Shown here: positions 1-32,000 of the stretch, piece after piece | Layout of the letters: the number at the start of each line of letters is the position of its first letter | How positions within the stretch are numbered: the stretch's first letter is position 1 | Source: Candidatus Saccharimonadota bacterium | GTDB lineage: Bacteria; Patescibacteriota; Gracilibacteria; Absconditabacterales; Absconditicoccaceae | DNA: 32,000 nt | Direction: 5' to 3' | Assembly: GCA_000503875.1 (NCBI GenBank) | Contig: CP006913.1 | Coordinates: 150,001-182,000 of the forward strand | The notes under the pieces: model-generated | What the model was told of the DNA's origin: nothing | What the model saw: only the letters and a program-made list of their open reading frames with translations | Database searches by the model: none | Position numbers and translations under genes: made by a program

Positions 1-1243
1 TTTAAATGGAATAGAGCACTGTAAAAAGAATAAATCAAATCTTCATATTCTTCAATTATTTGGTTCGGGTGGTGTACATGCTATGGATTCTCACCTCAAA
101 AAAATATTACCATTAATTCCCAAAGATATCAATGTTTATCTACATCTTTTTGCTGATGGAAGGGATTTGGAACCAAAGTCTGCCGCAGCTTATATGCAAG
201 AATTTGAAACATATTTAGAACAATTTCCCAATGTAGTTATTGCTTCTTTGTCAGGGAGATATTACGGAATGGATAGAGATAATAATCGAGAAAGAGTTCA
301 AAAATCATATGATGAAATTATGTTTGGTCAATTACAAACGAATGATTTACCAAGCGAATATATAGCAAAATCTTACGAAAAAGAATTAACAGATGAATTT
401 TTGATTCCCGTAAGTTTTATGGATGGAGAACAAATAGAGGATGGAGACGCTATATTCTTTTTGAATTTCAGGTCAGATAGAGCGAGACAAATGACGCAAG
501 CATTGGTTGCTTCAATGAATCCAGAAAAGACAAAAAATTATATTGATCGTAATTCCAAATTTATGACCAAATCAATTAGAAATATTTATTTGGCTACAAT
601 GACAAAATATTATAAAGAATATGACGGAAATGTTTTTGTAAAGGCATTTGATATCAAAAATACTTTGGGTGAAGTAGTATCTAGTAATGAAAAAAAGCAA
701 CTCCATGTTGCAGAAACAGAAAAGTTTGCCCATGTTACCAAATTTTTTAACGGAGACAAACAAATTGTTTATAATGGAGAAAAAGATATTTTGGTTCCTT
801 CCCATAAAGTAGCTACTTATGATTTAGATCCAGAAATGTCAGCACAAGAAATTTATGATCAACTTATTGAAAATATAAAATCATATGACTTTACCATAGT
901 AAATTTCGCCAATTGAGATATGGTAGGGCACACAGGTATACTTCCAGCAGCAGAGCAAGCAGTTAAAAAATTAGATACAATCACCAAAAATTTAATAGAT
1001 TTCTGTAAAAAAAATACAATCCATCTTTTGATCACTGCGGATCATGGAAATTGTGAAGAAATGTGAACATTAGAAATTCCAAAAACTGCTCATACAACAA
1101 ATTTGGTTCCTTTTTGGTATATTATCAACGGTAAAACTCAAAAAACAAAAGCAACAGGTGGCTTATCTGATATAGCTCCTACAGTACTAAAACTTATGAA
1201 TATTGCTATTCCAAAAGATATGACAGGAAAATCTTTAGCATAA
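1..1243 (+). CDS. gpmI: 2,3-bisphosphoglycerate-independent phosphoglycerate mutase (iPGM), 5' end cut by window edge
   Basis: Frame open from nt 2. Translation has [36 protein letters not shown] and [11 protein letters not shown], all iPGM hallmarks. ORF-track piece 83..916 continues through in-frame TGA at 914-916 and 1064-1066 (read as Gly) to TAA 1241-1243. Confidence 0.9.
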
Positions 1244-1266
1244 TTTTTACTTCTTTCTTATACTAT

Positions 1267-1746
1267 ATGAAAAGAGAAGGGTATATTTCTCGGGATGAAT
1301 ATTTTATGGGAGTAGCTTTATTGTCTTCTTATCGTAGCAAAGATCCAGCAAAGCAAGTAGGTGCTTGTATTGTTAACGACAAAAAAAGAATTATAGGAAT
1401 AGGATATAATTGATTTCCTCAAGGATGCTCAGATGAAGAATATCCACGACACAAAGGAGAAGATTTTTTGGACAATAAACATGCATACGTAGTTCATGCA
1501 GAAGCTAATGCTATCCTAAATAGTAGTGGAAATAATATTTATGGCTCAACAATATATGTTCTTTTATTCCCATGTCATGAATGTGCAAAACTGATTATTC
1601 AATCAGGAATCAAAAAAGTAGTCTATCTTTCTGATGAAAAAGCAGAAAGACACGATACGTTAGCAGCAAAAAGAATGTTTAAAAGTGCTGGCGTTGAAAC
1701 AGAAGGCTTTATACCTACAAATAAAGAACTTATACTTAAATTTTAG
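1267..1746 (+). CDS. deoxycytidylate (dCMP) deaminase, ComEB/CDA zinc-dependent family
   Basis: ATG 1267. Translation [70 protein letters not shown] contains the HAE and PCxxC zinc motifs. One in-frame TGA (1411-1413) sits in the conserved GYNG motif. The ORF track shows only the 3' part, 1468..1746. Confidence 0.85.
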
Positions 1747-1944
1747 ATAGATTTTGTCACAAAGGTCAAGATAGCTCGTATACAATAATAGAGAATATCT
1801 TTTATTCGTTATGGTTTTCCATGAAACATATGGTCCTCACAATAAACAATTATTCAGACGCCATTCCGTTATTTGGAGATTTTGCCGTAGCATGATTTGT
1901 CTATATAAACCCCTCGCAATAAGAGCGCTTATATAAAAAAACAG

Positions 1945-1976
1945 ATGCTACGGAAAGAAAGCCCGTAGCATTTTTA
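1945..1976 (+). terminator. rho-independent terminator / candidate attenuator in the leader of the ABC transporter gene
   Basis: ATGCTACGG (1945-1953), loop AAAGAAAGC, CCGTAGCAT (1963-1971), then a T-run. An extra copy of CCGTAGCAT at 1885-1893 could pair with the 5' arm as an antiterminator. Confidence 0.6.
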
Positions 1977-1999
1977 GTATATACTAAACAGAAAAAATT

Positions 2000-3778
2000 A
2001 TGGAGAAGAAAACACAAGTAAATCCAAAGAGAGTATTGAAGTATTTTCGACAGAAATATATGACAGAAAAGAAATTTTTCTTTCCACTCATTCTCTTGAG
2101 AACGGCATTAACTTTTGTCTGATTGTTGCCAGCAATTTATTTTAAAGAAATAATTAATGCGTTATCTTCTTTTACAGGAGGTGATAAACAGCAAATTTTT
2201 GCCGTAGCGATTGGATTGTTATTAACGATTTTTTGGATTAAGTTAATTAATGTCGCTGTTTACAGAATATCAGATTTTATGATCATCAATATGTCAGTAA
2301 ATATTATGAAAAAAATTTATTTAGAATGTTTCGACTATGTTCATAATCATTCTTTTAGGTTCTTTGCAAATAATTTTACTGGTTCACTTATCAAAAAAAT
2401 CAATAAATTTGTAGGAGCTTACGATAATATAACAGATACGTTGACGTTTGAAGTTAGTCCAATCCTTTTAAATCTGATTTTTATTTTGGTTATTATTGGG
2501 CTCCAAGATCGAAGACTATCATTGGTTATGTTCGTTTGGTTTGTTATTTTTACCCTCATTCAATATTTCTTATATAAATGGAATTATCCATATGAAATAA
2601 GAGCAAATGAACAAGATTCTAAGATTTCATGAGCATTGTCAGATACCATTACCAATAATTTTAATATTAAAGTATTTGGTTCACTTAGAAGAGAATATGC
2701 TACTTTTAAGGGAGAAATCACAACTTGGTCAAAATTACAAAAAGCAAGACGATATAGGGGTATGGTGATCTGGTCAACAACTGGAGTGCTTATGGTATTT
2801 ATAGAATTTATTGTCTTTTATATGGCACTAACATCATGGTCAACAGACCTTATAACGATGGGATTCTTCGTGTTGTTGCAAATGTATTTACTCAAACTAA
2901 TGGACCAATTATGGGTATTGGGAAATATATTTAGACATTTATACAGATGATTTAGTGAATCAGCTGAAATGTTAGAAATCTTAAATGAACAGCATGAAGT
3001 GCAGGATTCTCCAAACGCAAAATCGTTAAAACTTCATCAAGGAGTGATTGTATTCGATAAAGTATCTTTTGCGTATGAAGGGGAATCAGCAGTTTTCTCG
3101 AATCTAAGTTTTAGAATTAAACCAGGTGAAAAAGTAGCCTTCGTTGGAGAATCCTGAGCAGGGAAAACAAGTATCATCAAATTGTTATTCAGATTTTTTG
3201 ATATCCAGGAAGGAAAAATCAGTATAGATGATCAAGATATTAGTACAGTGACACAAGAAAGCTTGAGAAATAATATTTCATTAGTACCTCAAGACCCTAT
3301 CTTATTTCATAGATCAATTAGAGATAATATCTCATATGGAAATCCTCATGCTAGCGAAGAAGAAATCATTGCAGCTGCAAAGATGGCGAGATGTCACGTC
3401 TTCATTTCTAAACTTAATGAAGGGTATAATACGCTTGTAGGAGAAAGAGGAATCAAATTATCTGGTGGAGAGAGACAAAGAGTTGCTATCGCAAGAGCTA
3501 TCTTGGAAAACAAAAGTATCTTAGCCTTGGATGAAGCGACTTCAGCACTCGATTCAGAATCAGAAAAACTTATTCAAGAAGCAATGGATGAAGTAATGAA
3601 AAGTAAAACAGTTATCGTAATTGCACATAGACTGTCGACCGTTATGAAAATGGATAGAATTATCGTCATGGATAAAGGAACTATCGTTGAAGATGGTAGT
3701 CATGGAGAACTTGTTGCAAAGAAAAACGGTATCTACAAAAAACTCCGAGACATCCAAAGTGGAGGATTCGTAGAATAA
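2000..3778 (+). CDS. ABC transporter, fused permease/ATPase (MsbA/multidrug exporter type)
   Basis: Five track ORFs (2123..2632, 2636..2950, 2969..3157, 3182..3778, plus the N-terminus from ATG 2000) share one frame and are joined by TGA codons. Six-TM N-terminal half. Walker A GES-G-AGKTS has its TGA at 3155-3157. Signature LSGGERQR, Walker B ILALDEATSALD, H-loop IAHRL. Confidence 0.9.
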
Positions 3779-3796
3779 GAGAAATTATTAGGAGAA

Positions 3797-3822
3797 GAAA
3801 AAGCTGCGTACGCAGCTTTTTC
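3797..3822. terminator. bidirectional rho-independent terminator between convergent ABC transporter and valS-like genes
   Basis: AAAAAGCTGCG-TACG-CAGCTTTTT: a perfect GC-containing stem flanked by an A-run and a T-run. Confidence 0.8.
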
Positions 3823-3824
3823 TT

Positions 3825-6596
3825 CTAATCTTTCATTTTACATTTACTAATTTCAAAGTTTAATAATTCAATTTCTTGTTTTATTTTGGAGATTTCATCT
3901 TTTTTTTGTTGGATTATACTATTGTCAGCTCCACTTGTATTAAGCTCTTGAACAAGATGTTTCAAATGTTGCATATATTCTTCTTTTTCTTGAAGTTGTT
4001 TTTGTAACAACAAGATGCCAGAAATACTAGGTTTGGACATAGCTTTTATTCCTATGGAAATATCAATAATGTCTTCTTTTTTGTAACCACAAGGGACTTC
4101 TTCATGATGAACAAGGTAAATAACATCTTCTGCATGTAATGTTTTTTTAAATAAGGATTCATTGCTTCTGGCAAATTTTATAAAATCTTGATTGGACCTG
4201 ATAAACAATCATACTACATCATGTTTTTTAAGTCCTAATCAGATTTTCATAGTTGAAAATCTATCTATAATTTCCATAAATAATGAGATAGAATAATTCT
4301 TTTGTATACTTGCAAAAGCTTTCAAAAATCAATTACTATCAATGTTTTTTTCAAATCAGAAAATATTTCATAATTCGTTGGTAAGTATTGGAAGATAAGG
4401 ATGAAGAAAAGATACAATAGTTTCTACAATACATAAACAAATATTACTAGAATGTTCAGATGGCGCAGATTTTATAAGTTCCAAATATTTTGAAGAAAAA
4501 TCTTGATGAATAAAATCAAAAACATTATGTACAAAAGTGCCTATTTGTTTTGGTGATTGTAGTTGTTGATACTCTTCTACAAGCTTAGTTAATTTAGAAA
4601 TAATTCGTCAATCAAAAGCACTAAATGTTGATATATTTTTTTCCAAGTTTTGTTGGATCTTTTTGTAGTTTATTGCCTTTGATCAATCAAAAAATGTTGT
4701 TTTAATATATCTACACGCATTCCAAAATTTGGAAATTGATTGATCCCATTCAGTAAAAATTTGTGAATCATATGTCTTTTCACTATCAGCTAAGGAAAGC
4801 AAACTTACTCTGATACAATCAGGATGATATGATTTTGTGATAGAAAGCTCGGCAACAGGTAAATTATTAGAATCTTTTTCGTTTTTTAGAGAAGGCAAAA
4901 CATGAATAGCTTCCAAAAAAGAATGGCCTAAATTATATTGAGCAAATAAAATATTTTTGATAGCTATTTTTAATGCATCTTGTTTGCTACAAAAAGTAAG
5001 AAGTTGGTTAATATCAGTTTTTTCTGCTTCTTGTAAAAGCATAGCTATTGTTGAAAAGTCATAACTGATGACTTGTTGATATTGCTGGATATCTTTCATA
5101 TCCGGATCAAATTTTTCAAAAGCAAAATGATATTTTTCATGTGCTCATTTTTCTAAACAAAAAGCATCATCTAAAATATCCAAAAGTTGGCTTACATTCT
5201 TTTCTAATGATTTCTCTTTATCAAGATTTTGAATAGCTTTTTCTAATACATCGAATTCTTTTTTTGTTTGAGGATATATTATTCCAATAAGAGAAAATAA
5301 CTGAGTAAACGATACTTGATCATGTGTATCGAAAATCATTGTTATAAATTCTTCTGCAGAAAATGTTGGTGGAAGTAGGTGATTAGAAATACAATGAAGA
5401 ATAAATAATCATAGTGCTAATCCTTGTTTAATTCAAACTGTTTTGTATGCCTCTTGTAATCGATTAGCATCCAAAATAAAAGTTCACTTCGTATTTGATC
5501 GTAAAGGAACAGGTACTCATGTTTTTTGATGAGCAGAAGCAATTCGATAAGAATTATCAATATAATCACGAGTAATTCCTGTTGAAGAAATAATTGCTTG
5601 ATTAAAAAATGATTCTATAGCCTCATCAGGGATTTTTACAAAAAATCCTTTCCAACTACGAAATATAAGATGTTCTTTGCTTTGTTGACAAACAGGTATT
5701 GTTCCTGTAAAGGATTCTGTATTGGTAAGATTTCCTATATCAGATAAGCTTTGTATAATATTAGAAAAAAATTCTTCAACAGATTTTTTTGCAAATAATC
5801 CAGCATTTTCTGTGAAATATCAATCTTTATCAATAGCATATGTATCAATTGGTAAGTTATGATCTTTGGCGATAGCCAATCATAATTTATCATGACCAGG
5901 AGTAACTCTATAAACACCACCATATCTAGTAAAATCAGCTCTTTCATCGATAATAATAGGAATTGTTTTGTTGATAATAGGAATAATGGCTTCTTGTCCT
6001 TTCAATTGTTTTGCCTTTTTATGTTGTGGATGAATAGCTATAGCAACATCCCCAAAAATAGTTTCAGGAGATTCTGTCATAACATCTAAAGAATGGTTTT
6101 TTGTACTAACAAAATATTTAATAGTATAACGATTCTTTTTATTTGAAATATGCTCTACTAGATCAGAAGCAACAGGTGTTTGATGTTTTGGGCTTCGATA
6201 TACAAGAAAACGATCTTCAAAAAGAGTCCCTTTGCGTAAGTGTTCTGCAAAAAATTGTTGAAGCGAAAAAGCAAAAGCAAAATCTTGCGGTATTTGTAAG
6301 CCAGGAATTAAATTAGAAAGTCAGAATTGTTTTAATTGTTTTTTTAAAAAAGAAAGAGAAGTATGGCTTTTTTCCTTGGTATCATGTAATGGATCCGGTA
6401 GGAAAAATCCTCACGAAAGAGGTTCTCCATAACGAATAGTATGAATAGTATCTAGCAAAAATAATCTAAATATTTGTTGGATATCAAAAGCATTTGTATA
6501 TTGCTCGGGAAGAAAAAAGAAAGGATGGTGTTGAGAAGAAAGTGATGAGTAAGAATCTATTTTTGTTTGTTTATATTGTTTTGGAAAATCACTCAT
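3825..6596 (-). CDS. valS: valyl-tRNA synthetase homologue (class I aaRS fold; HIGH and KMSKS signatures not recognisable)
   Basis: All minus-strand track ORFs 3825..4208, 4683..5099, 5145..5339, 5880..6080 and 6411..6596 share one frame. I translated the gaps 4209-4682, 5340-5879 and 6081-6410 and found only TGA, no TAA/TAG. ValRS blocks present: TESPETIFGDVAIAIHPQHKK, GGVYRVTPGHD, DGRIISKL..SSKYLELIK, KFWNACRYI, HPYLPILTNEL, C-terminal coiled coil. ATG at 6596, TAG at 3825-3827. Confidence 0.8.
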
Positions 6597-6654
6597 ACGC
6601 AGAGAAGATTGAAATAAAATGCAGGGATTATTTATTTAAGAAAGAGAGCCTATA

Positions 6655-8259
6655 TCAACTATAAAGAAATATTCCAATAAAAATAAAGAGAAGAAAACTT
6701 TCAACTGGTCCTGTTTGAACTTTTCTAATGTCTTGCATAACCAACGCTTTTCCATCTTTACAAATGGCTTGTACTGCGTAGTATGCATATTTTTCTTGTT
6801 TTGCAGTTTTATTAAATGGATATTCAAATCTGGTTTCATTTACTTCTGCAACTTTTTGCATTTTTGTAATATCTGAAGTTTCTCGTTCAGATCTATAAAT
6901 AATATATTTTTCTACATTTTGAACTTCACTTCGAGTGAGATAATGACGATCTCAGATAGTAGAGTCAGTAACAGTAATTCCTTGTACTGTACATAAGCTT
7001 TCAGATATATCACCAACGGTTGCCTGTATAATATCAGAAGGAGATCCCAAAGCTTCTCAATTAGCATCCAATGGAATAATCTTGAAATAATACGTTTGGC
7101 CTATGGTAAGATCTTCTAGAACGATTTCTTTTTTGGTAACAATTGCTGATTCATTTAAATTATCTTCTTGAGTTCCAAAAGTAACATTGTATTTTATAGG
7201 ATCTGTTCCTTCAACTTCCCATGTAAGTGTTAATTTATTTTTGTAAACAGAATCTCAAAATATTCTGACCTTACCTATTTTTGTTCATTTTTCTACAATC
7301 AATTTGCTGATATTGGTATATTCTTGTTTTTGTCAGGCAACCAAAAGATCAAGTGATACATCTATTTTTCCTTCTGTATCAATCAACATTTCTTTGCTAA
7401 ATATTCCGGCAGAAACAAGGTCCATAGGGGCGGATCTTCAATTGCTCAATTTGATTGTTGCTGAAGTAACAGTATCACTCGTAGAAATTCTAAAAGTAAC
7501 CTTGGTACCAGCTTTTATCGTATTTCCTGGTAATACTTGAATACTATTAAATGTTCCATCAGTAAACGGACTATAGGTGAAAGGGATGATATCAGATTCA
7601 CCCAAAATAACATTGTTGATGTCCAGGATTTTTGCTTGTAAAGAGTTGCTTCATTTTTGAAGACCTGTTAGATAAGCAGTAAACCCACCAACAGAAGAAG
7701 TTATTCCTTGATAAACCAATTGGCTATTGAGATAAATTTCTAAAGGAGAATTTGGTAAATCAGAACTTCCTCAAATAACTTCAAGAACTTCTGTTTTTTC
7801 TGTACTATCTTTGATAGGGGAATTAATTGTTACTTTTTTTATAGAAATATCTGAATTGGTAGAACCAACAAGAACTGTCTTTTCTCATTTGATAGAATCG
7901 TCTGTAATATCAGAAGCGACTACAGTAAATGTACCAGCTTTCTTGATAATAAGTCATTTAGAAAATGTTTTTATTCCTTGATCTTGAGGAACAAAGGTAT
8001 AAAGACCTTCACTAGGCACAACGTAATCAGTAGTATCTAAGCTTCCTTCAACATCAATAAAAACATCTCCTTCATAATCTTTAACAAGATCTCCGTTTGA
8101 CAAAACAGCTTTGATAGTAACATCAACAGGGACATTAAGATCAAAAGAACTTGGTTCTACTTGAATTACAAAAGCTGCTGGTTGTTGTTGTGCAGCCGCA
8201 AATCCTGCAAAGAAAATAAATGAAGCAACAAATATAATGCGTTTAAATATGTTTCACAT
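6655..8259 (-). CDS. secreted surface protein with Ig-like/fibronectin-III-like beta domains and a C-terminal hydrophobic anchor
   Basis: ATG 8259. N-terminus M-G-NIFKRIIFVASFIFFAGFAAAQQQ is a signal peptide. About 11 in-frame TGA. FN3-like block KLTLTWEVEGTDPIKYNVTFGT..LEDLTIGQTYYFKIIPLD. C-terminus VQTGPVESFLLFIFIGIFLYS then stop at 6655. Only the last 68 aa appear in the ORF track. Confidence 0.7.
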
Positions 8260-8286
8260 ACGTACGAAAGTACTAGGTAAAGAGAT

Positions 8287-8784
8287 CTATTTACTATGTT
8301 CTGTAGGTAAAGAAAGATTTCCTATAGAAAGATTCTGTTTGATAGTATCATCAATATAGTATCCTTCTTCAAGTAAAATATCTTGGATTTTACCAACAAA
8401 TGGAATAAGTAACACGCTTTGTTCCGAATCAAACTCGGGACAATCAAGAATGATACTTGTAGTCTCTTGATTTGCATCAAGAATAGTAAACTCACATTGT
8501 CCCGAAAAGGTAGAACCATCCAAATGAATTGACGTATTGTGAGCCAAAATAAGGGTAATAGGCATTTTTTGTATAGATGGAGCAAAGAAGATATCTAAAA
8601 GTCATTCACTTTGCTTGTAAGCAATATCTCGTTTGTTTTTTTGAATCAAAGAAAGTTCACCAGCATTTAGCACGCTAGCCTGAAGAAAATTTGGGTTTTT
8701 AATCAAAAAAATTATTGCCAAAGAAAATAATCCTGCCAACATAAAAATACTAATATTGCGAAAGAATCTTTTAATGATTCTCAT
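8287..8784 (-). CDS. hypothetical membrane-anchored protein (N-terminal signal anchor)
   Basis: Track ORFs 8602..8889 and 8287..8565 are in the same frame, joined by TGA at 8602-8604. Start chosen at ATG 8784 (MRIIKRFFRNISIFMLAGLFSLAIIFLI); an upstream TTG at 8889 is possible. No recognisable family. It lies 27 nt upstream of the surface-protein gene. Confidence 0.5.
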
Positions 8785-8917
8785 TGTCAATAATGAACTA
8801 TAATAAAAACAGAAAAAATATAGGAATATAAAACAAAAAATCAAATCAAAAATTTGACAAAGAGCATATTTTTGAGTATAATTAAGCAAAGAAAATTTTA
8901 ATATGTATTATATTATT

Positions 8918-9415
8918 ATGAAAAAAATATTTGCAGCTTTCTTATTTTGCTTGATCTCTCTAGTAAACTTGAGTGTTTTTGCTGAACAACAAAGTCGATG
9001 ATGATATGGAAATGATCCACTTGAAGTGCTTGATAGAGTTGTTGGAGAAGCAAACAAAGATGTTCAATTTCAGGAAACTGCTTTGGATAATATAACTGAC
9101 AAAGAAGGTAGTTTTCAGGCTCAATATAAAATATCTAATACGCTTGATTACTTGAGAATAAATATAGCACCTTATCTGCAATGGGCAGTATATATTTGAC
9201 TTGTTGTCGCAGTAATTTTGATCGTTTATAATGGATTTTTGATGGTTACTCATACAATCAACAAGGAAGGAGATTTTGGTAAAGTAAAAGCAAGAATTTG
9301 ATATATTGCTGTTGGTGTTTTGTTGCTGACATGATTTTATGCAATCATCAAATTGGTTGTAGGTTTGATAAATTCTATATTTTGATCAGGTCCTTCAGGG
9401 GATACTGGGTTTTAG
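8918..9415 (+). CDS. TrbC/VirB2-type (type IV secretion-like) pilin-family protein, single hairpin
   Basis: ATG 8918. Signal peptide MKKIFAAFLFCLISLVNLSVFA, soluble segment, then two TM helices separated by a short charged loop (..WAVYIGLVVAVILIVYNGFLMVTHTINKEGDFGKVKARIGYIAVGVLLLTGFYAIIKLVVGLI..). Six in-frame TGA. TAG at 9413-9415. The track shows only an antisense ORF here. Confidence 0.65.
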
Positions 9416-9432
9416 GTAATAATAGTATATAA

Positions 9433-10389
9433 ATGATTAAGAAAATAAGTAAAGCAGTAATTATGATGATAACATTGCTAGGTATCGGTATGTGAGCAAT
9501 GCATGCAGTAGCACCATCATTTGATGATAATTTTGCTAATTATCTCACTGATAAAACTCCTGATCAATACGGAAGAGTAGAAACGGTATTTAGTTTTTCA
9601 AATTGTATTGATAGAAATCAAAGTATTATGGAGAATGTAAGAAATCTTTTCTATCCAAGTACTTTCAAAAGTGACAATCAATGTTCTTTAACAACAGGAG
9701 GATTGCTTTGGGATATGCTTAGAGTAATTACTTTTGCATTGATATTTGTCTTTATTGTAGTAGCAGGAATGAAATTTATTATGAATGGAACATCCTGAGA
9801 TGAAGCAAAAAAATGAGCAATGAGTCTTGTCTATATTGCATATGGAGCATTTCTTGTTTTTGGCGCAATTTGGATTTTGTGATACGTCCTCAATATAGAA
9901 AACGTGAAATGATCAACAGATCTCGTAAATAGTGTACAGAATAATTTATTTCTCCAAATTTTAAGTTTTTTCAAAGTATTGGCCTTTTTCCTAGCTATTA
10001 TTATGATGGTAGTATCATGATTTAAGATGATGGCTGCTATGGACAAAGAAGATAAAGTCAAAGCAGGAAAGCAATGAGCAATAAATGTAATTGTCGCATT
10101 GGTGTTTATCAAAATTGTAGATTATATTTTTTATATTGCACAAGCATCTGATTTCGCACAAAAAGCATCAACCTTGGTTTTGGATGTAGCCAAAATTCTT
10201 TGATGGATTCTTGGTATTTCATTTGTATTGGGGCTATTTTACGCAGGATATCAAATGTTCCTCTCTGGTGGAGATGAAAAAGCAATCAAAAAGACACAAT
10301 CAATTCTGATCAATATCGTTATCGTTTCTCTTGTTCTTTTCTTATTCTTACTCTTGGTGTACCAAATTTTCAATGAATTTGTAGGATAA
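9433..10389 (+). CDS. membrane protein made of three tandem TrbC/VirB2-like pilin hairpins
   Basis: ATG 9433, signal/TM MIKKISKAVIMMITLLGIGM. Three successive TM-charged loop-TM modules with loops NGTSGDEAKKG, AAMDKEDKVKAGKQG and LSGGDEKAIKKTQ. About 9 in-frame TGA. TAA at 10387-10389. Track ORF 9499..9798 is its first third. Confidence 0.65.
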
Positions 10390-10452
10390 TTTAATTTGGT
10401 GTATAATAAAAAATTCCCCGTAATCCACGAGGAGTTTTTTTAAATTATTTTT

Positions 10453-11004
10453 TTATTTCATTACTTTTTCCATTATTTTTTTCCAATCAATATTTTTTTC
10501 CAAAAGCTTTAATGCTTGGTCGCGATCGAAGGCGAGGGTTTCTTCTCCTACCTGATCAACGGGAACCTTGATGAGAATTCTTGGAATCTGGAATTTCTGA
10601 GCAACATAGTCGATCGCGAAGCTTTCCATGTCGACAACATAGTTTTCTTCGTTTAATATTTTCTCAAAAACTGGCGTTTCACTACAAAAACAACTGCTTA
10701 CAGGAGCGAGGAGCTGAGGAATTGGCACGATGCTTTCTTTTCCTGTACTGGCATTGACAATACGGGCAACTTGTACTAATTTTTCTTTATTTCAAACATA
10801 GCCACACACTCCTACATTCAAAATGAGATCCGGAATTTCTTCTTTATGACTCAAGAGATAATTTGTTAATGAAAACATCGTTTCGTAATTTCCTATTCCT
10901 GTCGTGAAAAAACTAACTGAAAGTCAAACAATATTCAGATTTTTTATATTATTTTTAATTATTTTCGTTTCTCCTCACGTAGCGGCACATACTAGAATTT
11001 TCAT
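10453..11004 (-). CDS. PNP/UDP-1 family nucleosidase (MTA/SAH-nucleosidase or futalosine-hydrolase-like)
   Basis: ATG 11004: MKILVCAAT-G-GETKII...FTTGIGNYE..LILNVGVCGYV..VVDMESFAIDYVAQKFQIPRILIKVPVD, the typical nucleoside phosphorylase superfamily pattern. Three in-frame TGA upstream of track ORF 10453..10728. Confidence 0.6.
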
Positions 11005-11104
11005 AGATAATACGTTGAATAGGTAAATACCCTTATATATCTATTTAAAGTTGCAATTTCAAGTTAACTGCTTATATTCTAAAAAATATTTTACTTCATA
11101 TTTA

Positions 11105-11569
11105 ATGCCCATGGAAAAACAATACACCCAAAAGCGTTATGTAAGTTATGAAGAACTCCAAAAGAAATGTGTTTTACTGGCTGAAAAAATTGAAAAGAGC
11201 GGTTTTTCTCCCAATATGATAGTATCTATCACCAGAGGATGATTGCTTTCTGCATATTTCCTTGCAGATTTGCTAGGAGTAAAGAGTATTGAGACCATTA
11301 ATATTACTACTCATGATGGAACTGTTTCATGAGAAATTAGAGATGCGACGAAAATTCCCAAAGATTTCACCGAATTCAATGCTTTGATTGTAGATGATTT
11401 GATTGATAGCGGGAAAACCATGAAATATATTCTTGATCAATATACGTTCAATCCTTTGGAAACCAAAATAGCAACTATTTATTGTAAATCAAAAGCAACA
11501 TTCAAACCAGATTTTTTTGTAGAAGAAATCCCTGCAGAAGAACGAATTGTTTTTCCATACGAAAGATAA
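11105..11569 (+). CDS. gpt: xanthine/guanine phosphoribosyltransferase (Gpt-like type I PRTase)
   Basis: ATG 11105. MIVSITRG-G-LLSAYFLADLLG and the PRPP motif ALIVDDLIDSGKTM align with E. coli Gpt (IIAVSRGGLVPGALLA, FIVIDDLVDTGGT). Track ORFs 11051..11242 and 11384..11569 share one frame, joined via TGA. Confidence 0.8.
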
Positions 11570-11592
11570 TTTTACTTTAAAATAGCAATATT

Positions 11593-12522
11593 ATGAGCAA
11601 AATCGTATCAATTGATGGTATGACCTGGATGCATTTTCATCATCCATCCAAAGAAGAAATCAAAGAAATAGTAGAAACCTATGATGTCCATGAATTAATT
11701 GAGGAGGATATCGCAGATAAAACAACTCAGGATAAAATAGATGTATATGATGATGCTATTTTTCTTGTGCTTCATTTTCCCAAATATGATAAAAAAAATG
11801 GAAAATATATGTCCAATGAATTTAATATTATTTTGGGGAAAAAATTTATCGTTTCGGTGACCAAATATCACACCAATCATATAGAGAGTATTAGAGAGGA
11901 ATATAATCAAGATCTTCGTGAGGATGAGGATAGAGATGAACATGAATTCAAAATATCTCCGTATTATATTCTCTACAAAATTATAGATGTAATGTATGAT
12001 AAAGTGCTTTTGGCCTTGCATAAATTCAATCTTGATCTCAATGAATTGGAAGAAAATGTTTTTGACGAGGAGGGTTCTAGTAAGGATTTATTGGAAAGAA
12101 TGTTGCTCAAAAAACGCAATATAGTTTTTCTCAAGCATCTTATTTTGCCACAAGCAGATATTTTACAAGAGATTCAAAAAGCAACGATGAATTTCTATGA
12201 AGGAGATTTGGATGTATATTTCGAAGATCTTCAATATAAAACAGATAAAATTCTGGCCAATATTAGTGTTGCAATGGAAAATGCCGAATCGCTTTCCATG
12301 ATGTACAATACACTCGCAAATATTAAAACAAACTCAATAATCTCATTACTTACTATCTTGACAGTAATTATATGAATGATGACAATGATAACTGGACTTT
12401 ATGGGATGAATGTTCAGCTTCCCGGACAAAATGTTACGAGTACATTTTTTATTATCTTGGGAACTATGCTTATTGTTAGTGGATGAATGTATATTTTATT
12501 TAAAAAGAAAAAGTGGATTTAA
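11593..12522 (+). CDS. corA: CorA-family magnesium/cobalt transporter
   Basis: Track ORF 11593..12375 continues through TGA (12373-12375 and one more) into ..ITGLYGMNVQLPG..IILGTMLIVSGGMYILFKKKKWI. It contains the YGMN signature and two C-terminal TM helices. TAA at 12520-12522. Confidence 0.9.
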
Positions 12523-12533
12523 TTTTTTTAAAG

Positions 12534-12565
12534 AAAAAAGCTGCCGAATTCGGCAGCTTTTTTAG
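12534..12565. terminator. bidirectional rho-independent terminator (corA / pyrF convergent pair)
   Basis: AAAAAAGCTGCCG-AATT-CGGCAGCTTTTTT: a perfect stem with flanking A- and T-runs. Confidence 0.85.
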
Positions 12566-12592
12566 TAAGTGACTAAATTGTTTAACCCATAG

Positions 12593-13435
12593 TTACATAC
12601 ATTCTCTAAAAAGGATTTGAGACATTTGTTCTTGTATTTCTTGAGCTTTTATGCCAGCAACTTCGGCAAAGTCTTCACCACTACTCGCATGAATAATTCC
12701 ACGAGAACTATTTACAAGAAGTCCACATTGATCGTTTAGACCATAAATACATACATCATCTAAACTTCCTCCTTGTTCTCCAACACCGGGAACTAACAGA
12801 AAATGGTCTGGAACTATTTCCCTGATTGGTTGGAAATATTCAGCTTTTGTTGCTCCGACCACGAACATCGAATTATCTGGAGTGGCACCCCATTCATTTA
12901 CAGCTTTTTTTAGCATATGTTGGTAAACAGGAAGTGTTGTCTCTTCGATATGAAGTGTCTGTAAATCAGTAGATCCATCATTGCTTGTGAGAGCAAGTAT
13001 AACAGACCACTTATCCTTGTATGTCAAAAATGGTCCGACAGAATCAATCCCCATATATGGGGCAATTGTCATTCCATCAGCTCCAAGCTTTTCAAAGAAT
13101 GCTTTTGCATACATTTTGGAAGTGTTTTTGATATCACCTCTTTTTGCATCAGCAATAATTAAAATTTCGGGATAATGGCTCTTAATATAATTTACAGTAC
13201 ATTCCAATTGTACCCAGCCGGAACTTCCAAACATTTCATAAAAAGCTAAGTTTGGCTTGTATGCAATCGCATATTTTGCCGTAGCATCAATGATTTGTTT
13301 GTTAAATTCCAACAGTGGATATTCAATATTCTCCTCCAAAATGTGTTTAGGTATTTTGGTGATATCAGGGTCAAGTCCTACACAAAGAAATGATTCTTTC
13401 TTCATTATCTGATCAAATAATCGTTCTTTATTCAT
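12593..13435 (-). CDS. pyrF: orotidine-5'-phosphate decarboxylase, type 2
   Basis: Intact 280-aa ORF: [40 protein letters not shown]. No in-frame TGA at all. Confidence 0.9.
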
Positions 13436-13440
13436 GGTTT

Positions 13441-14253
13441 TTATTTTTTGTTGATGGATACTTTTAATAATAATTCTGCAAAGTCCCGTACACCAAGGAT
13501 AGAAGCAAGTTTACCATTGGTTTCTTTGTTGTAAAGTTCAAAGATCCCGATGCCACGTTCACGTTTTTTTTCGTTTTTGATTAATTCAAAAATAGGTTCT
13601 GGATGTTTAATAATTTTTTCACATCCCCATTTCAAAGGATCTTCCCAATACTTTATCAATTCCTGGTACATTGACTGGGAGATAAATCCATTATTCATAA
13701 GATACTGCCAAGAGTCGTTATCCAAGTCGACAATAGCATGTCTTTCAATACCAAGTTCTTCAAGAACCTTAACGCCGTTTTCCATACGATCTACATAAAA
13801 AAGCGCTTGTTTAATAGTACCACCAGCTTCTTGGATCATTTTTTGCCACTTACGAATTGAACTTCCTTCATTGTTTAAATCGCCAATGTGGAGAATTTTT
13901 TTGTCTTTCAAATCAAAAGTACCAAATGAAGTTTTACCATCTTTATATAGCATTTTAATGTCCTTCCCCAAATGATTCTGAATAGGGAATGCAAAAGGCC
14001 AGTCTCTACTTTCTCCTGCAGATATAATATCAATATCCATTTCTTGGTTATTAATATATTCAATCATTGCATTGATAGCGCTTTGTGAAGCACTGGCATT
14101 AGAAAACACAGCCATAGATTGTACGTAATAGGGACCAATCTGATTAGATGTATAATCAAACCAAGGTTTGTTTTTCTGTTCAGTGAATTCAAACCCATTA
14201 CAACTAACTAATAATTTTAGTTGCTCTTTTTTTAATTTTGGAAAATACCTCAT
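13441..14253 (-). CDS. pyrE: orotate phosphoribosyltransferase-like PRTase with C-terminal extension
   Basis: Intact 270-aa ORF placed 5 nt upstream of pyrF. PRPP-loop-like [17 protein letters not shown] aligns with PyrE RVMLVDDVITAGTAIRE, but the DD is GD. About 80 extra C-terminal residues. No in-frame TGA. Confidence 0.65.
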
Positions 14254-14388
14254 ACTTTTTATTTTTATTAGTTTGTATTTTTATTTGAAATGTAAATACT
14301 ATTTATATATTTAGATATAAAAATCAAGTCTATCAAAAATGATTAAAAATCTGACTTTTGTTTTGCATTCTCCTTATAAAACACTATA

Positions 14389-14410
14389 TTCCTCACTGAG
14401 GAGTTTTTTT
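14389..14410 (+). terminator. orphan plus-strand hairpin plus T7 in the pyrE-like/pnp divergent intergenic region (pnp leader attenuator or end of a small RNA)
   Basis: TTCCTC-ACT-GAGGAG followed by TTTTTTT, about 120 nt upstream of the pnp ATG. No plus-strand gene lies upstream of it. Confidence 0.4.
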
Positions 14411-14531
14411 ATTGAAGGACTTAGAGACTTAGCAAAGTGAGTAGTTTATATTACCTGCTTTTCTAAGTTACTAGTTTCTTCTCCAAAATTTCTTTTGCCA
14501 CAAGGCAATTTTATATTTTCTTTATAAAAAT

Positions 14532-16667
14532 ATGTCAATAAAAAGAAAAGAGGTGAAAGTGATCGCTAAATCTTTTGATCGAGCAGGAAAATCGCTTTCA
14601 TTTGAGACAGGAAAATTAGCGGTACAAGCTGATTGTTCTCTCAAAATCGATTTAGGAGACAATCAATTGTTATGTTCTACGGTTATGGAAAAGAATCCAA
14701 GATCTGATATGGATTTTTTGCCATTGATGATTGATTTTAGAGATAGTTATTCTGCAGTAGGAAGACTTGGTGGTGCAGCATACAGAAGAAGAGAATGAAG
14801 ACCTTCTGATCAAGCAGTTCTTTACTCAAGACTTGTAGATAGAGCACTTAGACCAATGTTTCCAAAGGGGATGATCAATGATGTAATTATCACTATTTCT
14901 CCACTTGGAGTAGCTCAAGATATAGATCTTGGTGTAATGTCTATTGTAGGATCTTCATTATCAATTATGGTAGCAGGAATTCCTTTTGATGGTCCAGTAG
15001 GAGCGGCTCAAGTAGGATATATTGATGGTCAATATATCATCAATCCAACAAAAGAACAATTAAAAACGTCACTTCTCAATCTTCTCGTTTCAGGTAAAAA
15101 AGGATCAATCAATATGATCGAATGTGAAGGAAACGAAATACCAGAAGAAATTCTTAAACAAGCATTTGTTGAAGGACAAAAAGCAATTGACGAATCTTGT
15201 GATGCACAAGCAGCGTATCTTAAATTATGTACGGTTGAACCTAAAAAAATAGTATATAACAAACCATCAGACGAAGTTATCGCCTATGTTTCAAATATTC
15301 TTACTGCTGATAAACTTTCAGCTATGACAGGAAACGCAAAAGTAGGATTCAACGAATTATTTAGCAAATATGAAAAAGAAGCTATCGAAATAGCAAAAGA
15401 AAATATTGAAAATAACGATCTCGAAGATTTCACAGAAAGTAAGGTAAAGATGGCAGTCTTTTACGTTATCAAACATTTCCTTCGCCATCGTACATTAGAG
15501 ACAGGAAAGAGAATTGACGATAGAGATATCAAAGAAATTAGAACACTATATTGTGAAGTAGGATTGTTTCCAAGAACTCATGGAACTGGTTTGTTCCGAA
15601 GAGGGGATACGCAAGTACTAAGTACCGTTACTCTAGGAGGTCCTGGAGAATACCTTATTATCGATGATATGGAAAATGATTATGTGAAACAAAGATATAT
15701 GCATCATTACAATTTCCCTCCATTTTCAGTGGGAGATGCAAAAGCTATTAGAGGAACAGGTCGTAGAGAAATTGGACATGGAAGATTAGCAGAAAAAGCT
15801 ATCGAACCTATGCTTCCAGCAAAAGAAGACTTCCCATACACTATCAGAGTTGTTTCTGATTGTCTAGGATCAGGAGGTTCTACATCAATGGGATCAGTTT
15901 GTGGATCAACACTTTCATTAATGGATGCTGGAGTACCTTTGAAAAAACCAGTTGCAGGAATTGCAATGGGATTGATGACAGAACATGAAGAAGACGGAAC
16001 AATCACTAAACATATGGTGCTTAATGATCTTATGGCAACAGAAGATTTTATGGGAGATATGGATTTCAAAGTAGCAGGAACAAAAGAAGGAGTAACAGCT
16101 ATCCAACTTGATACCAAACTCAAGGGAATTACTATGGATATCGTTCATGAAACTATCACAAGAGCATGCGAAGGATACAAAGAAATTATGGATTTTATGC
16201 TTGAAACTATCCCTGCACCAAGAACTGCAGTTGGTACCTATGCACCAAAGATCTTCACGATGAAAATTAGCCCAGATAAGATCAAAGAAGTGATCGGAAA
16301 ATGAGGTGATGTGATCAACAAGATTATCGAAGTTTCTGGTTGAGTAAAAATCGATCTTTCAGATGATGGAATGTGTTTTATCACGCATCAAGATCAATTA
16401 GCTATCGACAAGGCAGTTGAGATGATCAAAGAAATCATTACTGATCTTGAAATTGGACAAACGTTTGACGCAAAAATCACAAGAGTAGAGGAATATGGTA
16501 TTTTCGTTCAACTTCCAAAGAAGAAGATGGGACTTTGTCATGTCTCTCAACTTGGACAAAAATTCACCCCTCCATTGACGAATCATTTCAAAATAGGAAC
16601 AACTCTTAAAGTTACTATCACATGAATCGATCCTACAGGTAAGATTTGATGTAAAATAACAGCTTAA
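14532..16667 (+). CDS. pnp: polyribonucleotide nucleotidyltransferase (PNPase)
   Basis: Track ORFs 14532..14798, 14856..16304 and 16371..16625 share one frame. TGA codons fall on RRE-G-RPS (14796-14798) and VIGK-G-GD (16302-16304). Two RNase PH domains, then KH and S1 (GQTFDAKITRVEEYGIFVQL). TAA at 16665-16667. Confidence 0.95.
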
Positions 16668-16677
16668 ATACCAAGAA

Positions 16678-16703
16678 AGGTGATCTCCGGATCATCTTTT
16701 TTT
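16678..16703 (+). terminator. rho-independent terminator after pnp
   Basis: AGGTGATC-TCCG-GATCATCT (8 bp including one G-U pair) followed by a T-run. Confidence 0.75.
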
Positions 16704-16776
16704 AAAATTTCAAAATTTGACAATAATACAATTCTGACTATACTTATTATGTGTTTTATATTATAAATATTTCACC

Positions 16777-17055
16777 ATGGCATTCGATTTCGATGGGTTT
16801 AGATTAGATAAGATTATTAATCCAAATGCTCATTGTACACATATTGTATTTATATCAGTTGATAACCCAGATATTCATACCAAAACCTTGATATTATTTG
16901 ATAATCAAATTAAATATATGCAAGTCAATGAACATCAAAATTTTATTAGAGTAAAAATTTTTATGAAATCTGACGATACGCCAATTGCTATAGATTTTGA
17001 AGAAAATCAGAAAGAATTATATGAATTGTTTTTGAAGTCAGTAACTAATAAATAA
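16777..17055 (+). CDS. hypothetical protein, 92 aa
   Basis: Intact ORF with no TGA, located between the pnp terminator and the isomerase gene. No recognisable motif. Confidence 0.45.
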   Translation: MAFDFDGFRLDKIINPNAHCTHIVFISVDNPDIHTKTLILFDNQIKYMQVNEHQNFIRVKIFMKSDDTPIAIDFEENQKELYELFLKSVTNK

Positions 17056-17080
17056 AAATTTTAACAGTTAATAGTTGTCT

Positions 17081-17995
17081 ATGAACCTCACCAATATCCA
17101 ACACATCGCCGATGATATCAAAACAATCACTATTCAAGGTGCAACAAATATTGCCAAGGAAGCGTGTAAAATAATGGAACAAGAACTTCGTTCTCAGACA
17201 TTTTCTAATATCGAAGAAATGAAGAACTTCGTAGAAGCGGCAACAGAGATGCTCATTGCTGCCAGAGAAACAGAACCATTGCTTCGCAATGGGATGAAAT
17301 ATGCGAAGTCTAAGCTCCAGCAATGAGCATCACAGGCAGAAATTGCTGATGCATTTGCTGAATATCTTGGACGAGTAGTTCGTGAGGAAGAAGTTAGACC
17401 AACAATTGCTGCAGAACTTATCAATGATGGCGAAAATATTGTAACCCATTGTCATTCTGGATCCGTGGTCAAAGTATTGACGACAGCACGAGGTCAAGGC
17501 AAGAAAATTCACGTCTACAACACTGAAACAAGGCCTTTGTACCAGGGAAGAAAAACATCTGCGGACCTTTTGAAAGCTGGGGTGCCAGATACGATGATTA
17601 CTGATGATGCGGCCCCATTTTTCGTCGATAACGAATACGATAATCATATTCACGTTCACAAAGTTTTCTTGGGATCTGACTGTATTAGACCAAATGGAAA
17701 CACCATGAATAAAGTCTGAAGTTTTGCGATAGGACTTTCGGCTTGGCATTCTGGAGTTCCCTTATATATCGTAGGAAGTTTGCTTAAGGTTGATCCAACA
17801 AATACCATCGGTATCGAGGCAAGATCAGGGAAAGAACTCTGGGCGGATGCTCCAGCAGACTTAGATATCCTGAATTACGCATTCGACTTGGTACCAGCAA
17901 AATGTATTACCTGAATTATCACCGAATTTGGCGTCATCCGCCCCGAAAACCTCTTATCAGAAATCAAAAAGAGATATCCGTGGATGCTAGAATAA
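17081..17995 (+). CDS. eIF-2B alpha/beta/delta-family sugar-phosphate isomerase, probable ribose-1,5-bisphosphate isomerase
   Basis: ATG 17081. Track ORFs 17075..17326 and 17465..17719 share one frame, joined by TGA. Family motifs IVTHCHSGSV, TETRPLYQGR, FLGSDCIRPNGNTMNKVG, GVPLYIVG. The 304-aa size fits the short e2b2 type rather than MtnA. Confidence 0.7.
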
Positions 17996-18033
17996 ATAGT
18001 ACTTATTATTTAGGATTGGTTTATAATATGAAC

Positions 18034-18173
18034 AATAAAGAAGACAAACAAAAGAAACTATCATCACAAAATTAAGATCATATGTAGTCAAAGCAGGAAT
18101 GTAATTACTATGAGATCTTAAACTAAACGAGGATACTGCCTTGATGAGAGATGAATTTTGTTTGTCTTTTATT
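18034..18173. repeat. 140-nt element bounded by 18-20-nt terminal inverted repeats with nested internal stems (MITE-like or structured RNA)
   Basis: AATAAAGAAGACAAACAAAA (18034-18053) is the reverse complement of TTTTGTTTGTCTTTTATT (18156-18173) apart from a 2-nt bulge. Inner pairing TTAAGATCATA (18072-18082) with TATGAGATCTTAA (18109-18121). Confidence 0.5.
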
Positions 18174-18191
18174 GTGAATAATTTTTTGATT

Positions 18192-18217
18192 CTTAGAATA
18201 TTGATCTAAGTTTTTTT
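18192..18217 (+). terminator. plus-strand rho-independent terminator about 200 nt downstream of the isomerase gene
   Basis: CTTAGA-ATATTGA-TCTAAG followed by TTTTTTT. Confidence 0.55.
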
Positions 18218-18221
18218 AATC

Positions 18222-18250
18222 AAAAAAAACCTCTCACATTCGTAAGAGGC
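18222..18250 (-). terminator. rho-independent terminator of the SPFH gene
   Basis: Minus strand reads CCTCTTAC-GAAT-GTGAGAGG followed by T8 (an A-run on the plus strand, 18222-18229). Confidence 0.75.
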
Positions 18251-18264
18251 TTTGTTATTTTAAA

Positions 18265-19026
18265 TTATTTTTTACTAACTGCGTCCTTAATTCCTTCTAT
18301 CGCTTTCATAATCTCAATAGGGATCATCCAAACTGTTGTATTGGATTGATCAGAACTAATATCGTTGATAGATTGAAGTGTTCTCAGATGTAATGCTCCA
18401 GGTGCTTGTGAAAGCATATCAGCAGCTTTTTTGAGGTTTTCTGATGAAGCAAGCTCTCCTTCGGAGGTGATAATTTTTGCTCTTTTTTCTCTTTCTGCTT
18501 CTGCTTGCTTCCCGATCATTCTTTTGAGATCATCAGGAATATTAATATCTTTGAGTTCTACAGACAAGACATCAACTCACCAAGAGTCTGATTTTTCATC
18601 GACAATTTCTTTGATTTTGTGGCTAGCTTCCTCTCTTTTTGCCAAGAGCTCGTCAAGTTCAAATTGTCCTACGATATTTCTCATAGTTGTTTGAGCGAAT
18701 TGGGTCATCGCATAATCAAGATATCTTACATTGATAACAGATCTATCTACCTGATCTTCTTTGATTTTATAATAAATTACCGCATTGATGATGCAAGAAA
18801 TATTGTCTTTGGTCATGGCTTCTTGACTAGGCACATCAACAGCTTTTTCTCTGATATCAACTTCTTGTGACGTTTGCACAATTGGCCAAATAAATCTAAA
18901 TCATGGTTTTAAAATTCCTACATATTTTCATCGCGTAAAAACAACTCTTCTTTCATATTGTTTCACAACTCTAATTCATGAAAAAAGATATCCAACAATA
19001 ATAGCAATCAATCGAAATCATGTCAT
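18265..19026 (-). CDS. SPFH/band-7 (stomatin/prohibitin-like) membrane protein
   Basis: ATG 19026: MT-G-FRLIAIIVGYLFS-G-IRVVKQYERRVVFTRGKYVGILKPGFRFIWP. Track ORFs 18577..18879 and 18265..18567 share one frame, joined by TGA. AEAEREKRAKII is the typical SPFH C-terminal helix. Confidence 0.85.
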
Positions 19027-19083
19027 GATATATATTTTATAAAATAAAAAATTCAGATTCTTATTGTATGCCAAAATTGTAAT

Positions 19084-19110
19084 AAAAAAAGCCCCATATT
19101 CAAGGGCTTC
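19084..19110 (-). terminator. rho-independent terminator after mltG
   Basis: Minus strand reads AGCCC-TTGAATAT-GGGGCT followed by T7. Confidence 0.7.
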
Positions 19111-19115
19111 GATTG

Positions 19116-20132
19116 TTATTGTAAGTAAGTTCTCTTATTTTGATTATGTTCTTCTAAGCTTGTTGCATAATGAATTATTCATTGATTATCATGCAGATAG
19201 AAGAAATATTCTGTTTGAGTTGGTTGAAGCGTTGCCATAATACTTTCAACGGTAGGATTGCTTACCGGAGTTGGTGGTAATCATCTAACAGCTCTTGTAT
19301 TGTAAGGATTTGTTTTATCTGCAACATTGCGAGCAATAAAATTTGGCGTACAGTCACTATATGGGACTTCAAAAAAATAACATAAACTGATGTCAGCGCC
19401 AACCAGTGTTCCCAACTGTAATCTTTTCATTAAGATTCCAGCAACCGTTGGTCTATTTTTGTTGCTTCTTTCTTCTTTTTCTACGATACTCGCAAGAATA
19501 ATTGATGAATACCAATCCATTCCTTGTGGAGGAGTAATGGTACTAGCTTTTTCCCAAACTCTCTTTTTGAAGGTTTCTAATTGAAGGTAAACTAATTGAT
19601 CAATAACATCTTTTTCTGTATCAACTTTGTAGGTATCAGGGTAGAGGAATCCTTCTAAGCTTTTGATCTTTAGATTTTGAAGAAACGCGTATCTTGTCTG
19701 ATATTTGCTAATTAATGCAATATCAGATACAAAAGCAACATACGCTCCAGAAGTGATTAATCCTTTGCTCATAAGTGAGTTATCAATATCATAAATAGAC
19801 CATCATTCCAAAACTTTGATCGTATGATAAGCCACACGAGGTCCCTCAAGAATAGTAGTTATAAATGTTTTTGGCGAATAAGATCAACTAAAGATATAAC
19901 TTCCCATAGGTAATTTGGAAAAATCCACATCATTATTTCTTACATATCGTTTGATTTGCATTTTTTGCTTCCAAGAAAAGTCCGTAAGGAATGTCTGAAA
20001 AGTGTCTCCTTCTTTGATAGTTATTGTTTTTTGATAAGAAAATTTATTTGAAAAGAGAAATATATATCCCAAAAGAATTATAATAAGTAAGATAATCCAT
20101 CTTCAGATTTTTGGTTTTTTGTTTGTTTGCAT
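19116..20132 (-). CDS. mltG: YceG/MltG-family endolytic murein transglycosylase
   Basis: ATG 20132 with an N-terminal TM (WIILLIIILLGYIFLF). EGFLYPDTY, ASIVEKEE, YNTRAVR-G-LPPTPVSNP (TGA at 19281-19283). Track ORFs 19884..20072 and 19281..19772 share one frame. TAA at 19116-19118. Confidence 0.85.
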
Positions 20133-20168
20133 AGGGTATAGATAATGAGTAAAATTTTTCAGAATAAA

Positions 20169-22190
20169 TTAATCATCATATCCTTGTTCATCTAGAGTCA
20201 TACCAACAATAGCTTCTTCTGGAGCTAGATCTATAGCAGCTTGAGGATCTCTATTGATATAAACATACATTGGCATAATCATAGGAACTCTACCAATAAT
20301 TTTGGTAATAAATTCACCTAAATCTTCTTTGATAACCCTCAAGTTATCTTTGATATCCATACGTCTTTTGATGTTTTCATTGTATTTTGCTCTGGCAAAT
20401 TCTACAATTTGCGTATGAATAGTTTTTACTTCAGAAGAGTAAACAAATCATCTAGATTCAATCTGAATATTTCAGATAAGTTCTCTTGTTTTGGTGTCAA
20501 TTTTGAAAATCAACGAAACAACTCCACTTTCTGCCATAATTCCACGAGCTTTGATAACATATTCTCCAGATAAATGTCCTTTTCCTTTTCCATCTACAAG
20601 AATTTTATCAAGTTTAAGTCTTTCATTTGAAACAAGGACAACATCATCATACATTTCTATGATATTTCCATTAAGGTTTGGCATAAGAATTTTTTCGTTA
20701 GGCATTCCCATATCAAGAGCTATTTTTTTGTGAGCATATCTTTCTGCTGCTGGCATATAGAATGGCAAGAAAAAATTTGGTCTCAATAAACTTAAGAAAA
20801 GTTTATGATCTTCCATATATCCATGTCAACTAGCATGTACATCTATTTCATCATTTGTTATAAGATTAACATCTCTTACAACCAAATCATTGATCATATG
20901 ACCCACAGCTGATTCATTTCCTGGAATAGTAGAAGCAGACATCAATATGGTATCATCTTTTCTCAATTGAAGAACATTGTGTTCTCCTTTCGCCATTCTT
21001 GTTAATGCTGCAAATTCTTCTCCTTGAGCACCTGTAGAAAGAATAAGTACTCTATCATCAGGAAGAGTATCAATTTCGCTACTCAATTTACGAATAAATC
21101 AAGCTGGAACAGTAATATATCATAATTGCTGACAAATTTCTACATTGTTGATCATAGATCTTCCTGAAAGAAAAATAACTTTGTTATACCTAATAGCACT
21201 GTTGATAATTTGAATAATTCTTCATACATTAGATGCAAAGGTAGCAATAATCATTCTTGTTTTTGTGTTTTTGATAATATCGTCCAAATGTTTTCCAATT
21301 ACTTTTTCGGAAATAGACCATCCTGGTCTGTCTGCTCCAAGACTATCTCCAATGTATAATTTTACTCATTCAGTTCCAATTCTAGCAAGTTTTGCCAAAT
21401 CAGCTGGTTTATCAATAGCAGGCGTATGGTCAATTTTGAAATCAGATGAATTGAAAATAACTCCTTTTGGTGTTTGAATAGAAATAGATAATGTTTCTGG
21501 AATATTGTGGTTTACTCTTACAAATTCCAAAGAAAAACATCCTATTTTGAGCAAATCAACATCAGGATCTATAATTTTATATTTAATTTTTGCAGCTTCT
21601 TTTGGGTCATCAAAAGTTTTTTTGAGGATTCCTAAAGTAAGTGGGGTAGTATAAATCATAGGATAATCTAAGTCAGGAAGAATATCTCTAAGTGCTCAGA
21701 TATGATCTAAGTGACCGTGGGTCAAAACAATCCCTCTTAATTTTGCTTTGTTTTTTTTGATATAAGAAATATCTGGAATAATATAATCTGCACCCAATTC
21801 AGATTCCGCAGCGAATTCCATTCCTGCATCGATAATTATAAGGTCTTTATCATATTCTATAAAAAGGCATTGTCCAACTTGTTCTAATCCGAGCAAACTT
21901 CATATTCTTACTGGTTTTTCACCTTTCTTAATAAGTTTTTTGGGATCATCTATAAGTGTTGTGTTTTCTTGAGGCTTTGTGTGGCGTAAAAAAGCTTCAG
22001 AAGTTAATCTTTCTCTTTGAGGACCTCTTGGTGCTGGTCTTCTTGGGGGTACTCCACGAGGATTTGTTGATACTCCACGAGGATTTGTTGATACCACACG
22101 AGGAGTAGTTGGTACTCCACTAGGAATACTTGGTACGTTTGGTTTTGGATTGTTTTTTTTGTTGAAATCAATACTAAGATTTCATTGCAT
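20169..22190 (-). CDS. rnj: ribonuclease J (metallo-beta-lactamase/beta-CASP) with an N-terminal Pro/Arg-rich repeat extension
   Basis: Six track ORFs (20169..20360, 20472..20816, 20826..21086, 21366..21659, 21696..21896, 21900..22097) share one frame. IIIDAGMEF, LTHGHLDHI-G-A (TGA at 21696-21698), plus beta-CASP and C-terminal domains. ATG 22190 gives M-Q-G-NLSIDF. Confidence 0.9.
22050..22133. repeat. four 21-nt tandem repeats inside the rnj 5' region
   Basis: TACTCCACGAGGATTTGTTGA occurs twice exactly (22050-22070, 22071-22091), followed by two degenerate copies. These encode the heptads PSIPSGV-PTTPRVV-STNPRGV-STNPRGV. Confidence 0.8.
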
Positions 22191-22249
22191 AACTTGATTC
22201 ATGTTGTTGTAAATACATAAAATATAAAATTTATTTGTTTCTATTTCCA

Positions 22250-22795
22250 ATGAACGATTTGTTATTGAAACTCAGACAAAATGCAGAAATGAGGAGAGTC
22301 CCTATAATAAGTAGGCAGACAGAAGAATTTCTTAAAGAGCAGCTTCTGAAATATAAACCTCGTCATTGTATAGAAATAGGAAGTGCTATATGATATAGTA
22401 CAATCTTTGTTGCAGCCCTAATGCAAGCTTGGAACGGCCAAGTAACTTCATTTGAAGTGGCTTATCCAGCTTATTTGGAAGCGTTAATGCATATCAAAGA
22501 GGCGAACCTCCACAATATTACATTATATCCATTTGATATTGTCACTAGCGATGTAAGAAAATTTGTACCAAAAAAATGAGATTTTTTCTTTGTTGATTGA
22601 CAAAAAAGTCAGTATTGAGTATATTTACAGGAGATAGAAAATATAAAAGAAGAAAATAGTCTGATTATTATTGATGATGTCATCAAATTTCATAATAAGT
22701 TAGATTGATTATACGAATATCTTTCCAAAAAGCAAATTAATTATCAAATCCTTCCAATGGAGGAAGGAGATGGTATTATGATAATTAAGCACTAG
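22250..22795 (+). CDS. class I SAM-dependent O-methyltransferase (family 3, YrrM/TrmR-like)
   Basis: ATG 22250. PIISRQTEEFLKEQL..HCIEIGSAI-G-YSTIF (motif I), FFFVD-G-QKSQY, IIIDDV. Five in-frame TGA, so it is absent from the ORF track. TAG at 22793-22795. Confidence 0.7.
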
Positions 22796-23198
22796 GTGCT
22801 GGAATAATTTCTCCACCCAATTTAATTTTTTCTCCTTCAACTTCGAGTTGTTCTAGTTTTGCCAAAACAGAGTCATCAGTATAAATCCATTCTTGAGCTA
22901 CTGCAAAATCAGTTGTGTTTTCCAAAACATCTGGGGATTGTAAAACAGCTATTCTTTTATTATTATAAGAAATAAGATAATTTAAGAGATTGTTTTTTCC
23001 CAAGAAACATTGAATAGTGGTTTCTTCAATATCATATTCTCCAGGGTAATCTACAAGCGCATAATCAAGTTTTTGATAACGCATATCTTCCCCAATTGTT
23101 GTAGCAAGATTGATATATTTATTATTACCTTCACTTGCTCCCAAAAGGAGTTTGTTATCTAAAAGAAATCCATCATTTACTGCCTTAATAGTTGTCAT
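22785..23198 (-). CDS. hypothetical protein, 137 aa
   Basis: Intact ORF with no TGA. Its 3' end overlaps the convergent methyltransferase gene by 11 nt. Contains DYPGEYDIEETTI; I cannot place it in a family. Confidence 0.5.
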   Translation of the reverse strand: MTTIKAVNDGFLLDNKLLLGASEGNNKYINLATTIGEDMRYQKLDYALVDYPGEYDIEETTIQCFLGKNNLLNYLISYNNKRIAVLQSPDVLENTTDFAVAQEWIYTDDSVLAKLEQLEVEGEKIKLGGEIIPAPSA

Positions 23199-23340
23199 AA
23201 TATGTTAATATAAAAGAATAAAGATTTTATCACATAGAAAATTTAAAATTTTCTATTCGACTACGCTGGATATAAAACGATGTCGTAGTCCTTAGCGTAG
23301 TCTAAGGGTAAACTTCTTTGGGAAGTTTCTGCGTCTTATT

Positions 23341-24201
23341 TTATCCGAAAAAGTTTGGATTGATAAGTTGTAAGATAACTCCAGATGCTCCGAGAAGCGC
23401 TAATGCAGAAATAACATTACCTATTATTTTTCTTCATTTTTGAGCTCATTCTTCAGTTCATCAAGATGCAGAAATCATAACTCCACCAATCAAAATTCAT
23501 ACAAAACTAATCAAAAGAATAATAGAAACAAGTAATCTACTTAATCCTCACATAAGCACTGGGAAAGCTGTATTTTCATCAACAACAAGTCCAACACTAG
23601 GTTGAGTAGTAGAAGCTTTCTTATAAACAATACATTGTCAAATAAAAGGGACATTTGTATTGAGTAATATTCCTTCGCAACAAACAGTATCTTTTAGTTC
23701 AATATCGTAATAGGTTTTTTTACAGCATTTGCCTTGAGAATTCAGAAGTCATCAGGGACATGGTTCTTCATCTTTGTTTTTATTATCTTCACCCGTAATT
23801 TCACTTGAACTAGATGCACTTCAGTCTTTTGGATCAGTTGAGGCAGCAAGTGTTCCAGTTTGTGCGACACCTTTTTCTTGACCATCAACAGCACCAGTTG
23901 TAATTGTACATTTACCATTTTCCCATTTGTTAGTGGTGCATTCGCAGATATGACATTGTAGTCATTTTGGACACCCTCATACAGTAGATAAAGTACTTTT
24001 TGTATTATCTTTATTGCAATAGGTTTGCAGTCTTTGGCTACTTTCTGGATATTCACAGGTATAGAAATGTGATCAATGTGTAGCAGGTATTGTTTCTTGG
24101 GTTCTACAATCAACTCAATCAACTCAAAAGGTAATTCATCATCACAACAAAAAACTTATTCACAAAAACAAAACTAAACTATAGAATATATTTTTATACA
24201 T
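23341..24201 (-). CDS. secreted Cys-rich protein with C-terminal TrbC/VirB2-like pilin hairpin (paralogue A)
   Basis: Frame found by reading TGA as Gly (19 in-frame TGA out of about 36 Gly). MYKNIFYSLVLFLGISFLLGGGITFG signal peptide, about 20 Cys, then TAFPVLMGGLSRLLVSIILLISFVGILIGGVMISASGGTEEGAQKGRKIIGNVISALALLGASGVILQLINPNFFG and stop. Standard-code ORFs here are in the wrong frame or strand. Confidence 0.65.
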
Positions 24202-24220
24202 ATGTTTTTTTGAAATTAAA

Positions 24221-24850
24221 TTATCCAAAAAAGTTTGGATTGATAAGACGAAGGATAACTCCAGATGCCCCTAAAAGAGCCAAAGCTACAATAACTTTTC
24301 CGATAAGCGCTTTTCCTTTGGATGCTCAACTATCATCACCACCAGAAGCAGAGATCATTACTCAACCAGCTAATATGCCTACAAATCCCATCAAAATAAT
24401 CACGGTAACCAATATTTTAGTAAGTCCTCACATAAGTATAGGAAAAGCAGTTCTTTCAGTAACTTTACTTTCATTTGCATCGTTAGATCAATCATCTGTA
24501 GATCATTTAGATAGTTCTATACAATTTCCTATAAAAGGTACATTGGTATTGAGTTGGATTCCACAACAGACTCATGTATCTGTACAAGGAACACATCATT
24601 TTTTTTCAACTGCTTTAGTTCAATCTGGACAGATCAATCATTTAAATCAAGTGTCTGCTGTTTCTAAATTTTTGTCCTCTGTAGTATATGTCTTTGGTCA
24701 GTATTTTGTATTATCAACATTTGTTGCAGTATTTTGATAAATATTCGTACTTGGCGGAGTAAGCGTAATTTCAGCAGCTGGATTTTGTGCTAATGTAATA
24801 TTTCCAAGCATCAAAAATCCTATACCCATTATTCAAACAATTTTTTTCAT
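24221..24850 (-). CDS. secreted Cys-rich protein with C-terminal TrbC/VirB2-like pilin hairpin (paralogue B)
   Basis: ATG 24850: MKKIV-G-IMGIGFLMLGNITLAQN signal peptide. 12 in-frame TGA out of about 28 Gly. Shares CCxGIxLNTNVPFIGxCI and the whole C-terminal hairpin (..GGVMISASGG..ALALLGASGVILRLINPNFFG) with paralogue A. Confidence 0.65.
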
Positions 24851-24878
24851 CGAAGAAAAATTCATTATAAGAAGTTAA

Positions 24879-25319
24879 TTATAAAGTATTAATTATTTCA
24901 TTTACCAAGCTTCCATCAATTTCTCCTTTATATGTTGCCATAAGAGCTTTCATAACTTGTCATCTTCCTGTTTTGATATCAGTAATACCTAATTCTGCGA
25001 TAGTTTTTTTGATAGCTTCTTCGGTTTTTTCTCTCGATAAAGTCTGAGGAAGATAGAATTCTAATATTGTTTTTTTCTGCTTTTCTTCTTCTAATTCCTG
25101 TGCTTTGTCTGCTTTTTCCAAAAAACTGATACTTTCATTGAGTGCTTTTACTTCTTTTTTGATAATTTGAATAATATCAGCATCTTCAGGGTCTTTTTGA
25201 AGTTCTATTTTTTTGTTTTTGATCTGAGCAAGTGCATAGTTGAGAATTATTTTCTTTATTTCGTTCTTGTCTCTCATTGCTTGTTTTCGATCTTCAGTAA
25301 TTTGAGAAAGTAAGGTCAT
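24879..25319 (-). CDS. yqeY: GatB/YqeY domain protein
   Basis: Track ORF 24960..25319 (LSQITEDRKQAMRDKNE..YLPQTLSREKTEEAIKKTIAELG) continues through TGA at 24960-24962 into QVMKALMATYKGEIDGSLVNEIINTL, the typical YqeY C-terminus. TAA at 24879-24881. Confidence 0.8.
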
Positions 25320-25410
25320 AACTAGAAATTGTCAGAAAATAAATTTGCAAATTTAACGCTTTCAGTCCGTCATAATCAAATACTATAAAGGATTGAAAAC
25401 ATTAAAAACT

Positions 25411-25491
25411 TACCGAGGAAGGGACTCGAACCCTCAAGCCTTACGGCATACGCACCTCAAGCGTACATGTATACCATTCCACCACCTCGGC
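25411..25491 (-). tRNA. tRNA-Leu (anticodon GAG), class II with long variable arm
   Basis: Minus strand reads GCCGAGG-TG-GTG..CAT-G-TACGC-TTGAGGT-GCGTA-TGCCGTAAGGCT-GAGGG-TTCGAGT-CCCTT-CCTCGGT-A. The anticodon stem is perfect and the T-loop is TTCGAGT. No CCA is encoded. Position 1:72 would be a G-U pair. Confidence 0.85.
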
Positions 25492-25561
25492 ACAATGTAA
25501 ATTGATACTAATCTTCACCAAAGAATCAAGAGAAAAGGAAATTATTACTCATAAATAAAAT

Positions 25562-26551
25562 TTATAAAACTTTAGTTAAAACTTTTTGCATTTTTATAAT
25601 TTTCTTTTGATAAGGGTATACTTTGGTTTTTGTGCCAAGAAATGATGCAATCAAAAAAAGATGTAATCTCGTACTAATAACAATTTCAGCTCATTTCACG
25701 ACATCAAGAAATGTTGTAAAATCACGTTCCCAATCCAATAATTCAAGGTGGGTATTGTATTTCAAAAGGTCATAATATTTTCCATCATTATATTCTATAT
25801 TTTTTCCTTTACTCACAGGAACATAGTAAATATGAAATCCTTTTTTTACGTACTGTTGAATATCATTTATAATATTTTCCAAAAATTTTTCTCCATTTTT
25901 ATTTACGTTGACAATAATATATTTCGCTTTTCCTATTTTGCTTTTCTCTTTTTTCCACTCCCACGCAAAATATGCCGTATCCATAAAGAATTCGACATCT
26001 TTATATCAATATATTTTCAATGCGTCAACCGTTTCGAAGTCTCTTGCATAAATATGCGTTGTTTTTTGAAGAAGATAATTAAATAATTTTATATTCAGAT
26101 TTTTGTTTGGTATTTGTATTCATCCCATAAGATAAATATCGACTTTCACGAGAGTTTTTTTCATCAATATTGGTAATAAGGAGACGAGTCGGTATCGATA
26201 AGAATTAGGATTTTCCTCCGTGAGAATTTCTCAGCCACCAACAATTACACTATGAATCTTTCTATATTCCCAGATTTCACTCCATCATTGTTTCCAGATA
26301 TAACGTAGTAATGACCTTACTCCCTTGGGGATTTCTGTGAGAAAAGTGATATCTGAAATATCCACAAATTGCTTGAGAAATCCCCTCAGCCACTTGGGAT
26401 CATATGCTTGTATCCATATTTTTTTGCCTTGTTGTTGAAGAAGTTTGATTGTCCCTGCCAAAATTAACTCGTCTCCTAAATTTTTGTAGGATCGGTTCCC
26501 AATAATCAATACGTTCGTTCATTGGATATTCAGATTATTATTTGTTTTCAT
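25562..26551 (-). CDS. polysaccharide pyruvyl transferase (CsaB-like)
   Basis: ATG 26551. Track ORFs 26285..26509 and 25691..25984 share one frame; I translated the gap and found only TGA. Motifs NRSYKNLGDELIL, VIVGGGEILTEE, ISTRLHLFLIASFLGTKTKVYPYQKK. TAA at 25562-25564. Confidence 0.7.
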
Positions 26552-26556
26552 ATAGA

Positions 26557-26579
26557 GAAAAAGGGGCTAAATTGCCCCT
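26557..26579 (-). terminator. rho-independent terminator after the giant membrane protein gene
   Basis: Minus strand reads AGGGGC-AATTTA-GCCCCT followed by TTTTT. Confidence 0.75.
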
Positions 26580-26614
26580 AGTATAGTAGTTATTTCTTTT
26601 GTTTCAATGGATTT

Positions 26615-29600
26615 TTATTGTTGAGGTGTTGTTGTTTGATGAATTGTTCTCCATCGATTGTTTAGATATGATTCTAGAAGAAGTTTATTTGATCTTTCAT
26701 CAAATTTCTCACTATTTTTTGTTAAACCATCTTCAGAGAAAACTCTAATTGTCTTTTCTTTTCCATAGAATTCTAGGGCTCATAAGTAGGTTGTGTCAAA
26801 AGCATCATCACCGATATCTCCATTTGTTTCTTTGTCGATAGTAACCGATTTTGCTTTGTTGATAGCATTTGTTACTTTAAATAATTCTTCATAAGTCTCA
26901 AAAGACAGAGATAATCAAGTTATTTTTTTTGAAGTAAGATCAATAGGTGTTGATTGTTCATATGTCTTCAAAGAAACATTTCCTTTTTCATCTTTTTCAA
27001 ATTTAATATTTTTTTCTTCAGAAGGATGCTCTTTATAAAAAGCTTTGAATCCATCTATGATTTTTTTTCTAGTATCAGAATTTGTAAAGTTTTCTATAAC
27101 AGGAAAGAATCATTCTGCTTTATCTTGCATTAACCAAAGATTATTGAGATATTCTATATAAAGTTGTTTGTTGCTTGTTTCAGTTAATTTAGGAGAAACA
27201 GTTCTCAAACCACCTCGCCACAATCCATCAGAAACAGCTGCCACATCTGGTCTTCGATTTCGTATAGATTTATCATCAAATATTATATCATCATTAGCAA
27301 TTTTTTGACCAAAAGGATCTATTATTTTTTGTGATTGTATGTTTTCAAATGTGCTTCTAATTTTGTTGGTTAGATTTGCTGTTTTAAACATATCTTCAAA
27401 GTTACCAAAATCTATATTTAGACCAGCAACTTGATTTTTATTGAAATCAATAGGCGTTGTTTTTCTATAACTGTTTACGTTCAATGTATTTCCAGCAGCA
27501 ACTAATTCAACTCAAATAGTTTTGATGCTAGGATATTTTTGGTAAAATTCTTTATAATCTTTTTTGATTTTTTCTTTTGCTGCTTCAGAAAGATCGAGTT
27601 TGTTTATTTCATCTATATCTTTTTGTAATTTTTCTTGATCTATAATATTTGCATCAATTTCTTCTTCAACTTCTTCTGTTGTGTCTAATGCAGCACTTCA
27701 AGTAGCGACAGTAGGAATTACAAATGATTCGTTACTATTTGTTCATCCTTTTCGATGTTTCTGATTATTTAAATAATTAACATAGGCATCTTTGCTTGCA
27801 TCACCTGCAAGTTGTTGAGATATTTTTTCTAATCCATCATTAGAAATCATAGTCACATCTTGATTCCATACTTTATATCGTTCAGTATTATCAAAAGTTA
27901 TTCTGCTACCTACTCCAGCTATTCACTTTTCAATATAGAAAGGTTTATCTGTTTTTATAGGTGTAAGATTTCTAGTTAAGTTCTTTATTCTGTTTGTTAA
28001 ATTAGCTACACGAAGAAGTTCCTTAGTCATAGGAAATGTCATGGCAGATCCATTTTGATTTACAAGTCCAGGAATTGATTTATTCCCAAGATCCAATGGA
28101 GTAGATTCATTGTGTGTAGTCAAAACAAGTTTTCCATTTTGTTTTTCTAGATTAATATCTGCTTTTGAATCCATATAGAATTGATAAACAGCTTCATGAA
28201 GTTGCTTTTTTTCATCTTCAGTGACATCTGTAAGCGCATCAATTTGGGTATCTAGTTTTGTTTTTATTTCAGGAGCAATATCTACTGCTTTTTCAAATAC
28301 ACCTAGTGATTCTAATTCGGCTAATGTAGGAGAACCTGTTTTTACAAAAGATACAATTCTATCGTCCACTTCTTTGTTGGTTTGATCATATCAATTGTCT
28401 ATCATATGTTTGTTAATAAGTAGTGCTCTTTGAATAACATCATTAGCTAGTTTATCAAATTTTTCTTTTTCATTTTTTGGATCACTTAATGTTGCTCGAT
28501 CTAGACCGACACCTTTCAAAGCAAAATCTACAATGCCTTTTTCATCTTCTTTTCCTATGTTTTCCAAAAATTCTTTTCTCATTTTTGCTTGATTGATTTC
28601 ATCAGCTGTTTTTCCTGTTGGATTTTGAATAATATTCTTATAATTAATCATTTGTGCTTCTCGAATATCTGGTTTAATTCTCATTTTTCAATCGCTTCAT
28701 AATTGAAGCATATCTTTCATTTTTCCGTATGTTTCTTGTCCAAAAAGAAGTGATGCTCAACTTACAGATTGTGCAAGTTGTTCTATTCAAGGTGATTGAG
28801 CACCATTTTCTTTATTATTATCTCCTTTAATCCATCCAAGTATTTTATTAAAAGTAGTTGCTCATTCTCATCCTTTAAACAAATCTTGAGGTCTTCCAGC
28901 TGTAAAAAGAAGAAGTCATGCAGCTCCTCATAACCATCACCAATTGCTAGCATCTTTATAGCCATCTTTTTTAAACATTATATTCCATGTACTTTTAATG
29001 GCTTTCCATCAAAGAAATATTCCTCCAGCAAGAAGTGCAACATTCCCAAAAGATTTATAAAAATTTTGACCTCTCTCCGTGGTATTTTGAATTCATTTTG
29101 ATGCATTATCAAGATAAGAAAATAGTCATTTTTCTGTATTTTGATCAATATTTTCATTTACTGAATCGTTATTAGTACCTGTTACTGTTTTTTCTTTATT
29201 ATCTGCATCTCCTGCGATATTAACATTTCCTCATTGATCAACACCTGCAGGATTTGTGATAACAATATTTTTTGCTAAATAAGGATGTTCGTTTTGTAAG
29301 TTCTTAAGAAGAGTAGTAGTGTATTCGTATGCTTCTTTGTTTTTTGGTGTATAAGGATATTTAGTAGGATCTTTTTTGTTATTTACAATATCTTCAAGAT
29401 ATTTTTGAAAATCTGCCAAATCTTCTGCGCGCATTTGTTCTAAAGTCGCGTTTCCAGTTATTGCATCAACCTTGGCTTGTCTTTTATTGTAGCTTTTTAT
29501 TGCGTTTAAATAATCTTTAGCATCTTTTTGACTAAATTTAGTTGCATCTATGTTGTATGCTGGAGTAATATCAGCTGTTCAGCTTCTTAAAGCTTCATCT

Positions 29601-30304
29601 TGTGATTCAAAGAGAGGAACGTTATCACTAAGTTTATCTAATTGTTGAGAGATATTCTTTAATTTATTTTCGATAAGAGGATCAGAAATATCTAATTCTC
29701 TCATTTTCTTTTCAACATTTCTTAGATCTTTAAGGCGTCTTTCTGATTCATCTTTATGTATTTCTCGATATCTTCTTTCTTGTTTAGATCTGGCATATTT
29801 TGCAGTAAGTCGAAATTGTTCTCTTCTTCCACTATCTTTTTGATCATCAAAAAACTTTTTGAGTTCGTTAATTCTTCGATTGATAACAGTTGGGTTTGTT
29901 GTTCTTTCATGATGAGCTAAGATCTCATTACGCAAAGCCTTTATTTCGTTTGAAGTACCACGAGTAATAATAAGTTGATCTTTTTCTAATCCTGATAAAC
30001 GAACAGCAATATTCTCATCTACCTGTTTTTGTTGTTCAAGAAAACTTAATATAAATTTCTCTACATCATAACCATTTGCTAGCGCAAATTTTGTTTCTTG
30101 TTTGTTGTTGCCCAAAAGAGTAAAGATGTAGCTATCTCAATTTTTTTGTATTTTAATATCTTTGAGATCTTTTACATTATTTTCATTTAGGGTTAGCAAA
30201 AACTGGGCCTCATTGTTTATAAAACTCAATGGGGCAGTGTCTTTTACCTCTGAGATCTGGATTGTCTTACTATCCATTGTGTAATCGATAAATAAAAGTT
30301 TCAT
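26615..30304 (-). CDS. giant orphan membrane protein (about 1229 aa): N-terminal coiled-coil region, central TM hairpin, repeated C-terminal modules
   Basis: Track ORFs 30137..30373, 29579..30115, 29231..29434, 28391..28684, 27923..28369 and 27110..27484 all share one frame. I translated every gap and found about 23 in-frame TGA and no TAA/TAG until TAA at 26615-26617. Start taken at ATG 30304 (alternative 30277), downstream of the preceding terminator. Confidence 0.7.
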
Positions 30305-30334
30305 TACCAAGTATATTCCAAAAAACTTTTCAAT

Positions 30335-30368
30335 CAAAAAAAATCCACCTTTTATATAAAATGGATTT
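30335..30368 (-). terminator. probable rho-independent terminator between the 197-aa gene and the giant gene
   Basis: Minus strand reads AAATCCA..loop..TGGATTT followed by T8. The loop is long and AT-rich. Confidence 0.45.
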
Positions 30369-30399
30369 GACAATTTATTTTTAAATGATTTAATATGTT

Positions 30400-30993
30400 T
30401 TAGCTATAAAGTTCGTTTTTTACCTGTAAAATAAATTTTTCACGCTGCTCTTCATCCAAAGATGGAATATCGTATAGTTTATAATGATTTATGACAGCTA
30501 TCAAAAAGTCCATAAGAAGTGACGCATCCAAAGGGATATTGTCATGATATTTGATAGATAATTTTTTGATATAATTGATATATCATGTTAAATTCATGGG
30601 TTCCTTGGTAAGTAGTTCTTCAAAAACTCAAGAAATTCAGATTTTTTTTGCTTCTTGTATATAAAAAGGAAAAAAGAATCAGATTACTACCAATGTATTT
30701 ATTTTTTTTCTCAAATATGTTGTCCCTGTGGAAGGGTGTTTTGTTTTGAAAAAAAGTTCATATAAAAGTGTTATAAGTTTTTCATCTTTTATATTATTTA
30801 TAAGAAAAGTAAGAAAACTTGCCAATTTAGCATTAGCTTGTTTATCTTGCTGTATTTGTTGATGAACTTGTTTTGCCTGTTTTGATTCTTCCTGGATTCT
30901 TCTAGTAGCTTCTTCGGTTACTTTGTTGATATCTTCTCTAGGTGCTCATCCAATATCTAGTCCTTCTCAAAGGTTTCAAAATTCATTCGCCAT
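30400..30993 (-). CDS. hypothetical protein, 197 aa
   Basis: AGGAAAC precedes ATG 30993. MANEF-G-NL-G-EGLDI-G-GAPREDINK.., about 8 in-frame TGA, one hydrophobic segment (LVVIGFFFPFYI). TAA at 30400-30402. Absent from the ORF track because of TGA density. Confidence 0.5.
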
Positions 30994-31119
30994 GTTTCCT
31001 TTCCTATAAAATAAAATGGCTATAATTATATATGTACCAATAGTTAAATTAGCTTGAAATTCAACACCAATTAAGTATATGATAAAACACTGCTATTTTT
31101 TTGTTGCAAAAAAAATCAA

Positions 31120-31206
31120 GGTGAGGTGGATGAGTGGCCGAAATCAACTCACTGCTAACGAGTCAGACGAGTAATCGTCTCGCGGGTTCGACTCCCGCCC
31201 TCACCG
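31120..31206 (+). tRNA. tRNA-Ser (anticodon GCU), class II
   Basis: GGTGAGG-TG-GATGAGTGGCCGAAATCA-ACTCA-CTGCTAA-CGAGT-CAGACGAGTAATCGTCTC-GCGGG-TTCGACT-CCCGC-CCTCACC-G. It has the long variable arm and a canonical T-arm. Confidence 0.85.
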
Positions 31207-31226
31207 AGTTGTGTAAACATACAATT

Positions 31227-31440
31227 AGACATGGCACCGCAAACGAAGTGCGTCCAGCTCCGCAGGATAGCTCAGTGATTAAGAGAGCATCTGTTGAGTT
31301 ACGGGAGATAAATAACCTCCCAAACTTATTATTATAGACATGGCACCGCAAACGAAGTGCGTCCAGCTCCGCAGGATAGCTCAGTGATTAAGAGAGCATC
31401 TGTTGAGTTACGGGAGATAACCTCCCAAACTTATTATTAT
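31227..31440 (+). repeat. two tandem copies (109 and 105 nt) of a tRNA-like element sharing leader and 5' acceptor strand with the downstream tRNA-Met
   Basis: 31227-31335 and 31336-31440 are identical apart from a 4-nt indel in the loop of a GGGAG..CTCCC hairpin. Each starts AGACATGGCACCG, as does the tRNA-Met gene at 31441, and contains the D-arm-like TAGCTCAGTGATTAAGAGAGC. Neither has a T-arm or a 3' acceptor strand. Confidence 0.85.
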
Positions 31441-31446
31441 AGACAT

Positions 31447-31520
31447 GGCACCGTAGCTCAGTTGGTTAGAGCGCGCCTCTCATAAGGGCGAGGTCGGCGG
31501 TTCGAATCTGCTCGGTGCTA
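31447..31520 (+). tRNA. tRNA with CAU anticodon (elongator Met or lysidine-modified Ile2)
   Basis: GGCACCG-TA-GCTC-AGTTGGTTA-GAGC-G-CGCCT-CTCATAA-GGGCG-AGGTC-GGCGG-TTCGAAT-CTGCT-CGGTGCT-A. Cloverleaf complete. The T-stem has two G-U pairs and 1:72 is G-U. Confidence 0.8.
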
Positions 31521-31544
31521 AATTACCTAGAATGCCTGTCGCTG

Positions 31545-31622
31545 ACCGAGCCCTTAGTGGTAAACGGCGGCAAAGTCCTATGCGAAATGAAATGAAGTCA
31601 TAGGATTCGAATCTGCTCGGTG
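31545..31622 (+). other. orphan structured segment ending in a second copy of the tRNA-Met 3' end
   Basis: TTCGAATCTGCTCGGTG (31606-31622) repeats 31501-31517 exactly. ACCGAGC (31545-31551) pairs perfectly with GCTCGGT (31615-31621). Internal 8-bp stem GTCCTATG/CATAGGAT (31575-31582 with 31599-31606). No cloverleaf can be drawn. Confidence 0.4.
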
Positions 31623-31687
31623 ATGAAATTGAATGTGGTCATCTCATCATTCAAACATAAGTTTTATTTATTTTAATTTGTGAAATT

Positions 31688-31861
31688 ATGGCAAAGAAAA
31701 AAGGAGGAAGAATCATTGTTGCTATGCAATGCAAAGAATGTGGTGCTACAAACTATCAAACAATGATTAACAAAACAGCTACTCCAAAATTGGAACTTAA
31801 AAAGTACTGTAAAAAAGACAAAAAGCACACAACTCATGCATCAAGAGAAAAACTTAAGTAA
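31688..31861 (+). CDS. rpmG: 50S ribosomal protein L33
   Basis: 57-aa [60 protein letters not shown]. CxxC...C zinc-ribbon pattern and the LELKKYC motif of L33. Below the ORF-track length cut-off. Confidence 0.9.
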
Positions 31862-31899
31862 TTTTTTCTAACAAACAATTTTATACTTAACACTATTTC

Positions 31900-32000
31900 A
31901 TGTTAAAAATCAGATTATCAAGACAAGGAAGAAAAGGGAGACCTTTCTATAGAGTTGTTCTTACAGAACACACAAAGCCAGTAAAATCTTCTTTTAAAGA
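31900..32000 (+). CDS. rpsP: 30S ribosomal protein S16, 3' end beyond window
   Basis: ATG 31900: MLKIRLSRQGRKGRPFYRVVLTEHTKPVKSSFK matches the S16 N-terminus (MVKIRLxRxGxKKxPFYRIV). Confidence 0.85.
   Translation, partial: MLKIRLSRQGRKGRPFYRVVLTEHTKPVKSSFK

Follow-up and report, generated by a model that had tools for sequence, protein, structure and literature searches.

The window analysed here (32,000 nt, positions 150,001 to 182,000 of contig CP006913.1 from candidate division SR1 bacterium RAAC1_SR1_1) carries on its minus strand an open reading frame of 923 codons plus a TAG stop (3825–6596, ATG start at 6594–6596), the product of which resembles valyl-tRNA synthetase (ValRS) and is referred to below as ValX. 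The protein corresponds to AHB40961.1 (P148_SR1C00001G0151), annotated as "hypothetical", and PGAP names for the gene are "class I tRNA ligase family protein" or hypothetical. As stated in the initial annotation, the frame is rich in TGA (16 in-frame codons) and free of internal TAA or TAG; reading the same interval on the plus strand gave no open reading frame and was rejected. Decoding of UGA as Gly was backed by the PNPase gene inside the same window (RRE[TGA]RPS, VIGK[TGA]GD), and table 4 (UGA = Trp) was rejected on these columns. Plain table 25 was refined by adding CGA = Trp, since CGA is also decoded as Trp in the source organism (PMC8629427), and four of the five CGA codons of ValX fall in invariant Trp columns of ValRS. 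The anticodon-binding motif initially read as DGRIISKL is thus present with a corrected spelling, DGWIISKL, and SYRIAS likewise becomes SYWIAS.

Table 1 Features of the ValX locus, in window coordinates
Feature	Position	Strand	Basis or remark
C-terminal alpha/beta junction domain (aa 761–855) and coiled coil (aa 856–923)	3828..4316	(-)	Predicted fold, family conservation
ValRS-like gene (ValX), 923 aa	3825..6596	(-)	UGA = Gly, n = 16; CGA = Trp, n = 5
Anticodon-binding helical domain, aa 601–760 (KFWNACRYI, DGWIISKL, SSKYLELIK, HPYLPILTNEL)	4317..4796	(-)	Pfam Anticodon_1, E = 7.6e-11
True KMSKS-loop position, aa 568–584, reads PSLKNEKDSNNLPVAEL	4845..4895	(-)	Alignment and predicted structure
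Helical insertion, aa 376–505 (~130 aa), specific to the Absconditabacteria ValRS lineage	5082..5471	(-)	Alignment, predicted structure
WCISRQxWWGHRIPxW position, aa 349–366, reads SYWIASAHQKTGVPVPLW; both Trp are CGA codons	5499..5552	(-)	Alignment
CP1 (editing-type) domain, aa 136–322, most conserved part of the family	5631..6191	(-)	Profile and conservation
CP1 pocket motif RVTPGHDKLG, aa 230–239	5880..5909	(-)	Alignment with Thermus thermophilus ValRS
PPPNVTGxLHxGH position, aa 29–41, reads LPEQYTNAFDIQQ	6474..6512	(-)	MAFFT alignment, predicted structure
Upstream gene, 543–553-aa secreted/membrane protein without Pfam match	6628..8286	(-)	31-nt gap to ValX

Matches of ValX to ValRS profiles were limited to the CP1 region (aa 78–323) and the anticodon-binding region (aa 581–760). 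Against the NCBIfam valS models (TIGR00422 / NF004349, EC 6.1.1.9) it scored 184.1 and 201.5 bits, below the equivalog cut-offs of 612.1 and 704, and nine further family members scored 132–424 bits on these profiles. Anticodon_1 was the only Pfam domain recognised, with tRNA-synt_1 absent, and no tRNA_SAD/AlaX, YbaK or DTD domain was detected at E ≤ 1 in Pfam and NCBIfam. PDB entry 1GAX was a sequence match (E = 1.7e-22), and the 1GAX ValRS–tRNA complex was also the best Foldseek match of the AF2 model (E = 6.7e-29, TM 0.58/0.62; model pLDDT 85.4, pTM 0.77). Collectively, the full ValRS architecture of Rossmann fold, CP1, helical anticodon-binding domain and C-terminal coiled coil is predicted with confidence to have been kept.

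The family to which ValX belongs comprised 34 clusters from independent assemblies, with intact reading frames of 899–1003 aa and identity down to 23%. Retention of canonical residues was scored in these 34 members over columns conserved in at least 90% of 75 canonical ValRS.

At the level of conserved motifs, the synthetic site of ValX is gutted. Both HIGH and KMSKS had been reported missing, and both are. The proposed PPPN/HIGH (aa 29–41) and WCISRQ (aa 349–366) positions were reproduced by MAFFT alignment to canonical ValRS and agree with the strand-loop-helix geometry of the model; FDIQQ (aa 37–41) stands in place of HIGH, where strand, loop and helix of the predicted Rossmann fold meet. 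The KMSKS site had been misplaced: the segment proposed (DKEKSLEKNVSQ, aa 459–470, 5187–5222) lies inside the ~130-aa helical insertion, which is common to canonical SR1 ValRS. At the homologous loop KMSKS is missing too, both in ValX and in 34/34 family members, and a scan of all frames of the coding strand for HxGH or KMSKS-like peptides returned none. PPPN, DHAG, WCISRQ, DTWFSS and GxDIxFFW are lost from ValX as well, and family retention of the invariant columns of these five pocket motifs is mostly 0–0.26, save for a few flanking Pro, Gly, Ser and Phe residues. Across the 34 members the class I signatures and valine-pocket motifs are gone, HxGH alone being kept in three or four. The survival of HLGH in members P0021-23 indicates that catalytic decay was stepwise, and some residual nucleotide binding may persist. 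Of the two options offered initially, an extraordinarily divergent synthetase or a catalytically dead protein, this pattern of loss and retention lends good support to the latter.

The CP1 block had been described as well conserved, which holds for its overall similarity and fails at two key pocket residues. In the numbering of T. thermophilus (Tth) ValRS, Lys270 corresponds to Arg230 in ValX and is Arg in 34/34 members (0% retention), while the universal Asp279 corresponds to Gly239 (a TGA codon at 5880–5882) and is Gly or Ser in 34/34. Arg216 is Ser176 in ValX, with a family retention of 6%. Kept pocket residues are Thr174, Pro177, Glu178, Thr179, Thr232, Pro233, His235 and Asp236, belonging to the TxRPET motif and the K-x-T-P-x-H-D strand, and 27 CP1 columns are invariant in the family. 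The CP1 Asp anchors the substrate's alpha-amino group; its replacement by Ala in IleRS drops deacylation 10^4-fold, and ValRS has the same residue (PMC4861432). Given this cost, and because no member keeps the Asp and all carry Arg for Lys270, classical Thr-tRNAVal trans-editing is unlikely. Canonical Thr-tRNAVal editing by ValX appears doubtful from its pocket residues, and the earlier statement that the protein retains editing lacks support.

Family retention of canonical-invariant columns was 0.22 in one Rossmann half and 0.17 in the other, as against 0.62 for CP1 and 0.55 for the anticodon-binding domain. When overall conservation was compared between the family and canonical SR1 ValRS, the values were 0.23 versus 0.68 for Rossmann-2, 0.53 versus 0.60 for CP1 and 0.47 versus 0.29 for the C-terminal junction. 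The Rossmann halves were the least conserved parts of the family (0.23–0.25), and the C-terminal junction and coiled-coil region was conserved at least as well as in canonical ValRS. Members of the RAAC1 subclade have a well-conserved N-terminal region (FDIQQ[IL]FRLF[LV]LD). These alignments show constraint to have left the Rossmann core for CP1, the anticodon-binding helices and the C-terminal region (junction plus coiled coil). The close pairs available for dN/dS differ by 0–4 nt.

All 34 members formed a monophyletic group in 100/100 bootstraps. They grouped with the canonical Absconditabacteria (type A) ValRS in 94–100/100, type A alone was monophyletic in 0–2/100, and the degenerate clade is nested within type A. 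The upstream gene served as a synteny marker, being a neighbour of the degenerate gene and of canonical native valS alike (it lies upstream of canonical valS in L119/L120), and synteny around the degenerate gene is conserved among relatives. Owing to this nesting and shared chromosomal neighbourhood, ValX appears to be the native Absconditabacteria valS after a single loss of catalysis and not a duplicate; the label "paralogue" given initially was not borne out, as the gene is the positional and phylogenetic descendant of native valS. Two sequences considered as SR1 ValRS (P0038 and P0046) were rejected, both being from other bacteria.

According to the literature, an additional ValRS copy is present in both RAAC1 and ACD80 (Kantor 2013); a search of the literature on Absconditabacteria, Absconditicoccus and Vampirococcus synthetases found nothing beyond this one sentence. 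Queries with ValX, a Gracilibacteria-type ValRS and a native SR1-type ValRS placed no second RAAC1 ValRS among the best 120 matches listed for each. A genome scan with Fusobacteria-type ValRS gave at least 10 SR1-like loci among the 600 matches listed; of these, none belonged to CP006913 or to the assemblies JAQUVI01, CAYLMI01, CAZPFR01 and CAZOFM01, which carry the degenerate copy. Across the accessions and assemblies compared, degenerate and canonical copies were not paired in any one genome. Canonical ValRS genes, one type of them Fusobacteria-like, were found in genomes with UGA = Gly and CGA = Trp, and the canonical ValRS of SR1 genomes have an intact CP1 of their own. The presence of Fusobacteria-derived ValRS genes in other SR1 genomes shows that ValRS replacement happens in this phylum.

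In ValRS, tRNAVal and its 3' end are held by CP1, the anticodon-binding helices, and the C-terminal region with its junction and coiled coil. We consider it probable that aminoacylation was lost from the native Absconditabacteria valS a single time, in the common ancestor of a large subclade, and that purifying selection has preserved its product ever since as a full-length, non-charging protein of ValRS shape with a tRNA-directed role in trans, a second ValRS doing the charging. ValX itself is best read as a non-charging, tRNA-binding pseudo-synthetase. From the conservation of its domains, it would still dock tRNA, most likely tRNAVal, and the 3' end would then be offered only to the remodelled CP1 pocket. 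Acting in trans, the protein may bind or sense the 3' end of the tRNA, or it may be a hydrolase whose specificity differs from Thr-tRNAVal editing, while the supply of Val-tRNAVal would fall to a second, canonical ValRS with its gene at another place in the genome (for RAAC1, as reported in the literature). An activity centred on CP1 is speculative, because the lost Asp anchor argues against ordinary aminoacyl-ester hydrolysis.

That loss also weighs on the closest competing explanation, in which ValX is a conventional trans-editing factor, a dedicated deacylase of Thr-tRNAVal or a similar substrate that uses the CP1 site as ValRS does. CP1 is the best-conserved domain, with Thr179, Thr232, His235 and Asp236 in place, and all tRNA-binding modules are kept; the anchor Asp and Lys270 are nonetheless replaced in all 34 members and Arg216 in nearly all, the same Asp-to-Ala change in IleRS costs about 10^4-fold in deacylation (PMC4861432), and a separate Thr-tRNAVal editor would be redundant because the canonical ValRS in SR1 genomes has an intact CP1. 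We regard this explanation as unlikely. ValX could instead still be the valyl-tRNA synthetase of the cell, possibly the only one, working with non-canonical catalytic residues. The predicted persistence of the Rossmann fold, the well-conserved N-terminal region of the RAAC1 subclade and the absence of another RAAC1 ValRS among the matches listed all point this way, but HIGH, KMSKS, PPPN, DHAG, DTWFSS and GxDIxFFW are left without a residue conserved family-wide, and the Rossmann halves are the least conserved regions, the opposite of what is expected around an active site. Two ValRS-type genes were, moreover, reported in the closed RAAC1 genome (Kantor 2013), where ValX is annotated only as hypothetical. 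An active synthetase is accordingly quite improbable.

Still less credit is due to a functionless relic, a slowly eroding pseudogene of a displaced valS. Stepwise motif decay, with HLGH left in P0021-23, and the long branches of the family would suit such a relic; a 2.8-kb frame free of TAA and TAG at roughly 30% GC in 34 divergent clusters would not, and neither would 27 invariant CP1 columns and a C-terminal junction conserved above that of active ValRS, so that we hold erosion without function to be very improbable. An origin of the motif losses in misassembly or a frameshift can be practically dismissed, as an identical protein comes from an independent Logan/ENA assembly (P0347, whose sequence differs only through table-4 translation of TGA), the family was drawn from many independent assemblies, and the other reading frames lack the motifs as well.

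Within the RAAC1 subclade, the boldest proposal would be that the degenerate protein is the sole ValRS-type enzyme acting on tRNAVal and makes Val-tRNAVal without HIGH, KMSKS or a canonical valine pocket. It has little probability, and if true, it would describe a class I enzyme that had reinvented its active site. A less radical and more likely version, which we put forward tentatively and still on the improbable side, is that ValX represents the first trans-acting enzyme based on CP1, its new specificity arising from the pocket changes of Lys to Arg and of Asp to Gly/Ser.

Catalytically dead relatives of synthetases are known, none of them to our knowledge a full-length class Ia enzyme with CP1. 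ValRS is usually one of the most stable synthetases, and here it appears to have been replaced by horizontal transfer in a recoded lineage (UGA = Gly, CGA = Trp). The original valS seems to have outlived the loss of its job by hundreds of millions of years of divergence, a view supported by the clean way in which selection has shifted to CP1 and the domains that hold tRNA. Should the function of our preferred pseudo-synthetase be tRNA-directed, ValX would be the first class-I-derived trans-acting tRNA factor and a natural experiment on the CP1 and tRNA-binding scaffold without a synthetic site. The finding also bears on annotation and completeness estimates for Absconditabacteria.

Among known proteins, the canonical type A ValRS of Absconditabacteria (P0284, P0259, P0244 and P0273; metagenome loci L033 and L020) align with aa 68–921 of ValX at about 25–26% identity (E 3.6e-81). 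They resemble it in carrying the ~130-aa insertion (between the regions of WCISRQ and DTWFSS), in C-terminal architecture and in chromosomal neighbourhood; however, they have PPPNVTG, HIGH, DHAG, WCISRQ, DTWFSS, GYDIIFFW, KMSKS and the CP1 Lys and Asp, none of which is found in ValX. Tth ValRS (1GAX; editing domain 1WK9/1WKA) is the best sequence and structural match, with Thr219, Thr272, Asp276 and the anticodon-binding motifs common to both; compared with it, ValX lacks the synthetic-site signatures, carries Arg for Lys270, Gly for Asp279 and Ser for Arg216, and has an additional helical insertion.

HisZ, the HisRS-like domain of GCN2 and insect SLIMP are synthetase-like pseudoenzymes; they have lost catalysis and still bind a ligand or tRNA. 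Like ValX, they retain the synthetase fold and binding surfaces without the catalytic motifs and are maintained by selection. Unlike ValX, which is a class Ia protein with CP1 and apparently the original gene after functional replacement, they are derived from class II and represent true duplicates or fused domains. With AlaX, YbaK/ProXp, ThrRS-ed and DTD the possible common trait is action in trans on the tRNA 3' end. These are small proteins, some homologous to class II editing domains, and none of the trans-editing factors named in a 2020 review is derived from CP1 (PMC7373986). In contrast to such free-standing factors, ValX is a full-length class I scaffold whose CP1 is devoid of the catalytic anchor Asp.

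On the plus strand, the window region 3825–6596 is closed to translation and contains no ORF, while the minus strand carries an uninterrupted frame (16 in-frame TGA, no internal TAA or TAG codons) encoding a valyl-tRNA synthetase (ValRS)-like protein. It matches AHB40961.1 of candidate division SR1 bacterium RAAC1_SR1_1 at 100% identity, an entry titled 'hypothetical protein P148_SR1C00001G0151' (source contig 1,177,760 bp). The G+C content of the window was ~31%, and its long ORFs were visible only with TGA as a sense codon. In the PNPase gene, TGA occupied invariant glycines (RRE-x-RPS, VIGK-x-GD), indicating UGA = Gly. CGA and CGG have additionally been predicted to encode Trp in Absconditabacteria (Shulgina and Eddy, PMC8629427). 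Four of the five CGA codons in the ValRS-like gene fell on invariant ValRS tryptophans (VNW, DWCISRQ, IPxW, DxWI), and CGA/CGG codons occupied such columns in loci L005, L012, L016, L020, L033, L035 and L036 as well, which lends independent support to this prediction. The frequency of CGA in window ORFs was 44 per 10,000 codons, versus 73 for TGG. With CGA read as Trp, the true protein departs from its GenBank translation at aa 134, 351, 366, 379 and 664, and table-25 translations of the RAAC1 genome show Arg in place of Trp. In an Absconditabacteria-type genome of 47% GC (L119/L120), the valS gene (cluster P0284, 10001–13114 in L119) contained no TGA, 19 CGA/CGG and 8 TGG codons; within that gene, Trp reassignment is heavily exploited and UGA = Gly is absent.

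Features of the window, with positions and strands
Feature	Position	Strand	Remarks
ValRS-like gene	3825-6596	minus	923 codons and TAG stop; start ATG 6594-6596
CGA codons on Trp columns, ValRS-like gene	4605-4607, 5499-5501, 5544-5546, 6195-6197		
Upstream neighbour of ValRS-like gene	6628-8286	minus	543-553 aa; signal peptide and C-terminal TM; 31-nt intergenic gap
Third membrane protein	9433-10389	plus	matches T4SS_pilin (E 7.7e-13)
OMP-decarboxylase gene	12593-13510	minus	no TGA
280-aa gene upstream of OMP decarboxylase	13441-14280	minus	no TGA; ~70 nt overlap with OMP-decarboxylase gene as stop-to-stop frames
PNPase gene	14475-16667		TGA on invariant glycines
Cys- and Gly(TGA)-rich secreted protein	23341-24270	minus	
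Adjacent overlapping paralogue of the same type	24221-24874	minus	
1263-aa ORF	26615-30403	minus	23 TGA codons; ~200-aa modules repeated internally; no obvious family

All long window ORFs other than the OMP-decarboxylase gene and its 280-aa neighbour had at least one TGA. The repeat signature of the 1263-aa ORF was '...TPIDL...K...G...F...E.LF+.ANLTN+I+...'. The two secreted paralogues gave no Pfam match and had a common C-terminal hydrophobic module (NTNVPFIG.C ... TAFP[VI]LMGGL ... GGVMISASGG ... ALALLGASGVIL.LINPNFFG); like the third membrane protein, they are possibly pilin-like proteins on the epibiont's surface.

MAFFT alignment with canonical ValRS placed LPEQYTNAFDIQQ on PPPNVTGxLHxGH and SYWIASAHQKTGVPVPLW on WCISRQxWWGHRIPxW, reproducing the placements of the initial annotation. 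Its KMSKS site, DKEKSLEKNVSQ (aa 459–470), was rejected: it lies inside a ~130-aa helical insertion (aa 376–505) also found in fully canonical SR1 ValRS between the WCISRQ and DTWFSS regions, and the KMSKS loop aligns to aa 568–584 (PSLKNEKDSNNLPVAEL). The claim that HIGH and KMSKS are missing was borne out, as no HxGH or KMSKS-like peptide appeared on the coding strand, whichever frame was read, and this is the only ValRS-like locus within the window. Profile searches agreed: Pfam returned Anticodon_1 (7.6e-11) and a sub-threshold LeuRS-editing match but no tRNA-synt_1, and NCBIfam valS models scored 184–201 bits against cut-offs of 612–704, with matches limited to aa 78–323 and the C-terminal region. 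Thermus thermophilus ValRS (PDB 1GAX) was alignable at aa 84–316 and 581–744. The AlphaFold2 model (pLDDT 85.4, pTM 0.77), with FDIQQ between strand 31–33 and helix 39–56 and the KMSKS-equivalent loop after strand 561–567, was consistent with the insertion, the HIGH-site placement and the corrected KMSKS placement. Its best structural match was the 1GAX ValRS-tRNA complex (E 6.7e-29, TM 0.58/0.62), followed by IleRS and then LeuRS.

At least 34 further clusters (899–1003 aa, 23–74% identity) aligned with the window protein over its full length, and those carrying names were SR1 or Absconditabacteria among the matches listed. PPPN, DHAG, DTWFSS, GxDIxFFW and KMSKS were missing in all members of this degenerate family, HxGH was kept only in P0021–23 (HLGH) and possibly P0013, and valS profile scores were all far under cut-offs. 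Of 196 columns conserved at ≥90% across 75 canonical ValRS, the family retained a fraction of 0.22 in Rossmann half 1 and 0.17 in half 2 (KMSKS), versus 0.62 in CP1, the editing-type domain, and 0.55 in the anticodon-binding domain. Mean pairwise column identity by region was inverted relative to canonical SR1 ValRS (degenerate vs canonical: Rossmann half 1, 0.25 vs 0.63; half 2, 0.23 vs 0.68; CP1, 0.53 vs 0.60; C-terminal junction, 0.47 vs 0.29; coiled coil, 0.41 vs 0.41). Taken with the confident fold model, these values show that the aminoacylation signatures have all been lost from a retained ValRS fold, and that purifying selection is now focused on CP1 and the tRNA-binding modules of the C-terminal half.

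The initial annotation had considered a dead paralogue. When metagenomes were scanned for PPPNxTG(TGA)xLHxGH, 33 loci emerged. Almost all were low in GC and rich in in-frame TGA codons; organisms with this code therefore do possess canonical ValRS. Three types were seen: an ordinary one of ~885 aa (type 1), with named relatives all from Gracilibacteria among the matches listed; type A, of ~1000 aa with every motif intact, aligning full-length with the window protein including the insertion, its named relatives among the matches listed being 'valine--tRNA ligase [Candidatus Absconditabacteria/Absconditabacterales]'; and a third of 883 aa. Both type A and the 883-aa type carried CGA/CGG on invariant Trp columns. 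In neighbour-joining trees (100 bootstraps), the degenerate family was monophyletic in 100 of 100 replicates and clustered with type A in 94–100, while type A by itself was monophyletic in 0–2; the P0284 group was the closest canonical relative in 41–73. This pattern nests the degenerate clade inside type A. In the P0284 genome, YceG is followed in turn by a homologue of the 553-aa gene upstream of the ValRS-like gene (31% identical across 550 aa), a single peptidase gene as an insertion, canonical valS, RNase J and methyltransferase; YceG, RNase J and methyltransferase are also present in the window. The upstream gene (~545 aa), whose product had no Pfam match, was paired with the degenerate gene throughout the RAAC1 subclade and in cluster P0026 (only 28% identical), and a homologue lay upstream of canonical valS in L119; co-transcription of the upstream gene with the ValRS-like gene is possible. 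Nesting and synteny together show a single origin of the family: the gene is the native valS after one ancient catalytic loss, not a duplicate.

Kantor et al. reported an additional ValRS copy for RAAC1 and ACD80. Since the deposited annotation of the window gene reads hypothetical, the gene recognised as ValRS by those authors must lie elsewhere in the genome, although it did not appear among the matches listed in searches for it. The 883-aa ValRS of locus L012 (all motifs, ~30 TGA and 6 CGA/CGG codons) represents a type 64–72% identical to ValRS of Fusobacterium, Ilyobacter, Cetobacterium and Psychrilyobacter. Its identity to at least 10 SR1-type loci from genomes, among them 'candidate division SR1 bacterium ... 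ORAL', was 70–91%, and these loci bore CGA/CGG on Fusobacterial Trp positions (e.g. 20/21, 19/20, 8/8). Carriers comprised metagenome loci L012, L036 and L009 and genomes L037–L040, L043, L046, L064, L077, L078 and L082; three records were labelled Peribacteria or 'uncultured bacterium', yet had the SR1 code. This points to horizontal acquisition by host-associated and environmental SR1 lineages. Occurrence in UGA = Gly/CGA = Trp genomes indicates that horizontal ValRS replacement has happened in the phylum, and such an enzyme is a plausible kind of replacement for the degenerate valS. Synthetase remodelling in SR1 may be wider than ValRS (PMC3812714).

The CP1 block, initially described as well conserved, was so as a domain, but its pocket is remodelled. 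In the HMMER alignment to 1GAX, Thr219, Thr272 and Asp276 were kept, whereas Arg216 was Ser176 (Arg in only 6% of family members), Lys270 was Arg230 (Arg in 34/34) and Asp279 was Gly239, encoded by TGA (Gly or Ser in 34/34). Asp279, the second Asp of the HDxxD motif, anchors the substrate alpha-amino group; its change to Ala in IleRS cuts deacylation 10^4-fold, and ValRS and LeuRS use the equivalent residue (PMC4861432). Classical editing chemistry is thus doubtful in the degenerate family.

The protein very probably does not aminoacylate. It would still use the ValRS surface to bind a tRNA, with tRNAVal the likeliest, and, having no synthetic site, would offer the 3' end to CP1 only. Fixation of the Lys-to-Arg and Asp-to-Gly/Ser changes in every member suggests either binding/sensing or hydrolysis of a substrate that needs no alpha-amino anchor. 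We regard the chances of a 3'-end-directed function via CP1 as evenly balanced, and somewhat favour the combined reading of a native valS that lost catalysis and was kept as a non-charging protein with a CP1-directed tRNA role.

The existence of the gene was mentioned in one sentence in 2013 (Kantor et al.). Its database labels are 'hypothetical' and 'class I tRNA ligase family protein', and no published analysis of it was found in the literature. Synthetase homologues without catalysis were known before; the novelty of this case is a class Ia relic of full length that keeps CP1, is conserved as a clade and occupies the ancestral locus. None of the trans-editing factors named in a 2020 review (ThrRS-ed, AlaX, YbaK/ProXp, DTD; PMC7373986) is CP1-derived.

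Follow-up and report, generated by a model that had tools for sequence, protein, structure and literature searches.

CPR bacteria (Patescibacteria) rely on physical contact with host cells, and the Absconditabacterales include predatory species as well as human oral taxa. Known VirB2-family pilins are small, those described in Patescibacteria included, and VirB2, TrbC and TraA are made as propilins from which long N-terminal leaders are removed. The essential pilin array of Southlakia epibionticum ML1 reportedly lies within its T4SS cluster. Chromosomal T4SSs with arrays of VirB2-like pilins are present in Patescibacteria, the one of Southlakia is essential for epibiotic growth, and in the class Gracilibacteria the T4SS components are dispersed and not clustered (PMC12102498, PMC10633639, PMC12857230). 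Before this CPR system with VirB2-like pilins, no T4SS had been shown to be required for growth (PMC10633639, PMC12857230).

We have analyzed a window of 32,000 nucleotides (the whole stretch of DNA considered here) that contains two adjacent paralogues, gB and, downstream of it, gA (Table 1). Like the Patescibacterial pilin arrays (S. epibionticum ML1; PF18895 and PF04956) they belong to a monoderm CPR bacterium, they are tandem and divergent, they code for a signal peptide and a two-helix hairpin with a short basic loop, and they match PF18895, in this case at the level of the family. The role proposed would also be the same, contact with a host and not conjugation (PMC12102498, PMC10633639). 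Unlike the Patescibacterial pilins, they carry a Cys-rich head of 70-150+ residues and a unique CCGIxLNTNVPFIGxCI module, the conservation in their family is confined to the hairpin and does not cover the whole protein, and they fall below the HMM thresholds. Besides, the Patescibacterial pilins surveyed are mostly located near virB4, whereas gA and gB are part of a housekeeping locus, and the one T4SS-type ATPase found is ca. 45 kb away. With VirB2, TrbC and TraA of diderms they would share an N-out/C-out hairpin and a positively charged cytoplasmic (lumen-facing) loop, but they are far larger, sit in a monoderm envelope and have no significant match to any solved pilin. Nothing seen in gA and gB points to the cyclisation, acetylation or lipid binding of diderm conjugative pilins.

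Table 1. Features of the gA/gB locus and pilin-like genes of the same window (positions within the window)
Feature	Position	Strand	Description and basis
g6	8903..9415	+	Signal peptide and hairpin, 170 aa, weak pilin similarity (TrbC E = 0.036, T4SS_pilin E = 0.24)
g7	9433..10389	+	Three tandem T4SS_pilin hairpins; PF18895 E = 7.7e-13 over 3 stretches
g21	22785..23198	-	137-aa cytoplasmic protein; conserved right neighbour
gA, downstream paralogue	23341..24201	-	286 aa, 19 in-frame TGA = Gly, 14 Cys; code-25 translation
gA pilin-like hairpin	23344..23571	-	TAFP, TM1, loop (SGGTEEGAQKGRK), TM2, LINPNFFG; hydropathy, family HMM, consensus vs PF18895
gA conserved beta-module	23629..23685	-	VCCEGILLNTNVPFIGQCI; translation, family alignment
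gA Cys-rich head	23686..24123	-	H.YTCE ... CHICEC ... CCKKxYYD; conserved among 'long' orthologues only
gB, upstream paralogue	24221..24865	-	214 aa (209 aa from 24850), 12 in-frame TGA = Gly, 6 Cys; code-25 translation
gB pilin-like hairpin	24224..24451	-	TAFP, TM1, basic loop (SGGDDSGASKGKA), TM2, LINPNFFG; hydropathy, family consensus vs PF18895
gB conserved beta-module	24518..24571	-	VCCGIQLNTNVPFIGNCI; homologue conservation, beta strands in AF2 models
gB variable head	24575..24787	-	Short, polar, 3 Cys directly before module; 35% identity to gA head
gB signal peptide	24788..24865	-	MNFSSMKKIVGIMGIGFLMLGNITLA, then QNP; N-terminal hydrophobic segment, cleavage site inferred
YqeY/GatB-like gene	24879..25319	-	Directly upstream of gB; PF09424 on same gene in related loci L001 and L083

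Reading frames and genetic code

An earlier note on this DNA had claimed that two adjacent minus-strand genes require TGA to be read as Gly, and this was borne out by the code-25 ORFs, the homologues and the conservation by codon position. Under the standard code just two sizeable ORFs appear in the region, 23742..24122 (-) and 24210..24737 (+), and as had been stated they are on the wrong frame or strand, the first in a frame different from that of gA and the second antisense to gB. When stops were limited to TAA and TAG (code 25), the two minus-strand ORFs gA and gB were obtained, and their translation confirmed the proportion of Gly codons that had been attributed to TGA (19 of 36 in gA and 12 of 28 in gB). 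Code-25 ORFs that do not overlap take up 91% of the window while the code-11 ORFs are broken up, and over the related loci the coverage by long ORFs was 0.85 under code 25 vs 0.24 under code 11. Judging from the alignments, TGA is Gly and not Trp in this genome, because it faces GGN when one paralogue is aligned to the other, and because the invariant Gly columns of the family hold W in homologues predicted under code 4 exactly where the code-25 NCBI proteins have G. In-frame TGA was thus found in conserved genes with Gly at the same place in homologues. The tRNAs in the window are tRNA-Leu(GAG), tRNA-Ser(GCU) and tRNA-Met(CAU) only; the tRNA-like repeats at 31207-31445 were recognised by neither Rfam nor ARAGORN.

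The two frames are genuinely coding, because they have at least 129 homologues at E <= 0.01 and because the identity to orthologues by codon position follows, in both frames, the order second (0.64-0.80), first (0.53-0.65), third (0.40-0.55). Lack of conservation in relatives was among the observations that the earlier note considered fatal to its proposal; the frames are conserved, and none of those observations was fully made. We have considered also that the minus-strand frames could be an artefact of taking TGA as sense, the real gene being 24210..24737 (+), longer than any other standard-code ORF of the interval. Against this, the recoding spans the whole window, it is the minus-strand frames that have hundreds of homologues with invariant motifs and coding-type codon-position conservation, their synteny is kept in 60+ genomes, and the public gene models, under both code 4 and code 25, choose them. 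The plus-strand ORF was rejected as a gene on codon-position conservation, homologues, synteny and window-wide recoding, and the chance of it being the real one is negligible.

Actually, the genes had been described as invisible without code 25, which does not hold for public data. gA is deposited as P0001 (code 4) and P0479 (NCBI, code 25) and gB as P0024 (code 4) and P0480 (NCBI), P0479 and P0480 being unnamed NCBI proteins translated with code 25 on a 1,177,760-bp contig. The code-4 copy of gA has W for G at 19 of its 286 residues, an example of how gene calls under the wrong code spoil the database copies of such proteins. gB proved to be a real gene, but its start had been placed at 24850 and is better located 15 nt further out, at 24865 (MNFSSMKK...), since the deposited models P0024 and P0480 agree with this start and the homologue P0028 begins with MNISSMKK. 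gA starts 19 nt past the stop of gB, and the two co-oriented genes are probably co-transcribed. A promoter and terminator scan gave counts no higher than in shuffled controls.

A family with a conserved hairpin and a variable head

From the profile searches, gA and gB (family HMM E = 5e-49 and 2e-52, respectively) are members of one large and unnamed family of the SR1/Absconditabacterales. It comprises 918 representative clusters, 274 of them at E <= 1e-30, and was found in 80 SR1/Absconditabacterales/Gracilibacteria species genomes. The common plan is a signal peptide, a hypervariable Cys-rich head, the conserved CCGIxLNTNVPFIGxCI beta-module and, behind a flexible linker, a TM hairpin that terminates with LINPNFFG. 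Members range from 104 to 694 aa with their N-terminal heads, which in some reach ca. 600 residues. Relatives have 1-3 paralogues per locus, with a single copy in 61 of the 72 related loci.

Both proteins have the signal peptide and the two C-terminal TM helices that had been described for them, as indicated by hydropathy and by the AF2 models of orthologues. Hydrophobic segments were located at residues 4-28, 211-249 and 258-282 of gA and 3-22, 134-171 and 180-205 of gB (in the 209-aa numbering). The N-termini of gA (MYKNIFYSLVLFLGISFLLGGGITFG...) and gB are ordinary Sec signal peptides, in gB with an A-x-A-like cleavage site read off the sequence, and the AF2 model of the gB orthologue begins with a helix followed by a low-confidence stretch. 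After the signal peptide come, as in the pilin superfamily, two TM helices, and the short basic loop between them holds KGRK or KGK. By the positive-inside rule, the hairpin would be oriented N-out/C-out. The block CCxGIxLNTNVPFIGxCI and the near-identical C-terminus were found in both paralogues, with identities of 69% over the module and 74% over the hairpin vs 35% over the heads.

The same contrast appears along the family. In an alignment of 120 homologues, the columns L, N, T, V, P, F, C and I of the module (ca. 18 residues) are invariant or nearly so, and the hairpin has as invariants A-F-P, N-P-x-F-F and the small-residue GASG motifs. Among the orthologues of gA, module and hairpin are 75-87% identical vs 34-50% for the heads. 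These values and the invariant motifs suggest a constraint on the hairpin far beyond the need of an anchor. One alternative is nevertheless precisely that, a pilin-derived hairpin that only holds the protein in the membrane, perhaps docked there to a conserved partner, and a variable Cys-rich head that works on the cell surface as adhesin or receptor, whether monomer or oligomer, with neither fibre nor T4SS involved. The head followed by a flexible linker in the models resembles a tethered ectodomain, and heads of up to ca. 600 residues are easier to reconcile with tethering than with a pilus lattice. However, a simple anchor should evolve freely, and no part of these proteins is as conserved as the hairpin with its extracellular ends (AFP, NPNFF). 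This points to numerous contacts with other proteins, such as those made in self-assembly or in engaging a machine. Taken together with the genomic context presented below, we regard the anchor as quite possible, if somewhat doubtful.

Two code-25 orthologues, P0009 and P0032 (the orthologue of gB), stood in for the window proteins in the AF2 models (pLDDT 77.5 and 81.0). Both models start with a signal-peptide helix and continue through a folded head, a small beta-module and a linker of low confidence to two long helices with pLDDT of ca. 85-96 (243-276/281-311 and 133-169/174-204 in the two orthologues). The suspicion that the head belongs to no described family was upheld: the heads of gA and gB have no family match in Pfam or NCBIfam and nothing significant was retrieved by Foldseek from PDB or viral structures, including for the P0009 head, with pLDDT up to 94. 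Only a faint EGF/TNFR-like resemblance was detected in the heads.

The boundary between head and hairpin allows another reading, in which the head and the beta-module are a pro-region cut near TAFP that leaves a pilin of ca. 75 residues, the size of VirB2, the Cys-rich fragment being discarded or acting as a secreted factor. The invariant A-F-P-x-L is placed exactly at this boundary, the segment before it appears flexible in the models (low pLDDT), and the propilins VirB2, TrbC and TraA provide the precedent. But the N-terminus already has an ordinary short signal peptide, a folded and partly conserved domain with an invariant beta-module would be a costly leader to throw away, and none of the 72 related loci offered a linked protease as candidate. 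We consider this processing improbable.

Relationship of the hairpin to conjugative pilins

Direct Pfam scans of gA and gB gave no match to PF18895 (T4SS_pilin) or PF04956 (TrbC) at E < 1, nor was there a pilin match in the scans of Pfam and NCBIfam, the homology being visible only through the family consensus and across members. The consensus matched PF18895 with E = 1.2e-6 and 28.9 bits (cut-off 26.6) along positions 7-70 of the 71 in the profile, and the next-best family was weaker by four orders of magnitude. PF18895 was matched by 34 of the 120 members and TrbC (PF04956) by 22 at E <= 0.1, and the equivalent hairpin region of P0032 matched PF18895 with E = 1.5e-4. Aligned by hhalign, the family hairpin and repeats 2 and 3 of g7 gave 62-66% probability in the same TM1-loop-TM2 register, g7 being the sole other window protein above the inclusion threshold of the family HMM. 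We conclude that the hairpin is probably a remote homologue of the VirB2/T4SS_pilin conjugative pilins at the level of the family. The TrbC/VirB2-like C-terminus proposed earlier therefore stands for the family, whose consensus passes the PF18895 cut-off over the whole hairpin, and not for gA and gB taken singly. Neither do they have the small mature size of the pilin superfamily (ca. 70-130 residues with no extra domain), with 286 aa in gA and 214 aa in gB. The presence of g7, with orthologues 54-100% identical across the order, indicates that this genome carries bona fide PF18895 proteins. The Mbov_0395 family (NF045849) of Mycoplasma ICEs is also a small T4SS-associated hairpin of monoderms; the family hairpin matches it weakly (E = 0.009-0.16; in gA E = 0.16 at residues 219-280), with ca. 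16 bits that are far under the 40-bit cut-off and make it a lead only.

The misses of gA and gB against the pilin HMMs could also mean that the hairpin is an unrelated two-TM module (a small channel, holin-like or claudin-like) with no tie to type IV secretion. Members do show weak matches to unrelated two-TM families (Claudin_2 in 22 of them, PsbZ, DUF4405), and the Foldseek matches are not significant. Yet PF18895 is the most frequent and strongest match and the only one passing its curated cut-off, in full-length register, models for TrbC, CagC and the Mycoplasma ICE pilin-like proteins appear too among the weaker matches, and a PF18895 protein, g7, is the only other one of the window above the threshold of the family HMM. 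Convergence is thus very improbable.

The search for similarity to solved pilins gave no significant result. We compared by Foldseek both AF2 models with PDB, and one with viral structures, and nothing was found at E <= 0.001, all the PDB matches having E > 1. The only pilin-class structure retrieved, and the best of its class for both models, was 8dfu, the conjugation pilus of Aeropyrum pernix, with a non-significant E of 1.6-2.1 and TM values of 0.58-0.67 (normalised to the pilin). It ranked first with one model, and with P0032 no match listed had a higher Foldseek probability (0.77, E > 1), at a TM of 0.67 and an rmsd of 2.3 A over 69 columns. Unlike gA and gB, the A. pernix pilin lacks a head domain. 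Folds as simple as a two-helix hairpin carry little information. Searching the sequences of PDB with a profile of the hairpin alignment produced chance two-TM matches only (PsbZ, flagellin, transporters) and no pilin.

Type IV pilins (PilA-type) provide an analogy of function only, a conserved hydrophobic assembly element with a variable, disulfide-stabilised head on a fibre. They are not homologous, having a single N-terminal helix and a prepilin peptidase signal where gA and gB have a C-terminal hairpin. We rejected this class for gA and gB, which lack the class III signal (short basic leader, G / F/M-x-x-x-E) and have their hydrophobic element at the C-terminus.

Genomic context and possible role at the cell surface

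The order YqeY, pilin-like gene(s), 137-aa protein (g21) is conserved. The YqeY/GatB-like gene was found at position -1 in 60 of 72 related loci and g21, with no Pfam or PDB relative, at position +1 in 62. The neighbours are housekeeping genes (YqeY, RNase J, MgsA, GrpE, VanY), and no T4SS gene was recurrent in the neighbourhoods of these 72 loci, a T4SS-type ATPase appearing only in L070 and L072. The VirB4, VirB6 and VirD4 genes that a secretion system might have provided were not present in the window. The sole T4SS-type ATPase found, of the HerA/TrwB/TraG type (DUF87/TrwB_AAD_bind/TraG-D_C), lies ca. 45 kb from gA and gB on the same 264-kb contig, has also an S1 domain and is located among ribosomal genes; in L072 the orthologous ATPase adjoins a family member on the same strand with a 146-bp gap. 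No VirB4-specific Pfam match was identified among the genes of this genome examined, which are part of the total. This core housekeeping locus, with no nearby T4SS gene in 70 of 72 cases and a single copy in most, speaks for a membrane-anchored adhesin or receptor, while the family-level pilin match along the whole hairpin goes against a mere anchor.

In our opinion, gA and gB are most likely head-bearing VirB2-like pilins, for which we infer assembly into filaments, or surface-display proteins for host contact. Both would be exported by Sec and their signal peptide cut, and the hairpin is predicted to insert so that its two ends face outwards and the basic loop lies in the cytoplasm, placing the head on the cell surface. 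The following steps, polymerisation, dependence on a T4SS and binding to the host, are speculative. The dispersed T4SS-like machinery of Patescibacteria would take the hairpin out of the membrane pool and pack it into a fibre, as happens with VirB2-type pilins, with the N-terminal heads projecting from it to bind the surface of host or prey. Tandem paralogues and fast divergence of the heads would then give alternative binding specificities. The PF18895 proteins g6 and g7 and the ATPase, adjoining a family member in L072, argue for the fibre. The housekeeping locus, the ATPase with its S1 domain among ribosomal genes, the lack of a pilin match of gA and gB on their own or in the PDB profile search, and Foldseek values of E > 1 argue against it. 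Besides, a pilus lattice may have little room for a head of 70-150+ residues on each subunit. We hold this complete reading with somewhat less than even confidence; the genes, the code, the architecture, the family with its conservation and synteny, and its homology to PF18895 are far more secure.

One particular version, which we find rather unlikely, would be a VirB2-class fibre of SR1/Absconditabacteria resembling a bottle brush, in which every subunit carries a hypervariable disulfide-rich head, the CCGIxLNTNVPFIGxCI module forms a collar between shaft and heads, and the whole, built by the dispersed Patescibacterial T4SS, sets the choice of host or prey. If true, a displayed domain would be new among VirB2-family pilins, and host specificity in code-25 CPR bacteria, human oral SR1 lineages among them, could be approached directly at the molecular level.

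Judging from their sequences, gA and gB are in any case candidate host-contact proteins. The family is a lineage-wide, core-genome variant in the SR1/Absconditabacterales, with a conserved pilin-type hairpin and a fast-diversifying extracellular head, the pattern expected of a host-recognition molecule. The signature CCGIxLNTNVPFIGxCI ... LINPNFFG marks a family missed by the current Pfam and NCBIfam models. If its members are fibre subunits, the VirB2 family would be extended to domain-displaying pilins, and if they are anchored adhesins only, they would still be a named candidate for the determinants of host range.

Genetic code and reading frames of the two genes

With the standard code, the only sizeable ORFs that a scan of positions 23300-24900 retrieved were 23742..24122 on the minus strand, in a different frame from gA, and 24210..24737 on the plus strand, antisense to gB. 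When TAA and TAG were taken as the sole stops, two long minus-strand ORFs emerged, the tandem paralogues gA and gB. This is what the earlier note had described, two genes appearing when TGA is read as Gly and standard-code ORFs on the wrong strand or frame, and its counts of TGA among the Gly codons were reproduced. The gene gB stands, but its proposed start at 24850 is better moved to 24865 (MNFSSMKK..., 214 aa), in agreement with the deposited models and with P0028, a homologue whose N-terminus reads MNISSMKK. Similarly, the genes had been called invisible without code 25; the standard code indeed shows neither, but public data already call them. Code-4 versions (P0001 for gA, P0024 for gB) are found on a 264,250-bp ENA contig and code-25 versions (P0479 and P0480) on a 1,177,760-bp NCBI contig, all as proteins without a name. 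Both translations, the former with W at every TGA, belong to the same 90% cluster, and the code-4 copies make HMM and structure searches weaker.

Non-overlapping code-25 ORFs covered 91% of the 32-kb window, code-11 ORFs being short fragments, and recoding extends over the whole window. Judging from the alignments, TGA is Gly and not Trp, because it faces GGN between the paralogues (PFIGNCI vs PFI-TGA-QCI; AG-TGA-VMISASGG vs IGGVMISAS-TGA-TGA) and because at Gly positions that are invariant in the family alignment the code-4 predicted homologues have W at the same sites where the NCBI code-25 proteins have G. The gA and gB frames are, by comparative criteria, coding, since they have 129 homologues at E <= 0.01 and their identity to orthologous DNA was highest at codon position 2 (0.64-0.80), followed by position 1 (0.53-0.65) and position 3 (0.40-0.55). 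The reading of these frames as an artefact is refuted.

Coordinates of the genes and other features (window numbering unless a contig is named)
Feature	Coordinates	Strand	Description
gA	24201..23341	-	286 aa; TGA at 19/36 Gly positions; 14 Cys
gB	from 24850	-	209 aa; TGA at 12/28 Gly positions; 6 Cys
g4	6628-8259	-	543 aa, secreted, C-terminal TM anchor
g6	8903-9415	+	170 aa, directly upstream of g7; signal peptide and hairpin
g7	9433-10389	+	318 aa; three tandem T4SS_pilin (PF18895) hairpins, E = 7.7e-13
g21	22785-23198	-	137 aa, without signal peptide; conserved DYPGEYDI motif
g26	26615-30304	-	1229 aa; about three internal repeats
Two tandem ~110-nt repeats	31207-31445	+	between tRNA-Ser(GCU) and tRNA-Met(CAU)
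Extra piece past tRNA-Met	31522-31640	+	end resembles tRNA-Met 3' end (GGATTCGAATCTGCTCGGTG)
gA on the 264,250-bp contig	90,553-91,413		
ATPase on the 264,250-bp contig	43,290-46,253 (locus L082, 10001-12964)		about 45 kb from gA

Protein architecture and homology of the hairpin

In both proteins a signal peptide at the N-terminus and two TM helices near the C-terminus make up the three hydrophobic segments, as had been noticed before. The alignment of 120 homologues revealed a conserved C-terminal unit of ~111 residues that starts with vCCGIxLNTNVPFIGnCI, continues through a variable linker into TAFPvLMggLtKILVT...(TM1)...GGVMIsasG and ends, after a short loop with GKK, with (TM2) ALALLGASGVILRLINPNFFG. 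Invariant positions are L, T, P and C within the beta-module, the A-F-P-x-L with which TM1 meets the outside, and the C-terminal N-P-x-F-F. The whole region N-terminal of it is rich in Cys and differs between members both in sequence and in length, and the family ranges from 104 to 694 aa. The near-identical C-terminus with its shared CC block was confirmed: gA and gB are 69% identical over module plus hairpin (74% over the hairpin alone) and 35% over the heads, and the corresponding values between gA and the 'long' orthologues are 75-87% (module plus hairpin) and 34-50% (head).

As stand-ins for the window proteins we used the AlphaFold2 models of the code-25 orthologues P0009 (gA-type, mean pLDDT 77.5) and P0032 (gB-type, 81.0). 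In each, a signal-peptide helix and a folded head, whose pLDDT reaches 94 in P0009, are followed by a small beta-module, and a linker modelled with low confidence leads to two long helices that run antiparallel (pLDDT about 85-96). The heads and the beta-module matched nothing described in Pfam or with Foldseek, in agreement with the earlier impression of a head without a described family; the P0032 head has a faint EGF/TNFR-like resemblance.

The hairpin had also been proposed to be of the pilin type, and this held at the family level but not for gA and gB individually. In the HMM scan neither had a TrbC or T4SS_pilin match at E < 1, and the sole signal was a weak match of gA to NF045849 (Mycoplasma ICE 'pilin-like conjugal transfer protein', E = 0.16). 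Among the 120 members, 34 matched PF18895 T4SS_pilin (best 1.1e-5), 22 PF04956 TrbC/VirB2 (best 5e-4) and two CagC. The family consensus matched PF18895 with E = 1.2e-6 and 28.9 bits, exceeding the curated cut-off (26.6 bits), over profile positions 7-70 of 71, with the next family four orders of magnitude weaker, and P0032, the syntenic code-25 orthologue of gB, matched PF18895 at E = 1.5e-4. The family HMM also retrieves g7, the bona fide PF18895 protein of the window, and hhalign placed the family hairpin onto g7 repeats 2 and 3 in identical TM1-loop-TM2 register (probability 62-66%). Structural similarity to pilins, a check that had been advised, did not reach significance in the monomer models, with zero Foldseek matches at E < 1 for P0009 and P0032. 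The archaeal conjugation pilin 8dfu ranked first for P0009 and had the highest probability among the matches listed for P0032 (0.77; TM 0.67; rmsd 2.3 A, 69 columns), in both cases with E > 1, and a profile search of PDB sequences found no pilin. Structure comparison contributes little to the pilin assignment. We conclude that the hairpin is a divergent member of the VirB2/T4SS_pilin superfamily, an assignment that is supported for the family and is not demonstrable from gA and gB alone; a convergent two-TM module foreign to T4SSs is unlikely.

Distribution and genomic context

When 1.84 billion representatives were scanned in full, 918 clusters passed E <= 1e-3, of which 274 also passed E <= 1e-30; with each species represented by a single genome, a scan gave 84 loci in 80 genomes. 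These genomes are SR1/Absconditabacterales, HOT-345 from the human mouth among them, and MAGs that carry the label Gracilibacteria or 'Peribacteria'. The related loci share the recoding of the window, with a median long-ORF coverage of 0.24 in code 11 vs 0.85 in code 25. One member lies on a contig labelled Bacteroidota (L068, JAHDCU010000003.1, 576,648 bp, Saprospiraceae bacterium MAG-141), where a GC of 0.34 and a long-ORF coverage of 0.61 in code 11 vs 0.84 in code 25 suggest a mis-binned or mislabelled SR1-like contig. As to paralogue copy number, whose comparison had been advised, a crude caller found one copy in 61 loci, two in 10 and three in 1 (72 loci). In GCA_028693445.1, which is the closest complete relative, three genes in tandem (210, 238 and 317 aa) occupy the place of the window's two, and the short-then-long order is kept.

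The flanks are very stable, with a YqeY-like gene at position -1 in 60/72 loci and a 134-137-aa protein (g21 in the window) at +1 in 62/72, and beyond these lie genes with housekeeping functions (RNase J, MgsA, GrpE, VanY and others). The family gene therefore belongs to the vertically inherited core of the order, outside mobile elements and T4SS clusters. Because of its recurrent downstream position g21, which has no relative in Pfam or PDB, may be a functional partner of the pilin-like gene(s).

VirB4, VirB6 or VirD4 genes, which the earlier note had advised looking for on the contig, were absent from the 32-kb window; one T4SS-type ATPase is found at some distance (see the table). This protein of about 970-980 aa, with TrwB_AAD_bind, DUF87/HerA and TraG-D_C domains, was seen in two related loci, directly upstream of the family member on the same strand with a 146-bp gap in L072 (6529-9441) and four genes away in L070. 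Its orthologues are 57-92% identical across the order, making it a core gene. One of them, P0443 (AHB41028.1, 'candidate division SR1 bacterium RAAC1_SR1_1'), is on a 1,177,760-bp contig, the code-25 versions of gA, gB and g7 lie on an NCBI contig of this length, and the cluster-mate P0478 shares the 264,250-bp contig with gA. The ATPase is T4SS coupling-protein-like (HerA/TrwB/TraG-type); its C-terminal S1 (RNA-binding) domain is odd for a T4SS ATPase. This domain and the housekeeping neighbours of the ATPase fit the dispersed T4SS components, not clustered with virB4, described for the class Gracilibacteria (PMC12102498).

The window contains other genes of interest. The covalently triplicated pilin unit of g7, 54-100% identical across SR1/Absconditabacterales, is unusual in itself, and g6 has weak similarity to TrbC (E = 0.036) and T4SS_pilin (E = 0.24). 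Another small hairpin protein (about 175 aa), with no Pfam match at E <= 0.01, is located beside family members in 9 related loci (e.g., L047, 14122-14649). Without a match in the Pfam scan, g4 is a further candidate surface protein, being secreted, TM-anchored and present as a conserved protein of ~548 aa in 18 related loci. No Pfam family was found for g26, whose repeats follow the pattern ..TP[IL]D[LF]..K.[IV].GL...F....[EL][LM]F[KR].[AT]N[LA][TI]N[KR]I.., and a relative keeps it as a 1201-aa gene at the same position along with the 197-aa g27. Each ~110-nt repeat next to the tRNA genes starts like the 5' end of tRNA-Met (GGCACCG...) and has a D-arm-like GGATAGCTCAGTGATTAAGAG inside; neither ARAGORN (intron option included) nor Rfam called anything in the repeats or the extra piece.

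A possible role at the cell surface

Of the known systems, the VirB2-like pilin arrays of Patescibacterial T4SSs come closest; they are found in 1,948 assemblies with 2-11 genes per array and are essential in Southlakia (PMC12102498, PMC10633639, PMC12857230). The gA/gB family resembles them in its hairpin family, tandem divergent paralogues and monoderm CPR setting, but differs in the large Cys-rich head, in the unique conserved beta-module and LINPNFFG terminus, in its location at a core housekeeping locus, remote from T4SS genes, and in gA/gB scores under the HMM cut-offs. Since certain members would clear the HMM thresholds of the 2025 survey, its 'VirB2-like' proteins may already include some of the family. 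No account of the head-fusion architecture turned up in the literature.

From what is established (genes, code, architecture, conservation pattern and family-level pilin homology) we infer the rest. The protein would probably be exported by Sec with cleavage of the signal peptide, and the hairpin would insert N-out/C-out with the basic loop inside, leaving the Cys-rich head and beta-module extracellular on a flexible tether. The main rival explanation is a non-polymerising, hairpin-anchored adhesin, which is favoured by the housekeeping context of the locus and by the great size that the head attains in certain members. However, the decisive clue is that evolution has been far slower in the hairpin, outer ends included, than in the head; such a pattern speaks for dense contacts between proteins, through self-assembly or engagement with a machine, and against a passive anchor, and we consider the adhesin possible but rather doubtful. 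It still ranks above the convergent module and above a propilin with its head cleaved near TAFP, which is unlikely. VirB2-type pilins have both termini toward the pilus exterior, so that an N-terminal head could decorate a fibre. We tentatively favour a head-bearing VirB2-like pilin for contact with host or prey, in which the paralogues and the divergence of their heads would represent alternative specificities.

Follow-up and report, generated by a model that had tools for sequence, protein, structure and literature searches.

Introduction

Cell-wall and S-layer proteins with SLH domains are encoded beside CsaB, as in the csaB-sap-eag arrangement of Bacillus anthracis, and they provide one point of reference for the locus described here. 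Absconditabacteria are obligate episymbionts or predators whose envelope biology rests mostly on unannotated genes, and almost no surface protein of the phylum has been characterised. SR1 relatives live as epibiotic predators, and the large membrane proteins of Vampirococcus have been proposed to mediate host attachment (PMC8080830).

In the stretch of DNA analysed here (the window, 32 kb, to which all positions refer), a former hypothetical protein becomes part of a defined conserved block comprising a small helical protein, a modular protein with a hairpin and a pyruvyl transferase. The modular protein, hereafter the large protein, had been described in a sequence-only reading as a lineage-specific orphan and a candidate host-interaction factor. 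We tentatively favour a role as a scaffold without enzymatic activity, anchored by its hairpin and linked to envelope-polymer biogenesis. The features of the block, listed in the direction of transcription, are as follows.

30400..30993, minus strand: conserved partner gene encoding 197 aa, with 7 TGA codons; no TM segment, Cys or known domain
30336..30368, minus strand: the 197-aa gene's intrinsic terminator (11-bp stem, then U8; dG -9.3 kcal/mol), conserved across species
30310..30337, minus strand: the large gene's own promoter (TTGATT, 16-nt spacer, TATACT), conserved across species
26615..30277, minus strand: coding sequence of the large protein (database protein P0001), 1220 aa, with 23 TGA codons read as Gly; stop codon TAA at 26615-26617
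29903..30277, minus strand: N-terminal alpha/beta domain (about aa 1-125), AlphaFold pLDDT 77-89 over aa 1-150, no signal peptide
29288..29902, minus strand: highly charged region of long helices, coiled-coil-like (aa 126-330), helical in the AlphaFold model
28892..29050, minus strand: Gly/Trp-rich two-helix hydrophobic hairpin with a basic loop (aa 410-462), putative membrane anchor
28238..28792, minus strand: conserved helical domain after the hairpin (aa 496-680), pLDDT 66-87
27728..28249, minus strand: module 1 (aa 677-850), module HMM i-E 3.9e-56; hhalign E 1e-25 against module 2 and 2e-20 against module 3
27122..27628, minus strand: module 2 (aa 884-1052), the modelled copy, module HMM i-E 1.7e-59
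26624..27115, minus strand: module 3 (aa 1055-1218), module HMM i-E 2.5e-57
26562..26607, minus strand: intergenic promoter-like site (TTGAAA, 16 nt, TATACT) abutting a G+C-rich hairpin with a T-run; consensus matches only
25562..26551, minus strand: polysaccharide pyruvyl transferase gene (CsaB-like; PF04230, E 9e-23), third member of the block

Gene model and genetic code

By several measures TGA is a sense codon in the window. Open reading frames amount to 8.7 kb under table 11 and to 38 kb with TGA read through, and TGA sits at invariant Gly residues of housekeeping genes, namely PNPase (REGRP, KH GxxG), an ABC Walker A (GESGAGKT) and RNase J (HxHxDHxG). On the minus strand, positions 26615-30403 form a single open frame with 23 in-frame TGA codons and no TAA or TAG, and table 11 cuts this frame into exactly seven fragments of at least 60 aa. 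Gly makes up 68% of the orthologue residues aligned with the 23 TGA codons. Five full-length orthologues of the large protein share 40-57% identity, and at least 8 loci carry such orthologues. The locus encodes one intact, conserved gene, and the earlier proposal that seven fragments fuse through about 23 TGA-Gly codons holds on all of these counts. The proposed length of 1229 aa needs revision. The true start is most likely ATG 30277, 9 codons downstream of ATG 30304, since the latter is no more than a few bases away from the -10 box of the conserved promoter and is neither conserved nor in frame in relatives. The label "giant" was also generous for 1220 aa, as the ten longest proteins of Vampirococcus measure 1392-4163 aa (PMC8080830).

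Architecture and topology of the large protein

The three-part architecture originally proposed, with a charged N-terminal part, a hairpin and three degenerate C-terminal modules, is confirmed, and the motifs quoted for it are all present in the translation. AlphaFold places the helices of the charged region at 129-154, 165-193, 202-232 and 250-298, with pLDDT about 80 up to aa 232 and low beyond. The helical domain after the hairpin carries the motifs GKMKIKP, FLExIGKxD and DLAL, conserved in the 16-sequence alignment A3, and has no fold or sequence match (Foldseek against PDB; PDB profile search). Likewise, no PDB fold match at E <= 1e-3 was found for the N-terminal domain (Foldseek, residues 1-680).

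Neither the large nor the 197-aa protein reached a cutoff in Pfam, NCBIfam, PHROGs or PADLOC, and the same was true of 17 modules, 16 N-terminal halves, 28 homologues of the small protein and 9 distant members of the family. For the large protein, the best Pfam score was 18.9 bits against a cutoff of 24.8, NCBIfam and PADLOC gave zero matches, and PHROG matches appeared only at E >= 0.03. PDB sequence and profile searches with alignments A1, A2, A3 and A4 reached a best E of 0.02-0.3, all coiled coils or designed proteins, while Foldseek searches of the module (PDB, BFVD) and of residues 1-680 (PDB) returned nothing at E <= 1e-3, with TM <= 0.3. The sequence of one family member, P0132, opens with a weakly LysM-like stretch ahead of its module (17.2 bits, cutoff 20.9). 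The original statement that no enzymatic motif is present agrees with the lack of any signature or known domain in Pfam, NCBIfam, PHROGs, PADLOC and PDB sequences.

The N-terminus (MDSKTIQISEVKDT) is hydrophilic and the sole hydropathy peak lies at aa 409 (Kyte-Doolittle scan), in keeping with the reported absence of a signal peptide; reading the N-termini of family members by eye also revealed none. The peak belongs to a pair of short helices of 15-18 residues. As a "central TM hairpin", this element is only partly upheld. Both hydrophobic helices and their W/K borders are kept in about 27 diverse members while the surroundings diverge, but the hydrophobicity is marginal, with 19-residue Kyte-Doolittle maxima of 1.3-1.65 for helix 1 and below 1.3 for helix 2 (15-residue values 1.5-2.5 and 1.2-1.8, respectively). 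AlphaFold confidence is low across the hairpin (pLDDT 25-48). The inter-helix loop is 16-28 residues long and strongly basic, with a mean of 5.3 K/R among 31 family members compared with 2.5 and 1.8 in the flanks.

If the hairpin spans the membrane, both large arms must lie on the same side, and here the evidence forms a topological puzzle. Without a signal peptide, the cytoplasm is the simplest side for the arms. By the positive-inside rule, however, the basic loop would itself be cytoplasmic and both arms outside. Moreover, the 1220 aa of the large protein include no Cys against an expectation of 9.6 (P about 6e-5), and the family as a whole is poor in this residue. Exported proteins of monoderm bacteria typically avoid Cys.

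The C-terminal module

Each of the three modules is homologous to the other two (hhalign probability 99.3-99.7%, E 1e-20 to 1e-25), so the repeats first recognised from their motifs stand up in an HMM-HMM self-comparison. BLAST self-comparison of the large protein missed them, and profile-profile comparison was needed. No other segment of the large protein resembles the modules by hhalign, and across the window the module HMM matches the large gene only. Module 2 is modelled with confidence by AlphaFold (pLDDT 81, pTM 0.82), and Foldseek found no match for the model in PDB or BFVD. On the strength of this model, the module is a new alpha/beta domain of about 165 aa, unmatched in the family libraries, PDB and BFVD that were searched. 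Among 135 module instances, the only positions conserved at >=70% are F, A-L-x-N, P-F and Y-L-N; His, Cys, Asp, Glu, Lys and Arg all stay below that level. Since the family libraries also gave no match, the large protein is probably non-enzymatic.

Family and distribution

The module family comprises at least 199 protein clusters at 50% identity, mostly of about 880 aa with one module, and the 197-aa protein has 31 homologue clusters and 61 metagenome loci; the term "orphan" is therefore no longer apt for either. The claim of lineage specificity fares better, as the family is so far named only from Absconditabacterales (SR1), where its named members are annotated only as hypothetical proteins. 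Module number ranges from 1 to 3, and some members have unrelated C-terminal extensions. One module is the usual and probably the ancestral state, while the window's clade has three. A scan of genome contigs for the family matched one locus, which says little on distribution. Viral contigs, phage genomes and plasmids showed no similarity, and a phage or plasmid origin was rejected on that ground.

The conserved gene block

The survey of gene order revealed a conserved three-gene block. A family member lies directly after the 197-aa gene in 27 of 31 metagenome loci, and the same order of small gene and family member is seen in L001-L009, L014 and L016. The CsaB-like neighbour noted at the outset is real, and in 21 of 24 metagenome loci the next gene after the large one encodes a pyruvyl transferase. 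In a distant lineage its position is held by a lipoprotein-like gene and a LytR-CpsA-Psr gene. The 197-aa protein has no signal sequence; a DUF3379 signal in 8 of 28 members of its family (best E 0.008) was judged too weak.

Two observations bear on how this adjacency is read. The conserved block reaches upstream to the rpsP and rpmG genes, so adjacency may reflect general synteny and not shared function. From their sequences, the three block genes also appear to have a promoter and a terminator each; at 26562..26607 the large gene's terminator and the transferase gene's promoter probably overlap. The conserved terminator and promoter between genes weaken the idea of a three-gene operon.

Mosaic evolution of the large gene

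The large gene is a mosaic, and near-identical strains carry unrelated alleles of modules 2-3. L002 and L003 share 99.5% identity over 9.7 kb of DNA, yet their last 1085 nt (spacer and modules 2-3) have no blastn similarity. The replacement ends at the stop codon, past which the downstream gene is 97% identical in DNA. In the replaced segment of L002, modules 2 and 3 are both still recognised by the module HMM (7.5e-48 and 3.3e-36). A polymorphic-toxin reading was rejected, as the replaced cassette keeps these modules and no immunity gene is swapped.

Between species, the segments differ in their affinities. The window and L006 are 57% identical in the N-terminus and 34% in the middle; the window and L003 are 38% identical in the N-terminus and 78% in modules 2-3. 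Flanking genes in the same comparisons are 72-82% identical, and the large protein evolves much faster than its neighbours. Modules 2-3 are not hypervariable, since their common allele is the best-conserved part of the protein between species (65-78%).

Possible roles

In the scaffold reading, which we prefer tentatively, the hairpin would tether the large protein to the cell membrane. Together with the 197-aa helical protein encoded upstream, it would be a scaffold or adaptor that helps to make or anchor a pyruvylated envelope glycopolymer, this being the process that the CsaB-like transferase nearly always next in line would serve. The modules may be ligand-binding, specificity-determining parts, a role proposed because they are duplicated and exchanged as cassettes between strains. 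In the simplest topology, with the N-terminus in, a hairpin and the C-terminus in, both arms would face the cytoplasm, the side of the membrane on which lipid-linked precursors receive their pyruvyl groups.

An anchor is suggested by the retention of both helices and their W/K borders in a fast-diverging family. The cytoplasmic side is favoured by an N-terminal 400 aa made of a folded domain and charged helices, by the lack of any visible signal peptide in the family N-termini, and by a partner without a TM segment or signal. The conserved neighbourhoods and the LytR-CpsA-Psr gene of the distant lineage point to the envelope, while variable module number, cassette exchange and discordant segment similarity are consistent with specificity modules. 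Against the scaffold stand the basic loop and missing Cys, rapid evolution that fits an exposed protein, the separate transcription signals, synteny extending to rpsP and rpmG, and a hairpin of marginal hydrophobicity and low model confidence.

Several of these objections would favour a surface-exposed host-interaction or adhesion protein, a possible but somewhat unlikely alternative. Its modules, and possibly both arms, would lie outside and bind a host or prey surface or the cell's own wall polymer, with diversifying selection driving allele exchange. The basic loop would then be cytoplasmic as expected, and Cys exclusion, mosaic evolution with strain-level cassette replacement, adjoining envelope genes, the LysM-like start of P0132 and the Vampirococcus precedent all fit. 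This reading, however, requires Sec-independent export of a folded, highly charged N-terminal arm of 400 aa in a family whose N-termini show no signal peptide by eye, next to a partner that looks cytoplasmic. Between species the common allele of modules 2-3 is the best-conserved part, and the LysM match lies below threshold. The original suggestion of a host-interaction factor is neither supported nor refuted. A hairpin without a signal peptide favours the cytoplasm; the basic loop, Cys absence and cassette swapping would fit exposure outside.

An unlikely alternative is a soluble cytoplasmic protein in which the Gly/Ala-rich helical pair is either buried in a core or binds the membrane peripherally, lying in its plane. 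Low 19-residue maxima and short helices suit it, and it would reconcile the missing signal peptide with the basic loop. Conservation of the hydrophobic character and of the aromatic and basic borders in diverse members argues against it, as do the 15-residue hydropathy of helix 1 and an AlphaFold model that does not pack the pair into a domain.

We consider it very unlikely that the pair of proteins represents a translocator-like effector and its dedicated chaperone, in which the small helical protein would keep the hairpin protein soluble for export without a Sec signal and the hairpin would insert in the host-cell membrane. Such novel-fold modules would set host range, explaining strain-level cassette exchange. 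The gene order, the long N-terminal helices preceding a central hydrophobic hairpin, the missing signal peptide and the predatory habit of SR1 relatives are all compatible with it. Neither protein, however, has homology to a translocator, chaperone or secretion-system component, no secretion apparatus was identified within the window, insertion would require the basic loop to pass through the target membrane, and a terminator and promoter separate the two genes.

A membrane-anchored anti-phage or other conflict system with variable modules sensing invaders would account for mosaic evolution and allelic cassette replacement. It is highly improbable, given that PADLOC gave no match, effector domains such as a nuclease or ATPase are absent, searches of phage and plasmid collections found nothing similar, and the gene is a single-copy positional orthologue in a housekeeping neighbourhood and not a defence island. 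Finally, an artefact, with several genes or a decaying pseudogene fused by read-through, has nothing beyond the 23 in-frame TGA codons in its favour and is refuted by TGA reading as Gly in housekeeping genes, Gly conservation at the TGA columns, full-length orthologues and a frame free of TAA and TAG.

L002 and L003 offer a natural experiment, as nothing but modules 2-3 sets these near-identical strains apart. Should the modules recognise a wall glycopolymer or the surface of a host, the phylum would have a new class of specificity domain; should they bind neither, the protein would be one more lineage-specific scaffold.

Comparison with known systems

Several VirB2/TrbC and PF18895 T4SS pilins are encoded in the window, and they share with the large protein a pair of hydrophobic helices with a short basic loop between them. 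These pilins are small and have leader peptides, while the large protein has no Pfam match; hairpin kinship was rejected (hhalign probability <1% against the window's own pilin-like proteins). Phage tape-measure proteins are likewise long and helical with Gly-rich hydrophobic segments, but the large gene lies in a housekeeping chromosomal context conserved across lineages, and viral contigs, BFVD, PHROGs and phage genomes gave no match. CorA presents an N-terminal alpha/beta domain, long stalk helices and a hairpin in the same order. The large protein lacks its GMN motif and continues for 750 residues after the hairpin, and CorA chains among the Foldseek matches of residues 1-680 were not significant (E >= 1.1, TM 0.1-0.2).

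Chlamydial inclusion-membrane (Inc) proteins resemble the large protein in their bilobed hydrophobic hairpin, termini on the same side and lack of a signal peptide. Inc hairpins, however, lie near the N-terminus and have short loops, in contrast to the long, strongly basic loop found here, and there is no homology. Type III translocators (IpaB/SipB/YopB) with class II chaperones (IpgC/SicA/SycD) share the small helical protein encoded just upstream, the long N-terminal helices, the central two-helix hydrophobic hairpin and the absence of a Sec signal, a resemblance only. They differ in that sequence and profile similarity are absent, the small protein has no TPR match, the C-terminal arm of repeated modules is much larger and the two genes have separate transcription signals. 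We know of no type III system in this phylum.

Relative to SLH-domain proteins, the large protein has no Sec signal peptide, carries a central hydrophobic hairpin and has no Pfam domain; Pfam scans found no SLH motif (PF00395) in the protein, its modules or its relatives. Its modules are about 165 aa long, alpha/beta in fold, C-terminal and usually single. In common with SLH and S-layer proteins, it is a large modular envelope-type protein whose gene adjoins a polysaccharide pyruvyl transferase gene, with PF04230 encoded directly downstream, and in the window's clade it has three tandem, putatively binding modules with divergent strain alleles.

Gene boundaries and transcription signals

The window has a G+C content of 32%, and TGA is used in it as a sense codon for glycine. 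With TGA read through, frames of at least 150 codons remain open over 38 kb as compared to 8.7 kb under table 11. Invariant glycines are encoded by TGA in the RREGRP and KH-domain GxGG motifs of PNPase (aligned to PDB 5yjj), in the ABC Walker A sequence GESGAGKT and in the HxHxDHxG motif of RNase J. The features surrounding the large gene are as follows.

25410-25492 (-): tRNA-Leu(GAG), between the YqeY and pyruvyl-transferase genes
25562-26551: CsaB-like pyruvyl transferase (PF04230, E 9e-23)
26562-26607 (-): promoter-like site directly ahead of the pyruvyl-transferase start codon, its -10 box adjoining a terminator-like hairpin rich in G+C
26615-30277 (-): large gene, 1220 aa
30337-30310 (-): promoter of the large gene (TTGATT, 16 nt, TATACT), conserved across species
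30336-30368 (-): terminator of the small gene (U8, dG -9.3 kcal/mol), conserved across species
30400-30993: small gene, 197 aa
31120-31206 (+): tRNA-Ser(GCT), upstream of the small gene and divergent from it
31446-31521 (+): tRNA-Met, likewise upstream and divergent

The frame at 26615-30403 (-) contains 23 TGA codons, no TAA or TAG, and is open throughout. Table 11 splits it into exactly seven pieces of at least 60 aa, as the sequence-only reading had described, and the 23 TGA columns hold glycine in 68% of orthologue positions. Since it has five full-length relatives (1225-1283 aa, 40-57% identity), the large protein is the product of one gene; the chance of an artefact is negligible. All six proteins align from 'MDSKT...', corresponding to ATG 30277. 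The 1229-aa start proposed earlier, at ATG 30304, is set aside: it follows the -10 box of the conserved promoter by a few bases, and its counterpart is absent or out of frame in two related loci (L001 and L008). Both neighbours, the 197-aa gene and the pyruvyl transferase, are as first described.

Because a terminator and a promoter separate the small and large genes, and a promoter-like site with a hairpin precedes the transferase, the three genes look like separate transcription units. The stretch at 30310-30368 (-) is conserved at the nucleotide level though the proteins share only 40-57% identity. Its translation yields a spurious conserved peptide, 'FGIYLVMKLLFIDYT', which appears at the N-terminus of some database gene calls (P0002, P0006). 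Transcripts from the site at 26562-26607 (-) would start within the stem and thereby escape termination; terminator and promoter may overlap here.

Elsewhere in the window, a 924-aa gene at 3825-6635 (-) contains 16 TGA codons. At 10390-11030 (+), the only long open frame contains 5 TGA codons and would encode a peptide rich in Arg, Ser and Leu that looks implausible; Rfam holds no matching family. The region may be non-coding, or it may hold an RNA not yet described.

Modules and domain anatomy

Profile-profile comparison of alignment slices supports the earlier view that the C-terminus consists of three degenerate, homologous modules (probability 99.3-99.7%, E 1e-20 to 1e-25), with pairs aligning over about 150 columns at 27-32% identity. 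No other slice of the large protein resembles them. An HMM built from 17 modules matches the large protein exactly three times (aa 677-850, 884-1052 and 1055-1218) and nothing else in the window. The AlphaFold model of module 2, made from the module alignment (pLDDT 81, pTM 0.82), runs from two helices through a three-stranded meander, a long helix and a beta-hairpin to three final helices. In Foldseek searches, neither PDB nor BFVD gives a counterpart (nothing at E <= 1e-3, TM <= 0.3). In 135 instances of the module, conservation reaches 70% only for F, A-L-x-N, P-F and Y-L-N, and no acid, base, histidine or cysteine is conserved. From this lack of candidate catalytic residues, we infer a role in binding or structure, not in catalysis.

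The model of residues 1-680, based on a 16-sequence alignment, has a mean pLDDT of 63. Its confident parts are an alpha/beta N-terminal domain (aa 1-150), long helices to aa 232 and a helical domain (aa 500-680), while confidence is low over the hairpin and an N/T/Q-rich linker. PDB gives no significant match to this model; CorA chains turn up only with E >= 1.1. Family libraries and PDB sequence searches return zero matches for any part of the large protein. None of the described families, and none of the solved or viral predicted structures, matches the module, the N-terminal domain or the domain after the hairpin.

Family size and gene neighbourhood

Both proteins had been called orphans, a description that no longer applies. 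An exhaustive profile search finds the module in 199 cluster representatives at E <= 1e-3, 99 of them at E <= 1e-10. Where members are named at all, it is as 'hypothetical protein [Candidatus Absconditabacterales bacterium]'; in this phylum, proteins usually lack annotation. The usual form, about 850-900 aa long, shares the N-terminal arm, the hairpin and the helical domain and carries one module. A few members have three, and some bear unrelated C-terminal extensions (the database proteins P0043 and P0058, and the L008 protein). One single-module member of 983 aa, P0132 (L012 7887-10838), lies on a contig for which the standard code gives correct translations, so the module is not confined to TGA-recoded lineages. 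The context of that contig is chromosomal (QueC/QueE, RF-1, FtsZ), and P0132 begins with a LysM-like stretch that scores below threshold. Much better conserved than the large protein, the 197-aa protein is represented by 31 homologue clusters at 48-96% identity. It has no transmembrane segment, no cysteine and no known domain.

Small gene, large gene and pyruvyl transferase recur in this order in loci L001, L002/L003, L005, L006, L007 and L008, with large proteins of 887 aa in L007 and 1109 aa in L008. Scanning metagenomes with the alignment of the small protein gave 61 loci, 31 of them with at least 2.5 kb downstream. A family member follows directly on the same strand in 27 of these 31, with one module in 25 cases and three in 2, and the transferase comes next after the large gene in 21 of the 24 loci with enough sequence. 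In L014, from a distant lineage, the genes are still paired, and downstream of them lie a lipoprotein-like gene and one of the LytR-CpsA-Psr family; in L016, the pair is split by an ABC ATPase gene. Since the conserved block reaches rpsP and rpmG upstream in most loci, the adjacency is partly plain synteny.

The same block encodes a conserved protein of about 950-1090 aa, some 3.4-7 kb upstream of the small gene in L001, L002, L003, L005, L007 and L008. It shows faint PKD/TSP_3 matches and, as a candidate for a surface protein, is more conventional. Within the window, a 318-aa protein at 9433-10389 (+) has three PF18895 T4SS_pilin stretches (E 7.7e-13) and is preceded by a 170-aa protein at 8882-9415 (+) with a weak TrbC/VirB2 match. 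Two adjacent paralogues at 23341-24270 (-) and 24221-24874 (-) are secreted-looking and Cys-rich (14 and 6 Cys). Their shared C-terminal unit reads NTNVPFIG.CI, FP[IV]LMGGL, two hydrophobic helices and LINPNFFG; by eye they are pilin-like, and Pfam and NCBIfam give no match.

Probable membrane hairpin and its topology

The hairpin consists of two Gly/Ala-rich helices, aa 410-427 and aa 446-462. Over 19 residues, Kyte-Doolittle hydropathy peaks at 1.3-1.65 in helix 1 and stays below 1.3 in helix 2; over 15 residues, the values across the family are 1.5-2.5 and 1.2-1.8, respectively. The helix pair and the Trp/Lys residues bordering it are retained in the family amid diverging sequence, making a membrane anchor likely.

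No signal peptide is seen in the family N-termini inspected by eye, which argues that the 400-aa N-terminal arm is inside, as would be the C-terminal arm if both helices span the membrane. However, the inter-helix loop of 16-28 residues averages 5.3 K/R, as compared to 2.5 and 1.8 in its flanks, and by the positive-inside rule such a basic loop should be cytoplasmic, which speaks against inside arms. An in-plane or monotopic anchor at the cytoplasmic face would reconcile the two observations; non-Sec export would do so the other way. A further point against inside arms is that the 1220 residues include no cysteine, where 9.6 would be expected from the window's other proteins (P ~6e-5); relatives have 0-5.

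Mosaic evolution

While flanking proteins share 72-82% identity among these species, the figures for the large protein are 38-57% (N-terminal arm), 34-65% (middle) and 27-78% (modules 2-3). The window protein is closest to that of L006 in the N-terminal arm (57%) and farthest from it in the middle (34%); with L003, it is farthest in the N-terminal arm (38%) and closest in modules 2-3 (78%). L002 and L003, contigs from a single species, share 99.5% DNA identity over 9.7 kb and 97% past the stop codon, yet blastn detects no similarity in the last 1085 nt of the large gene.

L002 12629-13712 and L003 12629-13679: unrelated DNA covering the spacer and modules 2-3, the replacement ending at the stop codon

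Both alleles encode modules 2-3, at 34% amino-acid identity. This replacement, and the disagreement among segments over relatedness, indicate a recombining mosaic whose distal modules fall into deeply divergent allele classes. The L002/L003 pair is a clean natural experiment, and the locus a well-defined lead.

Possible roles

The large protein is real, conserved, non-enzymatic and modular, with a probable membrane anchor and cassette-type variation, and both its small partner gene and its envelope-enzyme neighbour are conserved. Tentatively, the hairpin would anchor it as a scaffold or adaptor; together with the 197-aa protein, it would help to build or anchor a pyruvylated envelope glycopolymer, and the modules would be the specificity elements. 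For such a scaffold, a cytoplasmic-face topology is simplest. A host-interaction protein, as first suggested, would suit the basic loop, the missing cysteines and the evolutionary pace; the absent export signal and the cytoplasmic-looking partner tell against it, and it is the less likely of the two readings. Less probable again is a soluble or peripheral protein. A translocator with its chaperone appears improbable, and a defence system still more so. The general kind is already familiar: a large, lineage-specific, modular, membrane-tethered CPR protein with variable distal repeats.

Follow-up and report, generated by a model that had tools for sequence, protein, structure and literature searches.

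An intact tRNA(CAU) gene in the 32-kb stretch of DNA analyzed here (the window) is bordered on both sides by partial copies of itself, two tandem units upstream that lack its 3′ end and an element downstream that repeats it. These modules are interpreted as gene-less parts of a selfish element targeting the tRNA-Met gene, being either its relics or pieces mobilized by a nuclease whose gene lies elsewhere, a reading given a probability of roughly 0.55. In other genomes the same layout is physically associated with genes for small GIY-YIG nucleases. The host belongs to SR1/Absconditabacteria, is RAAC1-like, and reads UGA as glycine. All of the sequence features listed in the initial annotation of this DNA were found where it had placed them.

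The tRNA-Ser to rpsP region

The order on the forward strand is tRNA-Ser, two units of 109 and 105 nt head to tail, the intact tRNA(CAU), the 3′ element, rpmG, and rpsP. The tRNA-Ser(GCU) gene (31120–31206) is intact, called by ARAGORN and matched by the Rfam tRNA model at 50.1 bits. The tRNA(CAU) gene (31447–31520), also called by ARAGORN, matches the model over its full length at 62.8 bits; it is of elongator type (C11:G24, G1·U72), for Met or Ile2. Downstream, rpmG (31688–31861) encodes the 57-aa ribosomal protein L33, and rpsP (S16) begins at 31900 and runs past the end of the window; the same genes in assembly L001 have Pfam matches to L33 and S16. The gene order Ser, Met, rpmG, rpsP is kept across the loci L002–L028.

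A promoter-like site is located upstream of tRNA-Ser (31054–31083; TTGAAA, an 18-nt spacer, and TATGAT, with 10/12 consensus matches), and between it and rpmG there is no second promoter-like site and no terminator-like site. One transcript from this predicted start probably crosses the entire tRNA cluster. The intact tRNA(CAU) probably carries the translational work, with the modules transcribed passively as the spacer of a tRNA-Ser to tRNA-Met precursor.

Comparison of spacers identifies a native region just upstream of rpmG (31639–31687), with a conserved motif, TCATCTCATCATTCAA (31639–31654), and an A/T-rich block, TTTTATTTATTTTAATTTGTGAAATT (31662–31687). Since relatives without modules also have this region, it marks the end of the inserted DNA. 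The hotspot is specific to tRNA-Met: a scan for partial copies of tRNA-Ser gives just two chance 10-mers, and no partial copies of that gene lie nearby.

Upstream units

Tandem Repeats Finder reports a 109-nt period, with 2.1 copies, at 31226–31453. Unit 1 (31233–31341, 109 nt) is a 3′-truncated, interrupted tRNA copy, and unit 2 (31342–31446, 105 nt) has the same parts. They are arranged head to tail as originally described, and become identical when ATAA, the 4-nt indel noted at the time, is taken out of the hairpin loop. A direct repeat of 14 nt, TAGACATGGCACCG, consisting of a 7-nt tRNA leader and the 5′ acceptor strand, is found at 31226–31239, 31335–31348, and 31440–31453 and nowhere else in the window; the shared 5′ end is thus one nucleotide longer than the 13 first claimed. 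Unit 1 starts with GGCACCG, followed by a 28-nt insert (31240–31267), the D-arm-like TAGCTCAGTGATTAAGAGAGC (31268–31288), a GGGAG..CTCCC hairpin, GGGAGATAAATAACCTCCC (31303–31321), and an A/T-rich tail plus leader (31322–31341). In unit 2 the insert is at 31349–31376, the D-arm-like segment at 31377–31397, the hairpin at 31412–31426, and the tail at 31427–31446, and these coordinates bear out the insert, D-arm, and hairpin of the earlier description for each copy. Folding z-scores for the units are just −2.2 to −2.5. A possible origin of the unit as a small ORF or GIY-YIG remnant was set aside, as it contains no ORF.

The copy number of the unit differs among assemblies. L001/L065, an independent assembly of the same population, has a single unit, in the 105-nt form, and so lacks unit 1, while unit 2 is found in every assembly reaching that far. 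Assemblies L066 and L071 end at the unit end, 18–23 nt before the tRNA. These discrepancies could be taken as signs of an assembly artifact, as the initial annotation had allowed. Against this, four independent assemblies agree exactly in one unit and in the 3′ element, homologous modules occur in other lineages, and the unit-to-unit junction (containing ..TTATTATAGACATGGCACCGCAAACG..) exceeds the 14-nt repeat, so that a de Bruijn assembler should be unable to make it without reads. An assembly-graph branch at the point where L066 and L071 break is expected if the reads contain this junction. An artifact is therefore very improbable; the modules, seen in four assemblies, are real, and only the upstream copy number varies, being one or two.

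The 3′ element

The tRNA is separated from the core of the 3′ element by a diverged spacer (31521–31543), in which about half of the positions match those of the related locus L093; in GIY-YIG-bearing loci, the nuclease gene occupies the corresponding space between the tRNA and the downstream copy. The core itself (31544–31608, 65 nt) is 100% identical to both L093 copies. It consists of ACCGAGC (31545–31551, its single occurrence in the window), a D-loop-like TTAGTGGTAAA, the T-stem 5′ strand CGGCGG (31565–31570, found in the tRNA at 31495), a 35-nt hairpin insert (31571–31605, stem TCCTATG/CATAGGA), and the start of a T loop. This last is part of the second copy (31606–31622) of a 17-mer, TTCGAATCTGCTCGGTG, whose first copy lies within the tRNA at 31501, with 88 nt separating the two. 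The 17-mer takes in the T loop, the 3′ side of the T stem, and five bases from the 3′ acceptor strand; the final CTA of the tRNA is not repeated, and beyond 31622 a weaker similarity extends for about 8 more nt. The 17-nt repeat, the recurrence of GGCGG, and the 35-nt hairpin insert are all as initially annotated, and the whole element is identical in all four assemblies.

A perfect 7-bp stem, ACCGAGC/GCTCGGT, had also been proposed to close this element. It is present in the window, but is weak evidence, since an equal match is found in 5% of shuffled spacers and the homologous L093 element has an A·C mismatch within it. The folding z-score of the 3′ element is just −0.9 to −1.6. When both strands of the units and of the 3′ element were folded, z-scores ranged from −0.5 to −2.5, with nothing compelling.

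Together, the two sides might be read as halves of a second tRNA (split, alternative, or interrupted by an intron), as was initially suggested: the upstream unit has a D arm and a 5′ acceptor strand, T-arm pieces and most of a 3′ acceptor strand follow in the downstream element, and both inserts begin with CAAA and end with AGGA. The tRNA sequence is broken in the unit following position 7, and in the 3′ element between positions 53 and 54; both points are non-canonical, as in archaeal split and multi-intron tRNAs. In contrast to those, however, the window comes from a bacterium and has no bulge-helix-bulge motifs, an anticodon arm cannot be formed or reconstructed, and the pieces occur separately in other loci. 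The outer acceptor strands pair at just 5/7 positions plus one G·U, and most relatives, including the closest, lack the pieces altogether. ARAGORN identifies three tRNAs in the window, none of them in the modules, and no tmRNA, while an Rfam search of 30800–32000 with E up to 10 returns the two real tRNAs only; a permissive Rfam search of eight related loci gave tRNAs plus weak tRNA matches to two decoys (disabled partial copies). Bacteria are not known to have splicing machinery for such tRNA introns, and a second tRNA made from these parts is hardly credible.

Another early suggestion was that the modules are integrase scars, from insertion and excision of a phage or genomic island at a tRNA att site. 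Transfer RNA genes are classic att sites, and the 17-nt 3′ repeat resembles an attL/attR pair in that a tRNA-end direct repeat flanks foreign DNA, the intact tRNA is kept, and presence varies between relatives; a trace of a mobile element at a tRNA gene does fit. The mechanism fits less well. Integrase duplications are one continuous block of identity at one end of the tRNA, flank kilobases, and are accompanied by an integrase gene, whereas here both ends are copied, the copies reach past the repeat and are interrupted by hairpins, and just 88–105 nt lie between repeats (88 for the 3′ pair). The search for a nearby integrase that the initial annotation had proposed found none in about 30 kb upstream and 10 kb downstream, and there is no recombinase among the window proteins (Pfam scan) or the recorded Pfam hits of L065 genes. 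Related loci with this layout carry GIY-YIG genes and no integrases, and a DNA search of a phage collection with the whole region matched only the tRNA itself, not the modules. Integrase scars are thus improbable.

Distribution among SR1 relatives

Ten loci with S16 proteins 84–94% identical to that of the window were compared: L002–L007, L072, and L090, with L093 counted as lacking the unit only and L079 as lacking the 3′ element only. The tRNA-Ser to tRNA-Met spacer in these is 4–24 nt, and downstream tRNA fragments are absent. One relative without the 3′ element has an S16 94% identical to that of the window. Since modules are missing from the closest relatives, the insertions are read as recent. 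Both presence or absence and array length vary among close relatives.

The initial annotation had asked for conservation of the units in related genomes, and homologs are indeed found in L079 (two tandem copies, with a 27-nt direct repeat) and in L008, putting the unit in three lineages. The older L079 copy is decayed, with GGCACCGC changed to AACACATT and TAGCTCAG to TAGGTTGG. The 3′ element occurs in two lineages, as two tandem copies in L093 with cores 65/65 identical to that of the window. The pieces are independent of one another, since L079 and L008 have the unit only and L093 the 3′ element only. Elsewhere L093 and the window have diverged: their genes are 80–87% identical (rpsP DNA 87%, third codon positions 76%), the adjacent 22-nt spacer is about 50% identical, and the two lineages are not each other's closest relatives. 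In the last L093 copy, adjoining the native flank, the T loop is TTCAAAT, vs. TTCGATT in the working tRNA, as would be expected of a resident 3′ end that has been displaced.

The L079 and L093 homologs came from additional S16 look-ups. Searches with the unit and 3′ element (nhmmer and blastn, over the loci available before these two) found L008 only, apart from a weak match in L021 that may be spurious. A scan of metagenomes for TGGCACCGCRAAC..TAGCTCAG gave 24 loci, all unrelated high-GC chance matches, and viral-contig scans for the unit pattern and the 3′ core gave zero matches. More broadly, partial tRNA-Met copies are found in seven SR1 lineages (the window, L008, L010, L013, L014, L022, and L028), with hairpins that take the place of the D, anticodon, or T loops or interrupt them; the flanking segments of the hairpin-swapped copies remain about 95–100% identical.

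Some of this could be produced without any selfish element, as debris from slippage or unequal crossing-over, neutral decay, and small insertions, independent of a nuclease. There is no nuclease gene near the window locus, the unit copy number differs among assemblies, one L079 copy is plainly decaying, and the 14- and 27-nt direct repeats could support unequal crossing-over. Such debris is nevertheless an unlikely explanation, as it does not account for an effect on tRNA-Met only, with the adjacent tRNA-Ser spared, for hairpin swaps of whole arms between nearly identical flanks, for the recurrence of the layout with GIY-YIG genes across phyla, or for an identical 65-nt core in non-sister lineages whose genes are 80–87% identical.

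Purifying selection on some function, and not recent transfer, could also explain why the core is perfectly conserved beside a diverged spacer. A functional tRNA-like RNA, acting as a small RNA or processing element, might be made from at least the 65-nt core and perhaps from the units: it could serve RNase P or RNase Z as a substrate or decoy, the rpmG-rpsP operon as a leader, or a nuclease as an RNA partner or antidote. The core is invariant while genes and adjacent spacer have diverged, and the 3′ element can be drawn with a 7-bp stem resembling an acceptor, a long hairpin, a T-loop sequence, and the D-loop-like AGTGGTAA. The element is probably part of the tRNA transcript, given that no terminator was identified, and in the wider family the hairpin stem sequence is kept across phyla, which hints at recognition by something. 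The tRNA-derived small RNA family initially suggested thus exists as a sequence family; its distribution, though, is patchy, most close relatives lack the 3′ element (among them the one with S16 94% identical), and one L079 unit is decayed. The low folding z-scores, the chance-level stem with its mismatch in L093, and the absence of any Rfam family match also argue against it. The unit fold, with four sequences only, has 69.2% of its cells paired, compared with 67.9% for shuffled sequences, and its covariation score falls short of the shuffle mean; the 3′ core, being invariant, yields no covariation information. Overall a functional RNA seems doubtful, and the invariant core alone may keep the small-RNA option open.

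The modules also have some likeness to the tRNA-like domain of tmRNA, the bacterial Y-RNA-like YrlA, and the Bacillus "tRNA-Other," which mimic part of a tRNA but have another helix instead of the anticodon arm. Those RNAs are conserved, single-copy, vertically inherited, and covarying, and have partners such as SmpB or Rsr, whereas the modules are patchy and tandem, lack one acceptor strand, and show no covariation (n = 4). The 3′ element was considered as a tmRNA-like RNA and rejected, having no G3:U70 pair and no ARAGORN tmRNA call, and a mimic of an L33-binding leader was dropped because most relatives have no modules.

Association with GIY-YIG genes in other genomes

A cassette layout was defined here from L028, L064, L063, L067, L068, L069, and L074. 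It consists of tandem 3′-truncated copies upstream, an intact tRNA, and a downstream 5′-truncated copy with a T-loop insert, and with tandem genes for GIY-YIG nucleases of about 81 aa it is seen in SR1 (L028/L064), Bacteroidota, and viral contigs. L028/L064 have at least two upstream copies of 84 nt, tRNA-Met, and then two sets of an 81-aa GIY-YIG gene plus 5′-truncated copy; the L028 gene matches Pfam PF01541 with an E value of 3e-15. In the Bacteroidota locus L074, five upstream copies are followed by tRNA-Val and a GIY-YIG gene, and the downstream copy has a hairpin insert in the T loop and then the last 16 nt of the tRNA. The same pattern is found in L067 (three upstream copies), L068, L069, and L063. 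In the layout as defined, the downstream copy adjoins the native flank and terminates with the final 16–31 nt of the tRNA. The T loop is where breakpoints cluster in the window, L010, L014, L028/L064, L063, L067, and L074. A regular-expression scan also identifies a conserved hairpin, (T)AGAGCR-TYCCGA..TCGGRA-RGGTC, in L022, L028, L062–L064, L067–L069, and L074–L078; L021 has this hairpin alone.

The window resembles these loci in its tandem 3′-truncated upstream copies, which share a 14–27-nt leader plus acceptor with the intact tRNA, and in the downstream succession of CGGCGG, 35-nt hairpin, and TTCGAATCTGCTCGGTG, comparable to L010, L063, L067, and L074. It has no small GIY-YIG gene (about 81–92 aa) directly downstream of the tRNA, where none would fit into the 23-nt spacer and what remains of the 3′ element, and neither the 32-kb window nor L065, which extends 10 kb farther, gave a match in tblastn with genetic code 25 and two to three GIY-YIG queries. 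The signature hairpin AGAGCR-TCCCGA..TCGGGA-RGGTC and a D-loop insert ending in TAAA are absent from its tRNA region; instead, the units carry GGGAG..CTCCC, and the 3′ element has no anticodon-arm substitute. There is no sequence homology between the window inserts and gene-carrying cassettes, and the link to them is inferred from layout and from the shared locus in relatives, not from sequence. A 32-nt spacer in L010 was considered as an internally deleted GIY-YIG gene, but its alignment to the L064 cassette is ambiguous.

Possible origin of the modules

For relics of a selfish element, the reading favored here, the sequence of events might be as follows. A small free-standing GIY-YIG nuclease would cut the tRNA gene at or near the DNA for a conserved loop, e.g., the T loop, and recombination repair would copy in a cassette bringing its own intact tRNA. 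Disabled partial copies would remain, 3′-truncated ones upstream and a 5′-truncated one downstream, adjoining the native flank, and hairpins would substitute for or break up their D, anticodon, or T loops. With loops swapped in this way the copies would keep their homology to the tRNA while not being functional tRNAs or, presumably, nuclease targets. Unequal recombination between repeats would make arrays grow and shrink, which could account for the one or two units here, the pair of 3′ elements in L093, and the five copies upstream of the tRNA in L074. The nuclease gene at the window locus would have been lost, or never have been there. The modules would then descend from such a cassette and have no cellular function, and in this genome, where the tRNA(CAU) is intact, they are in all likelihood passengers with no function. 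Homing in the strict sense, in which element-free alleles would be cut and then repaired by copying, may have taken place; indirect hints of it are the apparently displaced resident 3′ ends of L028 and L093 and a phage precedent.

The precedent is SegB of phage T6, a GIY-YIG homing endonuclease encoded in a tRNA cluster, which cuts inside tRNA genes (PMC13096335). Its preferred motif, RAWTSGAAC, is the complement of the T-loop sequence GTTCSAWTY, and it drives an unstable, recombination-dependent tandem amplification, acting in trans as well (PMC13096335). SegB of T4/T6 is reviewed as a free-standing GIY-YIG homing endonuclease in PMC2988022. The properties of SegB agree with the T-loop breakpoints, tandem arrays, and variation in copy number of the window, L028, L064, L067, and L074. 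SegB differs in being a larger phage protein with a DNA-binding part that amplifies intact tRNA genes, whereas the loci considered here are chromosomal, with proteins of about 81 aa and disabled, hairpin-substituted copies, and the window has no nuclease gene.

Tentatively, the modules might be more than relics. They may be active non-autonomous members of a multi-phylum class of selfish "tRNA-gene replacement cassettes," pairing a GIY-YIG nuclease of about 81 aa with functional hairpin-substituted decoys. These proteins have no obvious DNA-binding domain, and the nuclease would cooperate with the decoys, so that decoys and hairpins (TCCCGA..TCGGGA, D-loop inserts ending in TAAA, and T-loop inserts) would be working parts, not scars. 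Decoys might serve as nuclease-resistant homology arms, as RNA antidotes, or as RNA partners giving target specificity, and the core at 31544–31608 would be a functional tRNA-like module recently spread between SR1 lineages. If decoys or hairpins are functional in this way, they would represent a new route to specificity for a minimal nuclease or to immunity of the host allele.

Whether as relics or as active members, the modules point to a possible class of element in which tiny GIY-YIG genes sit beside essential tRNA genes, apparently bringing a replacement tRNA and disabled decoys. It would carry SegB-type, nuclease-driven tRNA amplification from phages to bacterial chromosomes, and would explain puzzling tRNA-like fragments and assembly breaks beside tRNA genes in CPR (candidate-phyla-radiation) and Bacteroidota genomes, fragments that might otherwise be labeled pseudo-tRNAs, split tRNAs, or att sites. 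Full-text literature searches found no description of such a multi-phylum class, or of a tRNA-decoy context or hairpin-substituted tRNA copies for GIY-YIG genes, and databases describe the small stand-alone Bacteroidota genes (about 81 aa, PF01541) only as putative endonucleases. Unlike the window, L062, L063, and L074–L078 have such genes within the same decoy layout. The L028 protein has only two homolog clusters, and the family becomes visible only through a Bacteroidota homolog, a search with which (E < 1e-8) gave 453 protein clusters. Many of these come from contigs of less than 1 kb, which is typical of repeats.

Partial tRNA-Met copies in the window

The tRNA(CAU) gene (31447-31520) is located between tRNA-Ser(GCU) (31120-31206) and rpmG (31688-31861), with rpsP from 31900 onward. 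Upstream of it are tandem 3'-truncated copies with a common leader and 5' acceptor strand, unit 1 (109 nt, 31233-31341) and unit 2 (105 nt, 31342-31446). The initial annotation described these as identical but for a 4-nt indel and as sharing their 5' sequence with the tRNA. Both points hold: the sole difference is ATAA in a hairpin loop, and the 14-mer TAGACATGGCACCG comes before each of unit 1, unit 2 and the tRNA. Downstream is a copy truncated at its 5' end and interrupted at the T loop by a hairpin insert (the 3' element, 31521-31622); it adjoins the native rpmG upstream region. The reported recurrence of the tRNA 3' end is also present, the 17-mer TTCGAATCTGCTCGGTG occurring twice and the second occurrence being preceded by CGGCGG and then a 35-nt hairpin insert. 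The 7-bp stem ACCGAGC/GCTCGGT described with it exists, but is at chance level, with an equal match in 5% of shuffles.

Directly 5' of the rpmG start codon (31639-31687) is a motif kept in close relatives, TCATCTC(G/A)TCATTCAA followed by TTTTATTTATTTTAATTTGTGAAATT. A similar A/T-rich block precedes tRNA-Leu(GAG) (25549-25572, minus strand); these may be a lineage-specific promoter or leader.

An assembly artefact had been among the explanations considered. The 3' element is identical in all four assemblies of the same population, while the L001/L065 assembly has one unit and the L066 and L071 assemblies stop inside the unit tail, 18-23 nt short of the tRNA. Independent assemblies thus agree on the modules (units and 3' element), which argues against an artefact for these, and disagree on unit copy number. 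We read the L066 and L071 ends as an assembly-graph branch, produced because some of the population truly has one unit joined to another.

Distribution among relatives

An S16 scan gave 36 loci, and further ones (L072, L079-L093) were added by look-ups. The order tRNA-Ser, tRNA-Met, rpmG, rpsP is kept in 27 of the 36 (L002-L028, labeled as Absconditabacteria/SR1, Gracilibacteria, Peribacteria or unclassified Patescibacteria genomes). Ten loci whose S16 has 84-94% identity to that of the window show a tRNA-Ser to tRNA-Met gap of just 4-24 nt and no downstream tRNA fragments (L002-L007, L072 and L090, plus L093 as lacking the unit and L079 as lacking the 3' element). Since the modules are missing from such close loci, both are insertions.

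A search of related genomes found full-length homologs of the unit in L008 (one copy) and L079 (two in tandem, with a 27-nt direct repeat on either side). The tRNA-like motifs are gone from the older L079 copy. The initial annotation had proposed a small RNA family among its explanations. These few sequences give no support to a conserved structured RNA encoded by the unit: the consensus fold of two units is weak (-5.7 kcal/mol), 69% of cells are paired across four units, vs. 68% in shuffles, L008 does not keep the GGGAG hairpin, and decay is seen in one of the L079 copies. The evidence is likewise against split tRNAs.

L021 has a ~76-nt insertion between tRNA-Ser and tRNA-Met (1981-2101), bounded on both sides by copies of the 15-nt direct repeat CCGATTTTCTAAYTT, which includes the tRNA-Ser 3' end. 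The insertion and the unit of L008 are weakly similar, at ACTAG(C)TCAGGRTGG and at CGCGATA(A)CAA.

The 3' element is present in L093 as two tandem copies, and its 65-nt core (31544-31608) is 100% identical there to the window, against DNA identities of 87% for rpsP, 84% for rpmG, 80% for the upstream gene and 76% at third codon positions; about half of the positions match in the 22-nt spacer directly before the core. By our arithmetic, 65 identical positions running at a 76-87% background have p of roughly 1e-4 to 1e-8, so either recent horizontal spread or strong constraint is needed. Given its perfect conservation, the core may still be functional, although a housekeeping role is disfavored by its being missing from most relatives. 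Because the element is absent from a relative with S16 94% identical and present in one with 88%, its patchy distribution favors spread over constraint.

tRNA-Met as a hotspot

The window, L008, L010, L013, L014, L022 and L028 have partial tRNA-Met copies no more than 1 kb from the gene, with none of the adjacent tRNA-Ser beyond two chance 10-mers. Upstream copies lack the 3' end and downstream ones the 5' end. Hairpins take the place of whole arms or loops or break them up, and the segments kept are nearly identical to the neighboring tRNA. Breakpoints cluster at the T loop, with junctions GGCGG / insert / TTCGAATC in the window, insert / TTCAGTC in L010, and GGTTCGAG / insert / TCTGCC in the downstream L014 copies; the upstream copy of L014 ends at GTTCGAG and the upstream unit of L064 at GGTTCGAGT.

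Long A/T-rich imperfect hairpins (~80-100 nt) are found in spacers between tRNA genes around tRNA-Met in L014, L019, L022, L026 and L028, made of short repeated motifs (AACTAACA..TGTTAGTT; AGACTTTAG..CTAAAGACT), and L013 and L025 have variants of them. They may be small mobile elements or processing sites, or have another nature.

GIY-YIG cassettes in other genomes

Small GIY-YIG genes (80-92 aa), in tandem and directly 3' of intact tRNA genes (Met, Val, Lys, Pro), are found with tRNA copies in SR1, Bacteroidota and viral contigs. The layout is complete in the SR1 locus L028 and its ungapped twin L064: upstream are two or more 84-nt copies, followed by an intact tRNA-Met and two tandem cassettes. 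Each cassette has an 81-aa ORF that encodes a GIY-YIG domain (PF01541, E 3e-15; L028 1631-1876 and 1947-2192, L064 288-533 and 604-849) and whose stop codon falls within the D loop of a copy truncated at its 5' end. Elsewhere the downstream copy begins just past the ORF. The last L028/L064 copy carries the 3' end of the other tRNA-Met sequence type, suggesting that a resident tRNA-Met was displaced by an incoming one; in L093 there is a parallel, with T loop TTCAAAT in the last copy vs. TTCGATT in the working tRNA.

Via a homologous protein (37% identical), this architecture was traced beyond SR1, to Bacteroidota contigs L062 and L063 (genes at L063 139-381 and 515-760). On a Bacteroidota chromosome (L074), five upstream tRNA-Val copies precede an intact tRNA-Val and a GIY-YIG gene (901-1146), and the downstream copy has a ~75-nt hairpin insert in the T loop and ends in the last 16 nt of the tRNA. 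Three viral contigs (L067, L068, L069) were found via the hairpin pattern alone, and all three have GIY-YIG ORFs. The Bacteroidota protein family comprises 453 clusters at E<1e-8, many on contigs <1 kb.

Throughout these phyla a hairpin of conserved sequence, (T)AGAGCR-TYCCGA..TCGGRA-RGGTC, takes the place of the anticodon arm of the tRNA-like copies. It stands in the context AGAGCR-hairpin-RGGTC and has a variable loop (about 2-6 nt). It is located at L021 1861, L022 2026, L028 1299, 1482, 1881 and 2197, L062 65, L063 35 and 404, L067 124, L068 150, 236 and 679, L069 7346 and 7380, and L074 409-719 and 1160. The stem keeps its sequence from phylum to phylum, which suggests that some factor recognizes it. 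D-loop inserts ending in TAAA are common to L014, L028 and L067. These are homologous 19-nt sequences, C-rich then G-rich, just before GT(T)AGAGC in SR1 and viral-contig decoys (L014 ~1903-1921, L028 ~1271-1289, L067 ~214-232).

Possible origin of the modules

The window has the cassette layout minus the GIY-YIG gene and the signature hairpin, and is a degenerate, gene-less variant of it. Its inserts have no sequence homology to any gene-bearing cassette, and there is no GIY-YIG gene within the ~42 kb examined. The nearest experimentally characterized analog is phage T6 SegB. This GIY-YIG homing endonuclease from a tRNA cluster cuts within tRNA genes with a preference for RAWTSGAAC (the complement of T-loop GTTCSAWTY), drives unstable, recombination-dependent tandem amplification, and acts in trans (PMC13096335). 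From the shared layout and this analogy, we infer that the modules are probably gene-less relics or trans-mobilized pieces of a tRNA-Met-targeting nuclease cassette. Such a cassette would leave modules behind through a putative nuclease step, and unequal recombination would set array length.

Near-identical tRNA-Met genes (window, L002-L014, L072, L079, L090, L093) differ almost solely in the T loop (window 31501-31507: TTCGAAT, TTCGATT, TTCAAAT, TTCAACT or TTCGAGT) and at one D-loop base. The variable T-loop positions are those under the SegB motif. This would be expected if nuclease-resistant variants were favored, but it proves nothing, since tRNAs in general are variable there.

In phages, rearrangement of tRNA genes driven by a nuclease is established (SegB, PMC13096335). 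No description of a minimal GIY-YIG gene with an intact tRNA and hairpin-substituted decoy arrays on a chromosome was found in the full-text literature searched, which excludes most subscription journals, and novelty is unproven. The value of the window is mainly as a way in to this wider class.

Genome context

The region is chromosomal, with 32% G+C. Code 11 fragments it into short ORFs, and long genes reappear once TGA is taken as sense. Conserved glycines are encoded by TGA, as in the KH-domain motif GKGG of polynucleotide phosphorylase (PNPase, 14475-16667) and the Walker A motif GESGAGKT of an ABC transporter (1988-3778); judged from these codons, the genetic code is code 25 (TGA as glycine). 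The RAAC1 SR1 genome (1,177,760 bp, 31% G+C) also reads UGA as glycine (PMC3812714). Genes near the tRNA cluster include those for RNase J, PNPase and YqeY, with no integrase or nuclease gene in the ~40 kb of context, which argues against the proposal that the modules are scars of integrase activity at a tRNA att site.

The RNase J gene (minus strand, 20169-22301) contains about four copies of a 21-nt tandem repeat (22048-22136), encoding a repeated PRGVSTN peptide in an N-terminal extension. A 937-aa ORF (3825-6635, minus strand) has class I aminoacyl-tRNA-synthetase-like motifs by eye (e.g., VTPGHD) and may correspond to the additional, fragmented copy of valyl-tRNA synthetase that RAAC1 is reported to have (PMC3812714). 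The product of the gene at 9433-10389 resembles a type IV secretion system pilin (PF18895). Directly upstream of the tRNA cluster, a pair of genes encoding 1263-aa and 197-aa proteins without Pfam matches (26615-30403 and 30400-31092, minus strand) is kept in relatives.
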